From: an uncultured Gammaproteobacteria bacterium
GTDB lineage: Bacteria; Pseudomonadota; Gammaproteobacteria; Chromatiales; Chromatiaceae
NCBI GenBank assembly: GCA_963841065.1
Contig: CAWJBI010000031.1
Coordinates: 80,674-144,673, forward strand
DNA length: 64,000 nucleotides
Direction of reading: 5' to 3'
Positions 1 through 64,000 of the stretch are shown here, one piece after another (position 1 is the first letter of the stretch; every line of letters starts with the position of its first letter). A model generated the notes under the pieces. It ran no database searches. It had not been told where the DNA came from and was given only the letters and a program-made list of their open reading frames with translations. A program made the translations under genes and the position numbers.

Positions 1-1128
1 GTCGCCAACGAGCTCTCCGGTGATCAACTGGCCGCCGGTGTCATCCGGGCCCTGCGCGAGGCGCGGCCCGATATCAGCTTCATTGGCGTGGCTGGGCCGC
101 GCATGGCCGAGGCGGGCTGCGAGACCCTGCTCGATCAGGAGCGCCTGTCCGTCATGGGGCTGGTCGAGGTTCTGCGGCACCTGCCGGAGGTCCTGCGCCT
201 GCGGCGCCAACTTGGCGACTATTTTCTGGCCCATCGCCCGGATCTCTTCATCGGCGTGGACGCGCCGGATTTCAACCTGACCCTGGAACGGCGCCTGCGC
301 CGGGCGGGTATCCCCACCGCCCACCTGGTCAGCCCCACGGTCTGGGCCTGGCGGCCCGGGCGGGTCAAGGGCCTGCGCTCCGCCGTCGATCTGGTTCTGA
401 GCATTTTCCCCTTCGAAGAGGACTTTCTGCGCGAGCGGGGCGTGGCCGCGCGCTATATCGGCCACCCCCTGGCGGACGAGATCCCCCTCGAAACGGATCG
501 GGACGCGGCCCGTGGGGCCCTGGGTCTGCCCCGGTCAGGCCCGGTGATCGCCCTACTGCCGGGCAGTCGCGTCAGTGAGGTCAAGCTGCTGGCCCGTCCC
601 TTCATCGAGACGGCCGCCTGGTGCCAGGGGCATAAACCCGGGCTTGCCTTCGTGGTGCCGCTGGTATCCCCGCGCCTGCGGGGCCTGTTTGAAGAGATCC
701 TGGCGCGGACTGGCCTGAAGGTCCCCCTGACCCTGGTCGATGGCCGGGGGCGCGAGGCCATGATTGCCGCCGATGCCGTCCTGACCGCCTCCGGCACCGC
801 TACCCTGGAGGCCTTGCTGCTCAAACGCCCCATGGTGGTCGGCTACCGGCTTGATGCCTTCGCCTATCGCCTGGTTAAGGTGTTCAACCTTATTAAGGTC
901 CCCCAGGTCGCCATGGCGAATATCCTGGCCGGCCGTGAGTTGGCCCCGGAATTCATCCAGGACCGCTGCCGGGCGGAACTGATGGGGCCGGCCCTGCTGG
1001 CGCTCATGGCGGATGAACCCCGGCTGGCCGAGATCCGGGAGACCTACGCCGGCATCCATCGGCAACTGCGCCTGGACGCCGGTCGCCAGGCCGCCCAGGC
1101 CTTGCTGCAACTGGCCGCTGGCCCTTGA
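1..1128 (+). CDS. lpxB: lipid-A-disaccharide synthase LpxB, 5' end cut by window edge
   Basis: Frame 1 is open from base 1, and track ORF 88..1128 is its in-frame tail. GT19 blocks [27 protein letters not shown] and LLPGSR are present. Stop TGA 1126-1128 overlaps the next ATG, the classic lpxB-rnhB pairing. Confidence 0.9.
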
Positions 1129-1730
1129 TGGCGCCCGGCCCGGCCCCTGGGCTAACCGCGGTCCTCATCGCCGGCATCGACGAGGCTGGTCGCGGGCCCC
1201 TGGCCGGCCCCGTCACCGCCGCCGCCGTCATCCTCGATCCCGACCGGCCCATTCCGGGCCTGGATGACTCCAAGCGCCTGTCCCCCGCCCGGCGCGCCCT
1301 CCTGGAGCCAGAAATCCAGCAGTTTGCCCTGGCTTGGTGTGTGGCCAGCGCCAGCCCCGCAGAGATCGATACCCTCAACATCCTCCAGGCGACCCTGCTG
1401 GCCATGCAGCGGGCGGTCCAGGGTCTGGCGTTCCCGCCGGATCGGGCCCTGGTGGATGGCAACCGCTGCCCCGCGCTGAGTTGTCCCGTCGGGGCCATCG
1501 TGGGCGGCGATGCCAAGGTCGCCGCCATCTCCGCCGCCTCCATCCTGGCCAAGGTCGCTCGGGACCGGGAAATGGCGCGGCTCGACCTTCTGTATCCGGG
1601 CTATGGACTGGCCCTGCACAAAGGCTACCCGACGCCAGCCCATATCGCCGCCCTCCGGGCCCTGGGTCCCAGTCCCATCCATCGGCGCTCCTTTCGCCCC
1701 GTGCGCGAGGCCCTGGACCTGTTGGACTGA
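1128..1730 (+). CDS. rnhB: ribonuclease HII
   Basis: ATG at 1128 overlaps the lpxB stop. Active-site block [14 protein letters not shown] and DDSKRL are present. About 200 aa. Confidence 0.9.
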
Positions 1731-1888
1731 AAGGGGCCGATGGGAAGGTCCGGGCGGCGAATTTCGCGGCTGAGCGGTGACTCGGAACTGTGACTCGGGC
1801 AGATGAACCCCTGGACCCGCATTGAACAGCCGGCATGCCGAAGATACACCGGGAGCGACTGCATCGTTACTTAGGCGGCACTGGACCG

Positions 1889-3172
1889 TCAGGCCCCCGG
1901 CGCGCCGATCTGATCGGCGAGATCCTTGAGGGTCAGGCCGGCCAGGGCCTGGTGGCGGGCCTCGTCGAGGCGGACCTCGATGGCGGTGGTGGCGGGATCG
2001 ACTGACTGGGGCGGGTCGGCGCCCAGGGTCTCCGGGTAGCCCCGGGCGAAGTCCAGCAGCCCGGTAAGGGCCAGGGTGTCGGGGGCGCGGCTCGGGACAT
2101 AACGGCTAGGTTCCCCGGCGGTGCGCACCAGGTAGCCGCCGGCCTCCAGCAACTCGAGCCTATTCCCGACGAGGGTGCTGGGCAGTCCCAGGGCCTGGGC
2201 CAGGCTGTCCCTGTCCCAGGGTGGCCCGCCCTGGTAATGGCGATGGGCCACCTGTCCCGCCACCGCCAGGGTCCAGCGCTCCTGGAGCTGGCAACTGGGT
2301 CGCGCCTCCCCGTCGGCCGTCGTCAGGTATTCCGGGTGCTGGAGGTAAAAGGCGAGGCTGGCGCCGGCCAGAAGGATGAGCCAGGCAATATGGACCCAGA
2401 TCATGAAGAGGATGGGGATGGCGAAGCCGGAATAGATGGCGGTGAGGTGGGTGGAACCGGCCATGAAATAGCCGAAGCCCCAGCCCGTGAGCCGCCACAG
2501 GGCCGTCGCCGCCAGGGCTCCCACTAGGGCGGGGCGGAACTGGACGCGGGCCTGGGGTAGCGAGACGTAGATGAAGGTAAAGGCGGCGGCCAGTATCAGG
2601 TAAGGAAGCAGCCAGCCGAGGAGGGCCAGCAGCCCGGACCAGGGGGCGCTGGTCTGGATGGAACCGGCGAGACCCGTGGCCGATAGAAACAGCACCGGGG
2701 CGACCAGGATGACGGTCAGGTAATGGCTGAAGCGATTGGCCAGGGATCGCGGTCGGGCGACATGCCAAATATGGTTGAAGGCCTCCTCGGTCTTCTGGAT
2801 CAGGGAGACCGAGGTGTAGATGAGGAGCACCAGTCCCAGGGTGCCCAGCACGGCGACCCGGGCGTTTTCGACGAATTGGATGAGCTGGGTGCCGATGATC
2901 TTGCCCGTCTCTCCCAGGGGTACCAGGGCCTCCAGGAGTAGGGGCTCCACCCGGTTATGGACGCCGAACCCCTTGAGGACGGAGAAGCTCACCGCCAGCA
3001 GGGGCACCAGGGAGAGGAGGGTGGTATAGACCAGCCCCATGGCCCGCAGACTGAGCTGACCCTGGGTGAAGTCGCGCACCAGGGCCCGGGGGAGGGGCGG
3101 TAGTCGCAAGGCCAGGCGCGCGATGAAATCCGTCTCCGCGTCAGGGCTGGCGAGGTCAAGAGGCTGGGTCAT
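1889..3172 (-). CDS. YihY/BrkB-family inner membrane protein with soluble C-terminal extension
   Basis: 427-aa ORF with several hydrophobic segments. The N-terminal block RAMGLVYTTLLSLVPLLAVSFSVLKGFG is typical of the YihY family. The last ~130 aa are hydrophilic. Confidence 0.75.
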   Translation of the reverse strand: MTQPLDLASPDAETDFIARLALRLPPLPRALVRDFTQGQLSLRAMGLVYTTLLSLVPLLAVSFSVLKGFGVHNRVEPLLLEALVPLGETGKIIGTQLIQFVENARVAVLGTLGLVLLIYTSVSLIQKTEEAFNHIWHVARPRSLANRFSHYLTVILVAPVLFLSATGLAGSIQTSAPWSGLLALLGWLLPYLILAAAFTFIYVSLPQARVQFRPALVGALAATALWRLTGWGFGYFMAGSTHLTAIYSGFAIPILFMIWVHIAWLILLAGASLAFYLQHPEYLTTADGEARPSCQLQERWTLAVAGQVAHRHYQGGPPWDRDSLAQALGLPSTLVGNRLELLEAGGYLVRTAGEPSRYVPSRAPDTLALTGLLDFARGYPETLGADPPQSVDPATTAIEVRLDEARHQALAGLTLKDLADQIGAPGA

Positions 3173-3347
3173 AGAGGCTGCTCCACAAGGCTAAGCCGCA
3201 AGAGGCCGCCACTCTATACCGATCGGGGGGTAAAGCGCTCGATTTTGGCCCGGCGGGGCTACAATAAGGGCCCCATCGGCACCACCTTTATCCCACCGAC
3301 TTGTCCTTGGCGGTCATCGCCAGGCCTTTCCCGCCCTACCGGACCCC

Positions 3348-4046
3348 ATGAACGAAAGAACCATGCCCATGTCACGGACACCTTCCCGCTGTTACCCGGA
3401 GCGCCCCTCACGTCACCTGGGCCGGCTGCTGAAAGCGGTCCTGACCGCCAGCCTCCTGGCCCTGACCACGATCGCCCTGGCCGCGCCCAGCGGCGAGGCG
3501 CGCTTGAAGGACTATCTCAAGGGGTTGAACACCCTCACCTCCGAATTTCGCCAATACACCCTGAGCGCCGATGGCGGGCGCATGATCGAGTCCGAGGGTA
3601 CCTTCTATCTCCAGCGGCCCGGTCGCTTCCGGTGGGAGTACCGGGCGCCGATGGAACAGGTCATCGTGGCCGATGGCGATCGGGTCTGGCTCCATGACAT
3701 CGAGCTGGATCAGATCTCCCACCAGAGTCAATCCAGCGCCCTGGACGGCACCCCGGCCCAGTTGCTGGCATCCAACGAACCCATCGATCGCCATTTCGAA
3801 ATTTTCACCTGGGACCCCGGCGATGGGCGTGACTGGGTGGAGCTGCAACCCAAGAAGGCGGATGGGCAGGTCACCCGCATCCGTATCGGCTTCATTGGCG
3901 AGGCCCTGGATACCCTGCTGATGGAGGATAGCTTCGGCCAGATCACCCGCTTCAGCTTCCTGGACACCAAGCGCAACCCCAAGCTGGACCCCAAGCTCTT
4001 CAAACTGGACAGGCCCATCGGCGGAGACTTTCTCGAGATCCAGTAG
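3348..4046 (+). CDS. lolA: outer-membrane lipoprotein carrier protein LolA
   Basis: Signal peptide, then SEGTFYLQRPGRFRWEYRAPMEQVIVADGDRVWLHDIELDQ, a typical LolA core. It abuts rarA, whose ATG at 4047 follows the TAG directly. Confidence 0.85.
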   Translation: MNERTMPMSRTPSRCYPERPSRHLGRLLKAVLTASLLALTTIALAAPSGEARLKDYLKGLNTLTSEFRQYTLSADGGRMIESEGTFYLQRPGRFRWEYRAPMEQVIVADGDRVWLHDIELDQISHQSQSSALDGTPAQLLASNEPIDRHFEIFTWDPGDGRDWVELQPKKADGQVTRIRIGFIGEALDTLLMEDSFGQITRFSFLDTKRNPKLDPKLFKLDRPIGGDFLEIQ

Positions 4047-5399
4047 ATGGCGGCCCCTTCCTCGGCAAGTCCGGCCACCCACGCCATGGCCCCCCTGGCG
4101 GAGCGCATGCGTCCCCGCGCGCTGGCGGAATTCCGTGGCCAGGCCCATCTGCTCGCCCCTGGGAAGCCCTTGCGCCGGGCGATCGAGATGGACCGGCCTC
4201 ACTCCATGATCTTCTGGGGGCCGCCGGGCACGGGCAAGACGACCCTGGCGCGGCTGCTGGCGGGCTCTTCCGGTTGCCACTTCATGCGCCTCTCGGCGGT
4301 CCTCTCCGGGGTCAAGGACATTCGCGAGGCGGTGGCGGAGGCCCGGCGGGTGCGGGCCGCGGACGGGCGGGGCAGCATCCTCTTCATCGATGAGGTCCAT
4401 CGCTTCAACAAGGCCCAACAGGATGCCTTCCTGCCCCATGTGGAGGAGGGGACCCTGGTCTTCATCGGCGCCACCACCGAGAATCCCTCCTTCGAACTCA
4501 ACAATGCCCTCCTGTCCCGCGCCCGGGTCTATGTCCTCAAGGCCCTGGAGCTCGAGGACCTGGAAGGGGTCATGGATCAGGCCCTGGCGGATCGGGAGCG
4601 GGGCCTGGGGCAATTGGGGTTGACCCTGGCCCCCGAGCAGCGACGGGTGCTGGCGGAGGCGGCGGATGGCGATGCCCGCCGGGCACTCAATCTGCTGGAG
4701 TTGGCGGCGGACCTGAGCGAGGGCGGGGAGATTGGCGAAGGGGTGGTGACGGAGGTCATCGCCGGTCATGCGCGCCGGTTTGATAAGGGCGGCGATATCT
4801 TTTATGACCAGATCTCCGCCCTGCACAAGTCGGTGCGCGGCTCGGCCCCGGACGCGGCCCTCTATTGGCTGGCGCGCATGATCGACGGCGGTTGCGATCC
4901 CCTCTATATCGCCCGGCGGGTGGCGCGCATGGCCAGCGAGGACATTGGCAATGCCGATCCCCGGGCGCTGGAGTTGGCTCTAAACGCCTGGGATGTGCAG
5001 GAGCGTCTGGGCAGTCCCGAGGGGGAGCTGGCCATTGCCCAGGCGGTGGTTTATATGGCCTGCGCGGCGAAGAGCAATGCCGTCTATCTGGCCTGGAAGG
5101 CCGCCCAGGAGGATGCCCGCCAGTCCGGCTCCCTGGAGGTCCCCGTCCATTTGCGCAATGCCCCGACCCGGCTCATGAAGGAGCTGGGTTATGGTCATGA
5201 CTATCGCTATGCCCATGATGAGCCGGAGGGCTATGCCGCCGGCGAGGTCTATTTCCCCGATGGTCTGCGGCCACGACGCTATTACGCACCGGTGGATCGT
5301 GGGTTGGAGATTCGCATCCGGGAGAAGCTGGTGCACTTGCGGGAGCTGGATAGGCTGGCGCGGGCGGGGTCTGGTGCTCCTGTCCGGGGGACGCCGTAA
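4047..5399 (+). CDS. rarA: replication-associated recombination protein A (AAA+ ATPase RarA/MgsA)
   Basis: Walker [20 protein letters not shown], and the C-terminal MgsA block [23 protein letters not shown]. The last 11 codons and the TAA stop lie inside the palindromic element 5366-5467. Confidence 0.9.
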
Positions 5400-5467
5400 A
5401 TCCATCCCTGGAGGCCCGGGCATGGCATCCCTGCCATGCACGCCCCCGGACAGGAGCACCAGACCCC
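5366..5467. repeat. nested-hairpin palindromic element, copy 1 (25-bp perfect outer stem + 52-nt core)
   Basis: GGGGTCTGGTGCTCCTGTCCGGGGG (5366-5390) is the exact reverse complement of 5443-5467. The core 5391-5442 aligns without gaps to 19563-19614 (37/52 identical) and forms two hairpins with TCCC loops. Confidence 0.75.
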
Positions 5468-5602
5468 GCCAATGAGGATCTGGCGGCTAGGTACCCCGGG
5501 AGTAACGGCTGCCCGGCCTTGGCAAGGGCCGCGATCACTGGGGGTGTTTTGCTGGGTTTAGGAAATATTTTTCGATCGTAACATATTGATGCGGCGTCAT
5601 TA

Positions 5603-6445
5603 ATGCCAAAACCGTCGTTTTTGGTCGTAATTGATGTGTGGACGACAGGACGGTTTAGCATAGCAACCGGGCTCGGGCTCGGCGTTAGGCTTGCCTGCCT
5701 TACCTTGTCCTTGAGCCAACTAAAACCAAGGAAAATAATAACTGGAAGTCTTCTGACCGTGGACCCATTCCCTAGCCTTCTGGCTATCCTGCTCCTGTGT
5801 GTCACCCTTTTCCTCAATGTGTCAGTGCCAGCAGCGCGGCCGTGTGTCTGCGTCCACAGCGTCGAGTCCTTGCAGAACACCCTCACGACCGCCGCCGCCA
5901 ACGCCCAGGACGACGAGGTCCGGATCATCCAGGGCACCTATGTGGGTAACTTCTTTTATGCCAGCACCCAGGCCAACCGGTTGAGTGTGCTGGGGGGTAC
6001 ACGGTGGGTTGCGCCGGTCGCACACTCGATCCGGCCAATACCCTCCTGGATGGGAATCAGACCAATACCGTACTGGCGCTTTCGGCGCCGGATGTGGCCG
6101 CTGAGTTCCTGGTGGAAGGGCTGACCTTGCGCAAGGGGCAGCCCACGTCTGTCAACGGAGGGGGCCTCTATGCGCGAGTCGGTAACGACGGCGCAGTGAC
6201 GGTCAACCGCAATCGCATCGAAAATAATACGGTCATCGGCGACGGCGGCGGTGCCGCTATCTCCGCTACCACCGTCATCCTCGCCCACAGTTGCCACCGT
6301 CCTGACCCAGGGCCTGGGCTCGGATGTCTCGACTGCCAGCGAATCATCGCGACTATGGGTTATTATCGACGGTCTCCAGTGCCTACCAAAGCTCACAGGG
6401 AAGTTCAAGTTTGGCGATGAGGTGCTGGTCGAGTACGCCCAGTAA
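5603..6445 (+). pseudogene. degenerate remnant of a secreted right-handed beta-helix repeat protein
   Basis: Recognisable pieces lie in three frames: a signal-like LLAILLLCVTLFLNVSVPAA; then VESLQNTLTTAAANAQDDEVRIIQGTYVGNFFYAS; then (frame change near 6000) GCAGRTLDPANTLLDGNQTNTVLAL...GGGLYARVGNDGAVTVNRNRIENNTVIGDGGGA; then a short tail ending 6445. It is far shorter than typical proteins with this N-terminus and is embedded in lower-GC DNA. Confidence 0.4.
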
Positions 6446-6491
6446 TTGGCTATCGGTCTTGTGACTCCGAAGAAGTAACCCCCAGAACACC

Positions 6492-7754
6492 ATGGATCCC
6501 AGTCAGGCTCATTCACCCAACCCCCACCAGGAACTGCCCCTGACCCTTGTTCTGCGGGTATTTTTACCCTTCGCCGCAGGCTATTTCCTGTCCTATCTGT
6601 ACCGAACCATCAACGCGGTGCTGGCCCCGGAGTTGGAGTCCGCCCTGGGACTCGATGCCGCCGCCCTAGGGCTGCTCACCAGTGTCTACTTTTTGACCTT
6701 CGCGGCCTTTCAGTTGCCCCTAGGCATCCTGCTCGACCGGTTCAGCCCTCATAAGGTGGAAAGCCTGCTGCTGGTGTTGGCTGCCGCCGGTGCCCTGCTG
6801 TTCGCCATCAGCGATAGCCTGGGGGACCTGGTATTCGGGCGGGCGCTGATCGGCCTGGGGGTGTCGGCCTGCCTGATGGCCAGCCTGAAAACCTTCGTCT
6901 TGTGGTTTCCACCCCAACGCCTGCCTGCGGTGAACGGCTGGGTGCTGGCGGCTGGCGGTTTGGGTGCCCTGACCGCGACCACGCCGGTGGAGTGGGCCAT
7001 GGACCTTACCTCCTGGCGGGGGGTCTTCGCCGGCCTGGCGGTTTTGACCCTGCTGGCGGCGGCGGTGCTGTTCCGGGTGGTTCCGGACAAGCCCGCATCG
7101 GCTCATGCGGGGGACTGGCGGGTTCAGTGGCGCGGTATCGTGGCGATATACACCAGCCGGGTATTCTGGCGTCTGGCCCCCATCAGCCTGCTGGTGATGA
7201 GTACCCACATGGCGATTCAGGGTCTCTGGGCGGGGCCCTGGCTAAGGGATGTGGCGGGTCTCGACCGGATGGCGGTGGCGGATCACCTCTTCTGGGTCGC
7301 GGCGGGCATGGTGGCCGGTTTTTTGTCGATCGGCACCCTGGCCTATCGTCTCAGCCGTCTGGGGATTCCACCGGTGGCGGTCTCGATCGGCGGCGTGGTC
7401 ATTTTCCTCGCGCTGCAGTTGATCCTGGCCCTGGGCTATACCGGCGCTACCCTGCTGATCTGGCTGGGCTTTGGCTTCTTTGGCACCTCCGCTAACCTCA
7501 GCTATGCCGTCCTGTCGCAGACCTTTCCGCGGGAATTGGCCGGGCGGGTGAACACGGCCCTGAACCTGCTGGTCTTCGTGGGCGCCTTCGTCATGCAGTG
7601 GGGCCTGGGCGCCGTGATTGGACTCTGGCCGGCCACCTCCGGGGGCTATGCCCCCCATGGCTACGGCGTGGCCTTCGGCCTGGTCCTGGTGCTGCAGCTT
7701 GCCGCCTTGGGTTGGTATGGGTTCGCGGGCCTGGGGCGCAAACCCAAGGCCTGA
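6492..7754 (+). CDS. MFS transporter
   Basis: 420-aa ORF with about 12 hydrophobic segments and a glycine-rich MFS-like loop pattern. Confidence 0.8.
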   Translation: MDPSQAHSPNPHQELPLTLVLRVFLPFAAGYFLSYLYRTINAVLAPELESALGLDAAALGLLTSVYFLTFAAFQLPLGILLDRFSPHKVESLLLVLAAAGALLFAISDSLGDLVFGRALIGLGVSACLMASLKTFVLWFPPQRLPAVNGWVLAAGGLGALTATTPVEWAMDLTSWRGVFAGLAVLTLLAAAVLFRVVPDKPASAHAGDWRVQWRGIVAIYTSRVFWRLAPISLLVMSTHMAIQGLWAGPWLRDVAGLDRMAVADHLFWVAAGMVAGFLSIGTLAYRLSRLGIPPVAVSIGGVVIFLALQLILALGYTGATLLIWLGFGFFGTSANLSYAVLSQTFPRELAGRVNTALNLLVFVGAFVMQWGLGAVIGLWPATSGGYAPHGYGVAFGLVLVLQLAALGWYGFAGLGRKPKA

Positions 7755-7827
7755 CGGGAACCGGCCCGGCGGATTTTGTGACGCCCCATTAAGGCGTGGC
7801 GCCTACGCCACGCCTTCGAGCCCTTTG

Positions 7828-9189
7828 TCAGGGCTGTCGGCACCTGGGCGGTTCAGTTAGGCGGGGGTTGTCCAGGGAGTGACGGATCCGCTCCGCGATT
7901 TGACATACCTTCGCCATGATCGCTTCTTCATTCAGGGTGAGGAGACGGCGATCCTTCATCACCAACCTCCCGTTAATGAAGACGTTTTTCACGTCAGCGC
8001 CGTTTGCGGCGTAAACCAGGTGTGAATAGGGATTGTAGAGGGGGGTCAGATGCGGGCTCTGGAGATCAATCATGATGAGATCCGCCTTCAGGCCTGGCTG
8101 TAAAGAACCCGTCAGTTGATCCATGCCGAGGACGCGGGCGCCCTCGCGGGTGGCCATGGCGACCACGGTCGGGGCCGGCATGAGCGTCGGATCGGAATGG
8201 ACGACCTTTTCGAGCTTGGCGGCGGTATTCATCTCCCGAAACATATCCAGGCTGTTGTTACTGGCACAGCCATCCGTCCCCAGTCCGACCCCAATACCCG
8301 CCTTGAGCATGCGGGAAACCGGGGCGCACCCCGAGGCCAGCTTCATATTGCTTTGGGGGTTATAGACCACCTTGCAGCCCTGATCGCCGAAGATGCGCAG
8401 GTCCTCGTCATCCAGATAGACGCCATGAAAGGCAATGAAGCGCTCGTTGAGGCAGCCGAGTTCCTGGAGATAGGGCACGGCCCCTTGTCCCAGCTGGTCA
8501 TGGAGATGGCGCTTTTCCGCGGCATTTTCGAGGAGATGCAGGGCGAGGGGCACCTCGAACTCATCGGCTAGGTTCCTGGCCTCGACCAGCAGGGGCCGGG
8601 AGCAGGTATAGAGGGCATGGGGTTCCACGGCGATGCGGATCAGGGGATCGCCGGCCCAGCGCTCCAGGAGCCCGCGCGTGTAGGCCAGCCCCTCCTGGGG
8701 TGTCTGGTAATTGGGCGAGGGGAAATCGAACAGCACCTCCCCCAAGAGGCAGCGCATCCCGGCCTCTTGGGCGGCCCTCGCCGTCTCCTCCTCGAAGATA
8801 TACATGTCGCAGAAGCTGGTCGTGCCCGACTTGATCATCTCCGCGCAGGCCAGCAGGCTCCCCCAGTAAGCCAGTTCCGGGTCCACGTTCCTGGCCTCGG
8901 CGGGGAAGATGTAATGGTTCAGCCAGTCCATCAGATTCATGTCATCGGCGATGCCCCGGAAGCAGGTCATGGCCGCATGGGTATGGCTGTTGATCAGGCC
9001 GGGCATGATGAGGGTCTTGGTGCCGTCGATGATGTTCTGGCTGGTGAATCGCCCCCGCAATTCGTCTTGGGTTCCCAGGGCGACCAGGGTGTCACCCGCG
9101 ATCGCCAGGGCGCCATCATCGATCCGGGTCATGTGATCATCGAGGCACAGGATCGTCCCCCCCAGGATCAGGGTGTCAACTTCAGTCAT
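7828..9189 (-). CDS. amidohydrolase, MTA/SAH-deaminase-like (MtaD / TRZ-ATZ family), paralog 1
   Basis: 453 aa. Metal-binding motif PGLINSHTHAAMT, plus HLLEN, GTDGCASNN and ADLIMIDL blocks typical of the MtaD/DadD clade. By eye it is somewhat less GC-rich than its neighbour. Confidence 0.75.
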   Translation of the reverse strand: MTEVDTLILGGTILCLDDHMTRIDDGALAIAGDTLVALGTQDELRGRFTSQNIIDGTKTLIMPGLINSHTHAAMTCFRGIADDMNLMDWLNHYIFPAEARNVDPELAYWGSLLACAEMIKSGTTSFCDMYIFEEETARAAQEAGMRCLLGEVLFDFPSPNYQTPQEGLAYTRGLLERWAGDPLIRIAVEPHALYTCSRPLLVEARNLADEFEVPLALHLLENAAEKRHLHDQLGQGAVPYLQELGCLNERFIAFHGVYLDDEDLRIFGDQGCKVVYNPQSNMKLASGCAPVSRMLKAGIGVGLGTDGCASNNSLDMFREMNTAAKLEKVVHSDPTLMPAPTVVAMATREGARVLGMDQLTGSLQPGLKADLIMIDLQSPHLTPLYNPYSHLVYAANGADVKNVFINGRLVMKDRRLLTLNEEAIMAKVCQIAERIRHSLDNPRLTEPPRCRQP

Positions 9190-9228
9190 ATCAGGGCCTA
9201 GAAAAGGGGGAAAGGGGGTGGCATGGAT

Positions 9229-10545
9229 TCAATGTCCGCTCGCGATACGCGCCCGCCAGGCGCGGGCCTCGTCGAGGATCTCCTGGGAGTCCAGCGTCGT
9301 CGGCTGGCCGTCGCGGAGGAGTTGCCGGCCGGCGACCCACACATGACGGACCTGGGAGCCATTGGCGGCATAGACGAGTTGCGAGAGGGGATTATGGATG
9401 GGCTGGGTATTGGCATGGCCCAGGTCGATGGCGACCAGGTCGGCGGACTTGCCGACCTCCAGGGACCCGGTCTCCTCCTCCAGACCCAGGGCGCGGGCGC
9501 CGTCGAGGGTGGCCATACGCAGGGCCTGAGGGGCTGGGAGGGCGGCGGCGGAACCCGCCACGCCCTTGGCGAGGAGGGCGGCGATACGCATCTCGCCCAG
9601 CATGTTGAGTTGATTGTTACTGGCGGCGCCATCCGTGCCCAGGGCGACGTTGACGCCCGCCTCCCGGAGGCGTGCCACGGGGCTGAAACCGCTGGCCAGC
9701 TTGAGTTGGGAGGCGGGGCAATGGATGACATGGGTCCCCGTGGTGGCCAGGAGCTCGATCTCCTCTTCCTCGACCTGGGTCATGTGCACCGCCATCAGGT
9801 TCGGACCTAACAGATCCAGTCGTTGCAGCCGCCGCAGGGGTCGCGCGCCGTGGTCGCGCCGGGACTGGTCAATCTCGTCGGCGGTCTCGTGCAGGTGGAT
9901 GTGGATGGGCACCTCCAGTTCGTCCGCCAGGGTGCGGATCCGTATCAGGGAGGCGTCGGAGACCGTGTAGGGCGCGTGGGGCGCGAAGGCGGTATGGATG
10001 AGGGGGTGGCCCCGGTAGTGGTCATGGAGGGCCAGACCCTGACGCAGGTACTGATCCGGTCCCTCGGCGTAAACGGTGGGAAAATCCAGCAGGATCATGC
10101 CGACGACGGCCCGCATCCCGGCCTCCGCCATGGCGTGGGCGGTGACCTCCGGGAAATAGTACATATCGTTGAAGCAGACGGTGCCGCTCTTGAGCATCTC
10201 CAGGGCTGCCAATCGGGAGCCGGCCAGGATCATCTCCGGGCTCACCCAGCGCTGCTCCGCCGGCCAGATGTAATCTTGTAGCCAGGTCATGAGGGGCAGG
10301 TCGTCCGCCAGCCCCCGCAACAGGGTCATGGCGGCATGGGTGTGAGCATTGACGAAGCCCGGAATCAGCAGGTGCTCGGGCAAGTCCAGCTCCCGGGCGG
10401 TGGGGTAGCGCCGTCGCGCCTCCGCGCTCGGCAGCAGGGCCTGAATACGACCGCCAGCGATAACGACCGCATGGTCGCCGAGGACGGAGTCCTGGGCGTC
10501 CACGGGCAGGACCCATTGGGCATGGATAACAAGATCGGCGGTCAT
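9229..10545 (-). CDS. mtaD: 5-methylthioadenosine/S-adenosylhomocysteine deaminase-like amidohydrolase, paralog 2
   Basis: 438 aa. Motifs PGFVNAHTHAAMTLLRGLADDLPLMTWLQDYIWPAE, HLHET and GTDGAASNN. It is divergent from mtnA, an arrangement seen in other gammaproteobacteria. Confidence 0.75.
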   Translation of the reverse strand: MTADLVIHAQWVLPVDAQDSVLGDHAVVIAGGRIQALLPSAEARRRYPTARELDLPEHLLIPGFVNAHTHAAMTLLRGLADDLPLMTWLQDYIWPAEQRWVSPEMILAGSRLAALEMLKSGTVCFNDMYYFPEVTAHAMAEAGMRAVVGMILLDFPTVYAEGPDQYLRQGLALHDHYRGHPLIHTAFAPHAPYTVSDASLIRIRTLADELEVPIHIHLHETADEIDQSRRDHGARPLRRLQRLDLLGPNLMAVHMTQVEEEEIELLATTGTHVIHCPASQLKLASGFSPVARLREAGVNVALGTDGAASNNQLNMLGEMRIAALLAKGVAGSAAALPAPQALRMATLDGARALGLEEETGSLEVGKSADLVAIDLGHANTQPIHNPLSQLVYAANGSQVRHVWVAGRQLLRDGQPTTLDSQEILDEARAWRARIASGH

Positions 10546-10640
10546 GGCGGACTCGTGATGGTTTGGGATCAGAGGGGGCTCTTCAAAGCCGGCGGGGGCT
10601 GGTTCAGAATAGGCGCCAATTTGCCACAGGATGATCGCTC

Positions 10641-11713
10641 ATGGAAACCCAAAGCCCCCTGCTGCCCACCCCGGATCATGCCCTGGTCTGGCGCGAGGGG
10701 CGTCTATACCTCCTCGACCAACGCCTGCTGCCAGGACGGGCGGAGTTTCTGGAACTGAACTCCGCCAGTGCCACCGCCAGGGCCATCCGGGACATGGTGG
10801 TGCGGGGGGCGCCGGCGATCGGCATCGCCGCTGCCTATGGCGTCGTCCTGGCGGCCCGGGAGCGCTACGCCCAGGATGGCCAGGGCTGGCGGTCGCTGAT
10901 CCAGCCGGACCTGGCGGAACTGGCGGCCTCCCGCCCCACCGCGGTCAATCTCTTCTGGGCCCTGGAGCGCATGAGTCGCCGGCTGGCTGGCAGTGGCGAG
11001 GGTGATCCAACCCCGGTGCTACTGGCGGAGGCCCTGGCCATTCACGCCGAGGACATCGCCGCCAACCGGCGCATGGGCGAGCTGGGCGCTGAGCCTGATT
11101 CAGAGGCCCTACCGCCGTCATCACCCACTGCAACGCCGGTGCCCTGGCCACCGGCGGCTACGGCACGGCTCTGGGGGTCATCCGCCAAGGCTTTGCGGAC
11201 GGCAAAATCACCCGGGTCTATGCCGACGAGACCCGCCCCTGGCTGCAGGGGACCCGCCTCACCGCCTGGGAACTGGCCCAAGACGGCATCCCGGTGACCC
11301 TGCAGGCGGACGGCGCGGCGGCCAGCCTCATGGCCCAGGGCGGCATCGGCTGGGTCATCGTCGGTTCCGACCGCATCGCCGCCAATGGCGATGTCGCCAA
11401 CAAGATCGGTACCTACGGCCTGGCCATCCTGGCCCGCTATCACGGCATCGGCTTCATGGTCGCCGCCCCCACCTCGACCATCGACTGGGAGACGCCCAAC
11501 GGCGCCGCCATTCCCATCGAGGAGCGTGACCCGGACGAGGTCCTCGCCTGCGGCGGCCAGCGCCTGGGCCCGGCCGGGGTCGGCGCCCGCAATCCCGTCT
11601 TTGATGTCACTCCGGCGGAACTGGTGGATGCCATCGTCACCGAAAGGGGGATTGTCGAGCGGCCGACCCTGAAGCGGATGCGCCATCTGCGAGCGGGCAA
11701 GAGGGGGGGATAA
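10641..11713 (+). pseudogene. mtnA: S-methyl-5-thioribose-1-phosphate isomerase MtnA, one apparent frameshift near 11100
   Basis: The N-terminal half is in the frame of ORF 10641..11297 ([25 protein letters not shown]). The conserved [23 protein letters not shown]...[17 protein letters not shown]...[21 protein letters not shown] continues in the frame of ORF 11294..11713. Confidence 0.8.
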
Positions 11714-11720
11714 GATAGGG

Positions 11721-14185
11721 CTAGCGATGGCGATCGGTGAGGACCCCCAGGATTATTTGCCCATCCTCCAGTCGCGCCTGGACGCGGCCGCCTTGGGGGC
11801 ATTTGCCGGTGACCATCATCATGGCCAGGGGATTTTCGAGCTGACGCTCCACCTCGCGGCGCAGGGGGCGGGCGCCATAGACGGGATCAAAGCCGTCGGC
11901 TGGCGAGCTTGTCGAGGACGGCTTCCTCCACTTCGACCGTGATGTGGCGGGCGGCGAGGCGCCGGACGAGTTCCGCGACGAAGATGCTGGCGATGCGCCG
12001 CACCTCGGCGGGTTCCAGGTAGTGGAAGACGATGACATCATCCAGGCGGTTGAGAAACTCCGGCTTGAAGAAGCGTTTGACCTCGTGCAGCACCAGGTCG
12101 CGGGCCTCCTGGTAACTCGGGGTGGCGGACTGGATGAAGCCGATGGGGCGCTTGTCGGGTGACAGGGCCTCTGTGCCCAGGTTGGAGGTACCGATGAGGA
12201 TGGTGTTGCGGAAGGAGACGGCGCGGCCCTGGCCGTCGGTCAGGCGGCCGTCCTCCAGAATCTGCAGCAACATATTGAAGACGTCGGGGTGGGCCTTCTC
12301 GACTTCGTCCAGCAGGACCACGGTATAGGGGTTGCGCCGTACCCGCTCGGTCAGTTGGCCGCCCTCGCCGTAACCGATATAGCCCGGCGGGGCGCCGATC
12401 ATCTTGGAGACCTCGTGGCGCTCCATGTACTCCGACATATCCAGGCGCACCACCCGCGACTCGTCGTCGAGCAGGAAGGCGGCGAGGGCGCGGGCGAGCT
12501 CGGTCTTGCCGACGCCGGTGGGGCCGAGGAAGAGGAAGGAGCCAATGGGCCGGCAGGCGGAGCCGATGCCCGCGCGGTTGCGGCGGATGGCATCGGCGAC
12601 GGCATGCACGGCGTCGTCCTGGCCGACGATGCGCCGGTGCAACTCCTCCTCCATGCGCGCCAGCTTGTCGGCCTCCGCCTCCACCATGCGCGCCACCGGG
12701 ATGCCGGTCCAGCGGGAGACTACCCGGGCGATATCCTCGGCCCGCACGTCGAGGTCCTCGCTGGCACGCTCCTTTTCCCACTCCTGGCGGTCGCTGGCCA
12801 GCTTTTCCTCCAGTGCCAGAATCTCCATCTGCTGGCGGGCCGCGCGCTCGAATTCCTGGGCGTTGAAGGCCTGGGTCTTCTCATGCAGCAGGCGCTGACG
12901 CTCCCGTTCCCGCTCGCGGATGGGGGCGGGGACCGAGATGAGCCGCAGGTGCTTGTGGGCCCCGGCCTCGTCCAGGAGGTCGATGGCCTTGTCCGGCAGG
13001 CGGCGGTCGCTGATGTAGCGCTCCGCGAGTTGGGCGGCGGCCTCCAGGGCGTCGGCGGCGTAGTGGATCTGGTGGTGCTGCTCGTAGCGGGGAGCCAGAC
13101 CCTGGAGGATCCGCAGGGTGTCGGCGGCGCTGGGTTCCCGAACCAGGATGGGGTGAAAGCGCCGCTCCAGGGCCTTGTCGGACTCGACGAAGCGGTGGTA
13201 CTCGTCCAGGGTGTCGGCGCCGATGACCTGCAGGCTGCCTTGGGCCAGGGCGGTCTTGAGCAGGCTGGGGGCGTCCAGGCTGCCGGAGCCCACGCTCCCG
13301 CCAGCCCCGACCACGGTGTGAAGTTCGTCGATGAAGAGGATGACGCTGCCCTTAGCGGCGATGACGGCGTCCCGCACCGACTTGAGCCGCTCCTCGAACT
13401 CGCCGCGCATCTTGGCACCGGCGATGATGTCGCCCATGTCCAGGGCCAGCAGGCGCTTGTTGATGAGGGTGTCGGGTACCTCGGCATTGGCGATGCGCTG
13501 CGCCAGGCCCTCGACGATGACCGTCTTGCCGACCCCGGCCTCGCCGATCAGGGCCGGGTTGTTCTTCTTGCGCCGGGAGAGGGTCTGGATGACCTGGGCG
13601 ATCTCTTCCTCGCGGCCGATGACCGGGTCCAGGCTGTGCTGGCGGGCCAGTTCGGTCAGGTCACGGGTGTAGCGCTCCAGGGGGTCGGGCTCGCTCTCCG
13701 CCTCCTCGCTATTGATGGCGCGACCGTGGCGCAACTCCTTGAGGGCCTGCCGCGCCTGGTCGCGATTGATGCCCGCCTCCCGCAGGCGCTCGGCCGACGC
13801 CGCCGCACAGGGGGTCGAAGAGGGCCAGGAAGAGGGTGCCGGTGGCGATGAAGCCATCACCCAGTTGCCGGGCCTCCTCGTGGGCGAGGCGGAACATCTC
13901 GTTGATTTCCTCAGTGACCAGGATCTGGTTACCCTGACGCGGTACGGCCACCTGATAGTGGGCCTGGACGTTCGCGCGCAGCTTGACGGCCGTCTCCGCC
14001 ACATTGGGCAGGAGACGTTCCAGGATGTGCAGGGGCTCCGCGTCCGGCTGGCCGAGCAGGGCCAGGAGAATGAAATCCGGCGTCAGGGTGTTCTGGCGCA
14101 TGGCGACGAGTTCCGTCACCGCCAGTTCCAGGGTCCGGGCCACCTTCTTGGTGCTGAATTGGGCGTAGTTTTCGAAGACGGCCAT
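11721..14185 (-). pseudogene. ClpC-type AAA+ chaperone (Clp_N, two NBDs, UVR-like middle motif), two apparent frameshifts
   Basis: Three in-order fragments make up the gene. 14185-13709 holds the Clp_N repeats. 14004-11887 holds both NBDs ([17 protein letters not shown]) and the motif [24 protein letters not shown]. 12041-11721 holds [19 protein letters not shown]. The first shift is at a 5-nt G run, 13810-13814. Confidence 0.8.
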
Positions 14186-14239
14186 GCTGGCACTCGGCAG
14201 GGTCTCGTTGGGGAGGACCGGCGGCCCGACCCGGGGTCC

Positions 14240-15247
14240 CTAGCGACCAGCCCGTTGCTCGGCCAGTATCTTCCTGACCTTGTCCACCAGATCCCGGGTG
14301 AAGTAACCCTGGGCCACCAATTGCTTTTGGGCGCTCTCGACGCTCTTGCGCCAGCCGGCCAGGTCCTGGAGCGGGGGCTGGAGGAACTCAATGCCCTGAT
14401 TTTTGAGGGCCTTGAGGGCGGCCTCGTTGTCGCGCCGGTTCTGGACATCGATCGCCTTGAAGGTGTCGCCCAGGACCTCCCGCACCAAGGCCTGATCCGG
14501 CCCGGAGAGCATCTTGAACGCCTTGTCGGTGATGACCAGGATGCCATAGGTATAGAGAAGTGGTACTTCCGTCAGGTATTTGACGCGGGTATGCCACTGG
14601 AGGGCAATGGCTCCGGCGGGAGGGGAGGTGACGGTGTCGATGAGTCCCGTTTGCAGGGCTATCAGTACGTCGGTGATGGGTAGGGTGACGGGTGATACGC
14701 CCACGGCCTTGAAGCCGGTGAGGCTGATGGTGTCGCCCTCCGGTGCCCAGACCTTGCCGTCCTTGAGATCGGTGATGGTCTTGAGCGGTCGATTGGACAT
14801 GAAGTAGGCAAAGCCGCCCTCGGCGAAGCCAAAGCCGACGAAGCCCTTCTTCTCCAGCCTTTGCAGCAGGGTGGCGTCCATGCGGGCACGCACTTGATCC
14901 ACTTCCCGCAGATCGTGGAAGAGAAAGGGCAGGCCATAGATTTCGATGTCCTTATCCACGCCGGAAAGAGCGCCGATGGTCACGGCCCCTCCCTGAAGCT
15001 GGCCGGCGCGGATCTTGCGCATGACGCTCTGGTCATTGCCCATGACACCGCCAGGATAGAATCGCAGCTCCACCCGCCCCTGGGAGCGCTTCGCGATGGT
15101 GTCGCCAGCGGCGCGCATGGCGCGCATCCAACTGGTGCCATCCGGGGACAGGGTGGCGATCTTGATCACCTGGCCGGCCTGCGGGGTCTGGACTGGGAGC
15201 AGGGCTAACCAGACCAGGGCGAGGAGGAAGATGCGCCGTATGTTCAT
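14240..15247 (-). CDS. TRAP-type transporter substrate-binding protein (DctP family)
   Basis: ATG at 15247 gives MNIRRIFLLALVWLALLPV, a signal peptide. DctP-like blocks follow: IKIATLSPDGTSWMRAM, RFYPGGVMGNDQSVMRKIRAGQLQGG. Confidence 0.8.
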   Translation of the reverse strand: MNIRRIFLLALVWLALLPVQTPQAGQVIKIATLSPDGTSWMRAMRAAGDTIAKRSQGRVELRFYPGGVMGNDQSVMRKIRAGQLQGGAVTIGALSGVDKDIEIYGLPFLFHDLREVDQVRARMDATLLQRLEKKGFVGFGFAEGGFAYFMSNRPLKTITDLKDGKVWAPEGDTISLTGFKAVGVSPVTLPITDVLIALQTGLIDTVTSPPAGAIALQWHTRVKYLTEVPLLYTYGILVITDKAFKMLSGPDQALVREVLGDTFKAIDVQNRRDNEAALKALKNQGIEFLQPPLQDLAGWRKSVESAQKQLVAQGYFTRDLVDKVRKILAEQRAGR

Positions 15248-15363
15248 GTCATGACTCTTGATGGGTAGCAATCGAGACAGGATCGACAGGACTTTGTGGC
15301 CCAGGGGGTTAGTGGGACCCCTATAAGTTTAGGCCAGTTACGGCCAACCCGTGGGTCTTTGCC

Positions 15364-16218
15364 CTACATCGCGAACCAATCCTCCGCCAACAGACGTTTG
15401 GCCTCCTCCTGGGCCAGCAAATTGGTCAGTGTCAGGCCCGGTGCAACGGGGTCGGTGGTCAGAGCCTGGTTCAGGAGCCGGTCGTGGAGGGGCTGGTCCA
15501 GGACTTGACGCGCATAGCGGCGGGCGTATTCGACCTGGACCATGAGGTCTTTGCCATCCGACAGTCGCAGGGCCTCTTCGAAGTGGCCCCGGGCCTTATC
15601 CGGCTGACCACCCAAGGCGGTTGGGCGGAGGATGGCGAGGGCTCCGGCATAGAGGTGGGCGCGGCCGGCGCGGAAGCCAGGGTCCTGGCTCAGGATGTGG
15701 GCGAAAAGAAATTCCAGCTTGGGCAGGTTGGCAATGGCATCCATGTCGCCGCCATGAAACTCCATCCAGGTTGCCCAGGCGGTACCGAAAACAAAGAGGT
15801 TCTCGAGTCCCGAGGGACCGACCTTGGCCACGGCCGCGGAGAAGTTCTCGAAGGGGCCATCCAGGGCAGCGCAGACGGGTGCCTGTTCGGCGCAGAGGGC
15901 GCGCCTGGCGTAGTCATAGGCGCGATCCGCCAGCCGCGCCCGGCGATCGGGATCATCCAGCAGGGCGCCATAGGAGGCCGCCAATTCGGCTCCGGTGGCA
16001 AGGAGACGTGGGTCCTCCGGGCTCTCGGCGATCATGGATTCCACCAGCAGCAGGAAGGCCGGTGCGGCTGACCGCACCGTCTCGGGATCATCTTGAGCCA
16101 ACATGACGGTCCTGAGGTGTCCCGCCATGCGGTCGGAGGCCAGGGAGGCGCAGCCGGTCAGCAGCAGGGCCAACAAGGGCAGGGCGAGGGCGCGGAAAAG
16201 GATCATGGCTGGCCTCAT
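15364..16218 (-). CDS. TatT-like helical-repeat lipoprotein (TRAP transporter TatT component family)
   Basis: Lipobox LLLTGCAS, then helical repeat sequence. It resembles, from memory, the TatT family that pairs with DctP-type binding proteins, and it lies directly upstream of the DctP gene. Confidence 0.6.
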   Translation of the reverse strand: MRPAMILFRALALPLLALLLTGCASLASDRMAGHLRTVMLAQDDPETVRSAAPAFLLLVESMIAESPEDPRLLATGAELAASYGALLDDPDRRARLADRAYDYARRALCAEQAPVCAALDGPFENFSAAVAKVGPSGLENLFVFGTAWATWMEFHGGDMDAIANLPKLEFLFAHILSQDPGFRAGRAHLYAGALAILRPTALGGQPDKARGHFEEALRLSDGKDLMVQVEYARRYARQVLDQPLHDRLLNQALTTDPVAPGLTLTNLLAQEEAKRLLAEDWFAM

Positions 16219-16400
16219 CTTGCGGGTGACGTTCCTCAGGCAGGACCTTGCCTGCCTAACTCCTGGGGACCGGTTCTCGTGCCAAGGGATCAGCCCGAAG
16301 CACCGGGTTTGGCTTTATCCCTCCTTGGGAAGGATAGGCGTCGTGGCTCGCTTTGCCATGATCGCCGGCATAATAGTTAAGTCCGCACTGGAAATACCCA

Positions 16401-17147
16401 TCAAGGATTCAAGGAAACCGCCCGCCAGAGCAAGACGATTCCCATGGCCAGGATGAGACCGAAGGTCAGGCGGCGATAGTCGTGGGCGCCCATCCGCCGG
16501 TAGAGCAGGATGCCGGCCTGGGTCCCAGCGGCGAGCAGGGGGAAGCCCCAGAGGAACCACCCGAATATCTCGCCCGTATAGAGATCGGCAAGGCCGAAGG
16601 CGACCAGGGTGATGAGGTTGGAGAGACCCAGAAAGAGGGCCAGGGTGGCCTTCTGCTGGTCGGGTTCCCACTCCGGGTGGGCGGCCACGTGGAGGATAAT
16701 GGGGGGGCCGCTGGTGCTGTAGGCCGAGCCCAGAGCCCCGGACACCACGCCCAGACCAAATCGCCACTCCCGCAGCCACCGCGCCCGGGGCTGGCGACCC
16801 GTGAGCGAGACCAGGGCATAGCCCGTCAGAAAGACCCCCAGGGCGCCAAGCATCAGGGTCGCGGGGGCGCGGGTGAGCAGATAGAGACCCAAGGGTGTCC
16901 CCACGACATAACCCATCAGCAGCATCGCCACCCGATCGAAGCGGATGGCCTGGCGTAGATGGAGCAGATTCTGGAGGGAGATCAGAGGGCTGAGGAGGGT
17001 CATCAGCGGCACCGCCGTCTCCAGCGGCAACAGCAGGGCCAGCAGAGGCGCCGCCACCAATCCCGACCCAAAGCCCGACAGTCCCTGGATCAGGCCCGCC
17101 AGGAAGGCGATGCCCAGAATGGGCAGCAAGAGATCCAGGGGCGGCAT
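16401..17147 (-). CDS. TSUP-family (TauE/SafE) membrane permease
   Basis: About 248 aa from ATG 17147. Multiple TM segments with the duplicated G-rich motif (LIQGLSGFGSG ... VVSGALGSAYSTSGPP) typical of TauE/SafE. Confidence 0.75.
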   Translation of the reverse strand: MPPLDLLLPILGIAFLAGLIQGLSGFGSGLVAAPLLALLLPLETAVPLMTLLSPLISLQNLLHLRQAIRFDRVAMLLMGYVVGTPLGLYLLTRAPATLMLGALGVFLTGYALVSLTGRQPRARWLREWRFGLGVVSGALGSAYSTSGPPIILHVAAHPEWEPDQQKATLALFLGLSNLITLVAFGLADLYTGEIFGWFLWGFPLLAAGTQAGILLYRRMGAHDYRRLTFGLILAMGIVLLWRAVSLNP

Positions 17148-17166
17148 GGTAAATCCAGGGCTTAGG

Positions 17167-17964
17167 TTAGGCGAGCAGGGCCCGCAGTTCTGCAAGGGCC
17201 GACTCGCGCCGGCCGAGGTCGGCCAGGCAACGCTTGTAGTGGGACCGCAGGGAGGTTTTGAGATGGCGCAATGCCTCGCCTTGGGGTATCCCCTTCAGTA
17301 CGCAAAAGAGCGCGAGGGCATAGGTGATGTCAAATTGGGATAGGAAGGCTTGGCGCTGGGGGCTGGGGCCACTGCAACTCCCACAACTTTTGGTCTGGAA
17401 CTGGAAGGCCGTGTTGGCGAACAGGACGCCAAAACCCAGAAAGACGCCCATGATCTCCGTGGCCTGGGGCCAGTTTTGCAGGCCACCCGGTGGCGGCTCA
17501 CCCGCGGCGGCCCCCAGATGATGGGCCAGGTTCTGGGCCAGGCCCGCGATCAAGGCCTCTGGGTTGTTGACCAGGATCGGGTCGTAGGCAATGGGGATCA
17601 TGTCTGGGGTCCGAGTTCCGACCTGAGTCCCAGGACCCGCTGACCCCCCGGGCGCCCCGCGCAGGGGTTGGGGCAGGGCGAGCCGGGGCGGCGCGATGGG
17701 GATCCCGGCCTCGGGCGGCATCAGCCGCAGGGGCCAATGTCCCATGCCGGCATAGCCGGCCGTGGCGTGAAAGATGATCTCTGCCATGCCCTGGACGCTG
17801 TCGGCCCGGCCAGGGAAGTAATCGTTGGTCGGGGCAATCAGGGGGGTCTGGTCGCGGAAGTATTTGGCGTCGAACCACCGCAAGGCCCAGCCGAAGACGG
17901 CAAAAATCCAGGTGACCGAAGGCTCGTCCAACGGTGGCTTGGAGATGAAAAGGTTGGCGAACAT
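17167..17964 (-). CDS. hypothetical protein (no family recognised)
   Basis: 265-aa ORF with coding-like composition. Its stop lies 20 nt upstream of the TSUP start codon, on the same strand. It contains a CGSCSG motif and one hydrophobic segment. I see no diagnostic motif. Confidence 0.5.
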   Translation of the reverse strand: MFANLFISKPPLDEPSVTWIFAVFGWALRWFDAKYFRDQTPLIAPTNDYFPGRADSVQGMAEIIFHATAGYAGMGHWPLRLMPPEAGIPIAPPRLALPQPLRGAPGGSAGPGTQVGTRTPDMIPIAYDPILVNNPEALIAGLAQNLAHHLGAAAGEPPPGGLQNWPQATEIMGVFLGFGVLFANTAFQFQTKSCGSCSGPSPQRQAFLSQFDITYALALFCVLKGIPQGEALRHLKTSLRSHYKRCLADLGRRESALAELRALLA

Positions 17965-17996
17965 GGCGGATCCCGCTTAAAAATCAGAAATCATAT

Positions 17997-18446
17997 TCAG
18001 AGCCGCCTGTGGGCCAGCAACCGGTCAAGAGCGTTGGCGAAGGCCTGGCGCTCGGTCAAACCCAGGGGTGGCGGCCCGCCGGTGTTCACCCCGGTGCTGC
18101 GCAACTCCTCCAGGAAGTCACGCACCGCCAGCCGCTCCCGGATATTCTCGGGGGTGTAGCGCTCACCCCGGGGATTGATGGCATCCCCACCCCGCGCGAT
18201 GACCTGGGCGGCCAGGGGGATATCGCCAGTAATGACCAGGTCTCCCGGCTCCAGGTGCTCGGCGATATGGTGGTCCGCAACATCAAATCCTTGCCCAACC
18301 TGGACCCGGCGAATCAAGGGCGAGGGCGGCGTTTGCAAAGGCTGGTTCGCTACCAGGGTGAGGGGAATCCCGACGCGCAGGGCGGCGCGGTACAGAATCT
18401 CCTTGATAACCCCTGGGCAGGCGTCGGCATCGACCCAGATGTGCAT
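17997..18446 (-). CDS. yaiI: YaiI/YqxD-family protein (UPF0178)
   Basis: ATG at 18446 gives [22 protein letters not shown]..., the canonical UPF0178 N-terminus. 149 aa. The longer track ORF is an upstream extension with no support. Confidence 0.8.
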
Positions 18447-18576
18447 GGCGAACTCCGTGGTTTGGCTTGCCGGCGAGGTGGGGGAGGGTGGCCGCTCGCG
18501 GCTCCTTATATCGGCGGCTCGAGGAAAGAGGGCTCGCCGCGCTGGGCCATGCCGCCTCTTCAGGCCGGGGCACGGC

Positions 18577-18858
18577 TTACTCGGGGAGGCACTCGGCTGC
18601 CTTTTCGGTTTCGATTTCCTTGACGAGGGCCCCTTCGTAGTCCACGGACACACAGGTCCCGACCACCGCCGGGCCATCATCCTCGTCTAAATGGGTTTTG
18701 GCCGTCACGGTGACAGTACGACCGCCGATGACCCAGTCCCCGAGCTTATTGTGTGGCAGGTTGTCAATGAGACCCTTGAAATCCTTGTTGGACTGGGCAA
18801 TCGCGGGATTTCCCAAGGCCAGCGCGGCAAAAAATACGCTAAAGATCATTGGCTTCAT
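18577..18858 (-). CDS. small secreted protein
   Basis: 93 aa. Signal peptide [21 protein letters not shown], then a beta-rich segment [35 protein letters not shown] (DUF5666-like, from memory). Confidence 0.55.
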
Positions 18859-18990
18859 TCTTTGCTCCCGATCATCTCAAGACTTTCGACTCAGTGAGGT
18901 GGAACGTCTCTCCTGGGGATGGCGCAGCCGAGGGCGGCCCTACCCTGGCCGCTGCTCCCCCCAGTCCCTTTACCCCGGGCCTCTGCCTTT

Positions 18991-19485
18991 TTAGGGAGGC
19001 GTCTTGGCATCGGCAATGACCAGCACCCCATCCGCGTCGGCGTAAAGCATATCACCCGGCCGGAATTCCACTCCGGCAAAGCTAAGGGTCACCTGGGTCT
19101 CGCCCAGACCGCGCTTGTCACTTTTGCGGGGGAACGTGCCCAGCGCCTTGACGCCCAAGGGCATATGGACCATGTCGGCGCTGTCGCGGATGTAGCCATG
19201 CACCAGCACCCCGGCCCAGCCGTTATCCACCGCCTGTTGGGCCAGCAGGTCGCCGAGCATGGCGCAGCGCGGCGAGGCGTCGGCCTCGATGACCAGCACC
19301 CGACCCTGGCCGGGTTCGCCCAGCAGTTCCCGTACCTTGGAATTATCGTCCGGGCAGCGCACCGTGGCGATGGGGCCGTGGAAGTCGGTCCGCCCGCCAT
19401 AGTCGCGGAACAGGGGGGCGCAGATCTGGGCCTTATCCCCCCGTTCGTCGCTCAAATCAGTTGTTTTCAGGCTATGCAATGTCAT
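18991..19485 (-). CDS. rraA: RraA-family protein (RNase E regulator / HMG-aldolase fold)
   Basis: ATG at 19485 gives MTLHSLKTTDLSDE... Blocks GRVLVIEADASPRCAMLGDLLAQQAVDNGWAGVLVHGYIRD are present. 164 aa. Confidence 0.85.
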   Translation of the reverse strand: MTLHSLKTTDLSDERGDKAQICAPLFRDYGGRTDFHGPIATVRCPDDNSKVRELLGEPGQGRVLVIEADASPRCAMLGDLLAQQAVDNGWAGVLVHGYIRDSADMVHMPLGVKALGTFPRKSDKRGLGETQVTLSFAGVEFRPGDMLYADADGVLVIADAKTPP

Positions 19486-19530
19486 GGTCAGATCCCGAAA
19501 TGGGGCCTCCGCTTGTGGTTCACACCCAGG

Positions 19531-19646
19531 GGTGCCGGGTACCGGGTAACGATCGGCGGGGGACGCCGTGAATACATCCCTGTAGGCTTGACGACAGCAT
19601 CCCTGCTGTCGACACCCCCGCCGATCGTTACCCGGTACCCGGCACC
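19531..19646. repeat. nested-hairpin palindromic element, copy 2 (32-bp perfect outer stem + 52-nt core)
   Basis: GGTGCCGGGTACCGGGTAACGATCGGCGGGGG (19531-19562) is the exact reverse complement of 19615-19646. The core 19563-19614 is homologous to 5391-5442 and lies in the same plus-strand orientation. Confidence 0.75.
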
Positions 19647-19690
19647 AAAAAATTACACTCTCTGATACTTCTGGGCTATCGCTCAATGAG

Positions 19691-19725
19691 AAAAAGCCGG
19701 CCCCAGTTACCCAGGACCGGCTTTT
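19691..19725 (-). terminator. rho-independent terminator after aceA (bidirectional form)
   Basis: AAAAAGCCGGCC-loop-GGaCCGGCTTTT. The GC stem is flanked by an A run and a T run, and sits about 70 nt downstream of the aceA stop. Confidence 0.6.
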
Positions 19726-19795
19726 CCGTCATCGGCTGATGCGGCCGGGGAGGGGGCGCTAAGGCCTGATTACCCGGCCTGATGACCGCCCTGAC

Positions 19796-21118
19796 TCAAT
19801 GGTCGAACTGGGCCTCTTCGGTGGAGCCGGTGAGGGCGGTCAGGGAGGAGGTGCCGCCCTGGATGACGGTGGTCACGTCATCAAAGTAGCCGGCGCCCAC
19901 TTCCTGCTGATGGGAGACGAAGGTGTAACCCTTTTCGCGTGCCTGGAATTCAGGTCCCTGTACCTTCTCGACATAGTGGCGCATGCCCTCGCCGCGGGCG
20001 TAGTCGTAGGCCAGGTCATACATGTTGTACCACATGCTGTGAATGCCGGCCAGGGTGATGAACTGGTACTTGTAGCCCATCGCGGACAGCTCATCCTGGA
20101 ACTTGGCGATGGTCTTGTCGTCCAGATTCTTCTTCCAGTTGAAGGAGGGCGAGCAGTTGTAGGCCAACAGCTTGTTGGGGTTCTGCGCCATCAGGGCCTC
20201 GGCGAATTCACGGGCGAAGCCCAGGTCCGGGGTACCGGTCTCGCACCACACCAAGTCGGCGTAGGGGGCATAGGCAAGGCCACGGCTGATGGCCTGCTCC
20301 AGACCATTCTTGACGTTGTAGAGGCCCTCGGCGGTGCGGGTGCCCAGGAGGAAGGGCTTGTCGTTGGCATCGAAATCGGAGGTCAGCAAGTTGGCCGCCT
20401 CGGCGTCGGTGCGGGCCAGCACCAGGGTGGGGACGCCGCAGACATCCGCCGCCAGGCGGGCGGCGATGAGCTTCTGTACCGCCTCCTGGGTGGGGACCAG
20501 GACCTTGCCGCCCATGTGGCCGCATTTCTTGACGGCGGCCAACTGGTCCTCGTAATGCACGCCGGCGGCGCCGGCGGCGATCATGTTCTTCATCAATTCG
20601 AAGGCGTTCAGCACGCCGCCGAAGCCCGCCTCGGCATCCGCCACAATGGGCAGGAAGTGGTCGATATAGCCCGCGTCGCCGGGGCCAACACCACGGCCCC
20701 ACTGGATCTCGTCGGCGCGCTTGAAGGTGTTGTTGATGCGCCGGACCATGGTCGGCACCGAGTCATAGGCGTAGAGGGACTGGTCCGGATACATGGTCTC
20801 GGAGGTGTTGCCGTCGGCTGCCACCTGCCAGCCGGACAGGTAGATGGCCTCGACGCCGGCCTTGGCCTGCTGCATGGCCTGGCCCGCGGTGATGGCGCCC
20901 ATGCAGTTGACGTAACCCTTACGAGCAGCGCCGTGGATCAGTTCCCAGAGCTTTTCGGCCCCGTTGCGGGCATAGGTAAATTCCGGCTGCACGGACCCGC
21001 GCAGGCGGACCACATCGGCGGCGGTATAACCACGGCTCACATCCTTCCAGCGGGGGTTGCTGGCCCATTCCTTCTCCAGGGCCTGAATCTGTTGCTCTCG
21101 GGTCATCATTTTCGACAT
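19796..21118 (-). CDS. aceA: isocitrate lyase
   Basis: 440 aa. Catalytic loop [14 protein letters not shown]. The N-terminus [28 protein letters not shown] is typical of ICL. Confidence 0.92.
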
Positions 21119-21220
21119 GGGTTACTCCGCTCAGTGGTAGGCGCGTTGGTCGCGCGATGGATTTTTCGTGAGGAGGGAGGTGGCGCCCTGTAACAGGTGG
21201 GGCGCCACCGGGAACCAGGT

Positions 21221-22819
<1,599 letters not shown>

Positions 22820-22925
22820 GGGCTTCTCCTGGGGGTGGCGATCGAATTTGTTGTCGGGTCAAGGAGACCCTTGTATTGTGCGCTGCAACAAAATGGTGTA
22901 AAAAGCTCAGTAATTAAAGTCTAAA

Positions 22926-22948
22926 ATTTCAATACATAGATTTGAAAT
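22926..22948. promoter_or_regulatory. inverted repeat ATTTCAA-N9-TTGAAAT in the aceBA/aceK divergent promoter region
   Basis: Perfect 7-bp arms at 22926-22932 and 22942-22948, within the AT-rich 214-bp divergent intergenic region. The GAAAT half-sites recall IclR-type operators. No binding data. Confidence 0.3.
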
Positions 22949-23033
22949 ATGCAATGGTTCGGCGTGGCCTAGTTTGGTAGGCCTCCAGGCGCCGAGCCAG
23001 CCGGATAATTTTGGGAGGGGGGAGACAAGGTTC

Positions 23034-24812
23034 ATGGGCAACATCCTGCAAGATCTGGCACACCAGATCGCTCGTTCCATCCTGACCGGCTTCGACCGGC
23101 ATTATTCTTATTATCAGGAGATTACCAGTTCCGCTCGCCAACGTTTCGAACGAGCCGACTGGGAATCCGTACGGGCGGCCTCCGCCAAGCGGATCAGTTT
23201 CTACGATTTACGGGTTGGGGAGGCGGTTGACAAGTTGCGCTCCGCCTTCGGTATCGAGCACCTGGACGAGCCCCTGTGGCAGGAGGTCAAGCGGGCCTAT
23301 CTTCATCTGCTCGCCCGCCACGGTCGCCCCGAGTTGGCGGAGACCTTTTACAATTCTGTCTTTTGCCGGCTCTTCGATCGCAGATATTACAATAATGACA
23401 ATATCTTTCTGGCCTCCAGTGTCAATCGCCGGGAGTTGGCGGCCCGCTACCTGGTTTACATGTCCTTCCATCCTGGGGATGGCGGGCTCGAGCAGTGCGT
23501 GTGGGAGATCCTCTCCGCCTTTTATTTCACCCTCCCTTACGAGGACCTCCAACGAGATACCGAGAGGGTAGCCGCCGCCTTCCAGGCTCGTAGCGCCCTC
23601 GGTACCCGCAGCCTGAAGGACGTGCGCATCGACGTGCTGGAATCCCCCTTCTACCGCAACAAGGCGGCCTACCTGATTGGGCGCGTGGTCCAGGGAGAAG
23701 AATGCCAGCCCTTCGTCATCCCCCTCGTCAACAACGAGGCGGGGGCCATCTATGCCGATACCCTGCTCACCCAGCCGGAGCAGGTGGACGCGGTATTCAG
23801 TTTTACCCGCGCTTATTTTATGGTGAAGACCCCGGTCCCGGCGGCCACCGTTGACTTTCTCCAGAGCCTGATGCCCAGCAAGTCCCTCGCCGATCTCTAC
23901 ATGAGCATCGGTTTCCAGAAGCAGGCCAAGAACGAGTTCTACCGCGACTTCCTGGATCACCTGGCCAACTCGGATGACCTCTTCCAGATCGCCCCCGGCG
24001 CCCGGGGCATGGTCATGCTGGTGTTTACCCTGGCCTCCTTCCCCTATGTATTCAAGGTGATACGCGACCGTTTCCCCCCCCAGAAGGAGGTCACCCGCCA
24101 GCAGGTGAAGGAGCGCTATCAGCAAGTCAAGAATCACGACCGCATGGGCCGGCTGGCGGATACCCTGGAGTTCTCCGACGTGGCCTTCCCGCGTCATCGC
24201 TTCTCGCCCGAACTGTTGCGAGAGATCGAGGCGGAGGTGCCCTCCCTGGTGCAGGAGGAAGACGGCATGCTGGTGTTGCGCCATCTCTATATCGAGCGGC
24301 GCATGACGCCCCTGGACCTCTACCTGACCGAGGCCAGCCCCGCGGAGCAGCGCGCCATCCTGGATGACTGGGGTCTGGCCCTCAAGCAACTCATGGGCGT
24401 CAACATCTTTCCGGGGGATCTCCTCTTCAAGAACTTTGGGGTCACCCGCCTGGGTCGGGTGATCTTCTATGATTACGACGAGATTTGTTATCTCGGCGAG
24501 TGCAAATTCCGCAAGATTCCCCAGGCCCGCACCCTTGATGACGAGATGAGCGCCGAACCCTGGTACACCGTGAATCCCGGGGACGTGTTCCCGGAGGAAT
24601 TTCCCACCTTTCTCACCAACAGCCAGGAACTGCGCCAAATCCTGTTCGACACTCACCCGGAAATTTTCGACTACCGCTATTGGCAACAACGCCAGAAGGA
24701 CACCGCCAATGGGGTCTGGGAGGACGTCTTTCCCTATGGCCAGGAACTGCGTTTCGAGCGTCCGGTGGCCCCATCCCCGACGCCAGGGCTTGATGCCATT
24801 TCAGGGAGTTAA
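23034..24812 (+). CDS. aceK: isocitrate dehydrogenase kinase/phosphatase
   Basis: ATG at 23034 is preceded by GGGAGGGGGGAGA. MGNILQDLAHQIARSILTGFDRHYSYYQEIT and the rest match AceK over its length. About 592 aa. Confidence 0.9.
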   Translation: MGNILQDLAHQIARSILTGFDRHYSYYQEITSSARQRFERADWESVRAASAKRISFYDLRVGEAVDKLRSAFGIEHLDEPLWQEVKRAYLHLLARHGRPELAETFYNSVFCRLFDRRYYNNDNIFLASSVNRRELAARYLVYMSFHPGDGGLEQCVWEILSAFYFTLPYEDLQRDTERVAAAFQARSALGTRSLKDVRIDVLESPFYRNKAAYLIGRVVQGEECQPFVIPLVNNEAGAIYADTLLTQPEQVDAVFSFTRAYFMVKTPVPAATVDFLQSLMPSKSLADLYMSIGFQKQAKNEFYRDFLDHLANSDDLFQIAPGARGMVMLVFTLASFPYVFKVIRDRFPPQKEVTRQQVKERYQQVKNHDRMGRLADTLEFSDVAFPRHRFSPELLREIEAEVPSLVQEEDGMLVLRHLYIERRMTPLDLYLTEASPAEQRAILDDWGLALKQLMGVNIFPGDLLFKNFGVTRLGRVIFYDYDEICYLGECKFRKIPQARTLDDEMSAEPWYTVNPGDVFPEEFPTFLTNSQELRQILFDTHPEIFDYRYWQQRQKDTANGVWEDVFPYGQELRFERPVAPSPTPGLDAISGS

Positions 24813-24869
24813 GCGAGCCAGGCGCGCCAATGCCGGGCGGGTTCTCCCGGGTCGGATACTCACCCTGTC

Positions 24870-24883
24870 TTGACCTTGGTTAA
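24870..24883. promoter_or_regulatory. weak FNR/DNR-like box TTGACcttgGTTAA upstream of the dihaem cytochrome c gene
   Basis: 7/10 match to TTGAT-N4-ATCAA, centred about 66 nt upstream of ATG 24943. Confidence 0.25.
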
Positions 24884-24942
24884 GGCTCCCGATTGGCTGG
24901 CCCGTCACGATTATGGGTGATATGGGTAACCGGGTAAGTGAG

Positions 24943-25653
24943 ATGCAAGAACCAAGAATCCAACATTGGGCGCTTAATGCCTTGTTCGCGACCGGCCTGC
25001 TGGCCAGTAGCGCCCAGGCGGCCATGGAACCGGCCGTCGATAAGGTGGATTTGCGTAACGGCAGGGATATCAACGAGGTTTGCGCCGGGTGTCACGGGGA
25101 ATTCGGGCAGGGCGGCAAGGAGGGCGAATACCCACGACTCGCGGGTCTGCCCGCCGCCTTCATCGCCCACCAGCTTGTCCTGTTCCGGGATCGCAAAAGG
25201 ACCAACCTGGCCATGGTCGAATCCGTCGATCACCGACAGATGCCCGACCCCGACATCCAGGATGTGTCTGCTTATCTCGCGGGCCTCAAAATAGCCAGCA
25301 AGCTGCCTCCCGCCGACGAGACGGCCCCGGGCTTCAATGCCTACGAACGGCTGCTCGCCAGCAAGCGCCTGGTCCAGATCCCCCGCGCCGAGGGTGACCC
25401 CGAGGCCGGAAAAAAACTCTACCGCCGCGAATGTGCCTCTTGTCACGGTGACCAGGGTCAGGGTGATCCCCGCGATGCGGTGCCCTTCCTCGCGGGCCAA
25501 TACACTAACTACCTCTGGCGCCAGATCGACAAATACATCGACAAAGGGCGCCTCCACGACCCCTCGGAACCCGATGCCGAGGAGTTGCTCGCGGCCTTCA
25601 AGGCCGAGGAACTCCGGGATATCTTCGCCTATCTGTCCACCCTGGACGATTAG
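24943..25653 (+). CDS. dihaem cytochrome c (c4-like)
   Basis: Signal peptide, and two CxxCH sites (CAGCHG, CASCHG) about 110 aa apart. The start could also be 24913. Confidence 0.8.
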   Translation: MQEPRIQHWALNALFATGLLASSAQAAMEPAVDKVDLRNGRDINEVCAGCHGEFGQGGKEGEYPRLAGLPAAFIAHQLVLFRDRKRTNLAMVESVDHRQMPDPDIQDVSAYLAGLKIASKLPPADETAPGFNAYERLLASKRLVQIPRAEGDPEAGKKLYRRECASCHGDQGQGDPRDAVPFLAGQYTNYLWRQIDKYIDKGRLHDPSEPDAEELLAAFKAEELRDIFAYLSTLDD

Positions 25654-25677
25654 GGGCGTCCCTGCCCCGGGCGCGAA

Positions 25678-26505
25678 TCAGGGCAGATCACTGCGCTTGA
25701 AAAGGACATAGCCAAGCCAAGCGCTCAGGGTACCGAGCAGAGTCGGGTAGAGGACGGCGAAAGCGATGTAACCAGCCTGGCCGAAGGCGTCGAGGATGAC
25801 GTAGGCGGAGGGGCCGAGCATGACCAATTGTGGGTCGAGGAGGAGCATGGCGGCGGTGCGAAAGACCTGGAGGGGGTTGACCAGGGCAATGGCGACGGCG
25901 GTCTCGGGGGGGAGATGGCCGCGGATCATGACGCCCAGCAGGATGAGGTCGAGGAAGAGCAGCAGGGTGAGCCAGAGGACGAAGGCGGAGGCCTGGGCGA
26001 CATCGGCGGAGCGGGTGAGGGTCGAGAGCAGCATCGCCAGGCCCAGGAAGCACCAGGCCAGGGCCATGAGTAAGCCGGTGTAATAGATGAACAAGGCCCA
26101 GGGGACCTCGGCGCCCTTGGTCGCCCCCCAGGCGATGGCCGCGACCATGGCCAGGAAGACCGGCAGGAAGACCACCAGAAAGCGCCCAACGAGCTTGCCC
26201 CAGAACCAGGCGGCGAGGCCGATGGGCAGCGACAGCAGGTATTCGTAAATGCCCGCCTCGCGGTCGCCGGCTACCGAGCGCACCGTGGTGATGAGGACGA
26301 AGACCGGCAGGATGGCCATGGCGAGCTGAATGTAGGTCACCATGAGCCGCGACAGGCCGGTAAAGCCCATGACGCGCGACTCGGTAAGGCCGAAGACGAA
26401 TAGCAGGGCCACCAGGCCGCCAAAGATAAAGCTATAGACCAGGAACCACTTGGCGCGCAGGGATTCCAGGATGTCCGTTTGGGCGGTGAGCCAGAAATTT
26501 TTCAT
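25678..26505 (-). CDS. nosY: NosY, ABC-2-type permease of the Nos copper-maturation ABC system
   Basis: 275 aa with 6 TM segments. N-terminus MKNFWLTAQTDILESLRAKWFLVY. A 4-nt overlap with the nosL stop. Confidence 0.8.
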   Translation of the reverse strand: MKNFWLTAQTDILESLRAKWFLVYSFIFGGLVALLFVFGLTESRVMGFTGLSRLMVTYIQLAMAILPVFVLITTVRSVAGDREAGIYEYLLSLPIGLAAWFWGKLVGRFLVVFLPVFLAMVAAIAWGATKGAEVPWALFIYYTGLLMALAWCFLGLAMLLSTLTRSADVAQASAFVLWLTLLLFLDLILLGVMIRGHLPPETAVAIALVNPLQVFRTAAMLLLDPQLVMLGPSAYVILDAFGQAGYIAFAVLYPTLLGTLSAWLGYVLFKRSDLP

Positions 26506-27023
26506 TCGGTGAGGTGTAGGTGCCTGTGTCCGGTCGCGGCTTGGGGATTGAAGACGGGGGCGTTGAAGCGTGCCTCCACTTCAAAGATGTGGCTCTTGGC
26601 CGCGGCAAAGTCGATGGCGCCTGACGTGGGCTCCGTTTGCGCCCCCAGGCCGTACTGCATGGGCGTCTCCTTGCCCTTGAGGTAATAGGCGGTTCGGGCA
26701 TCGATCCAGGCCCCATTACGCCAGTCGTTAACCCAGATCTCGGTGCGGGGGTCCCCCCGCCAGGGCTGTTTATCCAGCCAGATGACGGCGCAGCCAATGT
26801 CATCGAAAAAATGCAGGCTAGATTTGCCCTCCGCCTCGAAGGCGCGAATCTGGGCGGAATAGTTCCGGGCCGACAGCACCATGCGGCAGCGCTCGCAGGC
26901 GATCCGATCCCACTTCACGGCGACGGGACCGGTGCCGCTATCGCCGCAACCCGTGAGTCCCGGCAGGCCGCCGAGCAACAACAAAAGGGCCAGGAGGGCC
27001 GAAAGCAGCGGACGATCAGACAT
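26502..27023 (-). CDS. nosL: NosL copper chaperone lipoprotein
   Basis: Lipobox LTGCGD. Blocks CERCRMVLSARNYSAQIR and FDDIGCAVIWL are typical of NosL. Confidence 0.85.
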   Translation of the reverse strand: MSDRPLLSALLALLLLLGGLPGLTGCGDSGTGPVAVKWDRIACERCRMVLSARNYSAQIRAFEAEGKSSLHFFDDIGCAVIWLDKQPWRGDPRTEIWVNDWRNGAWIDARTAYYLKGKETPMQYGLGAQTEPTSGAIDFAAAKSHIFEVEARFNAPVFNPQAATGHRHLHLTE

Positions 27024-27073
27024 GGGACATCTCCATCACCGGAATTTCCCCAAGATCGTACCTGATCCGCATT

Positions 27074-27937
27074 TTAAGTCTCATCACTTATTTCATTGAG
27101 GCTGAGCGTGGCGATGAGGGCGGCGTAGCGGGATATCATGCCCAGAAACCGCAGCCGGTCGGCGCCCGGCACCTGCCCATGCCAGCTCAGCCCCGCGTCC
27201 AGGGCGGTGAAGCCCCAGGGACCGATGGCGCGGGCAAAGGCCTCGTCGGCGCGAGTCAGGGTCAGGCGGCAGGCGAGGTGGCTGGAAAGGTCCACCAGGT
27301 CCGCGACCCGGTCGTCCAGCACGACCTGGCCCTGATCCAGTTCGACGACCCGGTTGACCAGGGCTGCCACCTCGTCCAGGCGGTGGCTGGAGATGATCAT
27401 GGCGGCGCTGTTCTGACGCTGGGCGAGGAGGTCGAAAAAGATCCGTCGCGCCTGGGGGTCCAGATTGGCCGCCGGTTCATCGAGGATCAGGACCTCCGCG
27501 TCCCGGCCCAGGGCGATGCTGATCAGGAGCTTCTGCTTCTGGCCGCCGGAGAGCTTGACGAAGGGGTGACGGCGGAAGCGCGCTACATCCAACCCCAGAT
27601 GGCCGGCCATCTCCGTCATCCGCGCCGGGTCGGCACCACAGACCCCGGCGGCGAAGGACAGGAGCTGGCCTACGGGCATGCGCAGGGGTGGCGGCAGTTG
27701 CGGCACGAAGCCGATCTTGGCCAGGACCTGTTCACGGTGTTCGCGCGGGTTCAGGCCATCCAGGGTGACCCGGCCCTGACAATGGTATTCCCCCAGCAGG
27801 CAGCGGATGAGGGTGGTCTTGCCGGCGCCATTGGAGCCAATGAGGGCCACCCGGTGTCCGCGCTCGATCTCCAGGTCGATGCCCTGGAGGACCGCCTGGC
27901 GGCGGAAGCGCTTGATGACCTTTTCGAAAATAATCAT
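27074..27937 (-). CDS. nosF: NosF ABC transporter ATPase
   Basis: ATG at 27937 gives MIIFEKVIKRF. Walker A GSNGAGKTT, signature LSGGQKQKL, Walker B ILDEP. Confidence 0.85.
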   Translation of the reverse strand: MIIFEKVIKRFRRQAVLQGIDLEIERGHRVALIGSNGAGKTTLIRCLLGEYHCQGRVTLDGLNPREHREQVLAKIGFVPQLPPPLRMPVGQLLSFAAGVCGADPARMTEMAGHLGLDVARFRRHPFVKLSGGQKQKLLISIALGRDAEVLILDEPAANLDPQARRIFFDLLAQRQNSAAMIISSHRLDEVAALVNRVVELDQGQVVLDDRVADLVDLSSHLACRLTLTRADEAFARAIGPWGFTALDAGLSWHGQVPGADRLRFLGMISRYAALIATLSLNEISDET

Positions 27938-27942
27938 GCCGG

Positions 27943-28922
27943 TTACAACACCTTGTCCAGGCCCTTGACCGTGAAGCTCAAGGAATTGGTCGGGCAGATG
28001 TCCACGCACAGGCCGCAGCGGGTGCAGTCGGCGCCAATGTCGGTGGTGACGTCCCGCGCCCGGCCGCGGATGGTGACGTCGAGGACATGGGGGACCAGAC
28101 AAATGGCACGGCAGTCACCCTCGTGATGGCAGTCCTGGACCCGATACTGGACCCGTACCGGAGACAGCACGCCCACCAGGCCGTAGGTCACGCCGATGGG
28201 GCAGACATAGCGACACCAGGCACGGCGGGACACGAAGACCTCGAAGGCCAGCAGGGCCAGCACCCAGACCAAGGCCAGGCCAGGGCCATAGATGAGGGCG
28301 CGGCTGAGGATACCGGTGGGGGACAGGGTCTCGAACAGGGTGTAGCCGCTGACCAGGGTCAGGAGGATGAAGAAGACATAGAAGACGGTGCGGCCGCCCC
28401 GGTGGAACTTGATGTCCCGCACCCAGCTTGCGCTTGGCCAGCCAGAGGTGGAGCTTCTCCGCCCACTCGGCCAGCAGGTGATAGGGGCAGGCCCAGGAGC
28501 AGAAGGTGCGCCCCCCCAGGAGTACCAGAGGATGAAGACGGTCACGGTGCCGATGACCAGATTGAGGACGATATGCTTGTAGGCGAGCATCACCAGGAGG
28601 GCCGAGTTCAGGTCCGCCATGTGAAAGCCGACAAAGCGCGAGGCGGTCAGTGGCCCCCTCCAGGAGCTGGACGTCGAAATAATAGGAGACGACAAAGAGC
28701 AGGTTGATGGTGATGAGGGTGACCCAACGGCGGTTGCGCCACTTGTGGCGATCTGGCGGCCTGGGCGCGCGCGGCCTCTACCGCCTGAAGCATTTCCCGG
28801 GTCAACGTGTCGCGGCGCTTCTCCGCCATGAGGGTAACCACCTCTTGCCGGCGGTCCTCCGGTCCGGGCTTGGACGGGTCCAGGCCAAGCAGCTGGCGCA
28901 GGGAATCGATCATGTAGTTCAT
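27943..28922 (-). pseudogene. nosH: NosH (NapH-like membrane 4Fe-4S protein), at least 3 apparent frameshifts
   Basis: Family blocks are spread over frames: RWVTLITINLLFVVSYYFDVQLLEGPLTASRF; GRTFCSWACPYHLLAEW; WCRYVCPIGVTYG; CTRCGLCVDICPTNS. One shift is at a 7-nt C run, 28511-28517. Confidence 0.7.
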
Positions 28923-28929
28923 GGTGGCT

Positions 28930-29790
28930 TCAACCAACCTGGGCCGCGTCCGCGACGCGGTCGATGTCGATGACAATGGCGGTGGGGTCCACGGGCAGAT
29001 CATCTCGCAGACGCCACAGCCGACGCAGCCGTCCTGAACGACGGGCAGGGCGCCGCCCCCGGCTTGGGCCTCCAGGGGATGGCTGGTCGCGGCGGACACT
29101 GATTGGCGATCTCTCCGCGAGGGACTGGCGCGCCCGCGGTGCACTGGGCGATGCGGATCTCGATGGGGCACTGGCGCAGAGCAGAGATCGCAGAGGTCCA
29201 GATCGTAGGGGTGATCCGCCACGGGGATGGGCAGCCAGCGATTCACGGCCTCATAGCGCAGCAGGCCGCGGAAAATCGGCCCCTCGGGCCAGACCTTTGA
29301 AGCCCAGGCCCCGAATCGCCAGGCAGGACTCGGGCCGTGCCAGCCGGGCCAGACCCATGCGCGCTGGCCGCGGGGAAGTTGAGGTCGTGGGTGAGGGCGC
29401 CGGTGGGGCAGGCCAGGACGCACTGCAGGCCGTCGCAGGAGAAGTCGCAGGCCTGGTCGCGGGCCTCGATGTAGGGGATGCCGACCCCGACCCCATCGCC
29501 GAGGTCCGCGAGATGGATGGCCTCGACGGGACAGACCTGGACGCACTGACCGCACTTGATGCAGGCGGCGAGAAATTGCTGCTCCTGGAGCCGGTCCTTG
29601 ATGGCCCCCGGCGGGCGCAACCGGGCATTGGCCTGACCCGATCAGGGGCAGCAGGCCCGCCAGGGAGACGCCCACCACGCCGACCCCCAGGATCGAGGTG
29701 CGAAGGAATTCCCGACGGTTCTGTTCGCGGCGGACCTTGGGGCTGAGGGCCGGGCGAGGCGGGGTGGCTCTTCTTCTGCTCTGATGACAT
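28930..29790 (-). pseudogene. nosG: NosG (NapG-like periplasmic ferredoxin with Tat signal), at least 4 apparent frameshifts
   Basis: ATG at 29790. The Tat motif NRREFLRTSILGVGVVG, CIKCGQCVQVCP, CVLACPTGAL and CVGCGVCEMICP are recovered only by switching frames. Confidence 0.7.
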
Positions 29791-30034
29791 GGTGTTACAT
29801 CTCGGGGAATCAGTCGCGGCCGAGGGACTGGCGCAGGGCCTGGTAGGCATCAAAACCGCCGGCCGGCGGGGGTGGCGGCGTCCGGGGCTGGTCCGGCGGT
29901 AGCGGGGGTGGCCCCCGCCTCTTATCTTCCTCGTCCGGGTATTCCTCGTCCTCGACGATGCCAAGGGATTTAGCCGGATGTCGCGCAGACTGGCCAGGAT
30001 ATCGACCACGGTATCCACCGAACGCAGGGGTTTT

Positions 30035-31352
30035 TCATCCCGGGCCAGTCGGTTCGGGTTCGCTCAAGGGGGCCAGGCGCTCCAGGAAGTCGATGCACCT
30101 CCAGCATGGGCGACCCCTTGAAGAACTGGGCCGGCGGCACGTCCATCCAGAGGCGGTCGGCATAGGTATATTGCTCATAGGGGGTGTCGCCGATGCCGTC
30201 GCCGTCGCGGTCGAAGCCCTCGTAGTCGTCCCAGTAGTTGCCTTCCCAGGTGTTGAGGCTGGCGCCCTTGCCCGCCCCCCATCGAGCACGACTTGCGTGA
30301 TGTTGCCCTCGAAGCGGTTGCCGATGAAGACGTTGCCGTCGCCAGTCGGGCAGCCAGCGGACGGCCACCCCGTTGAAGGCGATAAGGTTATTGGGAAGCG
30401 GTTGGTGGTGCCAGGCTGATAGGGCGAGAGGTCGAGGTAGATGCCGATGGCGCAGGAGAGCACCTTGTTGCCGCTGATGTCCACGTCGGAGGTCTCTTTG
30501 AAGCCGATACCGACCCCGGTGGGCCCCGAGGCGTTGATGATGGTGTTGTTACGCAGGATTATGCCGTCGCTGTACATGAGGAAGATGCCTACGCGTATTG
30601 TTTTCGTAGTGGTTGTCCTCGACCCGGTTGACGTGGGAATACATGAAGTGCAGGGAATAGCGGCCCCCGCGGGCGTCGTTGCGGGCGATGAGGTTGTCCT
30701 GGGAATACCAGACCACGGTGTCGCGGGAGTCGCGAATGATGTTATCCGTGGCCTGATTCTTATAGCTGTACCAGAAGCGAATGGCATCACCGCGGACACC
30801 CAGTTCCACGGGCTTGGATGAGATACGGTTGCGGCGGACGATGTTGTTGTTGGACTGCTGGAGATCGACGCCGAAGAGGCAGTTGTCGATCACATTGTCC
30901 TTGATGACGTTGAAGTTGCCGCGCACCTGAATACCGCTATCGATGTCGTTGTGGGAATCACCGGAGTTGGTCAGGCGCAGGTTCCGGAGGGTGGCACCGT
31001 CGGTCTTGAGGAGGATGAGGGTCCCCTTGCCGCCCCCATCGATGACCACCTGGTCGCGGCCATCGAGGGTCAGGGGCTTATCGATGACCAGGGGGCCGGC
31101 ATAGGTGCCCGGTTCGGGTGTCAGCACGTCTCCGGGCTTGGCCTCGTCAATCAGGGTCTGCAGCGAGACCAGGCCGGTCTGGGACTGGGTCTGATGTTGC
31201 GACTGGGCCGGGAGGAAGACCAGAGGCATCGCCAGACCCGCCAGCAGGACCCAGAGGAGGGGGCCCTTGCGGGCGGCACGGACAACGATGGCTCCCGGGA
31301 GCCGCCCGACCAGAGGGACGGGTGACGCCCGGTCGGGGTCCTGGTGGCTCAC
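30035..31352 (-). pseudogene. nosD: NosD (periplasmic beta-helix copper-maturation protein), at least 4 apparent frameshifts; 3' end uncertain
   Basis: GTG at 31352 overlaps the nosB stop (GTGA). The N-terminal ~270 aa are intact (LQTLIDEAKPGDVLTPEPGTYAGPLVIDKPLTLDG, NSGDSHNDIDSGIQV, RGDAIRFWYS). Later beta-helix repeats and the C-terminal NYWDDYEGFDRDGDGIGDTPY lie in other frames. The true stop could be as far downstream as 29810. Confidence 0.7.
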
Positions 31353-32533
31353 CGGGCCTCCCGCAGCCCCTTGCGCCTCACCAAGGCGAGGACCGCGAGC
31401 ACGGCCGATAACAGCACCATGAGGCCAAAGCCGAGGGCGGGGTAGGAATGGGTCGCGAACTGGGCCACCTTGCCGTCGCCAAAGACCGTGGGCATAAAGG
31501 GCTTGACGGTGAAGGCCCCCATGTCGCTCAGGGTATGGCCATACCACCAGAGCCAGGCCGCGTAATCGATGAGGAAGAAGAGCGGCAGGGCCAGGGGGGC
31601 CAGGATCAGGAACCAATAGAGCAGGCCGGAACTCTTGCGGGCGCCCCAGAGGAGCAGGAGCATGGCGCCCACCATGACCCAATAGAAGGCGTGGGTGGCG
31701 ATCGCCATGCCCTTGACCATGGGACTGATCAGCGCCGGGTCGTTGAAATAACGCCCGAGGCTGGTCTGGTAGTGCCAGAGCAGGGTCTGGATACCGCTGC
31801 CGGTCCACTCCTGGCGCTCCGCGGCGGGCAGGCGCTCCTGGGTCTTCTCGAAGCGGGATTCCAGGCTGTCGATCAGATTTTCCTTGTCCACGGCCGGCTT
31901 CCTGTCCTCGGCCTTGGGCGGGGGGCTGGCGGCTGGGGCCTCGGCGAGTTCCGCCTTGAGTCGCGCCAGCAGGGCATCGGCGGCGGTGACCTTGGGCGCC
32001 TCCTTCTCGATGCCGCCTTCCTGGTCCAGGGCCGTGACCATGGCGGTCAGATAGCCGCTGTTCTGGTATTCAAGCCCGTCCTCGCCGTACATGGTCAGGG
32101 TCATCCAGCCCAGGATGGCCGCGAAGCCCACCCCCATGACGACCAGTCTTAGCCCGGTTTTGGGGATGACGAAGCCCAGGATCATGACCCCCAGCAGGCT
32201 GATGATGAAGGGCGAGAAGGCCCGCTCGACCACGCCGCCGGCGGCGATGGGGTACATGCCGACATAGTGGTTGATGGTGTCCATCTCGTGGACGCAATCC
32301 AAGGCCTCGTCTTCGTGGATCTCCGCCTTCTCGATCTTCTGGCAGCCATTGAAGACGCCATTCATGTGGAAGTGGATACGAACCCCGTCGGGGAAGGACT
32401 CGGGCGGGTAATTGGGTGCCGTCAGGGATACCCACCAGATCGGCGAGAAGTAGATGGCCGCCAGGAGCCCGATGGCCAGGAGGGCGAGAAGACCGGCTAA
32501 CAGGCCCCGCGGGGTATACGTCTGCGCGTTCAT
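31349..32533 (-). CDS. nosB: NosB-like integral membrane protein
   Basis: 394 aa. TM segments at both ends flank a hydrophilic middle. The call rests on its position inside a clade-II-type nos cluster next to nosD, not on a motif. Confidence 0.5.
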   Translation of the reverse strand: MNAQTYTPRGLLAGLLALLAIGLLAAIYFSPIWWVSLTAPNYPPESFPDGVRIHFHMNGVFNGCQKIEKAEIHEDEALDCVHEMDTINHYVGMYPIAAGGVVERAFSPFIISLLGVMILGFVIPKTGLRLVVMGVGFAAILGWMTLTMYGEDGLEYQNSGYLTAMVTALDQEGGIEKEAPKVTAADALLARLKAELAEAPAASPPPKAEDRKPAVDKENLIDSLESRFEKTQERLPAAERQEWTGSGIQTLLWHYQTSLGRYFNDPALISPMVKGMAIATHAFYWVMVGAMLLLLWGARKSSGLLYWFLILAPLALPLFFLIDYAAWLWWYGHTLSDMGAFTVKPFMPTVFGDGKVAQFATHSYPALGFGLMVLLSAVLAVLALVRRKGLREAR

Positions 32534-32682
32534 CAGGGTTACCGCTTAATGAGGATGAAGGCTGGATCGGTCACCGGGTCCCTCGGCGGACCGAATTTGG
32601 CCCCGTGACCTGGCTGTGCCGAGGCGGTCGGCGCCTGGGCAAAGGGGACGGCGGCTTCCCTGCCGCTTCTCGTCACGCCGCG

Positions 32683-33382
32683 CTACTCGAAGTCGGGATT
32701 CTTCCAATCGGCGGACTCCGCCAGGAGTTCCTTCGGCGGCTTGATTCGCGAGGTATAGTCGCTGACCGCCAGGACAGTCGCGATCGGTGAAGTTCTTGAC
32801 CTGCTCGACCATGTCGGGATTGGCGTTGCGCCGCTTGCCGCCCTTGATCTCCTTGAACTGGCGGACGATGTAGTTGTAATGCTGGCCATGGACGCGGGGA
32901 TAGTACTTGTCGTTGTTCCCCTCGCCATTCTCGCCATGGCAACGCACGCAGTTCTCTTCGTAGAGCTTCTTGCCATGTTCCAGGTCATCGCCCGGACCCA
33001 CGCCATTAGCGGGCGTCATGGGGAGTCCCGCCATGTAGGCCACGACGTCCGCCAGGGCCTGGGGGCCGCCGATCTGGGAGGGCAGGGCGAAGGGATACAT
33101 GGTGGGGTTGTCGCGGTTTTGGGCGCGAATGTCCGCCAACTGCTTGATGATGACGTTGTGATGCTGGCCGGCGAGTTGCGGGAAGGTCCCGTCGTCCAGG
33201 CCCCAGCCCTCCGGCAGATGGCAGGCGGCGCAGACCTCATAGACGTCGCGCCCGTTCTCCGCGTTGCCCTTGAGGGTCAAGGCCTCGTCCTGCTCGCCAC
33301 CGCCCTCGTTCCAGGCCAGCGCCGAGCCCGCCATGGCGGTCGCCAGGGTGGCGACGGCTAGCCGGATAGTAAAACTGCTCAT
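32683..33382 (-). pseudogene. dihaem cytochrome c, one apparent frameshift near 32780
   Basis: Signal peptide and two CxxCH sites (CAACHL, CVRCHG). After ...VKNFTDRD the plausible C-terminus IATVLAVSDYTSRIKPPKELLAESADWKNPDFE continues in the frame of ORF 32683..33006. Confidence 0.7.
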
Positions 33383-33495
33383 GATAAATCTCCGAAAGGT
33401 TGATCCAGGGCTGCCGGCCAGAGTGGCCGAAGTGACCGCGGCGGCGCGGTCCGCGCCCCTGTTGATCAGGCTAATTCCCGGGCGAGATCGCCACT

Positions 33496-33509
33496 TTGAC
33501 CGAGGTCAA
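33496..33509. promoter_or_regulatory. FNR/DNR-like box TTGACcgagGTCAA
   Basis: Perfectly symmetric, 8/10 to TTGAT-N4-ATCAA. It lies between the two cytochrome c genes, centred about 120 nt upstream of ATG 33382. Confidence 0.4.
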
Positions 33510-33534
33510 GCCGTTACAAACCGAAATATTTGGG

Positions 33535-33861
33535 CTATTTACTGAGGGTGCCCAGCCAGTTGGCGATGGTCCGCATTTCTTCGTCCGTGACCAGGTGCAT
33601 GACCGCCTTCATGGCCGCCGTCTGGCCGTTATTGCGGGCCCCGCTCTGGATATCCTTCATTTGATTGTAGGCGTAATCCGGATTCTGGCCAGCGAGCTTG
33701 GGGTAAACGGGCAGGATCGGGGAATTGGCGTCCTTGCCATGGCAAGCGACGCAGGTCTTCTTGGCATAGAGTTCCGGTCCGTCGAGGGCCTGGACACTGG
33801 TGATGACGCCGAGCCCAAGGGTGATGCCGAGGGCGGCGGAAAGGGCCTTGAGGGTTCGCAT
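33535..33861 (-). CDS. monohaem class I cytochrome c
   Basis: 108 aa. Signal peptide, a single CVACHG, and a distal Met region (AAMKAVM). Confidence 0.8.
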   Translation of the reverse strand: MRTLKALSAALGITLGLGVITSVQALDGPELYAKKTCVACHGKDANSPILPVYPKLAGQNPDYAYNQMKDIQSGARNNGQTAAMKAVMHLVTDEEMRTIANWLGTLSK

Positions 33862-33947
33862 GATGGATGACCTCGTAATGCGCTAACTGGTCGATAAGGG
33901 GCGCACGGGTGCCTGGGGCTCCCGCGCGCCCTGGGAGGGCCTGGGTA

Positions 33948-36263
33948 TCAGGGCTTGGTGGGCTTGGCGCCACCCTGGTCGAGGAGGGCCTTGGCGCGCA
34001 GGCCGAGGTCCGCGGCCTTCACCTGATACTGCCACCACTGGTTGGCCCAGAGCATGGCGTTCTGCCAATCGGCCTTGGCGGCGGCATCCTCGGACTTCTT
34101 CTTGGCGTCCTGGGAGAAGCCAAGCTGGTCGGTGGCATCCTCAACCAGGGCGACCACGGTCGGGAAGTCCTTGAAGTTGCGGCCGGTGATGTAGGCGACC
34201 ACCTGATCGATGACGGCCTGGGTCTCGTTGTTGGTCTTGACCTGGGTGTTATAGTCCGCTTGGGTATAGGCCGTGCCCTCGACCATCTTGGTCGCCGCCT
34301 CCTGATAGCCCTTGGGCTTGACCAGCAGGTAGCCCTGCATCTCCAGGTGCAGGGCCGAGCAGAACTCGGTGCAGTAATAGGGATAAACACCAGGCTTATC
34401 GGCCACGAAGGTCGTGGTTGATGTCTTGCCGGGCTCGATGGAGAGCTGGACATTCTGCCCGTACATGGCGAAGCCATGCACCTGGTCCTGGGCGCGCTCC
34501 AGGTTGGTCAGGGCGATGCTGACCGTATCCCCCTCTACTGCCTCGATGATCTCCGGGGTGATGTGGGAGCGGATGACGGTGCCCTTCACCTGGGTGGTGC
34601 ACTTGCCCGCGGCGTCGCAGTTACGCTCGGTGGTCTCGCGGCCGGCGCGGGTGGCGTTCGGGTGCTTCTGGTCGGTACGGCTATCGGTGCCGGACTTGTA
34701 GCGCACCTCCGGCTTCAGCTTGTCGGCGGCGATGGCCACGGCGTAGTGGGGCTCGCCCAGCGGCAGCGGCATGTCGTACAGGAGCTGCATCTTGTCGTTG
34801 CCGATGTCGATGAGCTGGTGGTTCTGGGGATGCAGGGGACCCACCGGCTGATGACGGTCGATGGAGAGCTTGTTCAGCGCCACCAGATACTTGCCATCCG
34901 GCTCCACCGAATCGCCCTCCATGGTCATGAGGTGGCCGATGTTGTAGTGGATGGACAGCTTGTCCAGCACCTTGCCTTCGCAATAGTCGTACTTGGCGAC
35001 CTGGGAATCGACGTAGAGGGAGGTGTAGGCGATGCAGGGCTTGGCGTCGAACTGGGTGTGCAGGGGTCCCAGGCCCAGGTTGACCTGATGCTGGAGGACA
35101 TCCTGCATGGCGATGATGGGCACGCCGTAGGGGTCCTTGCCCTCGAACTTGCCATCGGCGATGGCCTTCTGGATTTTCTCGAAGCTATAGACCGAGACGT
35201 GGCTATCAAGCTTGCCGGAAACGATCATAAATTTGCCGTCCGGGGTCACGTCCACGCCATGAGGGCTCTTAGGCTCGGGGATCAGATAGAGGAGGCCCTC
35301 GGCGATGGCCTGCTCCATGGGGATGTAGTAATAGCCCTTTTCTTTCTTGACCTTGCCGGCCTTGACCAGCTCCTCGGCCTTCTTCCAGTTGGTCACGTGC
35401 AGGTAGTCGGTGTCCTTGGAGGAGCAGCCGGCCTCGAAGGGCGGGCGACCGCGCTCGATGCCGCCCACGTAGCGCTCGGAGCAGAAGGAGTTGGTGAAGC
35501 CCCAGCCGTAGCTGGGTCCCTTGCCGGCGTCGGAAAGGTCCTGGCTGTAGGGCCCTAACTCAAAGGTGAAGGAGTTTTCGGGCTCGATGCGGCCCTTCTC
35601 CTTGTTGAATTTCCAGTAGGTCAGGCCGCCGCGGTATTTGTCATTGAATTCCTCCAAGGGGACGAAGCCATCATCGAGGAGGGGCGCGGCGTACTGGACG
35701 GCCTCCATGACATATTCGGTGTTGGGGGTCACGAAGGCGCCGCCATGGGCGGACTTGAAGAAGGGGTTGACGACGATCTGCTTGGTCTCGAAGTCGTGCA
35801 GATCGATGACCGCGATGCGCGGATTGGACTTGTCGTTGATGAAGAGCCAGCGTCCGTCGTAGGCGCCCTCGGTCTCCGAGATAGCAGGGTGGTGGGTGTC
35901 GCCATAGACCATATCCTTGCCCCGGATGCGGCCCTGGGCCAGGACCGCCTTGGACTCATCGTCGAAGCCATAGCCCTGCCAGGGTTCCGGGGTGAAGACG
36001 CCGATGTACTTGAGCAGTCGCATTGAGGGGATGCCATAGACGATGACCTGACCGGACTGGCCACCGGAACTGAAGACCACGTATTCGTCGCGGCCTCCGC
36101 TGGGGACATAGGTCTTGGCCGCCGCCAGCAGGTCCTTCTCGCTCAGACCGCGGCGTTGCATGGTGTCCTGCAGGGTCTCGGCGGACCAGGCCGCCGAGGT
36201 CGCACTCATCGTCAGGACCGCCCCGACCGCGACGGATAAACCGCGCCTGGAAAATTTGTTCAT
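33948..36263 (-). CDS. nosZ: nitrous-oxide reductase NosZ, clade II (atypical) type, with ~119-aa C-terminal extension
   Basis: 771 aa. CuZ-region motifs GDTHHPAISETEG and GEPHY. CuA site YCTEFCSALHLEM. The accessory set nosB/G/H plus cytochromes c, with no nosR or nosX in the cluster, fits clade II. Confidence 0.9.
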   Translation of the reverse strand: MNKFSRRGLSVAVGAVLTMSATSAAWSAETLQDTMQRRGLSEKDLLAAAKTYVPSGGRDEYVVFSSGGQSGQVIVYGIPSMRLLKYIGVFTPEPWQGYGFDDESKAVLAQGRIRGKDMVYGDTHHPAISETEGAYDGRWLFINDKSNPRIAVIDLHDFETKQIVVNPFFKSAHGGAFVTPNTEYVMEAVQYAAPLLDDGFVPLEEFNDKYRGGLTYWKFNKEKGRIEPENSFTFELGPYSQDLSDAGKGPSYGWGFTNSFCSERYVGGIERGRPPFEAGCSSKDTDYLHVTNWKKAEELVKAGKVKKEKGYYYIPMEQAIAEGLLYLIPEPKSPHGVDVTPDGKFMIVSGKLDSHVSVYSFEKIQKAIADGKFEGKDPYGVPIIAMQDVLQHQVNLGLGPLHTQFDAKPCIAYTSLYVDSQVAKYDYCEGKVLDKLSIHYNIGHLMTMEGDSVEPDGKYLVALNKLSIDRHQPVGPLHPQNHQLIDIGNDKMQLLYDMPLPLGEPHYAVAIAADKLKPEVRYKSGTDSRTDQKHPNATRAGRETTERNCDAAGKCTTQVKGTVIRSHITPEIIEAVEGDTVSIALTNLERAQDQVHGFAMYGQNVQLSIEPGKTSTTTFVADKPGVYPYYCTEFCSALHLEMQGYLLVKPKGYQEAATKMVEGTAYTQADYNTQVKTNNETQAVIDQVVAYITGRNFKDFPTVVALVEDATDQLGFSQDAKKKSEDAAAKADWQNAMLWANQWWQYQVKAADLGLRAKALLDQGGAKPTKP

Positions 36264-36357
36264 CGAACCGCCCTCTTACTCTGGCAATTTAAGGAAACAC
36301 CACGGGACTTGCGGCCCGCGACACCCCAAAACCCTATCCCCGCGGGCCGCTTGAGCC

Positions 36358-36371
36358 TTGATGCAAGTCAA
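36358..36371. promoter_or_regulatory. FNR/DNR-type box TTGATgcaaGTCAA upstream of nosZ
   Basis: 9/10 match to TTGAT-N4-ATCAA, centred about 101 nt upstream of the nosZ ATG (36263). Confidence 0.5.
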
Positions 36372-36385
36372 ATCACAAGGAGAGG

Positions 36386-36401
36386 TGTGTCATATGACAC
36401 A
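36386..36401. promoter_or_regulatory. perfect 16-bp palindrome TGTGTCATATGACACA
   Basis: Exact self-complement in the divergent region between nosZ and the hydrolase gene. It has a CRP-like TGTGN-N6-NCACA architecture. Confidence 0.35.
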
Positions 36402-36544
36402 GATTAAGACCCAAACCGGGCGCCGGGCGATGCTTTGCTAGTATTAGTTGATCACAGCCTCTTTTTCTTACCACCTTGCCGTGCTGTCATAGACCCAACC
36501 CCCCTAAGCCCCGCCGAACACGTCACCCTGGAGTTTTTCCTGCC

Positions 36545-38313
36545 ATGCCTTCCCGCCCCGATCCCACTGGCGAGGGCTTGCCCCTCAACCGCCGTGATTT
36601 TTTGCGACTGACGGGCCTGGGCAGTCTGGGCCTGCTCGTCCCGGGCCTGCTGACCGGTTGCGGCGACGACGCTGTGGGGGTTATTGGCTCGCCGAGCTAT
36701 GCCGCTACTATGACGCGATCACGATTCGGCAGTTGCTCAGCCATGCCTCGGGCCTCCCGGGTACCAATTTCGTCAACATTTTTGCCCAGGCCCCCCAGCC
36801 GGATTACGCGGAGCGGACCCAGAACGAGCTGGCTGATCAACGCCTCAAACACGCGCCGGGCGAGATGGCCGTTTATTGCAACGACGGCTTCACCCTGATC
36901 GAAAACCTGGTGGCGGCCGTCACGGGCCAAAGCTATGCCCAATTCGTGACCACCGAAATCCTGGTCCCGGCGGGCATGACCCAGAGCGCCTACCCCCGAA
37001 AACCCTTCCCGGCGGGCACCTTCGCCCCGGCCTTCGCGGACGATACCCCGCTGCCGCAGGAATTCACCAACGGCTTCGCCACCGGCGGTCTCTATGCCAC
37101 GCCCTCGGACATGGGCCGGCTGGCCAGGCTCTTGCTGCAGGGTGGCATCCTCGAGGGCCGGCGTATCCTGTCCGCCACCTCCGTGGCGGAAATGGCCCGC
37201 GATCAGACCCCGACCCTCGGCTTCAATCCCATCCCTTCCTTCCAATGGGGCCTGGGCTGGGATGACGTATCCCAAAAGGGCCTGGCCGCCGTGGGGATCA
37301 AGGCCTGGACCAAGAATGGCGGGACCCTCTTCTATGGCAGTCAGTTCTTCGTCCTGCCCGAGGCGCGCTTGGGGCTGGCCATGAGTGGCACCACTCTGAC
37401 TTATGGCAGCGGCAAGCTGGCGGAACGCATCCTCCTGAATGCCCTGGTCGAGTCGGGCCGTCTGGCGGCCATGCCGGTGGCCCTGCCGGCCACCCCCGCG
37501 CCCGAGGCCGCCGTCGACGACGCGACCCTGGCGGCCATGGCGGGCTACTTTGCCCAGCACGAGGCCGTGCTCCGGGTGGAGGTCCAGCCCGATCGCGCCT
37601 TGACCCTGTCCACCTTTGACTCGGGGACCTGGACCGAGACGGCCAGGGACCTCAAGTACCGGACCGACGCCACCTTTTCCAGCGACAGCAAGCCGCTCTA
37701 TGCCTACCGGCCCTTAAAGGCGGAACTCGGCGATTACCATGTCGTGCGCATTCCCTGGGGCTATGAACACTGCCTTCTGGAACTGCCCTACTCCCAGCGG
37801 GTGCCGCCCCGGGGCGCCCGCACCCCGGACTGGGAACGGCGCCTGGGCCGCCAATGGTTGCAGGTCAACGACGGCGCCGCTTCCTGGACCTTGCGCCTGG
37901 GGCAGCCCCGGCTCAGGCTGGATGAGGTTCCCGAGCTTCCGGGCTACGTCGGCGTGACCTACATGGGCACCCAACTCCTGGATGCCAGCCAGGACGGCCA
38001 GCGTGCCCGGATGTGGATGATGATCCCCCTCAACAATGGTCGCGATCTTGCCGATCTGGTCATCGTGGACCGGGAAGGCGAGGAATGGGTCCGCTTCGGC
38101 AGTGGCCTCTTCCGGCCGCTGGAAGGCGTGCCGGTGCTGGAGGTCGGAGGCGCCACCCTGACCGTCGAGGTGGCGGGTGAGGCCCAGTGGTTACAAGTCC
38201 CGGCCCGTGGGACCCTGACCATCCGCAATGCCGCCACCTGGCTGCTTTACGATGGCGACTTCGTCTACCAGGCGGAAGGGCAAGGGGGCGGGTACCCCAG
38301 CGCTGCCCGATAG
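36545..38313 (+). pseudogene. beta-lactamase-family serine hydrolase homologue with Tat/lipoprotein signal; frameshifted and lacking the SxxK region
   Basis: ATG at 36545 gives NRRDFLRLTG...LLTGCG in one frame. From about 36690 the hydrolase body (ITIRQLLSHASGLPG, YCNDGF = YxN motif) runs in another frame. There is no room and no match for the SxxK block. A ~300-aa C-terminal domain is unrecognised. Confidence 0.6.
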
Positions 38314-38589
38314 AGGCGACAAGGCCTGGTTGATGCTCCATGGCGCCCGTGGGGATCGCATCGAGGTGGATGTCGGCTAGCCTGGGGTAGGGAGCGACTC
38401 GCCTGCGCCCGTACGGAACGAGCGGATTTGCTGATGTAAATGCCGACCATGCGGGTCGACCTTCAGGGCATCGTCTAATAAATATCCAGGCTCTGTGCCG
38501 AGATTGCCGCAAGGCCGGAAAGATGGATACCGGGTACCCAAGAGGGGGATCAAGGGTTGTGACTCAGTGATGGACTGCTGGGTCTTGCC

Positions 38590-39129
38590 TTACTTCTGGG
38601 CCTTGCCTTCCTTTTGGGGCTTGGCCACTTTCCGGGGCTTAGGTTCTTTAGGGAGCTTGGTTTCTCTCTGGACCCTGGCCTCTTTTTGGGGCTTGGTCTC
38701 CTTCTCCGCCTTGGCTTCCTTTTCCGCCTCTTTCCAGTCCCGACACAGGGCCGAGAAATCGGCCGGTAGGTCGCGGCAGGTCAGGATCCCGAGGGCGTGG
38801 CCCTCCCTTATGATGGGGAGGTGGCGAAAATGGTGGGTAAACATCAGCTTCAGGCAATGTATCAGGGGCCTGTTCCATTTGACGCTGATCGGGTCCGTGG
38901 TCATGACCTCCCGAAGTAGGACCTCATCCGGGCTCAGGCCCTTGGCGACGACGCGGACGAGGAGGTCTCGCCCGGTAAAGAGACCTATCAGAAGGGTGTG
39001 ATCCAGGACCAGAATGGCATCGACCCGGCACGCTACCATCCGGTCAATGGCGACCCGCACCGTATCGGTGGGGCTCAGACTGACGAGTTCCCGGCCCTTG
39101 ATGAGATCAATCACATGCTTAAAAACCAT
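38590..39129 (-). CDS. CBS-pair domain protein with lysine-rich repetitive C-terminal tail
   Basis: ATG at 39129 is preceded by GGGAGAGG. Two CBS motifs are present (AILVLDHTLLIGLFTGRDLL; HLPIIREGHALGILTCRDL). The tail reads KEAEKEAKAEKETKPQKEARVQRETKLPKEPKPRKVAKPQKEGKAQK. Confidence 0.75.
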   Translation of the reverse strand: MVFKHVIDLIKGRELVSLSPTDTVRVAIDRMVACRVDAILVLDHTLLIGLFTGRDLLVRVVAKGLSPDEVLLREVMTTDPISVKWNRPLIHCLKLMFTHHFRHLPIIREGHALGILTCRDLPADFSALCRDWKEAEKEAKAEKETKPQKEARVQRETKLPKEPKPRKVAKPQKEGKAQK

Positions 39130-39226
39130 TTTGCCTCTCCCTATGTCTGGTTCAGACCTCCCCTGACTGACGCCAGCCTCGGGCGAGCTGCAATATAACA
39201 AGTGTCTTGCCAGACACGGGAGAGGT

Positions 39227-39976
39227 TTAGCGGCTTATCCCATCCCCAGTTTCCTGCTCCTGGCTAAGGGTGGCGATCAGAATCTCCTTGTTACGGTAGC
39301 GAACGTCGGTCCCCTTGGCGACAAAAATCACCTGTTCGGCGATATTCGAGGCCTTGTCGCCGATGGCCACCAGGGCGCGGAGGGCGAAGACGACTTCGAT
39401 GACCTGACCCGTCAAGGTGGCGTCCCCCAGGATAAAGGTCATGAGGTGGCGCATGCCGGCATCGAATTCCTCCTCGAGTTCAACCTCCTCGCGAAAGACG
39501 TCCAGGGCTTTGTCCACATTGACCTCGGCCAACGCCGCCAGGCTGAGTTCAAGCAGATGGGTGGCGATCTCATAGAGGCGGCGCGCATGGTGCAGGGTCC
39601 GGGGCACGGCCCCCCGTCCCTCGCGCTCGCGGATGCGCAAGGCGCACCAAGCGATCTGTTCCGCCTTGTCGCCCGCCTGCTCCAGATAGCCGGTGCACTT
39701 CGACAGGGCCATGACCAGCCGCAGGTCGATGGCGGCCGGCTGGCGTTTGGCGATGATGTTAAAAATGCCCTCGTCGATGGCCATTTCCTGGCGGTCGATC
39801 TGGCGTTCGCGATCGACAACCTGCCGCGCCAGATTGACCTCGCCCTCGGTGAGGGCCCCACTGGCGGCGCTGACCTGCTCCAGGACCCGCTTGCCCATGG
39901 CCAGGACCTGGTCCCGGACGAGGGTCAGTTCCTGGTCAAAACGCTGGACCGTGTGGCCCTTGGCGACATCATTCAT
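39227..39976 (-). CDS. phoU: phosphate signalling complex protein PhoU
   Basis: ATG at 39976. Two PhoU repeats. It lies immediately downstream of pstB. Confidence 0.85.
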   Translation of the reverse strand: MNDVAKGHTVQRFDQELTLVRDQVLAMGKRVLEQVSAASGALTEGEVNLARQVVDRERQIDRQEMAIDEGIFNIIAKRQPAAIDLRLVMALSKCTGYLEQAGDKAEQIAWCALRIREREGRGAVPRTLHHARRLYEIATHLLELSLAALAEVNVDKALDVFREEVELEEEFDAGMRHLMTFILGDATLTGQVIEVVFALRALVAIGDKASNIAEQVIFVAKGTDVRYRNKEILIATLSQEQETGDGISR

Positions 39977-40096
39977 GGCGGGTCCTGATAAGTGCTGATG
40001 AGATTTAGGGGGGAGAGCCCTCCCGTTCACAATGCGCGGGGCCGGATCTCGGGCCCGGGTCCCCGATTACGCGGTTAGCCGGCATCGGCAGCGGCG

Positions 40097-40965
40097 TCAG
40101 CCAAAGCGACCGGTGATGTAGTCCTCGGTGAGCGGGTGGCTGGGGTTGGTGAAGATCTGGTTGGTCTCGCCGACCTCCACCAGGTCGCCCAGGTGGAAAT
40201 AGGCGGTGCGCTGGGAGACGCGGGCGGCCTGCTGCATGGAGTGGGTGACGATGGCGATGGCTGTAGTTTTCGCGCAGTTCGTCGATCAGCTCCTCGATGC
40301 GGGCGGTGGCGATGGGGTCCAGGGCCGAGCAGGGCTCGTCCATGAGGATCACCTCGGGAGAGACGGCGATGGTGCGGGCGATGCACAGCCGCTGCTGCTG
40401 GCCGCCGGAGAGGCTGGTGCCCGGCTGCTGGAGACGGTCCTTGACCTCGTTCCAGAGACCGGCCTTGCGCAGGCTGCCTTCCACCAGGGCGTCGAGTTCG
40501 GCCTTATTGTTGGTCAGGCCATGGATGCGCGGGCCATAGGCGACGTTCTCGTAGATCGACTTGGGGAAGGGGTTTGGCTTCTGGAAGACCATGCCAACCT
40601 GGGCGCGCAGCGGGCACCACATCCGGTGCCCTTGTCGTAGATGTCCCTGCCCGTCCAGGGTGATATGACCCTGGACCCGGCAACCCGGCACCGTGTCGTT
40701 CATGCGGTTGAGGCAGCGCAGGAAGGTGGACTTGCCGCAGCCGGAGGGGCCGATCATGGCCACCACCTCATGCTTGCCGATGTCCAGGCTGACATTCTTG
40801 ATGGCGTGTTTGTCGCCGTAATAGACATCGACATTGCGGCAGATCATGCGCGCCTTGGGGGAGGTGAAGTCGCCCGACCGTGCCGGAGAGATTCCGGCGG
40901 GGGGCCAGGTCCGCGGCGGTCATGGCGCCGGTCTGTGGGCAGGTATCTTCTGCGATGGCGTTCAT
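40097..40965 (-). pseudogene. pstB: phosphate ABC transporter ATPase PstB, at least 5 apparent frameshifts
   Basis: Walker [42 protein letters not shown] and [12 protein letters not shown] are in one frame. The N-terminus (MNAIAEDT...) and the C-terminus ([36 protein letters not shown]) are in other frames. Three 1-nt homopolymer expansions within about 40610-40650 cancel each other. Confidence 0.8.
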
Positions 40966-41013
40966 GGTTGGGTTCTCATGGGTTCAGGGCGCGGGTCAGG
41001 GCCGATCGATGGC

Positions 41014-42630
41014 CTACCAGCGCCGCTCGAAGTGCCGGCGCAGCAGGACCGCGGCCAGGTTCATCAGGCCAGGAAGGTCGAGCAGTACCATGATGGCCGC
41101 CGAGGTACGCTCGACAAGGCCGACCTCGGGGCTGTCCGCCCAGAGGTAGATCTGCACCGGCAGACGGGGTCGAGGGCGAGAGAAACCGGAGGGGATATCG
41201 ACGATGAAGGCGATCATGCCGATCATCAGCAGGGGTGCCGTCTCGCCCAAGGCGCGGGCCATGCCCAGGATGGCGCCGGTGAGCATGCCCGGGCATCGCC
41301 AGCGGCAGGACATGGTGGAACTGGGTTTGAAGCGGGGAGGCCCCGACGCCCAGGGCCGCCTCGCGGATGGACGGCGGCACCGACCTCAAGGCCGCACGGC
41401 TGGCGATGATGATGGTCGGCAGGGTCATCAAGGTCAGCACCAGGGCGCCCACCAGGGGGGTGGAGCGGGGCATGCCGAAGAAGTTGATGAAGACCGCCAG
41501 CCCCAGCAGGCCGAAGACAATCGAGGGCACCGCCGCCAGGTTGTTGATGTTGACCTCGATGAGATCGGTCAGCCGGTTCTTTGGCGCGAACTCCTCCAGG
41601 TAGATCGCCGCCCCTACCCCGATGGGGAAGGACAGCAGCCAGGGTCAGTATCAGGGTATAGAAGGAGCCCAGGCAGGGCGCCGGCGATGCCCGCCAGTTC
41701 CGGCTCGCGGGAGTCGCCGTGGGTGAAGAAGGGGGTGTTGAAGCGCTTGGCGATGGCCCCGTCGGACTGGAGGTCGTGAACCCAGGCGATCAACTGATCC
41801 TTGAGGCGCCGATCATGCTCCGGGGTGGCAAGGCGCAAAGTCTCCCAACTGCCTGCGGGGGCCGGCATCAGGTTGGCCAGGGGCCTGAGGACCTGGCCAA
41901 GGATGGCGTTGCCGTTCACCCCCGTTACCTTGATCAGCCCGCCGTTGATGGCGACCAGATAGCTGGGGATGTTGCCGTCGAGGGGGATACCCGTGGGGAT
42001 TCCGGTAAAATCAGCCCCCGTGGACTGGACCTGGATTGCGTTCTCGGCGCCCGCCGCGACCAGGCTCGGGCTGGCGGTACCCTCTCCGCGCTGGCGGTCG
42101 ATGGCGGTGGAGCGCCCCTTCATGAAGCTGTCGATGTCGTCATTAGCCAGGACCCAGAGCGCTTGGGTGGTACCGATAATCGCCGGGTCCGCCAGGACCC
42201 TTTCCCGCAACTGCTGCGGTACGCCGGGGCTGAGAGGCTATAGAGGGCCTGCCGTCGGACCGGCTTGTGACCTCCGGGAAACGCGCGGACAGGGCGTCAC
42301 GGGCGACCTTGAGGTAGTTGGCATCGCCTGGAGGTCGTCCGGGTCGCGCTTCCCCTCGGGGTCGATGACCTCGGCGGACGAAGTCCACCGCCAGGCGGAG
42401 GTAGGTCTGCTGAAAGGCGGTGTAACCCTTGCCGACGATGTCGGCGAAGAGGATGGCGACGAAGGCAGCAGGCCCGAGGAAGACGGCGCCCAGGCCGATG
42501 ACCCGGAAGCGCTGTTCGGCGGCTAGCGCCGCTTGAGGCTGGCTTGACGATGTCGATGGTCGGCGGCTCCCGCGGGTCCCGTCGCCGGTCCCCGTCGGGC
42601 GGCCAGCTCGCTGGTGACTTGATTATTCAT
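41014..42630 (-). pseudogene. pstA: phosphate ABC transporter permease PstA (long form), multiple apparent frameshifts
   Basis: ATG at 42630 overlaps the pstC stop. Recognisable PstA segments lie in different frames: NINNLAAVPSIVFGLLGLAVF; ASRAALRSVPPSIREAALGVGAS; MARALGETAPLLMIGM; and the end LLRRHFERRW. Confidence 0.7.
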
Positions 42631-44026
42631 ACTGTTCCCGATACTTGCGCACGATGTGCAGGGCGATGACGTTGAGAATCAGGGTGACGACGAAGAGCGT
42701 CAGGCCCAGGGCAAAGGCGGCCAGGGTCTTGGGGCTGTCGAACTCCTGGTCACCGGTCAGGAGGGTGACGATCTGCACCGTGACCGTGGTGACCGCCTCC
42801 AGCGGGTTGGCGGTGAGATTGGCCGACATGCCGGCGGCCATGACCACGATCATGGTCTCGCCGATGGCCCGGGATACCGCCGAGCAGGATGCCGCCGACG
42901 ATACCCGGCAGGGCCGCGGGGAGGATGACCCGGCGCGATGGTCTCCGAGTGGGTGGCCCCCAGGGCGTAGGAGCCGTCGCGCATGGACTGGGGCACGGCG
43001 TTGATGACGTCGTCCGAGAGCGAGGAGACGAAGGGGATGATCATGATGCCCATGACCAGGCCGGCCGCCAGGGCGCTCTCGGAGGAGACGTCCAGCCCCA
43101 GGCCTCGCGCCCAGGTCGCGGATAGGCCGGGGCGACGGTCAGGGCGGCAAAGAAACCGTAGACCACGGTGGGAATGCCGGCCAGGACCTCAAGGATAGGC
43201 TTGGCGAAGGCCCGTAGCTGGCTACTGGCATATTCGGAGAGGTAGATGGCCGCCATGAGGCCGATGGGCACGGCGATCAGCATGGCGATAACCGTGATCA
43301 TGAGGGTCCCGGTGAAGAGGGGTACGGCGCCAAAGGCGCCGCTGGCGCCGACCTGGTCCTGGCGCAGGGCGATCTGGGGGCTCCACGCACTGCCGAAGAA
43401 GAACTCGGTCATCGAGACCTTCTCGAAAAAGAGGAGGGACTCGAAGATCACGGACAAGACGATCCCCAGGGTGGTGAGGATGGCGATGGAAGAGAAGAGC
43501 ATCAGGATGACCATGACCATCCGCTCGACCCGGTTGCGGGAACGCATCGCCGGGGAGATTTGCGTCCAGGCCAGGGACAGGCCGCCGAGCCCACGGCCAG
43601 GACCAGGACCCAGAGGCCGATGTTAGCCAGGCTTTGCAGCCGGCCGTACTCCGCGGCCGCTGCCTGGATGCCTGGGGTGACCTTGCCAGAGACGATGTTG
43701 CCCGTCGCCAGGTTCTGGATGTCGCTGATCAGCAGGCTGAGATTGCCCTCCGACAGGCCCTGCGATCGTCTCGACCGGCAAGTGGGACCGGACCAGGGCG
43801 GTGATGAGCGTGTCCTGGAACCCAGCCCAGAGCCCCAGTAGCAGGAGCGCGGGGAGACCGGCCCACAGGGCGGCGTAACAGCCGTAGTAACCCGGCAGCG
43901 AGTGCAGGGTCTTGATACGCGCGCGGCCACCGGCGAGCCGCGATCGCCCGCTTGCCGCCAAGGTGGTAGGCGAAGGCCATCAAGCCGAGCAGGATCAGGA
44001 AGAGGTGGAAAGGGACATGACAACAT
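42623..44026 (-). pseudogene. pstC: phosphate ABC transporter permease PstC (long form), multiple apparent frameshifts
   Basis: Segments are recovered from three frames: FHLFLILLGLMAFAYHLGGKRAIA; IKTLHSLPGYYGCYAALWAGLPALLLLG; RVERMVMVILMLFSSIAILTTLGIVLSVIFE; and the end IVVMAAGMSANLTANPLEAV...VRKYREQYE. Confidence 0.7.
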
Positions 44027-44111
44027 CCTGGAACGACTGAGGCAGGGGCCCGCGCCAACCCTGGGCAGGCGCGGGTGGGGGCTGGCGCCCCGGCCGGAGG
44101 CCTGCCCGGGA

Positions 44112-45168
44112 TCAGTGGGATGCGGGCCTGGTCATGGGGGTCAGGGCCTTGGCGGCCTTGGCGACCTCCTTGCGCTCCTGCCTCGGGCAGCGGCGATCAG
44201 GCCCTTGTCGGCCAGGTAGCCTTCCGGACCCCAGGCCGCGTCGCTGGTGAACTCGGTCACGTATTCCGGGATGCCCGGGATGGTGCCGATGTGGGCCTTC
44301 TTGACATAGAAGAAGAGCGAGCGGGATACCGGGTACTGGCCAGCGGAGATGGTCTCGAAGGTTGGCGCGACGCCATCAATCTGGGCGCCCTGGACCTTGT
44401 CCGCTGTTCTGCTCCAGGAAGCTGAAGCCGAAGATGCCGAGGGCCTTGGGGTTGGCCTGGAGCTTCTGGACGATCAGGTTGTCGTTCTCGCCGGCCTCGA
44501 TATAGGCCCCGTCCTCGCGCACGCCCATGCAGACCGCCTGGAACCTCTTCTTGTCCGCCTTCTCCATGGCCTTGATCAGTTCAATCTGCTTGCAGCCAGC
44601 CTCCATTGCCAGTTCGGCAAAGGCATCGCGGGTGCCGGAGGTGGGGGGCGGGCCCAGGACCTCGATCTTGATGTCGGGCAGGGCCGGATTGACGTCCCGC
44701 CAGGTCTGGTAGGGGTTGGCCACCAGGGTACCGGAGCCGTCCGGGTTGGGGACGTCCTTGGCCAGGGCCAGGAAAAGATCCTTCAGGCTCAGGTCCATGG
44801 CCTTGGCCTTCTTGGAACTGGCGATGGCGATGCCGTCGTAGCCGATCTTGACCTCGAGGATCTCCGTGACGCCCTTCTGCGACGCACTGATCGAATTCCG
44901 AGGCCTTGATGCGGCGGGAGGCGTTGGCGATGTCCGGGTTATCGACCCCGACGCCGGCACAGAACAGCTTGATGCCGCCCCCGGTACCGGTGGACTCGAT
45001 CTTGGGGGTCTTGAAGGTGCCTTTACGGCCGAAGTTCTCCGCCACGGTGGTGGCGAAGGGGAAAACGGTGGAGGAGCCGACGACGGCAATATAGTCGCGG
45101 GCCTGGGCCTGGGTTGCCGAGGCAAGGCTCAGAGCGGTCACGGCCGCGGTGATCATGGTCTTGTTCAT
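44112..45168 (-). pseudogene. pstS: phosphate-binding protein PstS, at least 3 apparent frameshifts
   Basis: ATG at 45168 with a signal peptide. GSSTVFPFATTVAENF, GPPPTSGTRDAFAEL and SAGQYPVSRSLFFYVKKAHIG are in three different frames. Confidence 0.75.
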
Positions 45169-45684
45169 TTACAGGTCTCATGTGGCGAAAGGATTGATTG
45201 CAAGATCTATTCTCTCCGCCAGGCATGATCGCCCGATGAGCACGGAATTAATTCCGCATGACCGAAAATCGGATTAATTCATTGGTCGTCCGCTAGTCTT
45301 GCTTTAAATACAGTGAGTTATATTTCTGCCTGAGGAACGCCATGGCGAGCCTTCTTATGGCGGGGACCCTGCGAAGTCGGATGGCTCGGGCCCGGCTGGT
45401 TTAACTCAACCGCCTAGGACCCTGTCAGCCACTTTATTCAGTTTCGTGAGAGACTTATCGTCGCCGATGACCGTTTCCGGTCAGCTTGGTCTTACGAAGG
45501 TGGGAGCTGGAACGACTGGGAGCAGTCCTCAAATCAGTCTTCAAACCGACACCTAATGATCTGCAAAATTTCATATCAATTTTCAGGATTCGTCATTATT
45601 CGATGATGACACCGCCGCGCAGGTCGCGGATCATTGCTGAAGACGTGAGACGCGGGGTGGGCACCGCCGCTCGGTTCCGATTGA

Positions 45685-46158
45685 CGCGCTGGGGGAGGAA
45701 ACGCCGTCGGCTGGATAGTCGCGACCGGCGAGTCCGCCGCCCTGGCCAAACAGTTCAGCAGCGCGACCTGTACCAAGCAGGGCATCCGCCCCGGCCAACT
45801 GACCCTGCACGCCGACTGCGGCTCCCGCATGAAGTCCAAACCGGTGGCCTTGCTGCTCTCCGACCTGGGCGTCACCAAGACCCACAGTCGGCCTTACACC
45901 AGCGACGACAACCCCTGCAGCGAGCCGCACTTCAAGACCCTGAAGTACCGGCCCGACTTCCCGGACCGCTTTGGCGCCATCCAGGACGCCCGCGTTCATT
46001 GCCAGGTCTTCTTCCCCTGGTACCACGACGACCACCGCCACTCGGGAATCGCCTTCATGACCCCGGCTGATGTCCATTACGGCCGCGTCCCGACGGTGAT
46101 CGTCTACAGCAACAGAGACGATGCACGGATACTGGAAGCAAAGTTCCTGGCGCCGTAG
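45685..46158 (+). mobile_element. IS3-family transposase (rve/DDE integrase core) C-terminal remnant
   Basis: The open frame from 45685 reads ...GWIVATGESAALAKQ...LTLHADCGSRMKSKPVALLLSDLGVTKTHSRPYTSDDNPCSEPHFKTLKYRPDFPDRF...HRHSGIAFMTPADVHYG. The N-terminal two-thirds of orfB, all of orfA, and any terminal inverted repeats are absent. Confidence 0.7.
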
Positions 46159-46591
46159 GAGGATAGAGGTAGGCGGAGGTAGGCGGGGTCAGGTCGAGCA
46201 CACTCCCAGGCAAAGCCGGTGGCTTTCGATCGCGGGCTTCTCACAGGGGCCTATCACCAGGTCCGTCGGGGCCTACGCGACCGACACCTCCGCCCGAGCG
46301 GTGGCGCGGACGGCTAGGCAGGGACTCCGGGTGTCCCACGGAAAGGCTTGCGGCTTGTCGCGTGGAGAGGTGAAAATGCGGACCCGATCGGAGTGATGCG
46401 GTCGCGATGCATCTGGGTACCTCTCGGTTGGCTACAAGTTTGGCTCCATGGCCAGTCCTTTTTCATTTTCAGCCTCGATCTCGGTGTCCGCGCCCAGTAT
46501 GGAGACGCGACACTCTAGGCCGACGGCTGGCCGCGCCCCGGCACGGCCGATGTCCGGCGCCTTTCAACCCCGTTGATTTGGAAGAATTCCG

Positions 46592-48853
46592 ATGTCTGAT
46601 GAGTTGAGAAAGAGCGCCCTGGATTATCACCGTTATCCGCGTCCGGGCAAGCTGGCGATCCAGGCCACCAAGCCCTTGGCCAATCAGCGGGACCTGGCCC
46701 TGGCCTACTCGCCGGGGGTGGCGGCGGCCTGCGAGGAGATCGTCGCCGATCCCCTGGCGGCGGCCCTGTACACCAGCCGCGGCAATCTGGTGGCCGTCAT
46801 CACCAACGGCACCGCGGTGCTCGGCCTGGGGGCCATCGGCGCCCTGGCCTCCAAGCCGGTGATGGAAGGCAAGGCGGTCCTCTTCAAGCAGTTCGCCGAT
46901 ATCGATGTCTTCGATATCGAGATCGATGAACTCGACCCCGAGCAACTCATCGCGACCATCGCCCGCCTCGAGCCCTCCTTCGGCGGCATCAATCTGGAGG
47001 ACATCAAGGCCCCGGAATGCTTCATCGTCGAAAAGGCCCTCAAGGAACGCATGAAGATCCCGGTCTTTCATGACGACCAGCACGGCACCGCCATCGTGGT
47101 CAGCGCCGCCGTCCTCAATGGCCTCAGGCTGGTCGGCAAGGAGATCGGCGAGGCGCGACTGGTGACCGCCGGCGCCGGGGCCGCCGCCCTGGCCTGCCTG
47201 GACCTCCTGGTCTCCCTGGGCCTCAAGCGCGAGCAGGTCATCGTCACCGACATCGCCGGGGTGGTCTATGAGGGCCGTACCGAGGTCATGGACCCCTACA
47301 AGGCCCGCTATGCGATCGACACGCCCCTGCGGACTCTGGAGGAGGCCCTGGAGGGCGCCGACATCTTCCTGGGGCTCTCCGCCGCCGGGATCCTGAAGGC
47401 CCCCTGGCTGCTGAAGATGGCCCCGAACCCCCTGGTCTTCGCCCTGGCCAATCCCAATCCCGAGATCGCGCCCGAGGAGGCGCGGGCGGTCCGCCCCGAC
47501 GCCATCCTGGCAACCGGCCGGACGGATTATCCCAATCAGGTCAACAACGTTCTCTGCTTTCCCTTTCTCTTTCGTGGTGCCCTGGATTGTGGTGCCACCG
47601 AGATCAACGAAGCCATGAAGCGCGCCTGTGTTCAGGCTATCGCCGATCTGGCCCGGGCCCGGCCTTCGGAGATCGTCCGCCAGGCCTACGGTGGCATGGA
47701 CCTGCGTTTTGGCCCCGAGTACCTGATCCCCAAGCCCTTCGATCCCCGTCTCATCGAGCAGGTCGCCCCGGCGGTGGCCGAGGCCGCCATGGCCTCGGGT
47801 GTCGCCACCCGGCCCATCGCGGATATGGTCGCCTATCGCCAGACTATGCATGACAGCGTCTTTCGCACCGGCATGACCATGAAGCATGTCTTCGACCTGG
47901 CGCGCAAGACGGTGCGGCGGGTGGTCTTTGCCGAGGGCGAGGAGGAAATGGTGCTGCAGGCGGTGCAGCAGGCGGTTGAGCAGGGCATCGCCCAGCCGGT
48001 CCTGATCGGGCGCCAGGCCGTGATCGAGCGGCGCCTGGCCAGTCTGGGGCTGGGCATCAAGGTTGGCGAGGATTTTCGCCTCATCGATCCCCAGAACAAT
48101 CCGGATCGCGAGGCCCATTACGAGGCTTTTTTCCAGCGGGCCAAGCGGCGCGGCTATACCCCGGCCGAGGCGCGCGTGCATATCCGCAACTCGCCCACGG
48201 CCCTGGCCGCGGTTCTGCTGCGGACTGGCGAGGCGGATGCCATGATCAGCGGGACCGTCGGGGGCTACCGGAGCCATCTGGAACAGATCGAACTCATCAT
48301 CGGCCGCGCCAAGGGCGTCGATCATATGGCGGCGATGACCGCCGTGGTGCTGCCGAGCGGGCCCCTCTTTATCGCCGACACGGACGTGCAGGCGGACCCG
48401 GACACCGAGTCCCTGGTGGAGATCACGGCCCTCTGTGCCGCCGAGGTGCGGCGGTTTGGCATCAAGCCCAAGGTTGCGCTGCTTTCCCATTCCAACTTCG
48501 GCAGTCATAAGGATGCCTCGGCGCTCAAGATGCATGAGGCCTTGTGCCTGATCCAGCATGCCTTTCCGGAACTTGAAGTCGAGGGCGAGATGCGTGCCGA
48601 CCTGGCGTTGTCTCATGCGATGCGGCAGCAGCGATTTCCGGATTCCCTGCTGGAGGGCCGCGCCAATCTGCTCATCATGCCGAATCAGGACGCGGCCAAT
48701 ATCGCCTTCAATCTGCTGAAGGTGATGGGGGATGGAACCGCGATTGGTCCTATCCTCCTGGGCGCCGCCAAGTCGGCCCATGTGGTCACGCCCGGGGTCA
48801 CGGTGCGGGGCCTGTTGAATATGACGGCCCTGGCGGCAGTGCAGGCGCGCTGA
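46592..48853 (+). CDS. maeB: NADP-dependent malic enzyme (malic enzyme + phosphotransacetylase-like domain)
   Basis: 753 aa. N-terminus [36 protein letters not shown], and a C-terminal PTA-like domain. Confidence 0.9.
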
Positions 48854-48893
48854 GGGGGGGAGCGGCGCGGCGCCAGTTTGTCACCGGCCCCGC

Positions 48894-48930
48894 AAAAAAA
48901 ACCCGGCGCCAGGGTGGCGCCGGGTTTTTT
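48894..48930. terminator. bidirectional rho-independent terminator
   Basis: AAAAAAAA-CCCGGCGCC-agggt-GGCGCCGGG-TTTTTT, between maeB (+) and the convergent small ORF (-). Confidence 0.85.
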
Positions 48931-48961
48931 AGCCGGTGAGCGGGTTAAGTAAAGGAAGGGG

Positions 48962-49117
48962 TTAGCTCCCGAAAGCGTTGTCCTGGTGCGCGACGGTCTG
49001 GGTTTCGACCATGGAGACCTGGGATTGATTCAGGAAGGCCTGATCATCTTCCGAGACCGTGACAGCGGCGGAGACACCCCCAACGACTAGCGCTAAAGCA
49101 GCGATTACACCTAACAT
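48962..49117 (-). CDS. small (51-aa) putative secreted or membrane peptide, absent from the ORF track
   Basis: ATG at 49117 has GGAGAA 4 nt upstream. Translation: MLGVIAALALVVGGVSAAVTVSEDDQAFLNQSQVSMVETQTVAHQDNAFGS. An AT-rich putative promoter lies upstream, and the terminator 48894-48930 lies downstream. Confidence 0.45.
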   Translation of the reverse strand: MLGVIAALALVVGGVSAAVTVSEDDQAFLNQSQVSMVETQTVAHQDNAFGS

Positions 49118-49257
49118 TGTCTTCTCCAGATGAGATGTGATGAACGATGTGGATTAGTATATTAGAAAATTCTAATTCATCAAGATTTCATCTGTAACAA
49201 GATGTAACCGGTGCCGGTACCGCCGGCGCCCTCTACTCCTTGCCTGAAGGGTCAAGC

Positions 49258-50196
49258 ATGAAAAAAACGCTTGTAGCCGCGGTGTGTCGCGGCGGCTTCT
49301 CCCTAACCGGGGTCATCCTGCTGGGCGCGACTTTGGGTCTTGCCCGGGCGGCCCCGGATCAGCCCTTCGCGGTCGCTGCTCTGGGCAGGTCGGCCCCAGT
49401 CACGCCCGCCTGGGAGCACCTTGATGGGGCTGGGCTCCATCTCCAGTCCGACGCTGTCATGGTGGCGGACTCGGCGGGCAATCCCATCTTTTCCAAACAT
49501 GAGGACGAGCCCAAGTCCATTGCCTCCGTCACCAAGCTGATGACCGCCATCGTGGTGCTGGATGCCGGGGTGGACCTGGACGCGGTCATCACCATCCGGC
49601 CCGAGGACAAGGACATGTTGCGCAACAGTCGCTCCCGGCTCCAGATCAATCGTGCCAACCTGACCCGGCGGGAACTCCTGCTGGTGGCCCTCATGTCCTC
49701 GGATAATCGTGCGGCGGCGGCCCTGGGTCGTACCACCTTCGCGGGCGGGACCCCGGAGTTTGTCACGCAGATGAACCGTAAGGCCAAGGCGCTGGGGATG
49801 AGCAATACCCACTTCGCCGACAGCAGCGGCCTGAATGCCGAAAACCGCTCCACGGCGCGGGATCTGACCAAGCTGGTGAGTGCCGCCTCGGGTTACCCCC
49901 TGATCCGGGAGGCCACGACGACCCGGGATGCCCAGTTGCAGCCCCACCCCGGTGGTGGCGCCCTGGGCTATCGCAATACCAACCCCCTGGTCTCCAGCGA
50001 TGCCTGGGAGATCGAGGTGAGCAAGACGGGTTATATCTCCGACGCTGGCCGTTGCCTGGTCATGCAGGCCATGGTTGGCGGCCGCCGACTACGCTTCGTG
50101 CTGCTGGATTCACCCGGCAAGCATACGCCCATGGGGGATTCCAACCGCCTCCGTCAGTGGATCGAGCGGAGCCTGGCCAAGCAAGGGGCGGGTTGA
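49258..50196 (+). CDS. pbpG: D-alanyl-D-alanine endopeptidase / carboxypeptidase (peptidase S11, PBP7-like)
   Basis: ATG at 49258 with a signal peptide. SVTK (SxxK), SSDN (SxN) and KTG motifs occur in the correct order. Confidence 0.85.
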   Translation: MKKTLVAAVCRGGFSLTGVILLGATLGLARAAPDQPFAVAALGRSAPVTPAWEHLDGAGLHLQSDAVMVADSAGNPIFSKHEDEPKSIASVTKLMTAIVVLDAGVDLDAVITIRPEDKDMLRNSRSRLQINRANLTRRELLLVALMSSDNRAAAALGRTTFAGGTPEFVTQMNRKAKALGMSNTHFADSSGLNAENRSTARDLTKLVSAASGYPLIREATTTRDAQLQPHPGGGALGYRNTNPLVSSDAWEIEVSKTGYISDAGRCLVMQAMVGGRRLRFVLLDSPGKHTPMGDSNRLRQWIERSLAKQGAG

Positions 50197-50277
50197 CGGG
50201 GTGAGTGTCGGGGCGGTCTGGGGCGAGAGGGCCCGGGGACTGGAATCGGGGATAACCCGGATGAGCGATGCCAGAGG

Positions 50278-50646
50278 TCAGCGCCGTTCAGGCGGCCGGA
50301 AGTCGTAGCCGGGCTTTGCCCAGTAAGGATCCTTGGCGGGTGTGGGGTAGCCGGTTTGTTCACCTGGATAGGGAGCCCCGGCTTTCAGTCGCTGCTGTTC
50401 GCGGTCGCTCAAGGGGCGATACCTAAAAGGCTCCGGGGGGTTAGGCATGCCCGGCCCATATTTTGGCGGTGCCAACTCCTGCCAGGATGGCGCTGGGGCT
50501 GGCGGCGGAGTCCAGGGTTGCCCCGGCGGGGATGCTTGAAGGGGCGGCTTGGTTTGCGGGGGGGGCGCCTCCTCGGTGGGCGCGAACAGCAGCCATCCCC
50601 CCCCAATACCCAGAAAGGCGGCGATTAGATAGCCGGTGATCCTCAT
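50278..50646 (-). CDS. proline-rich membrane-anchored hypothetical protein
   Basis: 122 aa. One N-terminal TM segment (ITGYLIAAFLGIGGGWLLF), then Pro-rich low-complexity sequence. Confidence 0.45.
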   Translation of the reverse strand: MRITGYLIAAFLGIGGGWLLFAPTEEAPPPQTKPPLQASPPGQPWTPPPAPAPSWQELAPPKYGPGMPNPPEPFRYRPLSDREQQRLKAGAPYPGEQTGYPTPAKDPYWAKPGYDFRPPERR

Positions 50647-50707
50647 GGTTCAAGCTGTCCTCGACTCCGAGATTTCCTGAATTCAGTATACTCCAGGAGG
50701 GCGGCTA

Positions 50708-51532
50708 TCAGGCGTCTTCCGCCTCCTTGTCCCGTTCGATCAGGGCATAGGCGGAATGGTTGTGGATGGACTCGAAGTTCTCGGACTCCACGATGTAGGC
50801 GTCGATGCGATCGTCCGCATTGAGGCGCACCGCCACGTCCCGCACCATGTCCTCGACGAATTTCGGGTTGTTGTAGGCCCGTTCGGTGACGTATTTCTCG
50901 TCCGGACGCTTGAGCAGGCCGTAGAGTTCGCAGGAGGCCTCCTTTTCCACCAGGTCGATGATCTCCTCCAGCCAGATGAAGCCCCGAGTGCGGACCTGGA
51001 CGGTGACATGGGAGCGCTGGTTGTGGGCGCCGTAGGCGGAGATCTCCTTGGAACAGGGGCAGAGGCTGGTGACGGGCACCACGACCTTAATAAACATCCG
51101 TGGCGTGCCCTGGCTGATCTCGCCGATGAAGGTGACGTCATAGTCGAGCAGGCTCTGGACGCCACTGATGGGCGCCTTCTTGTTGACGAAGTAGGGGAAG
51201 CGCATCTCGATATGGCCCATCTCCGACTCCAGCCGCTCCGCCATCTCCGTGAGCATCTCCTTGAAGGACTCGATGCCGATCTCCTTCTCGTGCTTGTTGA
51301 GGATCTGCACGAAGCGGGACATGTGCGTGCCCTTGAAGTTATGGGGCAGATAAACGTACATGTTGAAGGTGGCGACCGTGTGCTGCTCGCCATCGCTGCG
51401 ATCCCGCACCCGAACCGGATGACGGATGTCCTTGATGCCCACCTTGTCGATGGCGATCCGACGGGTGTCGGCGCTGGCCTGGACATCGGCGATTGGCAGG
51501 GTGCAGGATGACTTCTTGATCGCTGAATCCAT
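50708..51532 (-). CDS. folE2: GTP cyclohydrolase FolE2 (type IB)
   Basis: 274 aa. Blocks [27 protein letters not shown] and KGTHMSRF, plus a Cys in CPCSKE, are typical of FolE2/MptA. Confidence 0.85.
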
Positions 51533-51608
51533 GGGGAATTCACCTTGACGCTAGGTCGTTGGGGGAGGCTGAATGCCAATTATGTGGGCCAACTGGGGGC
51601 AGGACAGC

Positions 51609-51639
51609 AAAAAGCCAAGCCACGGGACGGGTGGTCGGC
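51609..51639 (-). terminator. possible rho-independent terminator after ispA
   Basis: The minus strand reads GCCGACCAC-ccgtccc-GTGGCTTGGC followed by TTTTT. The stem is imperfect. Confidence 0.35.
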
Positions 51640-51657
51640 GAGGCGATGGTTCTCTGC

Positions 51658-52557
51658 TTACCGGTCCCGCTCGATGATGTAAGGGGCAATCCAACGCAGC
51701 GGATCGGCCTTGGCGTCGAAGGGCTCCAGGCTGGCGAGGGCCTCGCCGACCAGATCGGCGGCCGCCTGGCGCGCGGCGTCCAGGCCCATGAGGGCCGGGT
51801 AGGTGGCCTTAGCCTGGGCCAGGTCCTTGCGATGGGTCTTGCCCAGGATGGCGGTGGGGGCCTCGATATCCAGGATATCGTCGCGAATCTGGAAGGCCAG
51901 CCCCAGGCACTTGGCGTAGCGGTCCAGCCGGTCCGCCAGGTCCGGAGCCAGGCCCGGCGCGGCCTGGCTGGCCATGTTGACGCTGGCGCGAATCAGGGCG
52001 CCCGTCTTATGGATATGGATGTTCTCCAGGGTGATCAGGTCGATCTCCTGGCCTTCGGCCTCCAGATCCATGGCCTGGCCCCCCGCCATGCCGCGGGAAC
52101 CCGAGGCCCAGGCGAGGCGGTCGATCATGGCCAGACGGACCGCGGGCCCCACCGCCAGGGTCTCGTCCCGGGCCAGGACCAGAAAGGCCTGCGTCATGAG
52201 GGCATCGCCGGTCAGGATGGCGGTAGCCTCGTCGAAGGCCTTGTGACAGGTGGGACGGCCCCGGCGCAGATCGTCGTCATCCATGGCCGGCAGGTCATCG
52301 TGGATCAGCGAATAGGCGTGAATCATCTCCACCGCGCAGGCGATGGCGTTCACCGCCGCCGGCGCCAGGCCGACGGCCGCGGCAGTGGCATAGACCAGGG
52401 TCGGGCGGACCCGCTTGCCGCCACCCAGGACGGCGTAACGCATGGCCCGGTGCAACTTGGCGGGGGGCGCCTGTTCCGGGGGCAGCCAGGCCTCCAGGGC
52501 GGCCTCGATGCGCTGGCCGCAGGCGGCGAGAAAGTCCGTCAGTTGAGTATCAGACAT
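51658..52557 (-). CDS. ispA: (2E,6E)-farnesyl diphosphate synthase
   Basis: ATG at 52557 overlaps the xseB stop by 8 nt. The first DDxxD motif is in LIHDDLPAMDDDDLRRG, and the second is in FQIRDDILD. Confidence 0.9.
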   Translation of the reverse strand: MSDTQLTDFLAACGQRIEAALEAWLPPEQAPPAKLHRAMRYAVLGGGKRVRPTLVYATAAAVGLAPAAVNAIACAVEMIHAYSLIHDDLPAMDDDDLRRGRPTCHKAFDEATAILTGDALMTQAFLVLARDETLAVGPAVRLAMIDRLAWASGSRGMAGGQAMDLEAEGQEIDLITLENIHIHKTGALIRASVNMASQAAPGLAPDLADRLDRYAKCLGLAFQIRDDILDIEAPTAILGKTHRKDLAQAKATYPALMGLDAARQAAADLVGEALASLEPFDAKADPLRWIAPYIIERDR

Positions 52558-52792
52558 GGTCGGCAAAGGGCTCCAGTTCGGCATCCGCGGATTTGGCGGA
52601 GAGGATCTGGACGCGTTGCTCGGCCTGGTCCAGCGTCTTCTGGCAGGTGCGCGCCAGCCCGATGCCCCGCTCGAAGGCCTCCAGGGATGCCTCCAGGCTT
52701 AGGTCCCCCTTTTCGAGGCTATCCACCAAGGCTTCGAGATCGCTCAGGGCCTGCTCGAAGCCGGCCAGCGGGGTCTGGGTATCGGGGGTCAT
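52550..52792 (-). CDS. xseB: exodeoxyribonuclease VII small subunit
   Basis: 80 aa. FEQALSDLEALVDSLEKGDLSLEASLEAFERGIGLARTC is canonical XseB. It shows xseB-ispA synteny. Confidence 0.9.
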   Translation of the reverse strand: MTPDTQTPLAGFEQALSDLEALVDSLEKGDLSLEASLEAFERGIGLARTCQKTLDQAEQRVQILSAKSADAELEPFADHV

Positions 52793-52947
52793 GGGTGGGC
52801 TGCGGCCTTCTGGTTGGGAGGAGGGAGGGGATTCTCAAGGGCCCCTGGGGACACGGAACCCCCATGCACATTTGAATCCGCCGAAGCAGCTAGGTTACCT
52901 TTCACCCCTTTTGGCGGTCAAATCTCGCAGAGGAGCGCGAATCCGGC

Positions 52948-54840
52948 ATGATAAGCACCTACAACGCCGCCGCCATCGAGGTCCTGAGCGGCCTGGACCC
53001 GGTCCGCAAGCGCCCGGGCATGTACACCGACACCACCCGGCCTAATCACCTGGCCCAGGAGGTCATCGACAACAGCGTGGACGAGGCCTTGGCCGGCCAT
53101 GCCAGGACCATCGCCGTCGTCTTATACGCCGATGGCTCCCTGGAGGTCAGCGACGATGGCCGTGGCATGCCGGTGGACCTCCATCCCGACGAGGGCCTGC
53201 CCGGGGTCGAGGTCATCCTCACCAAGCTCCACGCCGGGGGCAAGTTCTCCAACGACAGCTATCGCTTCGCCGGTGGTCTCCACGGGGTCGGCGTCTCCGT
53301 CGTCAACGCCCTCTCCCAGCACCTGGAGGTCTGGGTCAAGCGCGACGGCCAGGAGTACAACATGGCCTTCGCCCACGGCGACAAGGTCTCGGACCTGGAG
53401 CCCGTCGGCAAGGTCCCCCGCAAGGAGACGGGCACCCGTCTGCGCTTCTGGCCCGACCCCGGCTACTTCGACAGCCCACGCTTCTCCATCCGCCGCCTCA
53501 AGCATCTCCTGCAGGCCAAGGCCGTCCTCTGCCCCGGACTGACCGTCAGCTTCCGCGACGAGGCCAGCCAGGAGGAGACGACCTGGTACTACGAAGACGG
53601 CCTCAAGGACTATCTGGTCCAATCCCTGCCCGACCGCGAAATCATCCCCGCCGACCCCTTCACCGGCAATATGGAAGGCACCACCGAGGCCGCCGCCTGG
53701 GCCCTGGTCTGGCTCCCCGCCGGCGGCGAGCCCTTCGCCGAGAGCTATGTCAACCTCATTCCCACCGTCCAGGGCGGAACCCACGTCAATGGCCTGCGTA
53801 CCGGCCTGACCGAGGCGGTGCGGGATTTCTGCGAGTTCCGCAACCTCTTGCCCCGGGGCGTCAAGCTGGCCCCCGAGGACGTCTGGGCGCGCTGCGCCTA
53901 CATCCTCTCCGTCAAGCTCCTCGACCCCCAGTTTTCCGGCCAGACCAAGGAACGCCTCTCTTCCCGCGAGTGCGCCGCCTTCGTCGCCGGCGTCGTCCGC
54001 GACGCCTTCAGCCTCTGGCTCAACCAGCACGTCCAGGACGGCGAGGCCATCGCCCAGCTCGCCATCGGCGCCGCCCAAGCCCGCCTGCGCGCCGGCCGCA
54101 CCGTGGTGCGCAAGAAGATCACCGCCGGTCCCGCCCTGCCCGGCAAGCTCGCCGACTGCACCGCCACCGATCCCGCGCGCGGCGAACTCTTCCTGGTCGA
54201 GGGCGACTCCGCCGGCGGCTCCGCCAAGCAGGCCCGCGACCGCGAGTTCCAGGCCATCCTGCCTCTGCGCGGCAAGATCCTCAACACCTGGGAGGTCGAT
54301 TCCAGCGAGGTGCTGGGATCCCAGGAGGTCCATGACATCGCCGTCGCCATCGGGGTGGACCCCGGCGACGACGATCTCTCCAGACTCCGATTTGGCAAGG
54401 TCTGCGTCCTCGCCGACGCCGACTCCGACGGCGCCCACATCGCCACCCTGCTCTGCGCCCTCTTCCTGCGCCACTTCCCGCGCCTGGTGGCCGAGGGCCA
54501 TGTTTACGTCGCCCTGCCGCCCCTCTACCGTATCGACGTCGGCAAGCAGGTCTTCTACGCCCTTGACGAGGACGAAAAGCGCGGCATCCTCGACCGCATC
54601 GCCGCCGAAAAGCTCAAGGGCAAGGTCAACGTCCAGCGCTTCAAGGGCCTGGGCGAGATGAACCCCGGCCAGTTGCGCGAGACCAGCATCCACCCCGACA
54701 CCCGCCGCCTGGTGCAACTGACCATCGAAGATCCCACGCAGAGCCAGCAACTCATGGACATGCTCTTGGCTAAGAAACGTGCCAGCGACCGCCGTGCCTG
54801 GCTCCAGGATAAGGGCGACCTGGCGGAGGTGACGCTGTGA
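52948..54840 (+). CDS. parE: DNA topoisomerase IV subunit B
   Basis: 630 aa. GHKL ATPase N-terminus (GLDPVRKRPGMYT, EVIDNSVDEA), Toprim motif EGDSAGGSAK, and PLRGKILN. The length fits ParE rather than GyrB. Confidence 0.9.
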   Translation: MISTYNAAAIEVLSGLDPVRKRPGMYTDTTRPNHLAQEVIDNSVDEALAGHARTIAVVLYADGSLEVSDDGRGMPVDLHPDEGLPGVEVILTKLHAGGKFSNDSYRFAGGLHGVGVSVVNALSQHLEVWVKRDGQEYNMAFAHGDKVSDLEPVGKVPRKETGTRLRFWPDPGYFDSPRFSIRRLKHLLQAKAVLCPGLTVSFRDEASQEETTWYYEDGLKDYLVQSLPDREIIPADPFTGNMEGTTEAAAWALVWLPAGGEPFAESYVNLIPTVQGGTHVNGLRTGLTEAVRDFCEFRNLLPRGVKLAPEDVWARCAYILSVKLLDPQFSGQTKERLSSRECAAFVAGVVRDAFSLWLNQHVQDGEAIAQLAIGAAQARLRAGRTVVRKKITAGPALPGKLADCTATDPARGELFLVEGDSAGGSAKQARDREFQAILPLRGKILNTWEVDSSEVLGSQEVHDIAVAIGVDPGDDDLSRLRFGKVCVLADADSDGAHIATLLCALFLRHFPRLVAEGHVYVALPPLYRIDVGKQVFYALDEDEKRGILDRIAAEKLKGKVNVQRFKGLGEMNPGQLRETSIHPDTRRLVQLTIEDPTQSQQLMDMLLAKKRASDRRAWLQDKGDLAEVTL

Positions 54841-54980
54841 CCACTACCAAGGCGCTCGCCGCTCAGGGCTTAGATTGCCCTTGGAGGGGGAGGCAGCCCG
54901 CGCCATGGTGTCCAGAACTGATGGGTATTCGCCACCCTGCTATGCATTCTCAGATAGCCGGCTGGTAACGGTTTGTCGCG

Positions 54981-55025
54981 GGTACTTAACAACCACCGGC
55001 TTAGAGCCGGTGGTTGTTAAGTACC
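54981..55025. terminator. perfect 20-bp hairpin between convergent parE and helicase genes (no U tract)
   Basis: GGTACTTAACAACCACCGGC-ttaga-GCCGGTGGTTGTTAAGTACC. Confidence 0.4.
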
Positions 55026-55115
55026 GGCAGCAGATGGGTGCGCGGGAACAAGTCTCGGTGGCATTGAACTCCTCCTGGATGATACGGGCTCCTTACTGGT
55101 TGAGGCCTTTCAGTC

Positions 55116-56450
55116 TCACCGCCGTTTCAGGGGGCCGAATCCCCCTTCCGTCTCTCCTTGGCCATCCAGGGTCGAGGGTTGACGCCGTTTCCCGATATCC
55201 TTACGGTCCCGGTGGCGCTCCTTGACCTTGGGGGCCTTTTCGACTGACTTCCTGGGCCGGTTGCCTTCGGGTTTCTTCCGGGGCGTCCTCGACCGGGTCG
55301 GGCCTGTATATCGGGCCTCCAGGCCAGGTAGCTTCAAGGGCTCCAGCACCAGTTGGAGATAGCGCTCGATGCTCTCCATGCGGTTCCACTCGGACGAGCT
55401 CACCAGGGTAATGGCGAGGCCCAAGGCCCCGGCACGGCCAGTGCGACCGGTGCGATGCAGGTAATCGCTGCCGCTGCGGGGCACCTCGAAATTGATCACC
55501 AGGTCCATTCCGGGCACGTCCAGGCCGCGGGCCGCCACGTCCGTGGCCACCAGGACCCGGATGCGGCCCTCCCGCAGGAGATTCAACACCCGGTTGCGCT
55601 CGCCCTGGTCCAGTTCGCCATGCAGGCTGGCGGCGCGATGACCCTTGCCGACCAGGAAATTGCCCAGGGCCGCCGCCTGCTCGCGCGTATTGGTGAAGAC
55701 CAGCACCTTCTCCACCGTGCTGGCGGTCAGCAGGGCATCGAGGAGGGTCCGCTTGTGCTCCAGGTCGTCCGCCAGCAGGCGCTGGTGATGGATGTCGGGG
55801 TGGGCGGCGCGGTGATGGTCGGCCTGGACCCGCTGGGGGTCGCGCAGGGCCGCGTCGATAAAGGACTGGATGCCGGTCCGGGTCAGGGTCGCCGAGAAGA
55901 GCAGGGACTGGCGGTCCGGGTTGCACACCTCGATGATCCGCATGACATCGGGGGCGAAGCCCATGTCCAGCATGCGGTCGGCCTCGTCCAGAACCAGGAC
56001 CTCCAGATCCCCCAGGTCCGTCGCGCCCCGCTCCAGATGATCCAGGAGTCGCCCCGGCGTGGCGATGAGGATGTCCGGATTGCGGCGCAGGCCGGCCACC
56101 TGTTGACTGGCGGAGACGCCGCCAACGATGACCCCGGCGGTGAGCCGCGTGAAGCTGGCGACCTGGAGGAAATGCTCCTGGATCTGATAGGCCAGCTCCC
56201 GGGTCGGCGCCAGGACCAGGGCGCGGATGCCCTGGCGCGGCGCCGGCTGGGCCAGAAAGCGCTGCATCATGGGCAGCAGGAAGGCGATGGTCTTGCCCGA
56301 CCCGGTGGCGGCGGTCACCAGCAGGTCGGAACCGGCGATGGCGAGCGGGATCACCAGCCGCTGGACCGGGGTCGGCTCGCTGAATCCCAGCTTATCCAGG
56401 CCCCGCATCAGGGCCTCGGGCAGATCGAAATCGGTAAAGTTAGCGTTCAT
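55116..56450 (-). CDS. rhlE: DEAD-box ATP-dependent RNA helicase (RhlE-like)
   Basis: ATG at 56450. Q motif region FTDFDLPE...GFSEPTPVQ, motif I ATGSGKT, DEAD (VLDEADRM), SAT, HRTGRTGRAG, and a basic C-terminal tail. Confidence 0.8.
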   Translation of the reverse strand: MNANFTDFDLPEALMRGLDKLGFSEPTPVQRLVIPLAIAGSDLLVTAATGSGKTIAFLLPMMQRFLAQPAPRQGIRALVLAPTRELAYQIQEHFLQVASFTRLTAGVIVGGVSASQQVAGLRRNPDILIATPGRLLDHLERGATDLGDLEVLVLDEADRMLDMGFAPDVMRIIEVCNPDRQSLLFSATLTRTGIQSFIDAALRDPQRVQADHHRAAHPDIHHQRLLADDLEHKRTLLDALLTASTVEKVLVFTNTREQAAALGNFLVGKGHRAASLHGELDQGERNRVLNLLREGRIRVLVATDVAARGLDVPGMDLVINFEVPRSGSDYLHRTGRTGRAGALGLAITLVSSSEWNRMESIERYLQLVLEPLKLPGLEARYTGPTRSRTPRKKPEGNRPRKSVEKAPKVKERHRDRKDIGKRRQPSTLDGQGETEGGFGPLKRR

Positions 56451-56505
56451 GGGGTCGCAACATACACCAAACCGCGGCAACGGGCAGCCAATCGCCACAT
56501 CTGGA

Positions 56506-57630
56506 TCAGCCAGCCTTGCCCCGCCAGGTATAGACGGCGGTCACGGCGTAGTTCCAGACGGCGCCCACCAGGATGCCGGCGAGGGCGGAGAGGATCCAGC
56601 CGGAATCGCCTTCGAATAGGTAGGTGGCGATGCCGACATTGGCGATGGCGCCGACGGCGCAGGCCAGGACGAAGGAGAACCAGCCCCAGATCAGTTGCCG
56701 GCCGCGCAGCCGGACGTCGCGGTAGGTCAGGCTGTTGTTGAGGAAGAAGTTGGTGGTCATGGCCACCAGGGCGGCCACTGTCTGGCCCAGGAGGAAGGAG
56801 GCCCCCAGGAAGCGGTTCAGGAACCAGAGCACCGCCAGGTGCACCACCACCCCGGAGCCGCCGATGAGGGAGAAGGCGATGAAGCGTACCGGGATACGGG
56901 GGCCGACGAGCTTTTGCAGCAGCATCAGGGCGTATTCCCAGAGCACGGCGTTGTCGAGTTTGCTTTCCCCGGCCTGGCGCTGCCGGAAGCCGTAGGGGAC
57001 CTCCTCGAATTTCAGGGGCCGGGGCACGGAGGCCAGGATGTCGAGGAGGATCTTGTAGCCGATCCCACTGAGGTCGTAGACGCAGTCGGCCAGGATCTCG
57101 GCCCGCACCAGGAAGAAGCCGCTCATGGGGTCGGTGAGGTCCGCATGGGTCAGGCGCCGGGCCAGGCGGCTAGCGAACCGGCTCATGGATTGGCGGCGCT
57201 CGTTCCAGTCGCCGAGGCTGCCGCCGGCGACGTAGCGACTGCCGACGACCAGGTCGAGTTCCCCGGCCTTGATGCGCTCCAGCATCAGGGGTAGACGGGT
57301 CTCGTCGTGTTGCAGATCGGCGTCGATGACCGCCAGATAGGGCGCCGTGCTCGCCAGCATGCCCTCGATGCAGGCAGAGGAGAGACCCCGGCGGCCAACC
57401 CGCCGCAGCAAGCGAATCCGGGGGTCCCGCCGCGCCAGCTCCTGGACCCGCGCCGCCGTGCCGTCGGGGGAATCGTCATCGACGAAAATGATCTCCCAGG
57501 CGATGCCCTGGAGGCAGGCCTGGAGCCGCCGGGCGATTTCCGCCACGTTTTCGGCCTCGTTGAAGGTCGGGATGATGACAGCGACTTCGGGCGGCGGGCA
57601 AGAGCCCAGCGCCGGGGTGGGGTCGGACAT
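56506..57630 (-). CDS. GT2 polyprenyl-phosphate glycosyltransferase fused to a GtrA-like membrane domain
   Basis: The N-terminal region VAVIIPTFNEAENV...IFVDDDSPDGT...VIDADLQHD is Dpm1/ArnC-like. The C-terminal ~120 aa have 4 TM segments of GtrA type (FSLIGGSGVVVHLAVLW...NYAVTAVYTW). Confidence 0.8.
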   Translation of the reverse strand: MSDPTPALGSCPPPEVAVIIPTFNEAENVAEIARRLQACLQGIAWEIIFVDDDSPDGTAARVQELARRDPRIRLLRRVGRRGLSSACIEGMLASTAPYLAVIDADLQHDETRLPLMLERIKAGELDLVVGSRYVAGGSLGDWNERRQSMSRFASRLARRLTHADLTDPMSGFFLVRAEILADCVYDLSGIGYKILLDILASVPRPLKFEEVPYGFRQRQAGESKLDNAVLWEYALMLLQKLVGPRIPVRFIAFSLIGGSGVVVHLAVLWFLNRFLGASFLLGQTVAALVAMTTNFFLNNSLTYRDVRLRGRQLIWGWFSFVLACAVGAIANVGIATYLFEGDSGWILSALAGILVGAVWNYAVTAVYTWRGKAG

Positions 57631-57747
57631 GGTGGCTTGTTCCTGTGGCGAGCGCCAGCGGCTCCCCGCGGGCTTGATTATTGTAAGCTATAGGGCCCTT
57701 GGCGGACAGCCGTCCCCCTTGCCTCCCTGACCCTGCCTCGGAACGCC

Positions 57748-59325
57748 ATGCCCTCAGGTCGATCGCTCCCGGATGCCGATCCCACCCGTCACTGGGTGGT
57801 CTGGGCCTTCGCCTTTATCCTCCTCTGGCGGCTGTGGGCGGCCTGGATCCTCCCGGTGACCCAGGACGAGGCCTACTATTTCGACTGGGCCCTCCACCTC
57901 GACTGGGGCTATTTCGACCACCCGCCGGGGGTGGCCCTGCTGGGCCTGGGCGCGCGGTTGGTCCCGGCCTCGGCCCTGGCGGGGCGGCTCGGCAATCTCC
58001 TGGCCGCGACCCTGACCTTGCTGGTGCTCATCCGCTTCTACCGCGCCTGCGGCCTGGATGCCCGGCAAGTGTTTCTGGCCCTGGTGATGACGGGCGCGAC
58101 CTTCGCGGGCCTGGTCTCCGGCGTCCTGGCCACCCCCGACACCCCCCTGGCCCTGGCCTGGGCCCTGGCGCTGCACGAGGGGCTGGCGGCCCTGCGCGAT
58201 GACCGGCGCCGCTGGGTGACGGCGGGCCTGGCCACCGGGCTGGGACTGCTCGGCAAGTATGGCATGGCCCTTATTGGCCCCGTCTTTCTCTGGGCCATCC
58301 TCTGGGCGGACCCCAAGGCCTTGCGCACGCCCTGGCCCTACCTGGGGGCCCTGACGGCCCTGCTCTTCTTCGCGCCTAACCTCATCTGGAATGCCCAGAA
58401 CGACTGGCTCACCATCCGCTTCCAGTTCGGCCACGGTTTTTCCACCTCGGCCGGCGCCCTCTCGGCCGACGCCGTCGGGGCCGCCCTGGCCCTGCCCGAG
58501 CGGGCCTCCGTGCTGGAACAGGCCGGCCTGGGCGAGCGCCTGCTGGCGGTCCTGAGCTTCCTGGGTATTCAGGCCGCCCTCTGGGGCCTGATGCTTTTTC
58601 CCTTGGTCGCGGGTCTCTGGCGGGGGTGGCGCCTCCGTGCCCAGGCCAGGCCCTGGGTTTCAGACCGGGGTGCTCGCGCCCTTCTGGTCGCCGGAACGGT
58701 CTTCCCCTTGGCCTTCTTTGGTCTGGTGGCGGCCTTCAGTGCCGTTCAGCCCAATTGGGCGGTGCTCTACCTGCTGACGGGGATCCCCCTGGCGGTCCTG
58801 GCCTCGGCGGGTTATCGCCGTGCCCTGCTGGTGGCGGCCGGGGCCAATGTGTTCCTCGTCAGCCTCTATCTGCTTCACGCCCGAACCGGCATCCTGCCCC
58901 TGCCCGACAACCAGCAGCGCATCCTGCACGAGACCCATGGCTTTCAGGCCCTGGCCAGGGAACTGGAGGGTCTGTCCGGGCCTGTTTTCGCCGACCGCTA
59001 CCAGCTCGTGGCCATGACCCGGTTTTATGCCCCGGGTCTGGAAATCACCCAATGGCCCGGCCTGTTCCGGGCATCGGAATATGTGCGCGGCCAGCTTGTC
59101 CCACCGGTGGACCGGGAGGCTATCGCCCGGGCGGGAGGCTGGTGGCTGCTGAGCCGCAATCCGCCGCGGCCCGTGATCCCGGGTTTCCGGCTCGACCGGC
59201 AGAGGCTCCTGTATGATTGCCTGCGGGAGGGTTTGCTGGAGGCCACTACCGGCCAGCCAGATCCCTGCACCGAACCGATCCATCGCTGGTGGCTGCTGCA
59301 TTATGTCCCCGATCCCTCAACCTGA
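57748..59325 (+). CDS. GT-C fold glycosyltransferase, ArnT/PMT-like (family 39/83), copy 1
   Basis: 525 aa and multi-TM. Periplasmic-loop motif VTQDEAYYFDWALHLDWGYFDHPP, and GLLGKYG. Confidence 0.8.
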   Translation: MPSGRSLPDADPTRHWVVWAFAFILLWRLWAAWILPVTQDEAYYFDWALHLDWGYFDHPPGVALLGLGARLVPASALAGRLGNLLAATLTLLVLIRFYRACGLDARQVFLALVMTGATFAGLVSGVLATPDTPLALAWALALHEGLAALRDDRRRWVTAGLATGLGLLGKYGMALIGPVFLWAILWADPKALRTPWPYLGALTALLFFAPNLIWNAQNDWLTIRFQFGHGFSTSAGALSADAVGAALALPERASVLEQAGLGERLLAVLSFLGIQAALWGLMLFPLVAGLWRGWRLRAQARPWVSDRGARALLVAGTVFPLAFFGLVAAFSAVQPNWAVLYLLTGIPLAVLASAGYRRALLVAAGANVFLVSLYLLHARTGILPLPDNQQRILHETHGFQALARELEGLSGPVFADRYQLVAMTRFYAPGLEITQWPGLFRASEYVRGQLVPPVDREAIARAGGWWLLSRNPPRPVIPGFRLDRQRLLYDCLREGLLEATTGQPDPCTEPIHRWWLLHYVPDPST

Positions 59326-60037
59326 GTCCGGCCCGCGCCGCCGTTTCCTGAACGCGCCTGTCTGGCTGTGGCTGGCCTTCGCGGGCATTGGGGTGATCTT
59401 CATCCTCTTGCCCCAATTGGATCTCGCCGTCTCCGCCCTCTTCTATAGCCCGGGGGTTGGCTTCACGGCCCGTGGGACCTGGTTCGAGCGGCTGGTACAT
59501 CAATCCACCTACTGGTTCCTGGTTCTGGGCACCCCAGCCATGGTGGGCCTGTGGCTAGCCCATCGCCGCGGCTGGCTCCGGGGCTCGCTCCGGGGCCTGG
59601 GGATCGGGGGTCGGGACCTGGCCTTTTTGCTATTGGTCCTGGTCTTGGGACCGGGGCTCCTGGTCAACGGCATCCTGAAGGAGCATTGGGGTCGCGCCCG
59701 GCCCCTGGACTGCCAGGAATTCGGCGGCACCCGCGCCTTTAGCCCCGCCTTCGTCCCCTCCGACCAGGGAGGGCGTTCCTTTAGCTCGGGTCATGCCTCC
59801 GGCTCCTGCTACTGGGTCGTCGTCGCCTTGGTATTGGCCCCCCGGCGCCGGCTCTGGCTCTGGCTGGCCCTGGGCTATAGCCTTCTCGTCGCCTGGGCGC
59901 GCCTGGCCGCGGGCGGCCACTTTTTGAGTGATATCCTGGTCTCCTGGTTTATTGTCGCCCTCCTGGCCTACTGGCTGGATGGGTTGTTGTCTTCGCCCCC
60001 TCCCGAGCCGGGAGCGGCCCTGCTCCCGCCCGGATAA
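59303..60037 (+). CDS. PAP2-family membrane phosphatase (LpxE/LpxF-like candidate)
   Basis: ATG at 59303 overlaps the preceding gene by 23 nt. Acid-phosphatase motifs KEHWGRARP, SFSSGHAS and AAGGHFLSD (KxxxxxxRP ... SGH ... HxxxD). Confidence 0.75.
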   Translation: MSPIPQPESGPRRRFLNAPVWLWLAFAGIGVIFILLPQLDLAVSALFYSPGVGFTARGTWFERLVHQSTYWFLVLGTPAMVGLWLAHRRGWLRGSLRGLGIGGRDLAFLLLVLVLGPGLLVNGILKEHWGRARPLDCQEFGGTRAFSPAFVPSDQGGRSFSSGHASGSCYWVVVALVLAPRRRLWLWLALGYSLLVAWARLAAGGHFLSDILVSWFIVALLAYWLDGLLSSPPPEPGAALLPPG

Positions 60038-60043
60038 CCGCCG

Positions 60044-61639
60044 ATGACCCTTCACCCTTCGCCCTCCAGCGACACCCCTAGGAGCTCAGCCCTCCGGGCG
60101 ACGAACCCCGATCTGATTTTTGAACGACCCGTAAGGGCCGTGCTGGCGCTCATTGGCGCCTTCCTGGTTCTGCGCCTGATCCTGGCCGCGACCCTCGGCC
60201 TGGGCGTCGACGAGACCTACACCCTGGCGAATGCGCGGGATCTCTCCCTCTCCTATTTCGATCATCCGCCCCTGCATTATTGGCTCATCCATCTCACCGT
60301 GCCGGTGCTGGGCGAGGGCCGCGCGGCGCGTCTGCCCTTCATCCTCCTATTCGCGGGTTCCTCCTGGCTGCTTTTCGCCTTGACCCGCCACCTCTTTGGC
60401 GCCCAGGCGGGGGTCTGGGCGGTGCTGGCGCTCAATTTATCGGCCTTTTTTACCCTGTCCGGTGGCGGTCTGGTACCGGATGGCCCCCTGCAATTCTTTC
60501 TGCTGGCCGCCGCCCTGGTGCTGGCCCGGGGGCTCTTCCCCGCCGGGGACCCGCCTTCGCCCTGGACGACCTGGCTGTTGGCGGGGCTGTGGCTCGGGCT
60601 GGCGGGGTTGTCGAAATACCATGCCGCCCTGTTCGCGCTGGGTCTGATCATCTATCTGATCAGCGTGCCCGCGCGGCGGTCCTTGTTGCGGCACCCGGCC
60701 CCTTGGGTGGGGGCCTTGATCGCTCTCATCGTCGTGTCGCCCGCCCTCATCTGGAATATGCAACATCAATGGGTATCCCTTGCCTTCCAGACGGGACGCG
60801 GCCTGCCCCAAGGACTCCGGGTCGGCCAGGTTTTCGCCAATATCGCGGGCCAGATGGTGTGGATACTGCCCTGGATCTTCGTGCCGCTGGTCATCGCCGC
60901 CTGGGGCGCCCTGCGCGCCGGGCGCGGGGCGGAGCGCTCCTGGTATTGCCTCTGCCTGGCCCTGCCCGCCATCACCCTCTTCACCATCGTGCCGCTCTGG
61001 GGTAGCCGGGGCCTGCCCCATTGGCAAATGCCCGGCTGGCTGCTGCTCTACCCGGTGTTGGGGGCTTACCTGGCGCGGGCCGCCGTGACAGGCTGGCCCC
61101 GGCGGTGGGCGATCACCTCCGCCGCCGCCCTGGTCGGTCTCATCTTTATCATCGTCGGCCATGCCGCAACGGGCCTGGGCCGCGTCTGGTTCCCGGGTCT
61201 CCTCGCCAAGGATCCGACCCTGGAGGCACTGGAGTGGACGCCCCTGCGCCACGAACTCCAGGCGCGTGGCCTGCTGGATCGCCCGGAGCTGTTCGTGGTG
61301 GTACCGCATTGGATCACCGCCGGCAAGATCGATCATGCGCTGGGGGATGCGCTGCCCGTCGTCGTCTTCGGCCAGGACCAGCGCCACTTTGCCTTCCGCC
61401 ATGACCCCGCGATTTTCGTCGGCCGCGATGCCCTCATAATGGGGCGAGCGGACGATATCGAGGAAGACCTACCCGCCCTGCGGACCTATTTCGAGAGTAT
61501 CGAGGAGTTGCCGCCCTTTGCCTTTGGCCGCTCCGGTCTGCGGGAGCTGGAGACGCGCATCCTGCTGGGCCGCACCTTGAAGTTGCCACTGCCGGCGGCC
61601 TACGGCAGGGCCATCACCCCCTTGGCCACCGCCAACTGA
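60044..61639 (+). CDS. GT-C fold glycosyltransferase, ArnT/PMT-like (family 39/83), copy 2
   Basis: 531 aa and multi-TM. Motifs GVDETYTLANARDLSLSYFDHPPLHYW and GLSKYHA. The start lies 7 nt after the PAP2 stop. Confidence 0.8.
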   Translation: MTLHPSPSSDTPRSSALRATNPDLIFERPVRAVLALIGAFLVLRLILAATLGLGVDETYTLANARDLSLSYFDHPPLHYWLIHLTVPVLGEGRAARLPFILLFAGSSWLLFALTRHLFGAQAGVWAVLALNLSAFFTLSGGGLVPDGPLQFFLLAAALVLARGLFPAGDPPSPWTTWLLAGLWLGLAGLSKYHAALFALGLIIYLISVPARRSLLRHPAPWVGALIALIVVSPALIWNMQHQWVSLAFQTGRGLPQGLRVGQVFANIAGQMVWILPWIFVPLVIAAWGALRAGRGAERSWYCLCLALPAITLFTIVPLWGSRGLPHWQMPGWLLLYPVLGAYLARAAVTGWPRRWAITSAAALVGLIFIIVGHAATGLGRVWFPGLLAKDPTLEALEWTPLRHELQARGLLDRPELFVVVPHWITAGKIDHALGDALPVVVFGQDQRHFAFRHDPAIFVGRDALIMGRADDIEEDLPALRTYFESIEELPPFAFGRSGLRELETRILLGRTLKLPLPAAYGRAITPLATAN

Positions 61640-61686
61640 TGCCGCCCTGCCAGCGGCCTCCCTCAAAACGAGCAAGTGAAGACGCC

Positions 61687-62673
61687 ATGAACCTGAAATT
61701 TTGGAAGAAGGGTCCTCCCCAGGGACCCGGGCCGGGAGAGGCGGGCTGGGAACAGTCCCTGCTGGAACGGGTCGTTACGGACAGCCTGCGGGAGCAGAGA
61801 CGGAGCCGGCGCTGGGGCATCCTCTTCAAACTGCTGATCTTTACCTATCTCTTTATCCTCCTGGGGGCCCTGTGGCAAGACAAGCTCGTCGATCGCCTGA
61901 CCCCGGCCGAGAAGCACACCGCCGTCATCGATATCAAGGGGGTCATCGCCGCGGGTACCCAGGCCGCCGCCGAGGATGTCATTGACGCCCTGGACAAGGC
62001 TTACGAGGACGAAAACACCAAGGGCATCATCCTGCGCATCAATAGCCCCGGCGGCAGCCCCGTGCAGGCGGGCCAGATCAATGACGAAGTGCGCCGCCTG
62101 CGGGAGAAGCACCCGGCTATCCCGGTGCATGCCGTGGTCTCGGATCTCTGCGCCTCGGGTGGCTACTATGTGGCCGTGGCGGCGGAGGCCATTCATGTGG
62201 ACAAGGCCAGCCTCATCGGTTCCATTGGGGTGCGCATCGATGCCTTTGGCTTCCAGCAGGCCATCGAGGAACTGGGTATCGAGCGCCGTCTGCTGACCGC
62301 CGGCGCCAACAAGGGCATCCTCGACCCCTTCTCGCCCTTGCCCGAGGCCCAAAAAGTCTTTCTTCAGGGCCAGTTGGATCAACTGCATCAGCAGTTCATC
62401 GGCGTGGTCAAGGCGGGGAGGGGCGACAGGCTCAAGGGCGGCGAGGAGCTCTTTAGCGGCCTCTTCTGGAACGGCGAGGACAGCCTCGAGCTGGGCCTGG
62501 CGGACCAGCTCGGCAGCACGGAATCGGTAGCCCGCGATGTGATCGGGGCCGAGAAGATTGTGGAGTTTACCGCCAAGAAGGATCTGTTCGAACGCCTGGC
62601 CGACCGGATGGGGACGGCCATGGTCAACGCCTTCGTTGAGCTGGCGGGCGGCGCCTATCCCATGGCCCGGTAA
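61687..62673 (+). CDS. sppA: signal peptide peptidase SppA, 36K type (S49)
   Basis: ATG at 61687. One TM segment. Blocks ILRINSPGGSPVQAGQI and SGGYYVA. Confidence 0.8.
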   Translation: MNLKFWKKGPPQGPGPGEAGWEQSLLERVVTDSLREQRRSRRWGILFKLLIFTYLFILLGALWQDKLVDRLTPAEKHTAVIDIKGVIAAGTQAAAEDVIDALDKAYEDENTKGIILRINSPGGSPVQAGQINDEVRRLREKHPAIPVHAVVSDLCASGGYYVAVAAEAIHVDKASLIGSIGVRIDAFGFQQAIEELGIERRLLTAGANKGILDPFSPLPEAQKVFLQGQLDQLHQQFIGVVKAGRGDRLKGGEELFSGLFWNGEDSLELGLADQLGSTESVARDVIGAEKIVEFTAKKDLFERLADRMGTAMVNAFVELAGGAYPMAR

Positions 62674-62715
62674 TCGAGAGGGATCGCGTCTAAACCGGTA
62701 ACGGCTAGACCGAAT

Positions 62716-63312
62716 TCAGTCCGGATCACCGAGGACAACGACACCCTCGGCCTCGAGCATGGCGATCAGCCGGATGAGGGGCAGCCCGACGAGGGCGCTG
62801 GGGTCGTCGCCCTCCAACCGCTCGAACAGGGCGATGCCCAGCCCCTCTGACTTGAAGCTGCCCGCGCAATTGTAGGGCCGTTCCCGGTCCAGGTAGCTGG
62901 TGATCTGGTTCTGGGTCAGGGCGCGGAAGTGGACGCGAAAGGGCTCACGCGTAACCTGGGCCCGGCCGGTGGCGCTGTTCAGGAGGCACAGCCCGGTCTG
63001 AAAGACCACGGCCTTGCCCGCGGCCTGGGTGAGCTGGGCCAGGGCCCGCTCGCGATTGCCGGGCTTGCCCAGGATCTCGTCATCGACGCAGGCCACCTGA
63101 TCCGAGCCGATTATCAGGGCCGCGGGGAAGGCCGCCGCCACCGCCTGGGCCTTGGCCTGAGCGAGTCGCGTCACCAGGGCCTCCGGGGACTCACCCATCT
63201 GGCGCGCCTCATCCACCTCCGGATTGGCGGTGAGGAAGGGCAGGCCCAGTCGCTGCAAGAGTTCGCGGCGGAAAGGGGAGGTGGAGGCCAGTACCAGGGT
63301 GGGATGCGTCAC
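62716..63312 (-). CDS. maf: Maf-family nucleotide pyrophosphatase
   Basis: 198 aa. Blocks [27 protein letters not shown] and GAYGIQ-like GSFKSEGLG. Confidence 0.8.
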
Positions 63313-63454
63313 GGGGGCCTCGGCGCGGGATAAGCGGGGAGGGGAACTGACGGGGTAGGCTAGACCCGCTATTCAGGTCGTTAACGTCAGCTTGATCCGG
63401 GGCGGCGCGCTGGCGGGGCGAGAGATACCCGACCCGCGCAGCCAGGTGAGGCCC

Positions 63455-63883
63455 TCAGCGGGTGCGCGCGCAGACGCCCTCGGGGAAGAAGAAGGCGATC
63501 TCGACGGCAGCGGTATCCGGGCCATCGGAGCCATGAACCGCGTTTTCCGTCACCTCCTGGGCAAAGTCGGCGCGGATGGTGCCGGGAGCGGCCTTGGCCG
63601 GGTCGGTGGCGCCCATCAGTTCCCGGTTGCGGGCGATGGCATTCTCGCCTTCGAGGACCTGGACCATAATGGGCCCGGAGGTCATGAAATCGACCAGTTC
63701 GCCGAAGAAGGGGCGCGCCTGGTGGACGGCATAAAAGGCCGATGCCTGTTCGCGACTCAGGTGCAGCATGCGCGCCGCGATGATGCGCAGGCCGCCCTGC
63801 TCGAAACGTTGATAGATGTCGCCAATGTGATTCTTGGCGACCGCGTCGGGCTTGATGATGGAAAAGGTGCGTTCGATAGCCAT
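63455..63883 (-). CDS. ndk: nucleoside-diphosphate kinase
   Basis: 142 aa. [15 protein letters not shown]..., with the active-site motif NAVHGSD. Confidence 0.92.
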
Positions 63884-64000
63884 GGGGCGAAGACTGCCTG
63901 GGTGGGTTGAGAAGGGAAGGGCGGGGAAGCCCGTCGGCGCGGTCGCGCCCTGCCGGCCCCAAGCCCGCCCGGCTAGGGAGGGCGAAGTTTAGTCCCTGAC

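Follow-up and report, generated by a model that had tools for sequence, protein, structure and literature searches.

The foldback at positions 19531-19646 of the 64-kb window (the whole stretch of DNA that was analyzed) lies between two open reading frames (ORFs) on the minus strand, aceA (19796-21118) and rraA (18991-19485). Read along that strand, aceA is followed by a terminator-like hairpin (19692-19725, minus strand), which was detected as an inverted repeat and lies upstream of the foldback in the direction of transcription; then come the foldback, which we call copy 2, a further 45 nt, and the rraA start codon. The inverted repeat is as the earlier note on this DNA described it, with 32-nt arms that are 100% complementary and 52 nt between them. 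The left (5′) outer arm (19531-19562) is G+T-rich and is the perfect complement of the right (3′) outer arm (19615-19646), which was identified in an inverted-repeat search. The conserved 52-nt core (19563-19614) is on the plus strand, which corresponds to the orientation of the Rfam family Ysr224, and the neighboring genes are on the strand opposite to it. Both RNA and DNA folds place two hairpins within the core. Hairpin 1 (19565-19587, plus strand), which is also supported by covariation, consists of GCC, a GTGAA internal loop, TACA-TCCC-TGTA, and GGC; hairpin 2 (19589-19614, plus strand) consists of 2 bp, an A·A mismatch, and an 8-bp stem closed by a TCCC loop. There are two CATCCNTG motifs, separated by 23 bp.

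We used a simple terminator scan, together with the sequence itself, to examine the ends of copy 2. No T tract follows the stem, in agreement with the earlier note, and copy 2 is not an intrinsic terminator. On the plus strand the stem is followed by AAAAAATT, so that on the minus strand a T run precedes the stem. A simple scan found no promoter-like or terminator-like site around copy 2.

The window contains a second foldback, copy 1, whose 52-nt core is at 5391-5442 (plus strand). Its stem had been described as perfect over 25 bp; it is perfect, but it extends over 28 bp, from the left arm at 5363-5390 to the right arm at 5443-5470, which was found in the inverted-repeat search. The 28-nt left arm encodes the last residues (..AGSGAPVRG) of a RarA-like ORF (4047-5399) that ends inside copy 1, the TAA stop codon (5397-5399) forming positions 7-9 of the core. 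RarA homologs P0001-P0006 and P0049 end in ..GAPVRGTP, as do all RarA proteins of this clade. The tail of the RarA-like ORF (11 residues), which derives from the left arm and the core, is kept in relatives down to 86% identity. Among the matches listed, 75 of 77 family copies have TGA or TAA at the core position of this stop codon.

When the two cores were aligned without gaps, 37 of 52 positions were identical, and all five compensated core pairs that had been named from the sequence proved correct. The comparison also revealed a sixth compensated pair, core 27:52 (T-A vs C-G). A 25-nt core consensus occurs twice in the 64-kb window, against 0.00 occurrences expected from shuffled sequences. 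RNA folds had energies of -92 to -95 kcal/mol (z -10 to -13.5) on both strands and DNA folds about -60 kcal/mol (z about -15), and both gave a predicted three-way junction formed by the outer stem and the two small hairpins. A covariance model run on the 64 kb detected only these two copies, with 87.8 and 85.4 bits; the next match scored 15 bits.

Scanning species-representative genomes with the exact pattern GCCGTNAANNCATCCCTGNAGGC identified at least 119 loci. All hairpin-bearing matches listed were from Gammaproteobacteria or unclassified Pseudomonadota MAGs. Among the matches listed were Chromatiaceae, Thioalkalivibrio, Ectothiorhodospira, Xanthomonas, Stenotrophomonas, Steroidobacteraceae, Microbulbifer, Marinobacter, Alteromonas, Rheinheimera, Pseudohongiella, Methylomicrobium, Salinivibrio, Zobellella, Pantoea, and others; the orders with the core are Chromatiales, Xanthomonadales, Alteromonadales, Pseudomonadales, Methylococcales, Vibrionales, and Enterobacterales. 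A match in one viral contig and another in an alphaproteobacterial locus (L060) were set aside as chance occurrences of the pattern without the hairpin. E. coli genomes contained no copy, and a plasmid search returned two Yersinia records only. With the covariance model, we obtained 127 matches in 100 loci among the matches listed.

In nearly every copy, the same T-shaped core is held between arms of 20-32 bp that differ between lineages and often within a genome. For 110 copies among the matches listed, the median arm was 26 bp; 36 copies had perfect arms, and 157 of 2496 pairs were mismatched. The arms of the matches listed group into about 36 similarity clusters. The outer stems, described as unrelated, are so between the two window copies but not wholly so across the family, where there are lineage subfamilies with conserved inner, and sometimes outer, segments. 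In Pseudohongiella-like genomes and Microbulbifer, copies within one genome have a common core and common inner and outer stem segments and differ in the middle stem segment, which is fully complementary. Xanthomonas genomes repeat the entire unit within a composite of ~400 bp (a dimer plus spacer). The arms are not enriched for Chi-like content (1 of 84 arms).

Some loci departed from this plan. In Pseudomonadales and Pseudohongiella MAGs (L045, L051, L054, L061, and L079), the element lies inside a larger conserved unit (GGCTTCGATCCGTCGCCG ... CGGCGACTCACATTGTGCAG) that is often followed by a second, unrelated repeat (..GCGGAGCGAAGCGGAGTCGCAGA..). An extra branched insertion of 40-55 nt within hairpin 2 occurs in L057 (5718-5837 and 6082-6201), L058 (3320-3420), L115, and L022; in L057, both members of the dimer carry the same insertion. 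In L070 (Zobellella; 7478-7545 and 7699-7766), a 221-bp tandem duplication spans the element and its flank.

The earlier note argued for selection on structure, and the family bears this out. In 77 copies among the matches listed, 90.2% of cells were paired, compared to 68.4% in shuffled alignments and 33-47% when partners were slid, and double-sided changes numbered 443, compared to 136 after shuffling (hairpin 1 is partly fixed by the search pattern in this set). A model-derived alignment that includes copies missed by the pattern, and that leans towards structure because it is fitted to the model, had 94.1% of cells paired, and 23 of 25 pairs, including two of hairpin 1, varied on both sides. 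In this alignment, the second stem pair of hairpin 1 is AU in 35 copies and CG in 26, and the first is UA in 51 and CG in 9. All 10 pairs of hairpin 2 vary on both sides across the family, while the GTRAA internal loop of hairpin 1 is invariant. The three helices are therefore strongly supported by covariation. The consensus reads outer stem, AC, GCC-GTRAA-(4 bp-TCCC-4 bp)-GGC, T, (2 bp, R·A mismatch, 8 bp, TCCN loop), outer stem.

Mismatched and wobble pairs carry strand signals of their own. In the arms of the 110 copies among the matches listed, mismatches that are C·A or A·C on the core plus strand (G·U on the minus strand) outnumber G·T or T·G mismatches by 74 to 20. With one copy taken per arm cluster, again among the matches listed, the arm mismatches compatible with minus-strand G·U pairing prevail by 28 to 7 (p = 5e-4). 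The loop-closing pairs of both small hairpins alternate between A-U and G·U on the plus strand (17 and 18 cases), and the 5′ arms are G+T-rich on both strands. We rejected wobble-compatible mismatches as a guide to the functional strand, since the arms and the core helices contradict each other.

Although the element had been taken to be unnamed, its core is homologous to the center of the Yersinia YPAL/RU-2 miniature insertion sequence (PMC2759123) and to Rfam RF02770, Ysr224. The 168-nt RU-2 of Y. pestis CO92 is given in Table 1b of Delihas 2007 (PMC2759123), and RU-2 is the YPAL of De Gregorio et al. 2006. The published Y. pestis CO92 RU-2 contains cgtccgcgccaaggatggcgcggctcgagcctacatggatgtatttacggcgt. 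This stretch corresponds to the core in reverse complement, and its first 26 nt match copy 2 at 24 positions. The Ysr224 consensus (...GACGCCGUaAAUaCAUCCaUGUAgGCuCGagccGCGCCaUCCcuGGCGCggACg...) represents the same core and aligns to both window copies in plus orientation, with 38.7 bits (E 5e-8) for the best match and 23 bits for the other, compared to a gathering score of 70. At gathering thresholds, neither the window nor any of 19 other gammaproteobacterial loci gave an Rfam match. The many microRNA matches at the Rfam E-value level were discarded as generic long-hairpin matches. In the reverse search, a Yersinia copy scored 71 bits with the covariance model built from the family. The homology to YPAL is limited to the central ~52 nt: the two window copies have arms that resemble neither the RU-2 arms nor one another, and the window units, at 108-116 nt, lack homology over the whole YPAL unit of ~168 bp. 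Judged by sequence, YPAL/RU-2 (Rfam Ysr224) is the described member of a large gammaproteobacterial family of palindromic repeats.

YPAL/RU-2 is about 168 bp long, is not AT-rich, and contains internal inverted repeats; its target duplications vary from 3 to 26 bp, its insertion sites coincide with or adjoin dyad symmetries shortly after stop codons, and it is co-transcribed and influences transcript levels (PMC2229807). Both Ysr224 and YPAL have been detected as RNA (PMC9029176, PMC2229807). Genome surveys list Ysr224 as one of the most abundant "sRNAs"; it has multiple copies in Y. ruckeri and is reported as a temperature-responsive sRNA whose copies are expressed differently. The core sequence itself did not occur in a full-text literature search. 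On the Y. pseudotuberculosis plasmid pYPSE1-1 (L165), a direct repeat of 13 bp (GCCTACTGGCTCG; 2437-2449 and 2619-2631) encloses a YPAL copy, as would fit the target duplications of variable length that are reported for YPAL.

We recovered aceA-rraA spacers from metagenomes by way of RraA. A 164-aa RraA identical to that of the window was found in metagenomes, and one spacer (L124) is identical to the window. In a relative whose RraA is 85% identical (L125), the core is identical at 52 of 52 positions, compared to 86-88% identity in the flanks, and it lies in the opposite orientation relative to the flanks from that in the window. Because this orthologous copy is inverted, the common plus-strand orientation of the two window copies, which the earlier note had remarked upon, is no signal. 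The 25-bp stem of L125 differs from that of the window at 5 of 25 positions, each matched on the other arm, and both stems are perfect. Since five double changes without mismatched intermediates have accumulated over about 13% neutral divergence, independent mutations are hard to invoke. The arms of the copy-2 lineage resemble runs of GGGTNNC heptads (window, 19531-19562; L125, about 565-606; L016, near the start), and in L125 extra heptads are present on one arm only, which suggests that slippage may contribute to arm turnover in this lineage. L016 was considered as an ortholog and rejected; its core is near-identical, but it lacks synteny with the window.

Four further relatives at the aceA-rraA locus (80-82%; L126-L128 and L163) lack the element, as does L121, and their spacers are too diverged to align; a clean empty site was not recovered among them. 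At the rarA locus, five orthologous copies share an invariant 26 nt of hairpin 2, with flanks down to about 80% identity, and their arms carry compensated changes at positions 7, 8, 10, and 19 as well as uncompensated ones. In L123, the core is identical at 50 of 52 positions, compared to 81% in the flanks. Between Arsukibacterium and Rheinheimera, the whole element at an orthologous locus is flipped, asymmetric arm mismatches included.

Contigs that encode an RraA identical to the window's allowed comparison within the population. The standard allele is present in L172, L173, and L178. In L174, the right (3′) arm of copy 2 has a 10-nt deletion, and in L179 the hairpin is lost except for 13 nt of the left arm, with ggtgccgggtacc joined to ccttgggtg; from the 13 nt of arm that are retained, this looks like a deletion. 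L175 and L176 are fold-back chimeric assemblies at the copy-2 hairpin. An apparent within-population flip in L177 was dismissed, as the contig comes from a k=31 assembly and the 32-bp arm exceeds k, so that orientation is not resolvable; flips in core orientation were seen only between species. The orthologous loci thus show that the core helices are under purifying selection, that the long arms drift yet stay complementary, implying compensation, and that the whole unit is both invertible and losable by hairpin-associated deletion.

To describe placement, we used a heuristic gene caller that was checked on the window. Among the matches listed, copies lay between convergent genes in 36 cases and between divergent genes in 18, and the 5′ side of the core faced the 3′ end of a gene 79 times and the 5′ end 48 times (60 and 36 times for single copies). 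An element in plus (Ysr224) orientation is thus, in most cases, read in the sense direction of the gene upstream of it. This holds for copy 1 and for the L125 ortholog of copy 2, but not for copy 2 itself. Where copies were <450 nt apart, 20 pairs were convergent, none divergent, and three direct among the matches listed, and in 16 of 18 cases the gene to the left of a close pair ended towards it. Such pairs (L006 888-1210, L044 383-611, L062 3119-3362, L039 2415-2645, L095 6558-6792, L052 5148-5468, and 14 more) have spacers of 90-400 nt, and the arms are particular to each copy. In L052 (5100-5555; Steroidobacteraceae), two copies are directly downstream of aceA, between aceA and icd. Their arms are unrelated to those in the window, and the element probably inserted independently here, behind the 3′ end of aceA as in the window.

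As the earlier note stated, there is no RAYT or transposase gene adjacent to the window copies. A search for a transposase between or beside copies of the family found none; the genes between distant pairs are housekeeping genes, such as hisA/hisF and eda. Self-complementary repeats flank the S. maltophilia Y1 transposase Smlt1152, an arrangement described as a "TIRtron" (PMC3733652). However, a full-model search of three Y1 loci from one Y1 subfamily (L166/L167, L168, and L169) found no copy. In S. maltophilia L166/L167 (1430-1500 and 2240-2290), the repeat on either side of the Smlt1152-type gene is self-complementary but a different one (GGGGTCAGAGCCCTTTCGC..GCGAAAGGGATCTGACCCC), in agreement with the TIRtron description. 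We therefore rejected a TIRtron/TIRYT partner for that Y1 subfamily. Neither window copy has a flanking direct repeat of ≥7 nt; family-wide, flanking direct repeats show a weak excess, with eight observed and about three expected among the matches listed. Since the element-free spacers are too diverged to offer a clean empty site, we infer rather than observe the mobility of the window-type variant.

The foldback is one copy of a palindromic repeat that is widespread, and probably mobile, in Gammaproteobacteria. What defines the family is the center and not the ends: the 52-nt core forms a T-shaped three-way junction on a stem of 20-32 bp, and each lineage, or even each copy, can have an outer stem sequence of its own. 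The reading that we favor, and hold to be reasonably likely, is that of a non-autonomous repeat of the YPAL superfamily that is co-transcribed and acts as a stable hairpin. Such a repeat could be dispersed by an enzyme acting in trans that reads the core or the fold instead of terminal sequences. Copies would land mostly just downstream of genes and be co-transcribed with them, and by analogy with YPAL the long hairpin may act on mRNA processing and decay; a perfect stem of 28-32 bp would also suit as an RNase III-type substrate. Arm-to-arm conversion or template switching could keep the arms complementary. Several points speak against the repeat reading: the searches found no transposase partner, no target-site duplication at the window copies, and no clean empty site; homology to YPAL is confined to the central ~52 nt; the strand signals of the arms and the loop-closing pairs conflict; and strong conservation of the core at fixed loci is not expected for a purely selfish repeat.

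In one alternative, a DNA-level element has been domesticated by the host, with the core duplex or an extruded T-shaped cruciform serving as a binding or processing site for a conserved gammaproteobacterial protein. REP/BIME elements, for example, bind gyrase or IHF. At such a site, orientation relative to the neighboring genes would be irrelevant, and the core is indeed perfectly conserved yet inverted between orthologous loci, under purifying selection in situ. The strictly Watson-Crick pairing of many arms, which do not tolerate G·U (36 of 110 are perfect among the matches listed), the high stability of the DNA hairpins, and the paired CATCCNTG motifs at their 23-bp distance would also fit. 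We nevertheless consider a domesticated DNA site unlikely, though the strongest of the alternatives: copies are biased in orientation relative to upstream genes, both loop-closing pairs switch between A-U and G·U on one strand, which suggests pairing in RNA, transcripts of Ysr224 and YPAL have been detected (PMC9029176, PMC2229807), and there is no candidate protein. Another alternative is a family of structured non-coding or cis-regulatory RNAs in which the hairpin is the functional product, for example an RNase III substrate or an sRNA such as Ysr224, with copy 2 regulating rraA or aceA. Covariation is strong in three helices, Ysr224 is reported as temperature-responsive with copies that are differently expressed, and copy 2 is situated between the aceA terminator and the rraA start. 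Against this, hundreds of dispersed copies adjoin unrelated genes, the copy between aceA and rraA is flipped in L125 and missing from L126-L128 and L163, the scan around copy 2 revealed no promoter-like site, and Rfam gave no gathering-score match in the window or the 19 other loci. An RNA family of this kind appears quite improbable to us. The dispersed multicopy distribution and the invertibility also make it unlikely that the element is a dedicated strand-specific RNA gene.

Invertibility could instead point to a miniature invertible switch (inverton), in which the arms are recombination sites and a flip of the core toggles a function. Inverted orientations at two orthologous loci would agree with such a switch, as would the near-identical population contig L177, which appears flipped; the orientation of L177 is not resolvable in a k=31 assembly with a 32-bp arm, however, and the Arsukibacterium/Rheinheimera flip takes the whole element, arms included. 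In addition, a 52-bp invertible segment is very short, the core has no promoter, and no recombinase gene is adjacent, all of which leaves a switch with very little probability. Finally, a chance foldback or decaying local duplication that belongs to no family is for practical purposes ruled out. Apart from the presence of only two copies in the window, nothing favors it, and the shuffle controls, at least 119 loci elsewhere, and the covariation all argue against it.

We return to the YPAL-superfamily repeat. To date, YPAL/RU-2 has counted as a repeat of Yersinia and Erwinia, and Ysr224 as an sRNA of Yersinia. The analysis makes the center of YPAL/RU-2 a module common to many gammaproteobacterial orders and carried on interchangeable stems, so that recognition for spread or upkeep would have to fall on the center and the fold and not on the termini. 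A bolder proposal, which we regard as speculative and rather unlikely, is that the core is the recognition module of an undescribed, structure-directed mobilization or maintenance system across Gammaproteobacteria, or that a conserved host factor has come to use it, through domestication, as a site in DNA or RNA. Were such a system to exist, the arms would be rebuilt or homogenized from each other by fold-back or template-switch synthesis, with the result that every copy has a private perfect stem and is able to flip; domestication of the core, on the other hand, would account for the purifying selection seen at fixed loci. The covariance model and the core consensus provide a handle on the partner enzyme or host factor through phylogenetic profiling. 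There are practical consequences as well. In short-read assemblies, perfect palindromes of 25-32 bp give rise to fold-back chimeras, broken contigs, and ambiguous orientation; the elements also provide genes such as rarA with C-terminal extensions and stop codons, and they inflate sRNA counts in Rfam-based surveys.

As far as the literature that we found goes, the design with a conserved center, variable arms, and invertibility is apparently undescribed. The YPAL/RU-2/Ysr224 superfamily is known; to our knowledge, the pan-gammaproteobacterial conservation of the core, the invertibility, and the private perfect stems are new. The window copies resemble YPAL/RU-2 in the homologous central ~52 nt, with the same two hairpins and the same GTAAAT and CATCC(A/C)TG motifs, in forming long hairpins that are not AT-rich, in having internal rather than terminal inverted repeats, in being multicopy, and in their extragenic position, often at or just after stop codons. 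Moreover, copy 1 supplies the stop codon and a C-terminal extension of rarA, much like RU-2 gene fusions. They differ in that the YPAL unit of ~168 bp is conserved end to end and has target duplications of 3-26 bp, whereas the window copies have only the core in common, their arms of 28-32 bp are shorter, perfect, and different within one genome, no duplication was seen, and the host is Chromatiaceae-like, far from Yersinia. The Ysr224 model, for its part, is narrow, has a different annotated structure, and misses the family in the 19 other gammaproteobacterial loci.

The element was correctly set apart from several other classes. Integron attC sites have conserved outer R″/R′ boxes (RYYYAAC / GTTRRRY) around a variable center; by inspection, the outer ends here are variable and lack GTTRRRY, and it is the center that is conserved. 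Like REP/BIME/REPIN sequences, the copies are extragenic palindromes that are enriched between convergent and co-directional genes, frequently form inverted dimers (20 of 23 close pairs here are convergent), and likely exert effects as RNA hairpins. Unlike REPs, which are palindromes of 20-40 nt with conserved stems, variable loops, and an unpaired GTAG or CGTC tag, they are units of 108-116 nt in which the stems vary and the central loop region is conserved. With canonical MITEs (Correia/NEMIS, ERIC, and RUP) they share small size, lack of coding capacity, dispersal, hairpin formation, and co-transcription. Canonical MITEs are, however, defined by conserved terminal inverted repeats and have fixed target duplications, often TA; in this family, the termini differ between copies of one genome, and the center defines the element.
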